Below, one piece after another: positions 1-12,362 of a DNA stretch of 12,362 bases (position 1 is its first letter; every line of letters begins with the position of its first letter). The notes beneath the pieces are model-generated. The model ran no database searches, was not told the DNA's origin, and worked only from the letters and a program-made list of their open reading frames with translations. The position numbers and the translations under genes are program-made. Location: positions 1 through 12,362 of the forward strand of contig CAXTTL010000143.1 of the NCBI GenBank assembly GCA_964247135.1, read 5' to 3'. The stretch comes from an uncultured Deinococcales bacterium. GTDB lineage: Bacteria; Deinococcota; Deinococci; Deinococcales; JAAFIG01.

Positions 1-1493
1 TGCTCGCGGTTGAAGGTCGTGCGGTACAACTCGAGCAATCCGAGGGCGTAAAAGGCGTAATCCTCGAGCATCCCGTCGATTTTGGAAATTCCGTTTTTAT
101 GGGTGTGCAGCAGGCGTTCATTTTTGAACAATTCGCGTTTGACAAACGAAACGTTGTCCTCAGCAACCATCAAATAGTCTGCCCGTTCAGTATTGACGAC
201 TCGGGCGGCAAGGGCAAAGGCTCTCAACATCAAGCCATTCCATGATGTCAAGATTTTGTCGTCTAAACTTGGTTTGACGCGTTTTTCACGGACTTCAAAA
301 AGTTTTTGGCGACTCCAAGCCAGTGCCTTGCTGACCTCGCTCGGCTCGAGGTCGAGTTGTGAGGCAATCATTTCATTGGACATTGCCCGAGTCAGCACGT
401 TACGGTGCTCCCAATTGCCGTGTTCGGTCACGCCGTAAGCCAGTTCAAACAACCTCGAGTCATCGCCCAGAACGCTGCGAATTTCGGCTTGACTCCAGAC
501 GAAGAACTTGCCTTCGACGCCTTCAGAGTCGGCATCTTGGGCGCTGTAAAATCCGCCGCTCGGGTCGGTCATTTCGCAGATCACATACCACAGCGTTTCT
601 TCGGCGATGCGAGAATACTCGAGATTATTTGTGATTTGAAAACCGTGAAGGTATGCCACAATCAGTTGCGCGTTGTCGTAGAGCATCTTTTCAAAATGTG
701 GCACCAGCCAGCGTTCGTCGGTGCTGTAACGCGCAAAACCGCCGCCGATCTGGTCGTACATCCCGCCCTTCGCCATGCCGTTTAAGCTGACCCTCAGCAT
801 CTCGAGGGCATTCGGGTCTTTGGTGCGGCGATGGTATTGCGCCAGAAACTCGAGCGTGCCAGGGTTGGGAAATTTGGGCGCACTGCCAAAACCGCCGTAT
901 TGGGGGTCAAAGTTTCCGCGCATGGTTTCAAAGGCTTGCTCGAGCACGGCAACGTTGATTTCTGGCGCGGGTTTGATGCGCTCGAGCTTTTGCATATGGC
1001 TGGTCAGGTCGTTGGCATTTTGCGTTATGTCGTCTCGGCGGTTTTTCCAGGTGTCAGACAGGCTTTGCAGTACCCTCGGAAAGCCTGGGCGACCGTAGCG
1101 GTCTTCGGGCGGGAAATAGGTACCGCCGTAAAATGGTTTGCCGTCAGAGGTCATGAACACGGTCATGGGCCAGCCGCCCTGTCCGGTCATGACTTGCACG
1201 GCATTCATGTAAACGCTGTCCACGTCTGGGCGCTCTTCGCGGTCAACCTTGATGCAGACAAAATGCTGGTTCATCAGCGCGGCGATGCTCGGGTTTTCAA
1301 AACTTTCGCGTTCCATGACATGACACCAGTGACAGGCGCTGTAACCTACAGACAGCAAAATCGGCACGTCTCGGGTTCTGGCGCTCTCAAATGCCGCCGT
1401 CCCCCAGGGCAACCAGTGGACTGGATTGTAGGCGTGCTGCAATAAATACGGGCTGGTTTCGTGGATCAGGGCATTGGCAGGGTGGTCGCTCAC
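1..1493 (-). CDS. Thioredoxin domain-containing protein, YyaL/SPATA20 (DUF255 + alpha/alpha-barrel) family; 3' end runs off the window
   Basis: Manual minus-strand translation from GTG at 1493: [31 protein letters not shown]...[21 protein letters not shown]...[12 protein letters not shown]...[10 protein letters not shown]...GGTYFPP, later [29 protein letters not shown] and [17 protein letters not shown]. These are hallmark YyaL motifs. The 5' and 3' ends were checked to be in the same frame. It is absent from the ORF track because no stop lies in the window. Confidence 0.95.
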
Positions 1494-1499
1494 ACTTTA

Positions 1500-1505
1500 A
1501 GGCTA
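1500..1505 (-). promoter_or_regulatory. -10 box (TAGCCT) 6 nt upstream of the yyaL-like GTG; probable leaderless promoter
   Basis: Minus strand reads ggTAGCCTtaaagtGTG with no Shine-Dalgarno. TANNNT adjacent to the start codon is typical of Deinococcus-Thermus leaderless genes. Confidence 0.6.
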
Positions 1506-1601
1506 CCTGTTTTTGCGAGTGTAATTTGTGCGCTGGCTTGCTCGGGTTTTGCACAGAAAATGACCTGCGCAATATCTTGCCCCAATTAATCTCGAATTTA
1601 T

Positions 1602-1610
1602 TGCTAGAAT
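1602..1610 (+). promoter_or_regulatory. Extended -10 (TGcTAGAAT) 7 nt upstream of ATG 1618; probable leaderless promoter
   Basis: Sequence reads tTGcTAGAATaaattcaATG with no SD. Confidence 0.65.
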
Positions 1611-1617
1611 AAATTCA

Positions 1618-2214
1618 ATGTTACCTCTCGAGCGTTTTCACCATGCGGTTAGCACTTTTCTGGCTTCGGGGGACGCAGCCTTCAGCCGCCAGGCGCTGCT
1701 CGCCACGCTCGATATCGAAGCCATGACCGTGGCTTGCAAAGCGCTGGCAAGTTTGCTCCCGACGGGTGAAAATTTGCTGCTTTTGGGCATCAACGAACCA
1801 GTGCTGTGCTTGACCATCGCCAATGCGCTCAAATGTCCTTTTGTCATGGTTGGCGATTTGGACTTGATCAGTTTTGACGATGGCGAAATTCCAGAATTTG
1901 CGGCTCGAGACGATCTGTTGCAACTGGCATTTCATGAGCGCACCTTGGCGGTGGCAAAAACCGCGATTCCAAAAGGCTCGAATGTGATTGTTTTCGACGA
2001 ATTCCTCGAGCTTGGCACCGAATCGCTGGCGTTGGTGCATTTGGCGGCAAAGGCTGGGGCAAAGGTCTTGGCGGTGGCGGCATTGACCGAAAAAACCCAT
2101 TTGGGAGCGCGTTCCAGGTTGCAAGTTCAGAATGTGGGCGTGATCTCCTTGGTGCAAATTGCCAAGTCTGGCGATCAGTTGATTCTCGAGCAGCGTTCCA
2201 ACGAGCATTTTTAG
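1618..2214 (+). CDS. Type I phosphoribosyltransferase-fold protein (Xpt/Apt/PurR-like), divergent active site
   Basis: 198 aa. IPKGSNVIVFDEFLELGTESLALVHLAAKAGAKVLAVAALTEK aligns by eye with the Xpt-type VLIIDDFLANG...GA.V.G....EK region. IANALKCPFVMV matches the A..L.VP.V segment. Confidence 0.7.
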   Translation: MLPLERFHHAVSTFLASGDAAFSRQALLATLDIEAMTVACKALASLLPTGENLLLLGINEPVLCLTIANALKCPFVMVGDLDLISFDDGEIPEFAARDDLLQLAFHERTLAVAKTAIPKGSNVIVFDEFLELGTESLALVHLAAKAGAKVLAVAALTEKTHLGARSRLQVQNVGVISLVQIAKSGDQLILEQRSNEHF

Positions 2215-2351
2215 CCGATCAAACGGTTGTCCAAACCAGTGTTTTGCCGTTTTTGATGCGATTTTCTCTGCCGTGCCAAGTTTGAACAAGGTTTTTCTCA
2301 GAAGGCGTTAACATTGGGTTAAAGTGTCATTTAGCCTAAAGGTTTTCTGAA

Positions 2352-2381
2352 TTGCATTGGGAAGTGTGTTTGCTTTAGTCT
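2352..2381 (+). promoter_or_regulatory. Candidate sigma70-type promoter of the four-gene operon
   Basis: TTGCAT (2352-2357), 18 nt spacer, TAGTCT (2376-2381) in an AT-rich intergenic region. SD GAGGTG lies at 2448-2453 before ATG 2462. Confidence 0.35.
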
Positions 2382-2461
2382 AACCTTTGGTGATTGCTTT
2401 TGGGATTGTAAGTTTTTTGAATCGTTTCTCGAGTTAGGGTCTTTAGTGAGGTGAGTGAAAG

Positions 2462-3481
2462 ATGGCAAATGAACAAAAAGCATTCGAGATCAGCAAAGGG
2501 GCGTTGCTGCTGCCGCCATTGCCAATCGATGCGCCGATCTTCAAAGGTCTCTCCAGCGCCCTGATTCGCTGGGACATGCTCGAGTCCGACATTTCCTCGA
2601 GGGCAAATTTCAGCGGTTTTGCGCTGGTCGAATCACCACTTCTGACGGCTCGAGCCTATTTTCTGGACTCGAAATTCGTTGGCGCTTTTGCGTTCGGCGA
2701 GGGCAAGCAAGCCAAACCGCTGACCCGCGAAACGCTGATCTCGAGTTACAGCACCCGCGACACCAATATCAGTTTGTACACCCTGGACCGCTATATCGTC
2801 GCCATGCTCTCCAACGCCAGCACCTGGATTCTCGAGTTGGAACGCACCGTGCCTCAGGCTTCATTTAACGCCCTGTTCTCGCAACTTGGGGCGCAACGCC
2901 ACACGGGGCAATTGGTGGTGCTCGATTTTGATTGGCGCGGCGTGATCACCATGATGGAGGGGCAACCGATCCTGACCAGTTACGAATCGGGCACGGTCAC
3001 GCTTTATCAACACGAGGCGCTGACCCGAATTGCGATTGAAGCCGAAGACGCAGGCGTCCAACTTGGGGTTTACGGCAAGGGTGAATTTGCCTTGCTCGAT
3101 CAGAACGCCATTCTCAACGAAGGCAGTTTTGAGGAAGTCGTGCAGACCTGGGCGGAAATCCTCTCCTTCTGCGAGGCTCGCACCGATGCGGCTCGAGGGA
3201 AAATGACCTTTGACACCCACTGGCGAGCCGCCAGTTTGTCGCTGGTTGAACGTTATCCCGAACTTGACCCGTTCTTAGATGAGGTCAAATTTGCCGGCAG
3301 TAAGTTATCGATGAAACGCCCAAGTCCAAGCGCTTTTGAAGCCTTGATCGCCGCCTATTTGGAAACCATGAAACGCTTGGGGGTCAATCCTGGCGCGTTG
3401 TACCCACTGCTGATGCAAATTCGTGACAAGCACCTCAAAATTTGGCGGGCTGCGGGTCTCGAGGTGATCTGCCCATTTTAA
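2462..3481 (+). CDS. Hypothetical protein with two DUF4388/PATAN-like repeats and a helical C-terminal domain
   Basis: 339 aa with a good SD. Two segments show the helix-(S/T)G-beta-beta-G pattern of DUF4388: ISSRANFSGFALVES...RAYFLDSKFVGA and LFSQLGAQRHTGQLVV...GVITMMEGQPILTSY. The C-terminus contains W...YPELDPF. Family call is by eye. Confidence 0.6.
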   Translation: MANEQKAFEISKGALLLPPLPIDAPIFKGLSSALIRWDMLESDISSRANFSGFALVESPLLTARAYFLDSKFVGAFAFGEGKQAKPLTRETLISSYSTRDTNISLYTLDRYIVAMLSNASTWILELERTVPQASFNALFSQLGAQRHTGQLVVLDFDWRGVITMMEGQPILTSYESGTVTLYQHEALTRIAIEAEDAGVQLGVYGKGEFALLDQNAILNEGSFEEVVQTWAEILSFCEARTDAARGKMTFDTHWRAASLSLVERYPELDPFLDEVKFAGSKLSMKRPSPSAFEALIAAYLETMKRLGVNPGALYPLLMQIRDKHLKIWRAAGLEVICPF

Positions 3482-3572
3482 AGTTTATTGCCATCCATTT
3501 TGGACTTGAAACGTTCCAGACTCAAGCCTCTTTCATTGTTTTAAGCAGCTCGTTGTGGTTTTGGGAGTTCGC

Positions 3573-4409
3573 ATGAACGGTCTTCAGGGATCGCTAGGAA
3601 AAGAGCAGTTGTTCAGCCTGCTCTCCTATTTAAAACTGACCACCTCGACGGGTCGGCTCGAGGTGATTTACGGTTCGGAAACCGCCGCCATTTACGTTCA
3701 AAACGGTGAGGTGGTCCATGCCGAATCGGGCGTCTTGCAGGGCGAGTATGCGGTCAAACGCATTTCGGGCTGGGCTGGGGGAAGGTTTCAATTCCATTCT
3801 GGCGAAATCAGCCCAAAATCGAGCATCAGCGACACGCTCGAGGGGCTGGCGTTGTCCGTTGCGGTGGCGATAGACGAAAAGCGCTCCAACGACGACTTTG
3901 GCATTGACTTGGACCGCGTGGTGCGCCTCGCGTCCAAAAACGCCGGTGAGGTCACCTTGAGCGGCGACGATTTGATGTTGCTGCCAAAACTCGGTGGCAC
4001 CATTTCACTGCGCAGGGCTGGGCTAGAGCTGGGTTGGGCGGAGGCGAGATTGCGCTCTGTGGTGGCTTCGCTCGACGCCCGTCAGATGCTCGAGGCGGTG
4101 AATGTCAATCAGCCAGCGCGAAATGCGACCAATTCGGGGGTCACCAGTTCAGGAGTCAACCAGGGCATTTCGACGATTGACCCGCGTTTCACCGCCGAGT
4201 TACGACAGAGCTATTCCAAAAGCGTTGGACCTGCCGCCGAATATATCTTTGATGATGTCTGCAACGACCTCAAGATTAACCCTGCCAGCTTGCCTGCCGC
4301 ACAATTTTCAGATTTTCTTCGCGCTCTGGCGGGCGCCGTCGATGACAGCAACGCTCGAGACCGTTTTGTTCAAGCCCTGACCGAACTTCGTGCCAAGTAC
4401 CGTATCTAA
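3573..4409 (+). CDS. DUF4388 (PATAN-like) domain protein with central wHTH-like and C-terminal helical domain
   Basis: ATG 3573 follows SD GGGAG (3563-3567) and is preferred over GTG 3555. The N-terminus LQGSL...LFSLLSYL....STGRLEV....AIYVQNGEVVHA....QGEYAV..I.GW.GGRFQF is the canonical DUF4388 pattern. LLPKLGGTISLRRAGLELGWAEARLRSVVASL is HTH-like. The C-terminal ELRQSYSKSVGPAAEYIFDD...FLRALA forms a helical module. Confidence 0.85.
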   Translation: MNGLQGSLGKEQLFSLLSYLKLTTSTGRLEVIYGSETAAIYVQNGEVVHAESGVLQGEYAVKRISGWAGGRFQFHSGEISPKSSISDTLEGLALSVAVAIDEKRSNDDFGIDLDRVVRLASKNAGEVTLSGDDLMLLPKLGGTISLRRAGLELGWAEARLRSVVASLDARQMLEAVNVNQPARNATNSGVTSSGVNQGISTIDPRFTAELRQSYSKSVGPAAEYIFDDVCNDLKINPASLPAAQFSDFLRALAGAVDDSNARDRFVQALTELRAKYRI

Positions 4410-4451
4410 GCTAAAACCTTATTCAGTCCCGCTCGCGCTGGGAGGCAAACC

Positions 4452-6212
4452 GTGGCAAACCCATACAGCATTCATCTGGTCGAACCCTTAAGTCCCGAGG
4501 TGGCACAACGTGTCGCCAATGAAACCGCCTCTCAATTGGGTGGCACACCCGACAAGCTCGCACAACTCCTGACCCGAAATTCAGGCTCGAGAATCGCCAG
4601 GGCTTCGAGCGCCGCCCAGGCGGATCGGGTCGCCGGTATCTTGCGCAAAGCCGGTGTCACGGTGCAGGTGGTCGATCCCGAAGCCATCGAAAATGTCGTC
4701 CCTGAAACTCAAAACCTCGAGCCTGCCGCCACTGGAATTCCTCAGAGCCAAATGGTCTCAATTCCAACAATTTCACCCTCCGATCATCAGGTCAATGTTG
4801 AAGTCAGTGCCGTTCCTGAAACACCAATCAGCCATTATGATGTGAACGCCGGCTCGAGCAGTTCCTCGAGCGGCGGCACACCCATCGTTCCAGATGAAAT
4901 TATTCCAGTCGATGAAGCGCCTTACGTGCCACCCGCGACCACCCAAAACCCTCCATCCATGACTGATCTTTTCCCAGTCATGAACTCTTCGATTGCGCCA
5001 CCAAATGATCCATTTGCCACGGACAGCAAGGACTTGTTCAATCCCGATCCAGTCTCAAATAGCCCGACGCCAGCCAGCGATCCTTTCGCCTCGCCAAGCG
5101 CCGAGTCTTATCAGCAAAATGCCAACAAGCCATTTGCCCCGCCAGCTCGAGGCTTATCAAATGCTCCAGCCAACGATCCGTTTGGGGCACCCGCCAACAA
5201 TCCTTTCGCCGAGCCTGCCCGAAGTGATCCGTTTGCTGCGCCAAAAAATGATCCTTTCGCCGCACCGGCAAACAATCCGTTCGCAGCCTCGAGCGCCCAA
5301 GACCCCTTTGCCCCAGCCGCAGGCATGGTCGGGTCCAACGTAGACACGCCGCCGGCATTTGACCCGTTCGCAGCCTCGCAAGCCCCCGCCGCCGTCAGTG
5401 AATTGCCGGCACAAGCCCTGAAAGCCCAAAATCGTGGGACGCGCCGCACCAGCGTTCGCGCCCAGTTGCTCAGTTCGATTTTGCTGCCGATCTTGCTGGT
5501 CGGTCTGGGCATTGTCTTGTTCTTGGGTTATCAACTCAACATCATTTACCGTGACCAACTGAAAACCCGAGCCATTCAAGCTTCGGCGACGATTGCCGCC
5601 CAACAAGAACCCCTTTTTGCCAGGCTGCCAGACCCAGCCGCGTTAAAGACCATCAACGACGGTTCGCAAGCCTTTTTCAAATTGATTCCAGAAGCCGAAT
5701 TGACCTTTTTTGAAAGCGGCGATCCGAAGCTGGTCACCATGACGCAACTCTCAACCCAGACCAGGACCCCGCTGTCGCCCGAAATCAAACAAGAGATTTC
5801 ACAAAAAATGAATGTGATTCAAGGTGGCTCGGGTGCTTTCAATGTGGCTGGAGTGGATTACATTGGCGCGATTACCACCATGAAAACACCCGATGGTCAA
5901 ACGCTTGGCGATATTCACGTGGCGTTCAACACCGCCCAAATTGCCACCAACGTTTTCAACGCCATCGTCCCTTTGCTGCTGGCTCTTTTGATCGTGACCT
6001 TGTTTGCGATTGTGCTCGCCAACACCCTCGCCAGTCGTCTGGTACGTCCGATCACCGCCGCCGCCGATCAAGCCAACCGCATCAGCCTGGGCGATCTTGA
6101 TCGCATCGTCGAAATTCAGACCAACGACGAAATTGGTGATTTGCTCGGCTCGCTCGAGCGAATGCGTGTTTCACTCAAATCAGTGATCGGACGACTTCGC
6201 CGTGACCGTTAA
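4452..6212 (+). CDS. Membrane HAMP-domain protein: small N-terminal alpha/beta domain, Pro-rich DPF-repeat linker, TM-extracytoplasmic sensor-TM-HAMP, no output domain
   Basis: GTG with SD GGAGG (4441-4445). TM1 about 5466-5531, TM2 about 5961-6032. HAMP: LVRPITAAADQANRISLGDLDRIVEIQTNDEIGDLLGSLERMRVSL, with a stop about 10 residues later. Confidence 0.88.
   Translation: MANPYSIHLVEPLSPEVAQRVANETASQLGGTPDKLAQLLTRNSGSRIARASSAAQADRVAGILRKAGVTVQVVDPEAIENVVPETQNLEPAATGIPQSQMVSIPTISPSDHQVNVEVSAVPETPISHYDVNAGSSSSSSGGTPIVPDEIIPVDEAPYVPPATTQNPPSMTDLFPVMNSSIAPPNDPFATDSKDLFNPDPVSNSPTPASDPFASPSAESYQQNANKPFAPPARGLSNAPANDPFGAPANNPFAEPARSDPFAAPKNDPFAAPANNPFAASSAQDPFAPAAGMVGSNVDTPPAFDPFAASQAPAAVSELPAQALKAQNRGTRRTSVRAQLLSSILLPILLVGLGIVLFLGYQLNIIYRDQLKTRAIQASATIAAQQEPLFARLPDPAALKTINDGSQAFFKLIPEAELTFFESGDPKLVTMTQLSTQTRTPLSPEIKQEISQKMNVIQGGSGAFNVAGVDYIGAITTMKTPDGQTLGDIHVAFNTAQIATNVFNAIVPLLLALLIVTLFAIVLANTLASRLVRPITAAADQANRISLGDLDRIVEIQTNDEIGDLLGSLERMRVSLKSVIGRLRRDR
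5007..5372 (+). repeat. Degenerate coding repeat: ten xPF(A/G) motifs, core 8-9 aa tandem unit at 5166-5288
   Basis: Core reads PANDPFGA/PANNPFAE/PARSDPFAA/PKNDPFAA/PANNPFAA. The total is 7 DPF, 2 NPF and 1 KPF. Synonymous codons differ between units. Confidence 0.85.
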
Positions 6213-7752
6213 ACCCAGTATCCTCAAACGTTACGGCTCGAGCTTGTTGTTGATATTGGTACTGGCAGGCGTGGCGTTGGCTGACCCAAGCGGTTCAGCC
6301 ACCGGCGGCATCAAAGACGTTCCCGCCGAAGTTGCGGGGCAACCCAGCATCAACGAGATTGCGCAAAGTGTCGGTCAATCCCGTGTTGCCCTGAATATTC
6401 TCTGGACCATGATCGCCGGTTTTATGGTCATGTTCATGCAGGCAGGGTTTAGCTTGGTCGAAATGGGTTTCGTTCGTACCAAAAATGCCGCTAACACGGC
6501 TTTAAGCGTGCTTTTAACGTATGGCATCGGTGTTTTAGGGTTTTTTGCAGTGGGTTTTGGTTTGCAAATGGGCGGTTCTGCGGGATTGTATCCGCAAATT
6601 GGTGGTACTGAAAATTTAAATCGCCTCATTGGCGTTGTGATCGATGGCAACACCTGGGGTTTTTTGGGTGGCAGAGGCTTTGGTTTGGCAGGTAATAGCT
6701 ACGATATTTCAACTTTTACCCTGTTCTTCTTTCAAAGCGTCTTTCTTGCCGCCGCCTTGGCGATTCCCACCGGCGCACTCGCCGAACGTATCAAAACCAG
6801 CGCTTTGGTGATTTATGCCATTGTCGGCAGCGTGTTGATTTACCCAGTGTTTGCCAATTGGGCTTGGGGGGGCGGCTGGCTGGCAACCCTCGGCGTCAAC
6901 CTGGGACTCGGACACGGTTACGTCGATTTTGCGGGTTCTGGCGTGGTTCACTTAACCGGCGGCGTGATGGCGGTCATGGGCATTTTGGTGCTTGGACCGC
7001 GCATCGGCAAATACGGACGAGACGGCAGTATTCGCAGTTTCAAAGCCCATAATTTGCCCTTGGGCATATTGGGTACTTTTATTTTGGCTTTTGGCTGGTT
7101 TGGTTTTAACGCCGGTTCGACGCTGGCAGCCACCGACGTGCGATTTGCCGTGGTTGCCGTTTCAGCCATGCTCTCGAGCACCGCCGGCATGGTGACCGCC
7201 TTGGCAATCACTTGGGCATCGAGCGGTAAAGTCGATGTCGGAGCCATTTGCAACGGAATGCTGGCTGGACTTGCCGCCAACACGGCTTGCGGCGCATTTA
7301 TTGGTGCGCCCGCCTCTGTGGTGGTCGGCGCGGTCGCCGCAATTGTTTACGTCTTCGGCGCTCAATTTATCGAAACCCGACTGAAACTCGATGATCCCGT
7401 CGGCGCCGTTGCCGTGCACGGCTTGGCAGGCTTGTGGGGTGTTATCAGCGTCGGGATTTTTTCGGATGGCACCTATGGCAACGGCATTAACGGCGTCACC
7501 GGTGGCGTCACCGGCATGTTGTACGGCGATTACAATCAAATGCTCGCGCAATTGATTGGGGTGGTTGCCAATCTATTGTGGGTTGGTCTGACCAGTTTCG
7601 CCTTGTTTCGTCTGATTGATGCCGTTATTGGAATACGCGTGAAACCAAATTTTGAAATCGAAGGTTTGGACTATACAGAATTGCTCGCGCCCGCTTACGA
7701 AACTGCCGACGAAGCGACCGAAGAGCCACTGGCGCTGCCTTGGTCAAATTGA
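6202..7752 (+). CDS. amt: Ammonium transporter (Amt/Mep family) with N-terminal signal peptide
   Basis: Motifs FMQAGF..VE.G..R.KNA, FFQSVF, GALAER, W.WGGGWL, DFAGSGVVHLTGG, GWFGFNAGS, DDPVGAVAVHG and IRV....EIEGLD are present. The twin His, Phe gate and W/S recruitment-site residues are retained. The GTG start overlaps the upstream gene end by 11 nt. Confidence 0.96.
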   Translation: MTVKPSILKRYGSSLLLILVLAGVALADPSGSATGGIKDVPAEVAGQPSINEIAQSVGQSRVALNILWTMIAGFMVMFMQAGFSLVEMGFVRTKNAANTALSVLLTYGIGVLGFFAVGFGLQMGGSAGLYPQIGGTENLNRLIGVVIDGNTWGFLGGRGFGLAGNSYDISTFTLFFFQSVFLAAALAIPTGALAERIKTSALVIYAIVGSVLIYPVFANWAWGGGWLATLGVNLGLGHGYVDFAGSGVVHLTGGVMAVMGILVLGPRIGKYGRDGSIRSFKAHNLPLGILGTFILAFGWFGFNAGSTLAATDVRFAVVAVSAMLSSTAGMVTALAITWASSGKVDVGAICNGMLAGLAANTACGAFIGAPASVVVGAVAAIVYVFGAQFIETRLKLDDPVGAVAVHGLAGLWGVISVGIFSDGTYGNGINGVTGGVTGMLYGDYNQMLAQLIGVVANLLWVGLTSFALFRLIDAVIGIRVKPNFEIEGLDYTELLAPAYETADEATEEPLALPWSN

Positions 7753-7780
7753 AAATAGTCTAAAATAAGAGTTTTTGATG

Positions 7781-7815
7781 CTGACGCGAAACCATTTCGT
7801 GTCAGTTTTTATTTT
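7781..7815 (+). terminator. Intrinsic terminator after amt
   Basis: CTGACGCGAAA-cca-TTTCGTGTCAG (10-11 bp stem, one G-U pair) followed by TTTTTATTTT, 28 nt after the amt stop. Confidence 0.8.
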
Positions 7816-7885
7816 GTTTTCATTTCTAAAAAGTTCAATGGTACAAACCTCAAAAATGACATGTTTTTTTGTAAAGTAACATTGG

Positions 7886-7973
7886 TTCGGGTTAAAACCA
7901 TTTACAGAAGTGTGCAGTTTAAAGCTGTCTTTGACAATGATTTTGAGAAAACGTTGATCCATTTTAACCCGAA
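7886..7973. repeat. Perfect 12-bp inverted repeat, 64-nt spacer
   Basis: TTCGGGTTAAAA (7886-7897) and TTTTAACCCGAA (7962-7973). Confidence 0.7.
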
Positions 7974-8231
7974 TTCTGAGTTGGACTAACCCAGAACCTC
8001 GAGGAAGATTCTCATCCCGAATTGACGTTAAAACAATTGGTAGTGGCAACAAACGTACAAGATATGCCAGGCTTAATTTCTATGAATCTCGAGTATTTGA
8101 AGCAATTACCGATTCAATTTAAAACTTTCCTTTATTTATTTTGTAATAAAAAGTAAAGAATTCGAGTAATACAGTATTTCTAGGTTCAACAATGGTTATT
8201 GAAATTTTTGTTGTGCCCACGGGAGATATGC

Positions 8232-9176
8232 ATGAAAAAATCGAACATTTTTGCCACCACTTTATTTGCAGCCCTCGTCTCGAGCGTCAGCGCTCAAAGC
8301 TTTCAAATCATGGCTCCCTGCACCGCCGGTTGCTCGTGGGACGTTCAAGCGCACGCCATTGCCGACACGCTCAAAGCCGAGGGTTTAGCCTCCTCGGTCG
8401 AGGTCTACAACCTTCCAGGGCAAGCGGGCGCTTTGGGCTTAGAGAAACTGATGAAATCGAGCGGTGACATGTTTCAATTGATGACGATGGGCGTCGGTAC
8501 GGTCGGTGGCACGCTGCTGAACAAAAGTCCGGTCAGCTTGCTCGACGCCACGCCAGTCGCCAGGCTCGCCGCCGATTTTGAAGTCTTGTACGTTTCAGAA
8601 AACTCGAGCATCAAATCGATTGGTGACTTAAAAAACGTGATCCTTTCTAAACCAGAATCGCTGACTTGGGGCGGCTCGAGCGCGGGTGGCACAAGTCACA
8701 TGATGGCAGGCATGATCGTCAACGCCTTTGGTGGCGACCCGAAAAAAATCAAATACGTCCCCTCGAGTGGAAACTTGCAGGCGGCAAACGCCGTGTCCAA
8801 CGGCGAACTCGGCATTGCCACGGGAAGTTACACGGTCTTAAACGAGCTGATTGCCGCCAAAAAAATTCGGACGCTCGGCATCAGCTCGAGGTACAAAGTT
8901 GCGGGTTTGGATATTCCCACCTTGATCGGGCAGGGTTTAAATGTTGAATTTGTCAATTGGCGCGGTGTAATGGCACCTCCAGGCTTGTCTGATCGTCAAC
9001 GTTCGCAATTACAGCGCCTGTTTGGGCGTATGGTTCGCAGTCAAACTTGGTTGGAACAAATCAAAGCCAACAAGTGGATCAACTATTATCAGGGTGCAGA
9101 GAAGTTTAGCGGTTTTCTGAATGAACAATATGGAACGGTTGGCTCTTTGTTGCGCAGCTTGGATATTTTAAAGTAA
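8232..9176 (+). CDS. tctC: Tripartite tricarboxylate transporter substrate-binding protein (TctC/Bug family)
   Basis: ATG 8232 follows SD GGGAG (8221-8225) and is preferred over TTG 8199. Signal peptide MKKSNIFATTLFAALVSSVSA-Q. Family motifs: IMAP...G..WD, V.N.PG..G..G, TPVARL..D, WGGSSAGGTSH, IPTL..QG......NWRGVMAPPG. Confidence 0.88.
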   Translation: MKKSNIFATTLFAALVSSVSAQSFQIMAPCTAGCSWDVQAHAIADTLKAEGLASSVEVYNLPGQAGALGLEKLMKSSGDMFQLMTMGVGTVGGTLLNKSPVSLLDATPVARLAADFEVLYVSENSSIKSIGDLKNVILSKPESLTWGGSSAGGTSHMMAGMIVNAFGGDPKKIKYVPSSGNLQAANAVSNGELGIATGSYTVLNELIAAKKIRTLGISSRYKVAGLDIPTLIGQGLNVEFVNWRGVMAPPGLSDRQRSQLQRLFGRMVRSQTWLEQIKANKWINYYQGAEKFSGFLNEQYGTVGSLLRSLDILK

Positions 9177-9202
9177 TTAAACAATGCTTTTGATTAAGCA
9201 AC

Positions 9203-9246
9203 AATCAAAAATAAGAAAGGAACGCCTTTTAAAAGCGTTCCTTTCT
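9203..9246 (-). terminator. Intrinsic terminator of thrS, probably bidirectional (also tctC)
   Basis: Perfect 12-bp stem AGAAAGGAACGC (9214-9225) / GCGTTCCTTTCT (9235-9246) between convergent genes. On the minus strand it is followed by TATTTTTGATT. Confidence 0.85.
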
Positions 9247-9258
9247 GCGTTCAAAAAC

Positions 9259-11217
9259 TTAATTGCGTTGTTCGGCTCGGGTTTGAAGTTCGAGGATCAA
9301 ATCTGTTGTGCCCAGGATGCCTCGGTCACCTTTGCCGTGTTCGCGCACGCCAACCGAGTCGGCTGCCACTTCCTTGTCGCCAACCACCAAAATATATGGC
9401 ACTTTTTGCAGTTCGGCGCTGCGGATTTTGGCTTGCATCCGCTCCGAGGAATCATCGACCTCGACCCGCAATTTGGCGGCTTTCATGGTTTTTGCCAGAT
9501 CGTTGGCGTACTCGAGGTGACGGTCTGAGATCGGTACAATGATGGCTTGAACTGGCGCGAGCCAGACTGGAAAATTGCCCGCCGTGTGCTCGAGGTAGAG
9601 CGCAAAAAACCGGTCAAAACTGCCCATGATCGCACGGTGAATCACGACTGGCGTCTCTTTCTCGCCGCGCTCGTTGGTGAACTCGAGGTCAAAACGGCTC
9701 GGCACAATAAAGTCGAGTTGGTTGGTGGCAATCGATTCTTCCTTGCCGACCACGGTGCGCAGTTGAACATCGAGTTTTGGTCCGTAAAAGGTGGCTTCGC
9801 CGATGCCCTCGACGTAACTCGCACCCGTCTCCTCGAGTGCCGCGCGAATCGCGGCGATGCTTTCGTCCCACTGCGGTCCTGGCTCGCCAAATTTTTCGGG
9901 ATTGTTCTCAAAATCGGGCAGGGAGAGCCTGAACCAGTAATCAGAAATTCCAAAGTCGGTATAAACCTCTTTAAAGAGTTCGATTACCTTGATAAATTCG
10001 GCTTTGACTTGCGACTTGGAGCAGTAAATGTGCGCGTCATTTTGGGTAAAACCGCGAACCCGAGCCAAACCTGAAAGTGCGCCCGAAAGCTCGAAACGGT
10101 AGACCGTGCCAGCCTCGGCATAGCGCACGGGAAGGTCGCGGTAAGACTTTGGTCGAGCCGCAAAAATCATGTGGTGGTGCGGGCAGTTCATGGGTTTTAA
10201 ATAATAATTCTCGCCCTCAATCTCGATGGGGGCATACATGCCATCGCTGTAATAGGGCAAGTGACCGGACTTGTGATACAGCGCCTCTTTGGTGATGTGC
10301 GGCGAGATCACATAGTCGTATCCGTGTTCCTGTTCCTTTTGGAACATGTAATCCTCGAGGCGCTTCCTGACAAACGCGCCCTTGGGCAACCACAGCGGCA
10401 AACCCTGACCAACCTCGTCGGAAAAGGCGAACAAATCCAGTTCCTTGCCCAGCTTGCGGTGATCGCGCTTTTTGGCTTCCTCTTGCTGCCACAGGTAATG
10501 CTCGAGTTCCTGGGCGGTGTTGAACGCCACGCCGTAGACGCGTTGCAACATCGGATTTTTTTCCGAACCGCGCCAATACGCGCCGCTGGTGGCGGTCAGT
10601 TTAAAATGCGGCGGAATTAAACCCGTGCGCGGAATGTGCGGACCACGGCACAAATCGGTGAAATCTGCCTCCGAGCCTTGGCGGTAGAAGGTGATTGCTT
10701 CATTGTCGGGCAGCCCTTCGATCAATTCGGTCTTGTAACGGTCTTTGCCCTCAAACGTCGCCAGCGCCTGCGCCCGTGTGACTTCAAAGCGACTCAAGGG
10801 CAAATCTTTGGCAATAATTTCACGCATTTTGGCTTCGAGTTGCTCGAGTTCCTCAAGTTTCAGTGGTTCTGGCAAATCAAAATCGTAGTAAAAACCGTTC
10901 TCGATGACCGGACCGACACCCATTTTGATGCGGTCGCGGGCAAAACCTTTATTTTCGTACAACTCGAGGATCGCCTGCGCCATGACGTGCGCCAGCGTGT
11001 GCCGCGCCAGGTCAATCGCCTCGGCAGGTTTTTTGGTCGTGATGATTTCAAGCGTCGCGCCGTCGTGCAACGGTGTGAAAATATCGATCAGTTTGCCGTT
11101 GAGTTTTGCGCCAATCGCGTCTTTGGCGAGCCGAGGACCGATCAATGACGCGGCGTCAAAGGCATTCGCGCCGGCTGGAAGCTCGAGTTGCTTGCCGTCT
11201 GGAAGGGAAATAAACAT
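9259..11217 (-). CDS. thrS: Threonine--tRNA ligase
   Basis: 652 aa. TGS domain; editing motifs RHTLAHVMAQA and DLCRGPH; GAYWRG, RDHRKLGKELDLF, KPMNCPHH, FTQNDAH, FYGPKLD, IHRA, FPVWLAPVQ; anticodon-binding domain. SD GAGG at 11225-11228. Confidence 0.99.
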   Translation of the reverse strand: MFISLPDGKQLELPAGANAFDAASLIGPRLAKDAIGAKLNGKLIDIFTPLHDGATLEIITTKKPAEAIDLARHTLAHVMAQAILELYENKGFARDRIKMGVGPVIENGFYYDFDLPEPLKLEELEQLEAKMREIIAKDLPLSRFEVTRAQALATFEGKDRYKTELIEGLPDNEAITFYRQGSEADFTDLCRGPHIPRTGLIPPHFKLTATSGAYWRGSEKNPMLQRVYGVAFNTAQELEHYLWQQEEAKKRDHRKLGKELDLFAFSDEVGQGLPLWLPKGAFVRKRLEDYMFQKEQEHGYDYVISPHITKEALYHKSGHLPYYSDGMYAPIEIEGENYYLKPMNCPHHHMIFAARPKSYRDLPVRYAEAGTVYRFELSGALSGLARVRGFTQNDAHIYCSKSQVKAEFIKVIELFKEVYTDFGISDYWFRLSLPDFENNPEKFGEPGPQWDESIAAIRAALEETGASYVEGIGEATFYGPKLDVQLRTVVGKEESIATNQLDFIVPSRFDLEFTNERGEKETPVVIHRAIMGSFDRFFALYLEHTAGNFPVWLAPVQAIIVPISDRHLEYANDLAKTMKAAKLRVEVDDSSERMQAKIRSAELQKVPYILVVGDKEVAADSVGVREHGKGDRGILGTTDLILELQTRAEQRN

Positions 11218-11345
11218 GTGAAAACCTCAGTTTCTCGAGGGTGATTTGCTGCTGCTTGGGGTCAATATGTAGACCCAGACCGACATCTTTCAACACGCGC
11301 GAAATCAGACCCCCCAAGGGGTTCGCGTGGTGAATGCGGTCGTGC
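11218..11345 (-). promoter_or_regulatory. Candidate attenuator: alternative RNA pairings controlling the thrS SD
   Basis: SD hairpin CCTCG-agaaac-TGAGG followed by TTTT. Its 5' arm AAATCACCCTC (11237-11247) is also complementary to the leader stop region GGGGGT(CT)GATTT (11302-11314). Confidence 0.6.
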
Positions 11346-11370
11346 ACAAGAGGCTCGAGAGTTGTTTCAT
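11305..11370 (-). CDS. Putative Thr-rich leader peptide of thrS (MKQLSSLLCTTAFTTRTPWGV)
   Basis: ATG 11370 (alternative in-frame ATG 11397) to TGA 11305-11307. Five Thr codons lie within eight codons (ACG ACC GCA TTC ACC ACG CGA ACC). The ORF ends 87 nt upstream of thrS. Confidence 0.7.
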   Translation of the reverse strand: MKQLSSLLCTTAFTTRTPWGV

Positions 11371-11413
11371 GGTTTTTTTGAGGCACGGATACTTCATTCC
11401 GTGGCTTGATTGC

Positions 11414-11422
11414 AGTTTAGCA
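11414..11422 (-). promoter_or_regulatory. Extended -10 (TGcTAAACT) of the thrS leader transcript
   Basis: Minus strand reads gTGcTAAACTgcaatcaag, just upstream of the leader ORF. Confidence 0.55.
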
Positions 11423-11462
11423 CAAGCCGTCGTTTGGCTGAATCTGCCAAATGACGGCTTGT
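11422..11462. repeat. 17-bp near-perfect inverted repeat with 7-nt loop between divergent genes
   Basis: ACAAGCCGTCGTTTGGC-tgaatct-GCCAAATGACGGCTTGT, with one mismatch (G-T). Confidence 0.85.
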
Positions 11463-11504
11463 CGGGAACTTTCACGCGCCTTTGTCCGTATGATGTGACT
11501 GAGC

Positions 11505-12263
11505 ATGAATCCCAACAAATCCGCAAACAATCAAGCACAACCAATTGAACCACCCGAGCTTGAGGTATTCTCAAGCGATATGGCACGCCACCCGCACGCC
11601 GTAAAATCTGATCCGCTGGGCGCTCGAGGTCGTTTGATTTTTGGATTGCTGGTCGGTCTGACGGCAGGAACCATCAGTTTTTTCTCAGTCTCGAGTTCGG
11701 TTATTTTGAGTGTCATGATCGCCTGGGACGTCGGCACATTGTTTTTCTTGGGTTTGACGTGGCGGGTGATTTTTAAATCAAACGCAGACATGACCAAAGC
11801 CAGAGCCACCAGCGAAGACCCTGGGCGCTACGGGGTTTTTGTGATTGCCATCGGCTCGAGCCTGGTCAGTTTGTTCGCAGCGGTGTTTGTGCTGCACGGC
11901 AAAAAGGACATGGTCTCGGCGAATCTGGTCGGACTGCTGGATACCCTGGCGGTCGTCGCAGTCGTGCTTGCCTGGATCATGACGCATACCGCCTATGCCT
12001 TGCGTTACGCGCGGTTGTATTACAGTCCACGAAACGGCGATCCTGAAGCGGGTTTGAAATTTCCTGGCGATGAAGCCCCAGACGACCTGGATTTTGCCTA
12101 TTTTTCGTTTGTCTTGGGCATGGCATTTCAGGTGTCCGATGTTTCGATCACCTGCAAGCGCATTCGCAGGGCAGTCTTGTGGCACAGTTTGCAATCGTTT
12201 TTGTACAACACCGTCATCCTGGCGTTGTCGCTCAACTTGTTGTTCGGTTTGTTCAGCACTTGA
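11505..12263 (+). CDS. DUF1345 family integral membrane protein
   Basis: Several TM helices and the signature H..YALRYA..YY...GLKFPGDEAPD.LDFAYFSFVLGMAFQVSDVSIT...IRR.VL.HSL.SF.YNTVILAL.LN. The start is uncertain (11505 or 11580). TATGAT lies at 11489-11494. Confidence 0.88.
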   Translation: MNPNKSANNQAQPIEPPELEVFSSDMARHPHAVKSDPLGARGRLIFGLLVGLTAGTISFFSVSSSVILSVMIAWDVGTLFFLGLTWRVIFKSNADMTKARATSEDPGRYGVFVIAIGSSLVSLFAAVFVLHGKKDMVSANLVGLLDTLAVVAVVLAWIMTHTAYALRYARLYYSPRNGDPEAGLKFPGDEAPDDLDFAYFSFVLGMAFQVSDVSITCKRIRRAVLWHSLQSFLYNTVILALSLNLLFGLFST

Positions 12264-12316
12264 GAATCGTGGCTCGGCTCGAGGTGTGAATCAGTCTCTA
12301 GGCTTAAACTGATGCC

Positions 12317-12362
12317 ATGCGTTTACTTTTATGCCTGTGCCTCTCGGGTTTGTTGTTCGCCT
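12317..12362 (+). CDS. 5' fragment of a probable exported protein or lipoprotein, leaderless
   Basis: TAAACT (12305-12310), 6 nt, then ATG, giving MRLLLCLCLSGLLFA..., a signal-peptide-like sequence open to the window edge. Confidence 0.5.
   Translation, partial: MRLLLCLCLSGLLFA

Follow-up and report, generated by a model that had tools for sequence, protein, structure and literature searches.

CTCGAG, a HIP-like palindrome in large excess throughout the genomes of an uncultured Deinococcales family

The stretch of DNA analyzed here, referred to as the window, comprises 12,362 nucleotides of one contig from an uncultured Deinococcales bacterium. Its nine main ORFs include site-bearing genes on the plus and minus strands, and the CTCGAG sites, with the genes and spacers that hold them, are as follows.

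30..12283, no strand: all 56 CTCGAG sites of the window, from counting, shuffles and frame assignment
3..1493, minus strand: DUF255/thioredoxin-like gene (PF03190, 262 bits), open at the window edge; nine sites, eight of them Leu-Glu
2428..2433, no strand: intergenic site 5′ of a 339-aa ORF, kept in three of five congeners
4452..6212, plus strand: HAMP-domain gene; seven sites spread over the three frames, two of them (4853 and 4865) close together
7998..8093, no strand: intergenic pair (7998 and 8088) in the spacer between an ammonium transporter gene and a TctC-like gene, unalignable to the congeners
8199..9176, plus strand: TctC-like binding-protein gene; five sites, all xxC-TCG-AGx (Ser-Ser/Arg)
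9259..11217, minus strand: threonyl-tRNA synthetase (ThrRS) gene, assigned by Pfam and orthologue alignment; nine sites, all Leu-Glu
11234..11359, no strand: intergenic sites 11234 (kept in four of five congeners) and 11354 (kept in all five), in the spacer of the divergent ThrRS and DUF1345 genes
12278..12283, no strand: intergenic site 15 nt past the DUF1345 stop codon

The site at 12278 lies in the post-stop zone in which CTCGAG density doubles genome-wide.

A preliminary description had put the number of sites at about 56, against about 3 expected. An exact count over the whole window returned 56 (4.5/kb), with sites at 30, 63, 345 ... 11855 and 12278 just as it had listed them, and in 200 dinucleotide-preserving shuffles of the window the mean was 2.14 sites (sd 1.45, maximum 7), with none of the 200 reaching 56. 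GAGCTC is absent from the window, and GCTCGAGC occurs 8 times. Relative to the nine ORFs, 28 sites are read as CTC-GAG (Leu-Glu), 6 as xCT-CGA-Gxx and 16 as xxC-TCG-AGx, which agrees with the claim of sites in every codon phase and in genes on both strands. Six sites are intergenic: those at 2428, 7998, 8088, 11234 and 12278 had been named correctly, and the one at 11354 had been overlooked.

The genome from which the window derives (386 contigs, 84% complete) contains 33,925 copies of CTCGAG in 5.09 Mb, which is ∼6,660/Mb, a mean spacing of ∼150 bases, 4% of the DNA and 24.8 times expectation. CTCGAG is the most frequent hexamer of the genome, more than twofold ahead of all others. Each of the 297 contigs of at least 5 kb carries at least 2.56 sites/kb (median 6.8), so the enrichment is not an artefact of one contig. 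Nor does the frequency of the TCGA tetramer explain it: 33,925 of 54,610 TCGA (62%) sit within CTCGAG, and the 20,685 outside it are close to the zero-order expectation (overall observed/expected ratio for TCGA, 2.76). A maximal-order Markov model gives a ratio of just 1.24, which would favor an ordinary compositional origin, but the model is circular in this case, 88% of CTCGA pentamers being part of CTCGAG itself. Beyond the immediate neighbors of the word the flanks are uninformative and palindromic extension is absent, indicating that CTCGAG is not a repeat element; flank complementarity (0.21 to 0.30) is about that expected by chance. The flanks of the word lean slightly towards a 5′ G and a 3′ C, in non-coding DNA as well (35% versus 24% background). 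In the same genome GGCC occurs 380 times, many six-base palindromes have fewer than 20 copies and GAGCTC has none; the avoidance of GAGCTC, which goes with a SacI-like system, is the opposite of what is seen for CTCGAG.

The view that protein coding is not the cause is borne out genome-wide. CTCGAG density is 7.5/kb in non-coding and 6.5/kb in coding DNA, and all three reading frames are used (17,257, 4,518 and 6,548 sites). When synonymous codons were shuffled within genes (10 replicates), 4,022 ± 52 sites resulted (maximum 4,106) compared to 28,240 observed, and shuffling of codon order gave 1,663; the excess thus survives both codon controls. The effect extends to the proteins. Leu-Glu pairs are written as CTCGAG in 76.6% of cases versus 4.9% from context-free codon use (log-odds 4.2), and the Leu-Glu dipeptide itself is 2.4-fold over-represented (22,451 observed versus 9,381 expected; Glu-Leu, 9,502). 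In the ThrRS alignment, 13 Leu-Glu dipeptides are present versus 4 to 7 in orthologues from outside the family, and at several site positions the outgroup proteins have RE, TE, LP, LD, ME, IE or CT/CS. The excess is one of a DNA word, present in every frame and between genes, and it prevails over codon preference and even over the amino-acid sequence. Neither codon usage nor amino-acid content nor TCGA frequency accounts for it.

Spacing between sites is nearly random (CV 0.96, variance/mean 1.12), and the only period seen in this genome of 386 contigs is 3 nt, together with a short-range depletion in which close pairs fall to ∼0.5-fold below 18 nt and ∼0.8-fold at 30 to 40 nt. Density reaches 13.6/kb within 20 nt downstream of stop codons, versus ∼6.5 elsewhere. 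The non-coding share of CTCGAG pairs is 29% at 7 to 16 nt apart versus 17% at 17 to 40 nt; paired copies after stops make terminator stems, and T runs follow the example stems. Spared are just a few genes that are low in GC and foreign in appearance, 15 of 1,984 genes of at least 900 bp being site-free (1.2 expected), with a mean GC of 0.40 versus 0.54.

Retention was analyzed for the window sites against five congeners at 82 to 83% nucleotide identity. The preliminary description had proposed comparing orthologous positions, and CTCGAG positions are indeed held far better than other hexamers: 77 to 82% are identical versus 34 to 40%, and all six genomes share 20 of 60 CTCGAG positions versus 49 of 1,172 for permuted words. 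Per base, site loss in these comparisons is 4 to 5 times slower than background. Local compensation for lost sites (38 of 162 versus 21.5 expected) is weak and confounded.

The excess is genome-wide and also family-wide. All 19 genomes of this uncultured family that were searched are CTCGAG-rich (4,300 to 6,800 sites/Mb), in line with the HIP-like system that had been proposed for this lineage of Deinococcota. Across 151 genomes of the order abundance forms a gradient, with one family depleted in the word. In genus g9, CTCGAG equals the codon-matched control GAGCTC in number, and CTC and GAG are common codons in high-GC relatives; in another relative (G027), 2,645 of 3,131 sites are the octamer GC-TCGA-GC.

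Three kinds of known system invite comparison at the level of the word. The uptake signals of Pasteurellaceae (USS) and Neisseriaceae (DUS) are over-represented in coding and non-coding DNA, shape peptides, occur as terminator-stem pairs and are rare in foreign DNA, and CTCGAG shares all of these features, including inverted pairs in transcription terminators. Known uptake words are 9 to 12 nt long, non-palindromic and present at ∼1/kb, with known receptors, whereas CTCGAG is a palindromic hexamer at 6.7/kb. Very-short-patch repair in Escherichia coli shifts CCWGG/CTWGG counts and thus also exemplifies a word-specific process that changes oligonucleotide counts genome-wide. However, its effect is small and needs Vsr plus a C5 methylase, while here the deamination neighbors CTTGAG/CTCAAG are not depleted (2,878 in the genome, ∼1.2 times expectation) and Vsr (PF03852), whose co-occurrence had been suggested, gave no match in the window's 84% complete genome. 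Unlike the host of an XhoI/PaeR7I-type restriction target, this host enriches CTCGAG instead of avoiding it; the XhoI-family nuclease model PF04555 had no match in the window's genome (G000) and was also silent in all 14 control genomes.

The closest comparison is with HIP1. CTCGAG is the equivalent of this cyanobacterial word (GCGATCGC) in a different phylum, and a denser one. Both are short GC-rich palindromes, over-represented tens-fold, found in genes in all frames and in intergenic DNA and conserved beyond neutral expectation, and they have the same build if the preferred flanks of CTCGAG are included (GC-TCGA-GC here, GC-GATC-GC in HIP1). CTCGAG thus combines a palindrome in high copy number with dispersal without a longer repeat and, in the window, orthologous conservation. 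It differs in being a hexamer rather than an octamer, in its density (∼6,700/Mb versus 300 to 2,700/Mb for HIP1; PMC4390886) and in bringing a clear change of the proteome; moreover, a conserved cognate methylase was not found in this extreme family. HIP1 distribution is reported to be periodic at 10 to 90 kb (Xu et al. 2018). In some cyanobacterial lineages another palindrome replaces HIP1, and, as here, the trait is graded among relatives. For these alternate HIPs a matching methyltransferase is described whenever the word is common (Elhai 2015, PMC4390886), whereas for CTCGAG this holds in part of the order and not in this family. That paper mentions neither CTCGAG nor Deinococcus.

Methylases of the right specificity do exist in the phylum. 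The S3 table of Blow et al. (2016, PMC4752239) gives CTCGm6AG methylases for three cultured Deinococcota, Marinithermus hydrothermalis, Meiothermus chliarophilus and M. ruber. The enzymes, M.Mhy14884I, M.Mch9957IV and M.Mru1279II, are orphans for which no restriction partner is listed, so word and phylum are those of the present case, the difference being that this traceable enzyme family was not found here. From Nocardia and Rhodopseudomonas the same source describes m5C enzymes for CTCGAG that occur with Vsr; the main-text passages covered do not report genome-wide over-representation of CTCGAG. The matching gamma-class family occurs in 25 of the 151 genomes of the order, with CTCGAG-rich members in two other families. 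Its gene neighbors are housekeeping genes with no recognizable nuclease, and 24 of the 25 carriers have at least ∼1,000 CTCGAG/Mb, the exception (G072, from the depleted family) being a 26%-identical relative. It was found in none of the 19 genomes of this family, nor in g22 and g24, the other two genera of highest enrichment, and in genus g13 three of 10 genomes are equally enriched without it. Other candidates fare no better within the family: a PF01555 methylase had no match in the single-contig genome G011 and a PF00145 methylase none in G008, a 466-aa methylase is present in seven of 19 genomes, and a type I-like methylase is present in eight of 19 and also in depleted genera. No tested methyltransferase class is conserved across the family. 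The proposed methylase link has support in relatives only. These genomes are 57 to 94% complete and methylase specificity cannot be read from sequence, so that an unrecognized enzyme is possible; yet the same kind of search did pick up a restriction system conserved among 11 of the 19, which makes incompleteness alone a poor excuse for a missing methylase.

In our reading, CTCGAG is a HIP-type word kept by word-specific drive. Judging from the sequences, we think that a bias in uptake or recombination is the most likely cause, with methyl-directed repair next. A lineage-wide, sequence-specific process would write and keep CTCGAG in any DNA resident long enough; quite possibly, although we hold this tentatively, it would be biased fixation (molecular drive) through a DNA-transaction system that favors CTCGAG-bearing DNA. 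Most likely, natural transformation and homologous recombination would favor DNA of the cell's own type, as recent work reports for HIP1 when methylated. The adenine methylation seen in cultured relatives may be the ancestral link of word and reader, and in this family the reader would see the bare word or rely on a methylase not recognized. The flank preference, being present in non-coding DNA too, fits a protein footprint slightly wider than six bases. Close-pair depletion, post-stop doubling and terminator stems are features in common with uptake signals, and the site-free low-GC genes suggest that foreign DNA gains CTCGAG slowly. Against uptake, a hexamer offers little specificity, the near-random spacing gives no strong sign of one site per fragment, and ∼80% positional conservation exceeds what a pure density signal needs; the gaps in the gamma-class methylase (this family, g22, g24 and three of 10 g13 genomes) argue against the link to methylation. 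We know of no uptake signal that is palindromic or as dense as CTCGAG is here, and to our knowledge Thermus and Deinococcus are described as taking up DNA without sequence specificity. ComEC and DprA were found in five of five family genomes tested; as control matches in 10 to 11 of 14 control genomes mark them as nearly universal, their presence is no more than compatible with a bias in uptake. For HIP1, sites are reported to lift transformation 7- to >100-fold, partly only if methylated (bioRxiv 10.1101/2024.09.10.611283), and abundance to co-vary with DNA-transfer genes (PMC13756078).

Less probable, but the strongest competitor, is methyl-directed biased repair as in Elhai's model for HIP1, in which an orphan methylase would mark CTCGAG and mismatches would be repaired towards the methylated parental version, so that sites would be shielded from loss and heteroduplex near-sites converted. 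Methylation of exactly this word in cultured relatives without a listed restriction enzyme (PMC4752239), a methylase confined, G072 apart, to CTCGAG-rich genomes and set among housekeeping genes, the methylases accompanying alternate HIPs (Elhai 2015, PMC4390886) and the slow loss of sites all fit it. The patchy methylases of the family (0/19, 7/19 and 8/19, with gaps for PF01555 and PF00145), the missing Vsr match and the undepleted deamination neighbors do not, and HIP1 conservation has been taken to argue for selection over biased repair (Xu et al. 2018).

Direct selection for a chromosomal role of each site, through binding of an abundant nucleoid or segregation protein or through replication timing like that of Dam/SeqA, is unlikely. 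Positional conservation and the G-CTCGAG-C flanks in non-coding DNA would suit it, a role in nucleoid structure is favored for HIP1 (Xu et al. 2018), and the Nocardia replication origin has CTCGAG clusters and an orphan methylase (Blow et al. 2016, PMC4752239). But ∼34,000 sites, ∼4% of the DNA and amino-acid changes in most proteins would be a very high cost, density is almost uniform and unclustered, spacing is near-random with a 3-nt period only, and no candidate protein was found.

More doubtful still is a self-mark for defense, whereby word-poor DNA would be attacked or degraded and resident DNA selected to carry CTCGAG, much as Chi shields a cell's DNA from RecBCD. The low-GC, foreign look of the few site-free genes and the extreme policing of other words in the genome (GAGCTC, GGCC and the rare palindromes) are consistent with it; against it, those site-free genes persist, no reader system was identified and a search for viruses bearing the signature of the family was unsuccessful. 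That no special process is at work, only base composition, codon usage, Leu-Glu-rich proteins, TCGA frequency, a dispersed repeat or an assembly artefact, is scarcely credible despite the Markov ratio and genus g9, and is ruled out by dinucleotide, synonymous-codon and codon-order shuffles that fall short 7- to 26-fold and by a non-coding density at least equal to the coding one, with the excess in all contigs and 19 independent assemblies.

Within word-specific drive, a route free of any methyltransferase, in which the bare hexamer would be read by a factor of uptake or recombination or else by an enzyme for word-specific gene conversion, is rather improbable. If true, such a reader would drive CTCGAG up to ∼4% of the genome, with thousands of codons and Leu-Glu positions rewritten, and CTCGAG in this family would be the densest self-propagating bacterial DNA word known and would show that a HIP can arise independently of methylation.

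An exact search of the window found 56 CTCGAG sites; the preliminary description had counted approximately 56, and the coordinates that it listed agree with ours. Dinucleotide-preserving shuffles of the window gave a mean of 2.14 sites and a maximum of 7, with none of the 200 shuffles reaching 56. Over the nine main Pfam-annotated ORFs, 28 sites are read as CTC-GAG (Leu-Glu), 6 as xCT-CGA-Gxx and 16 as xxC-TCG-AGx. Six sites are intergenic, five of which had already been recognized as such, while the one at 11354 had been overlooked:

Position 2428, intergenic CTCGAG
Position 7998, intergenic CTCGAG
Position 8088, intergenic CTCGAG
Position 11234, intergenic CTCGAG
Position 11354, intergenic CTCGAG
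Position 12278, intergenic CTCGAG

At the start of the window, nucleotides 1 to 117 match the end of contig C167 of the same genome (10640-10756) with 97% identity; these contigs are probably neighbors or have a terminal repeat in common.

The genome from which the window derives (G000; 5,091,702 bases, GC content 52.65%) is assembled in 386 contigs, of which the window is C143. It harbors 33,925 copies of CTCGAG, 24.8 times the 1,369 expected at zero order and amounting to 4% of all bases. CTCGAG is the most frequent hexamer of this genome, the runners-up overlap it, and the best non-overlapping hexamer has less than one-fifth of its count. All 297 contigs of at least 5 kb contain the word, at 2.56 to 10.5 copies per kb (median 6.8). 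Of the 54,610 TCGA tetramers, 33,925 (62%) lie inside CTCGAG; because the overall observed/expected (O/E) ratio of TCGA is 2.76, the remaining 20,685 are close to expectation. The maximal-order Markov ratio for CTCGAG is only 1.24, and we rejected it as a measure because 88% of CTCGA pentamers are part of CTCGAG, which makes the expectation circular, the word dominating its own sub-words. The flanks are uninformative except for a preceding G and a following C (39% in coding DNA; 35% in non-coding DNA, where the background is 24%). No palindromic extension was found and flank complementarity is at chance, which rules out that the sites are centers of longer hairpins. CTCGAG is thus iterated as a bare hexamer rather than as part of a repeat element.

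To separate coding from non-coding DNA we used 4,480 heuristic gene calls (longest non-overlapping ORFs of at least 100 aa), which put the density of CTCGAG at approximately 6.52 per kb inside genes and 7.50 per kb outside them. Within genes, the word occurs 17,257 times as CTC-GAG, 4,518 times as xCT-CGA-Gxx and 6,548 times as xxC-TCG-AGx. Against 28,240 sites observed, synonymous codon shuffles within genes left 4,022 ± 52 (10 replicates) and codon-order shuffles 1,663 ± 21 (5 replicates). Leu-Glu shows the largest dipeptide excess of the genome, with 22,451 occurrences versus 9,381 expected (2.4-fold); Glu-Leu occurs 9,502 times. Moreover, 76.6% of Leu-Glu pairs are spelled CTCGAG, where codon use in other contexts predicts 4.9%; the log-odds are 4.2. 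The effect can be followed in the window's threonyl-tRNA synthetase (ThrRS), in which all nine CTCGAG sites encode Leu-Glu. This protein contains 13 Leu-Glu pairs, compared to 4 to 7 in orthologues from outside the family, which often have RE, TE, LP, LD, ME, IE or CT/CS at the positions of the sites. The nearest ThrRS loci share 84 to 87% of their amino acids with it and carry the title "MAG: Deinococcales bacterium". The force behind CTCGAG is strong enough to alter protein sequences, which is relevant to phylogenetics, codon models and the recognition of horizontally transferred DNA in these genomes.

Conservation of the sites was analyzed in five genomes of the same genus that carry syntenic copies of the window at 82 to 83% nucleotide identity. 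Among aligned sites, 40/49, 44/54, 40/50, 40/52 and 42/53 (77 to 82%) are identical in the congeners, versus 34 to 40% of other hexamers in the same alignments. Sixty positions are covered in all six genomes and carry CTCGAG in one or more of them; at 20 of these, all six have it. The corresponding figure for the remaining 179 permutations of its letters is 49 of 1,172. Most variants differ from CTCGAG by a single transition, for example CTCGAA, CTTGAG, TTCGAG and CTCGGG. Lost sites may be compensated locally, as judged from 38 of 162 cases versus 21.5 expected, a count in which genome pairs are non-independent and which fast-evolving stretches confound.

The placement of sites in the genome is constrained at short range. 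Pairs 6 nt apart never occur, because GAGCTC would arise, and close pairs are depleted to approximately half below 18 nt and approximately 0.8 at 30 to 40 nt; the sole period in the spacing is 3 nt. In the 40 nt past stop codons the density is doubled, at 13.6 and then 10.5 per kb, and neighboring sites there often pair up as the two arms of a hairpin with a T run behind it. Between the TctC-like and ThrRS genes of the window, which converge, lies a 33-nt segment (9214-9246) that is 91% identical to its reverse complement and is probably a two-way terminator hairpin. Only 15 of 1,984 genes of at least 900 bp lack CTCGAG (1.2 expected), and their mean GC content is 0.40 versus 0.54. These long genes, on contigs C70, C4, C135, C13, C20, C115 and C1, are mostly of 26 to 36% GC and foreign-looking; the few at native GC resemble, by sequence, solute-binding or permease proteins.

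CTCGAG was counted in 151 genomes of the order, and GAGCTC, its two triplets reversed, served as codon-matched control. In the window's family, each of the 19 genomes contains approximately 4,300 to 6,800 copies of CTCGAG per Mb. In several genera of other families, most of them represented by genomes of 99% completeness, there are 1,400 to 3,400 per Mb and far fewer GAGCTC; the moderately enriched complete genomes are probably those of cultured species. In one genus (22 genomes) CTCGAG equals the control. Family f3 (36 genomes) is depleted, its main genus having 37 to 942 copies per 2- to 5-Mb genome, the opposite of the window's family; CTCGAG is therefore under opposite pressures within one order, which spans depletion in one family, moderate enrichment, and saturation in the window's family. 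In G027, a 3.0-Mb genome of another family, 2,645 of 3,131 sites are part of the octamer GCTCGAGC, which is HIP1-like in its form, GC-TCGA-GC.

The control word itself is avoided in the window's family. GAGCTC has 0 copies in the 5.09 Mb of G000 (approximately 1,370 expected), 0 in the window, and is nearly absent (0 to 25 copies) in 16 of the 19 family genomes. G000 encodes a methylase and nuclease pair, the nuclease being recognized by PF09566 with 29.7 bits (cut-off 19.3):

G000:C320:1061-2985 (locus L139), D12 adenine methylase gene overlapping a SacI-family nuclease gene

The nuclease was found in 11 of the 19 family genomes; those in which it was not found include G008, G010 and G015, precisely the three with relaxed avoidance (568, 161 and 114 copies of GAGCTC, respectively). 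The D12 methylase and SacI-family nuclease explain the avoidance of GAGCTC, and the pair served as positive control for the methylase-type search in the family. Given its SacI-family partner, the D12 enzyme was rejected as the cause of the CTCGAG excess, as it accounts for GAGCTC avoidance instead. Other palindromes are also shunned in G000: GGCC has 380 copies (O/E 0.02; 1 copy in the window), CTAG an O/E of 0.07, and GGGCCC, CGGCCG, AGGCCT, CGTACG, GGATCC and CCGCGG occur 1, 3, 4, 5, 7 and 11 times, respectively. This avoidance suggests that the lineage has long been exposed to many restriction systems and makes the single hyper-abundant CTCGAG stand out more.

Among viral contigs, at least 130 loci have three CTCGAG sites close together. 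The richest full virus records among the matches listed are the IMG/VR records G151 (behind L229; 107 CTCGAG, 0 GAGCTC) and G155 (behind L222; 258 CTCGAG). Both are complete, high-GC viruses in which CTCGAG, CGATCG, GTCGAC and TCGCGA all exceed expectation 6- to 13-fold and many other palindromes are lacking altogether. The last three of these enriched words, in excess by 6- to 11-fold, are avoided by the window's family, and no protein similarity of either virus to G000 was found; we therefore rejected them as viruses of this family.

Methyl-directed repair is a possible, though rather unlikely, source of the excess. Blow et al. 2016 (PMC4752239, S3 table) list active, experimentally shown CTCGm6AG methylases in three cultured Deinococcota species, Marinithermus hydrothermalis (Marky_0034; 94.6% of CTCGAG sites detected as methylated), Meiothermus chliarophilus (94.1%) and Meiothermus ruber (99.5%), with the cognate-enzyme column blank for all three; CTCGAG C5 enzymes accompanied by Vsr are given there for Nocardia and Rhodopseudomonas. 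A gamma-class methylase family (N6_Mtase + Eco57I + M_Eco57I_C) is present in G027 and in another genome, G019 (mutually 38% identical). It may be the one typed by Blow et al., with which the annotations, "Eco57I" and "type I methyltransferase subunit", are compatible. It occurs in 25 of the 151 genomes, namely 17/37 of one family, 7/10 of one enriched genus and one more, a match of only 26% identity in the depleted family. Its neighbors are housekeeping genes, for example dnaG, pyruvate kinase, amylase and sulfatase, and no nuclease family was recognized beside it. At the G027 locus (L121) the methylase gene adjoins dnaG, and just 2 CTCGAG sites lie in 6 kb. The gamma-class family was found in 0/19 genomes of the window's family and in no genome of two other strongly enriched genera, and the G027 and G019 enzymes had no tblastn match in G000 at E < 1e-5.

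Pfam searches of G000 revealed 4 to 5 PF01555 methylases with SPPY/SPPF motifs, 2 C5, 1 type I-like, 2 MmeI-like, one 1,499-aa fusion and one D12 enzyme; Vsr had no match. The XhoI nuclease model PF04555 had none either, but is uninformative, as it was equally silent in all controls. None of the methylase classes tested is conserved throughout the window's family. G011, a single-contig genome, and G015 lack PF01555; PF00145 is present in 18/19 genomes and missing in G008; a 466-aa enzyme occurs in 7/19, two of them with stop codons; and a 798-aa type I-like enzyme occurs in 8/19 and also in depleted genera. Each was rejected as the CTCGAG methylase. The most extreme family is without its relatives' methylase family, an argument that the mechanism may not depend essentially on methylation.

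The force is specific for the word and is exerted on DNA rather than on protein. It is strong (log-odds approximately 4), keeps sites in place, works family-wide and reaches almost all resident DNA. We tentatively favor biased fixation, in which a DNA-transaction system would prefer CTCGAG-bearing DNA, most likely in transformation and recombination. This reading is suggested by the absence of the relatives' methylase where the trait is strongest and by the depletion of close pairs and recruitment of copies into terminators, as in uptake signals. It is also suggested by HIP1 and, weakly, by ComEC and DprA, present in 5/5 family genomes tested. HIP1 is reported to be linked to transformation by experiment (bioRxiv 10.1101/2024.09.10.611283) and to DNA-transfer genes by phylogeny (PMC13756078). 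A chromosomal binding function of the sites is doubtful; in G000 no gap between sites exceeds 3 kb (mean 148 nt), counts per kb have a variance/mean ratio of 1.12, and regular spacing is ruled out, the gaps being near geometric (CV 0.96) with short-range depletion only. That the word is a self-mark in defence is improbable. Composition or artefact as the origin of the excess is refuted.

To our knowledge, HIP1 has been studied in cyanobacteria only and has stayed unexplained for three decades. CTCGAG behaves like a HIP and agrees with HIPs in three descriptive criteria. It is not HIP1, because word and phylum are different and the methylase that belongs to the criteria for HIPs was not found in the window's family. 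Full-text literature searches returned no report of CTCGAG over-representation in Deinococcota, the sole match combining CTCGAG and Deinococcus being m5C mapping in other organisms; Elhai 2015 (PMC4390886) mentions neither. CTCGAG is thus a second, independent and stronger HIP-type case in another phylum, which makes the competing ideas (repair directed by methylation, a role in nucleoid structure, and a signal for transformation or uptake) testable by comparison.

Follow-up and report, generated by a model that had tools for sequence, protein, structure and literature searches.

In an uncultured Deinococcales bacterium, the threonyl-tRNA synthetase gene (thrS) is preceded by a short open reading frame rich in threonine codons, which probably works as a ribosome-mediated leader-peptide attenuator of thrS and as the counterpart of the thrS leader peptide of Deinococcus deserti. 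The most likely role of this leader ORF (uORF) is to tune threonyl-tRNA synthetase to the supply of charged threonine tRNA. Within the window (the whole stretch of 12,362 nt that was analysed), thrS is identified by its TGS, tRNA_SAD, tRNA-synt_2b and HGTP_anticodon Pfam domains and starts with the ATG at 11217, and the uORF lies upstream at a spacing of 87 nt (Table 1). Codons 10-17 of the uORF encode T T A F T T R T (five Thr in eight codons) and end in a Thr-Arg-Thr core (ACG CGA ACC, 11328-11320) with CGA as the Arg codon. A first-pass annotation of this DNA had proposed both the 21-aa uORF with its Thr cluster directly before thrS and an extended -10 element upstream of it; both were found where it had placed them, and the coordinates that it gave are all correct. 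The start codon of the 30-aa version that it offered as an alternative (ATG 11397) is not conserved, being GTG in leader L003 and ACG in L004. The uORF adds to the genome a small gene of the kind that annotation pipelines miss.

Table 1. Features of the thrS locus, with positions counted along the window
Feature	Position	Strand	Description
thrS	9259..11217	minus	threonyl-tRNA synthetase, 652 aa
thrS SD	11228-11225	minus	GAGG
Terminator behind thrS	9214..9246	minus	canonical intrinsic terminator, 15-bp stem and T-run
Leader ORF (uORF)	ATG 11370 to TGA 11305	minus	21 codons and TGA, peptide MKQLSSLLCTTAFTTRTPWGV
uORF sensor codons 10-17	11320..11343	minus	ACG ACC GCA TTC ACC ACG CGA ACC
Extended -10	11422-11414	minus	TGcTAAACT, by sequence reading
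5'-UTR hairpin	11384..11403	minus	CACGGA/UCCGUG, then A-rich stretch
Helix A	11298..11327	minus	P4 (CGCGAA:UUCGCG) and P5 (CCCC:GGGG), conserved core hairpin
P6 side hairpin	11259..11276	minus	GGGUC:GACCC, loop variable in length and sequence
Long hairpin ('rod'), 5' arms	11344..11360	minus	UCUCGAG (CTCGAG copy, codons 4-6), CUUGUGC (codons 7-9)
Long hairpin ('rod'), 3' arms	11233..11255	minus	GCAGCAG, CUCGAGA (second CTCGAG copy)
Hairpin C	11225..11240	minus	CCUCG(agaaac)UGAGG, holds the thrS SD; UUUU next

The extended -10 occupies the same place in the family leaders compared, with the form TGnTA(A/G/C)A(C/A)T, and it was missing from a consensus promoter scan because it has no -35 match. 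The transcript is predicted from this element to start at about 11407; the ATG of the uORF comes 43 nt after the -10, which leaves a predicted 5' leader of ~37 nt, and in genus g5 a GTG/ATG start is found 7-10 nt past the -10. The arms of the 5'-UTR hairpin are kept in five of the six sequences of the window's genus, with a loop that varies, and the sequence before the uORF start holds no SD. Between the uORF and thrS, the consensus scan returned an internal promoter-like match (TTGAAA-18-CATATT, 11293-11264), which is not conserved, because its -10 sits in the variable loop of P6. A second small ORF in this interval (ATG 11286 to TGA 11227, ending inside the SD) was also considered and dropped as not conserved: its start codon reads ACG in L002 and L004, and L003 has an early stop. 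A search for sequencing runs that contain 10800-11520 listed no RNA run and 16 DNA runs, all of them with shares of 0.08 or less.

The presence of a Thr uORF before thrS is not a matter of chance. Short ORFs of this kind (ATG start, 8-45 codons, at least five Thr in eight codons) number 50 in the 10.18 million strand-bases of the source genome, about one per 204 kb of strand, and ~0.0014 would be expected in the 290 nt upstream of thrS. Six others from the source genome were inspected, and these show no obvious promoter and no threonine-related downstream gene. In the upstream regions of thrS, the Thr-codon cluster proved to be conserved, with a qualifying uORF in 32 of the 40 regions from relatives, against 2 of 40 reverse-complement controls. 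By family, it was found in 17/18 (f1), 6/6 (f3), 4/5 (f4), 4/6 (f2, two of them doubtful) and 1/5 (f5). The core motif, ACN-CGA-ACN with a GC hairpin and a stop codon after it, was found a single time per genome in 16 of 19 genomes of the family, and its reversed control gave no match; the Thr-Arg-Thr core is also found in 17 leaders of family f1, six of f3 and two of f2. A conserved Thr-codon leader peptide before thrS is thus supported by comparison of the sequences. A strict motif scan of metagenome contigs gave no match, and in a loose scan of genome contigs the matches listed came mostly from unrelated taxa. Losses are seen too, since a Thermus-like genus (g9) has a leaderless thrS without uORF in its three genomes, and one genome of genus g2 has no core motif.

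In an alignment of the leaders, gaps within the uORF are of 3 or 6 nt, and those behind the stop codon are of 1, 1, 1-5 and 1 nt; as indels inside the uORF keep the frame, unlike those behind the stop, the uORF carries a coding signature. Its start and stop codons are conserved in relatives, and its Thr content rises to 13 of 30 codons in leader L009. In the Thr codons, AC is fixed and the third position may be G, C or U, and the Arg codon of the core is CGA in 19 of the 19 leaders examined, a codon accounting for 0-25% (mean 10%) of Arg codons in the same thrS genes. That no nucleotide of the ACNCGAAC core varies, the rare CGA codon included, and that the core lies in a conserved hairpin could also suit an untranslated RNA operator bound by ThrRS or by another protein, as in E. 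coli thrS, with the ORF being incidental. This explanation is highly improbable, considering the frame-keeping indels, the conserved start and stop codons, the rise in Thr codons in L009, the hairpin loops (UUGG, UCGG, UUGC, UCGC, GCGC and others), which show no conserved anticodon-like NGU, and the start of D. deserti transcription on the ATG itself.

The hairpin that the first-pass annotation drew over the Thr codons and the leader stop (helix A) is well supported. It pairs CGCGAA-CCCC (11327-11318) with GGGG (11313-11310) and UUCGCG (11303-11298), so that its 5' strand is formed by the Thr-Arg-Thr codons and its 3' part includes the stop codon. All of its cells are paired (100%) in the six genus sequences, with one change of G-C to G-U, and it is kept across the whole family, where the motif containing it is the one found once per genome in 16 of 19. 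The duplex formed by the Thr segment with its own downstream segment has a mean energy of -16.3 kcal/mol, versus -12.5 with the partners of other genera, and 10 of 16 leaders have no foreign partner to equal their own; in the six genus leaders, shuffles match the native energy in 0.3-2.7% of trials. In genus g5 and in both g3 leaders this duplex is no better than shuffles or foreign partners. In the predicted fold, the whole uORF pairs, as the 5' arm, with the RNA that follows it to give a long imperfect hairpin, which is the minimum-energy fold in all six genus leaders and in five of six Deinococcus leaders. Within the genus, covariation of this long hairpin comes down to one compensatory pair, and shuffles were not beaten (173/500). 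Its 5' arms include GAGCCUC, able to pair with the thrS SD as well, its 3' arms include AAAUCACCCUC, which is at once the partner of helix B and an anti-SD, and the 3' arm of P6 doubles as the partner of helix D.

Three further pairings had been proposed as parts of a switch: helix B (11314-11302 with 11247-11237), helix C (11240-11237 with the SD, 11228-11225) and helix D (11318-11312 with 11261-11255). The segments of all three are located as claimed and are compatible with the six genus sequences, and helix B is indeed the minimum-energy pairing when a ribosome footprint covers Thr codons 14 or 15; nevertheless, none of them exceeds its shuffle controls, and helices B, C and D, though possible, are no better than chance. 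In none of 16 leaders does helix B (or its analogue) surpass composition-matched shuffles in stability, and helix B analogues, tested in all genera, were rejected for this reason. Hairpin C consists of five pairs (-5.3 kcal/mol) built on a copy of CTCGAG, a word that recurs every 150 bp across the source genome, so frequently that pairings between its copies arise by chance; in the window's genus the leader contains two copies, and in genus g5 it contains three, the last of which overlaps the SD. A pairing of CCUCA in the 5'-UTR with the SD, seen in the fold of the window, was likewise rejected, CCUCA being present only in L001 and L002. The segment 11262-11237, C-rich and G-poor, might be read instead as a loading site for Rho, exposed during normal translation of the uORF and masked by helices B and D upon a Thr stall. 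Such Rho-dependent attenuation agrees with the composition of ACCCCAAGCAGCAGCAAAUCACCCUC, with this segment being the most conserved non-coding part in the genus and with its being the target of helices B and D, but the candidate site is short (~26 nt) and helix B is no better than chance, which leaves this possibility improbable.

The switch itself, in which a Thr stall would free the SD by exchanging helices A, B and C, did not emerge consistently: equilibrium folding with ribosome footprints revealed no change in SD accessibility in one direction across leaders, and the expected direction appeared in only three of the six genus leaders (one round of this folding covered 12 of 15 leaders). 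According to folding, the thrS SD is less accessible than at most genes. Its unpaired probability in the post-stop fold is 0.085 in the window and 0.19 or less in 10 of 15 family leaders, and for 1674 control starts, which exclude thrS (computed separately), the median is 0.30, with the lower quartile at 0.19. The SD of the window is fairly open (0.48) in the ribosome-free fold and less open with one stalled ribosome (0.08-0.13); when the 5' part was masked as well, values of 0.43, 0.29 and 0.04 were obtained for stalls at codons 14, 15 and 17, and 0.06 at the stop. The open SD of the ribosome-free fold (0.27-0.48 in the genus) would fit a uORF that is an inherited remnant, no longer regulating in this genus, with constitutive expression of thrS, either on the same transcript or driven by an internal promoter; a leader without terminator, the internal promoter-like match, and the losses in g9 and g2 point the same way. 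This is nonetheless improbable for a leader so strongly conserved, with its Thr codons, reading frame and 3' region kept in the six genomes of the genus, and conservation is lacking for the internal promoter match.

The form of the output is a separate question. No canonical terminator was found in the leader (no site in 10900-11800, and none of the six genus leaders with a hairpin and T-run), although the tyrS, cysS and Asx-tRNA synthetase leaders of the source genome have clear terminators. The terminator that follows thrS itself gives an example of the form that these elements take in this genome. Among the relatives, a hairpin with T-run is present in the five leaders of family f4, where a separate hairpin with its U-run lies directly ahead of the SD, and also in L024, L026 and L022; in Deinococcus, a U-rich tail comes after a 3:4 hairpin or after the long hairpin. 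A classical transcription attenuator could accordingly operate here too, with hairpin C or the base of the long hairpin plus UUUU (11224-11221) as a weak intrinsic terminator whose formation is prevented by a stall on the Thr codons. Besides the orthologous leaders of f4 and the other three, the U-rich tails that close Deinococcus leaders, the terminator-based leaders of other synthetase genes in the source genome and a leader/thrS read ratio of ~27 in D. deserti all speak in its favor. We consider it rather unlikely in this genus, given that hairpin C has 5 pairs (-5.3 kcal/mol) compared with 15 in the terminator behind thrS, that two scans found no terminator in the six genus leaders, that the base of the long hairpin stops 8 nt ahead of the U-run, and that UUUU need not be a terminator tail, as tyrS and cysS also have a U-rich spacer after the SD.

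Under the leader-peptide attenuation preferred here, scarcity of charged tRNA-Thr would stall a ribosome on the Thr codons, possibly with a second one queued behind; the stalled or queued ribosomes would keep the long hairpin open, allowing its 3' arm to refold and more ThrRS to be made. The output in Deinococcus and in the leaders of family f4 would be transcription termination. In the window's genus, the 3' arm, with its anti-SD and CTCGAG segments, adjoins the ribosome-binding site of thrS, and because of this arrangement and of the missing canonical terminator, control of translation initiation is tentatively put forward as the most likely output, with termination a lesser possibility. A bolder, rather speculative proposal is that the ancestral thrS threonine attenuator of the family lost its terminator and now acts on translation, through a hairpin of ~130 nt unzipped by stalled and queued ribosomes, with copies of the hyper-abundant palindrome CTCGAG recruited as pairing segments and the rare, invariant CGA as a slow-decoding step that sharpens the sensor. 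If so, a DNA word spread over the genome would have become the pairing currency of an RNA switch. The control of aminoacyl-tRNA synthetase genes is poorly charted outside E. coli and Firmicutes, and here a single thrS leader peptide, built around Thr-Arg(CGA)-Thr, persists in at least three families of Deinococcales; its output module was repeatedly exchanged (hairpin and U-run, long hairpin and U-rich tail, or no terminator and an occluded ribosome-binding site), and the leader was lost outright in the Thermus-like genus. This locus and its 40 relatives thus offer a natural series for studying how attenuators change their expression platform.

The principle is that of the E. coli pheM-pheST and thrL-thrABC systems, in both of which a leader peptide carries successive cognate codons and overlaps the first strand of alternative hairpins, pheST being a case of its use for a synthetase operon; unlike the window leader, both end in a canonical intrinsic terminator. 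Other devices control the same gene with the same physiological purpose, namely the E. coli thrS operator, which mimics the anticodon arm of tRNA-Thr, and the T-box leaders used by Firmicutes. Neither is evident here, as the first-pass annotation had remarked. At the gathering score, the window has no match to the T-box family (RF00230), nor does 11100-11600 at E values up to 10; the same holds for Thr_leader (RF00506), and in the loci of 10 relatives neither of these nor any other Rfam family was matched. The only Rfam hits in the window and in 11100-11600 were SNORD47, mir-1791, M23, MAT2A_B and PreQ1, all at chance level and far below threshold. On inspection, the loops of P5 and P6 vary freely and have no conserved NGU that could resemble an anticodon.

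The annotation had gone on to suggest a different control mode, which does not stand, since thrS leader peptides are already annotated in D. deserti (PMC4007540) and in Streptomyces lividans (PMC8079986). In S. lividans TK24, a leader peptide, thrL, lies upstream of thrS (Droste et al. 2021, PMC8079986). Like the window, it places Thr codons before thrS, and that study likewise reports a hairpin but no U-rich terminator; unlike the window, it belongs to another phylum, is leaderless and has two Thr codons, in a different peptide with no Thr-Arg-Thr core. The polycysteine leaderless short ORFs of mycobacteria have been shown experimentally to work (Canestrari et al. 2020, bioRxiv 10.1101/834739) by what is, in the account given there, the mechanism favored for the window, where we infer it; they belong to a different phylum and sense Cys to control metabolic operons, instead of Thr to control a synthetase.

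The Deinococcus leader involves the same gene in the same bacterial order. In D. deserti, the thrS leader peptide Deide_06409 is annotated in Table S9 of a 2014 study (PMC4007540), whose supplement, by dRNA-seq, has transcription begin at the A of the leader ATG and gives read counts of 20537 for the leader and 755 for thrS; the part of the study dealing with this leader predicts its function from sequence and start-site mapping only, with no mutational tests. Six loci of genus g7, with a core written as ACG CGA ACT, have leader peptides that resemble Deide_06409 and on that basis are probably Deinococcus-like. The Deinococcus peptide has 33 aa with 2 Thr, compared with 21 aa and 5 Thr in the window; its mRNA is leaderless, whereas the window has the predicted 37-nt 5' leader, and its hairpin is followed by a U-rich tail, which contrasts with the window leader and its lack of a terminator. 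In both, however, the short ORF closes a few codons past the Thr-Arg-Thr core and makes up one side, the 5' arm, of a long hairpin. Accordingly, the control mode is not a new one, being a textbook mechanism that had been predicted earlier in Deinococcales.

The threonyl-tRNA synthetase gene (thrS) is separated from the divergent DUF1345 gene by a 287 nt spacer that contains a promoter element, a Thr-rich leader ORF (uORF) and the thrS Shine-Dalgarno sequence (SD). On re-reading of the sequence, all the coordinates given in the first-pass annotation were correct, and its 30-aa variant of the uORF (ATG at 11397) is unconserved, the corresponding codon being GTG in locus L003 and ACG in L004. A 10-bp inverted repeat, ACAAGCCGTC...GACGGCTTGT, is present at 11422-11431 and 11453-11462 in the divergent spacer; it covers the region immediately 5' of the extended -10, reaches into that element and may be an operator. 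Rfam gave only chance-level matches at 11422-11462. A promoter-like TTGAAA-18-CATATT is found between the uORF and thrS (11264-11293, minus strand), with its -10 inside the variable loop of the P6 hairpin, and it is unconserved in the window's genus.

Features of the thrS region, helices of the long hairpin model (P1-P6) and other synthetase leaders of the same genome (G000)
Feature	Position	Strand	Remarks
thrS, threonyl-tRNA synthetase	11217 to 9259	minus	652 aa; TGS, tRNA_SAD, class-II core and anticodon-binding domains
Canonical intrinsic terminator	9246-9214	minus	3' of thrS
DUF1345 gene	start 11505		divergent from thrS
Extended -10, TGcTAAACT	11422-11414	minus
Small hairpin	11403-11384	minus	downstream of extended -10
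A-rich stretch		minus	between small hairpin and uORF ATG; without SD
uORF, MKQLSSLLCTTAFTTRTPWGV	ATG 11370 to TGA 11305	minus	21 codons
Leader stretch, uORF to thrS		minus	87 nt
thrS SD, GAGG	11228-11225	minus	followed by UUUU, then thrS ATG
P1	UCUCGAG 11360-54 : CUCGAGA 11239-33	minus
P2	11350-44 : 11255-49	minus
P3	11342-39 : 11284-81	minus
P6	11276-72 : 11263-59	minus	side hairpin
tyrS leader ORF	contig C67, 111-63 nt before chosen gene start	minus
cysS leader ORF, MSDPRVTLHSCCDRP	contig C31, upstream of match C31:21900-22826	minus	Cys-Cys; near-leaderless
Asx leader ORF, VMVTALTRNNRNDDDH	contig C26, upstream of class-II (PF00152) match C26:6737-7675	minus	Asn/Asp run

The genome of the window (5.09 Mb, 52.7% G+C) contains 50 Thr-rich short ORFs (ATG-ORFs 8-45 codons long in which a stretch of eight codons has five or more Thr) in 10.18 million strand-bases, so that the chance expectation for the 290 nt 5' of thrS is about 0.0014. 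The comparison among relatives suggested in the first-pass annotation covered the thrS upstream regions of 40 of the 41 genomes from the relatives search; G018 (57% complete, thrS N-terminus missing) was omitted, and G017 was represented by contig C135. G010 has two thrS pieces on different contigs, and was represented by C526, the other copy, with only 64 nt of upstream sequence, being omitted. A uORF was scored when it had 8-60 codons, contained TT or TxT within the final ten and ended 15-270 nt before thrS; 32 of the 40 regions have one (two of them, L021 and L023, doubtful) versus 2 of 40 reverse complements. It is present in 17 of 18 regions of the window's family (f1), in all six genus-g7 loci that make up family f3, in four of five of f4, four of six of f2 and one of five of f5. 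The f3 loci are termed Deinococcus-like here from the likeness of their leader peptides to Deide_06409, the predicted thrS leader peptide of Deinococcus deserti. Genus g9 has no uORF or leader in its three genomes (L173, L175, L176), where a -10 (TATAGT) stands seven bases 5' of the ATG and thrS appears to be leaderless. In genus g2, L159 (G010:C526) has the leader motif 248 nt upstream of thrS, and L007 (G006:C610) lacks it and has a GC-rich repeat element upstream. In the alignment of the window's genus, gaps within the uORF span 3 or 6 nt, whereas those 3' of its stop are of 1, 1, 1-5 and 1 nt, which is a coding signature. Judged by its sequence conservation, the uORF is a real, conserved Thr-codon leader peptide of thrS.

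A Thr-Arg-Thr core (ACN-CGA-ACN) is common to all uORF-bearing f1 leaders, the six Deinococcus-like leaders and two f2 leaders; a GC hairpin follows it, and the stop codon stands 3-10 codons on (4 in most f1 leaders). The degenerate 25-mer ACNCGAACSCCN4GGSGTNTRAT has exactly one match in 16 of the 19 genomes of the window's family, always 5' of thrS where the flank is known, and the same pattern read backwards has none in these genomes. The Thr codons differ at the third position (G, C or U); CGA encodes the Arg in every one of the 19 tabulated leaders (the window, at 11320-11328, and 18 loci of relatives). In the thrS genes themselves CGA accounts for 0-25% of the Arg codons (mean 10%), and it is absent from the 49 and the 48 Arg codons of two Deinococcus-like loci. 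The invariant CGA may reflect either pairing or slow decoding; GAA:UUC or CGA:UCG pairs are present in most leaders, with a partner that varies by lineage.

The pairing drawn over the Thr codons in the first-pass annotation (helix A) corresponds to P4 (CGCGAA:UUCGCG) plus P5 (CCCC:GGGG), and with every cell paired in the six-sequence alignment of the genus it appears sound. The partner of the Thr segment varies across genera in step with it (ACG-CGA with UCGCG, ACC-ACC with GGUGGGU, ACU-CGA with UCGAGU), and the mean energy of the duplex is -16.3 kcal/mol with the native partner versus -12.5 kcal/mol when the partner comes from another genus. Among 16 leaders (L015, identical here to L013, was omitted), the native duplex is better than every foreign one in 10; in both g3 leaders the native duplex is worse than the foreign ones, and only L008 and the six leaders of the genus outperform shuffles. 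In minimum-energy folds and the alifold consensus, a long, imperfect hairpin has the entire uORF as its predicted 5' arm; it is 97% paired in the genus and contains a single compensatory pair (C-G to G-C, in L002). This hairpin does not exceed column shuffles of the six sequences (173 of 500 reach the observed value) because they are too alike (83% mean column identity).

Helix B, between the stop region and the segment before the SD, is 94% paired in the genus, its sole variable pair being mismatched in four of six sequences, G-C in one and A-U in one; none of 16 leaders has a helix B, or an analogue, more stable than shuffles of matched composition, the share of shuffles that equal or surpass it being 0.15-0.42 in the genus and 0.41-0.98 elsewhere. 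Helix C, proposed to sequester the SD, exists in the window as a 5-pair hairpin, CCUCG(agaaac)UGAGG (-5.3 kcal/mol), but weakens to U-G or mismatch in the other five sequences of the genus, and helix D keeps its GGGG:CCCC part there but loses the remainder. Caution is needed with B, C and D because any two copies of the palindrome CTCGAG can pair, and each has a CUC complementary to the GAG of an SD. This palindrome occurs 56 times in the 12,362 bases of the window versus 2.1 expected, 33,925 times in its genome (one per 150 bp) and twice in the thrS leader (11354-11359 and 11234-11239).

A ribosome stalled on the Thr codons had been proposed to allow helix B and free the SD. With stalling modelled as a 28-nt footprint, helix B does appear in the minimum-energy fold of the window leader when Thr codon 14 or 15 is covered, but the SD is then predicted to pair with GAGCCUC, part of uORF codons 5-7. 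SD accessibility was computed for 14 leaders (L015, L009 and L159 omitted for an ambiguous start or long leader). In the window leader the mean SD unpaired probability is 0.48 with no ribosome, 0.08-0.13 with one stalled ribosome, 0.47 with a ribosome at the stop codon and 0.06 with the entire uORF and stop region masked; when everything 5' of the stall is masked as well, as in a queue, it is 0.43, 0.29 and 0.04 for codons 14, 15 and 17. Comparing this queued state with the masked uORF and stop, stalling would free the SD in L001, L003 and L004 but not in the other three leaders of the genus. In genera g3, g4 and g5 the SD is predicted to be closed without ribosomes (0.00-0.08); a stalled ribosome would open it in L010 and L012, and a queue would in L006, but the others stay closed. 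When the last 87 nt and 15 nt of thrS are folded by themselves, the value is 0.085 for the window and does not exceed 0.19 in 10 of 15 family leaders; over 1674 SD-bearing gene starts of the window genome the median is 0.30, the lower quartile 0.19 and the tenth percentile 0.034. Thus modelled, the thrS ribosome-binding site would be more occluded than usual; no single switch model is borne out by folding, and the three-helix switch is still hypothetical.

By a simple terminator criterion (stem of at least 5 pairs, loop of 3-8, at least 5 T in 8), none of the six leaders of the genus, the window included, carries a terminator. All five f4 leaders do, immediately 5' of the SD, as do L024 and L026, and weakly the P5 of two g5 leaders. 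In L026 (G019), 78-56 nt before thrS, the P5-equivalent hairpin after Thr-Arg-Thr is a terminator-like GC stem with a U-run that includes the uORF stop codon (GGG CGC UUU UAA), so in this lineage the leader ORF extends across its own terminator. Five of the six Deinococcus-like leaders have a long hairpin, with the Thr codons in its 5' arm, and then a U-rich tail.

Ordinary terminators are found in the window genome 3' of thrS and in three other synthetase leaders. The first, MSNQTRYYFPKTFLV, has Tyr-Tyr preceded by ACC CGA, with a canonical terminator made of GCCCCGAccacUCGGGGC and a U-run just 5' of the SD; its gene matches tRNA-synt_1b (PF00579, Trp/Tyr; C67:19025-19858), a class-I Trp/Tyr-type synthetase named tyrS here from the Tyr-Tyr codons. 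The cysS leader has GCUCGAGacuuaacCUCGAGC plus U6 before the SD, with both arms being CTCGAG copies, and the class-II Asx leader ORF is followed by CCCGCACcacaccGUGCGGG plus U7. Lacking a terminator is therefore a peculiarity of the thrS leader, and this is the main argument for our hypothesis that its output in the genus is translational. The points of interest are this missing terminator, the rare CGA codon that never varies and the role of CTCGAG copies as pairing segments.

In the open full-text literature (subscription journals being outside its scope), neither the order-wide conservation of the leader, the Thr-Arg(CGA)-Thr core nor the exchange of output modules was found described. A comparative study published in 2010 by Lopatovskaya, Seliverstov and Lyubetsky reportedly deals with attenuation of synthetase operons and may bear on the thrS leader. 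The accessible portions of Naville and Gautheret 2010 (PMC2965389) and Korolev et al. 2016 (PMC4833913) do not treat this thrS case. From the accessible text of De Groot et al. 2014 (PMC4007540), transcription starts were mapped in D. deserti and 14 leaderless leader peptides annotated. The "different control mode" of the first-pass annotation has to be given up, since the thrS leader is of a type predicted earlier within the same order. Stalled ribosomes in Cys-rich leaderless short ORFs have been shown experimentally to free a sequestered ribosome-binding site, as stated in the available part of Canestrari et al. 2020 (bioRxiv 10.1101/834739). A thrL precedes thrS in Streptomyces lividans and, as far as the consulted sections of Droste et al. 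2021 (PMC8079986) go, has like the window leader a hairpin without a U-run. The Deinococcus-like loci encode the same peptide type as the D. deserti thrS leader, and the Asx leader of the window genome is like that of the D. deserti aspartate-tRNA ligase in type.
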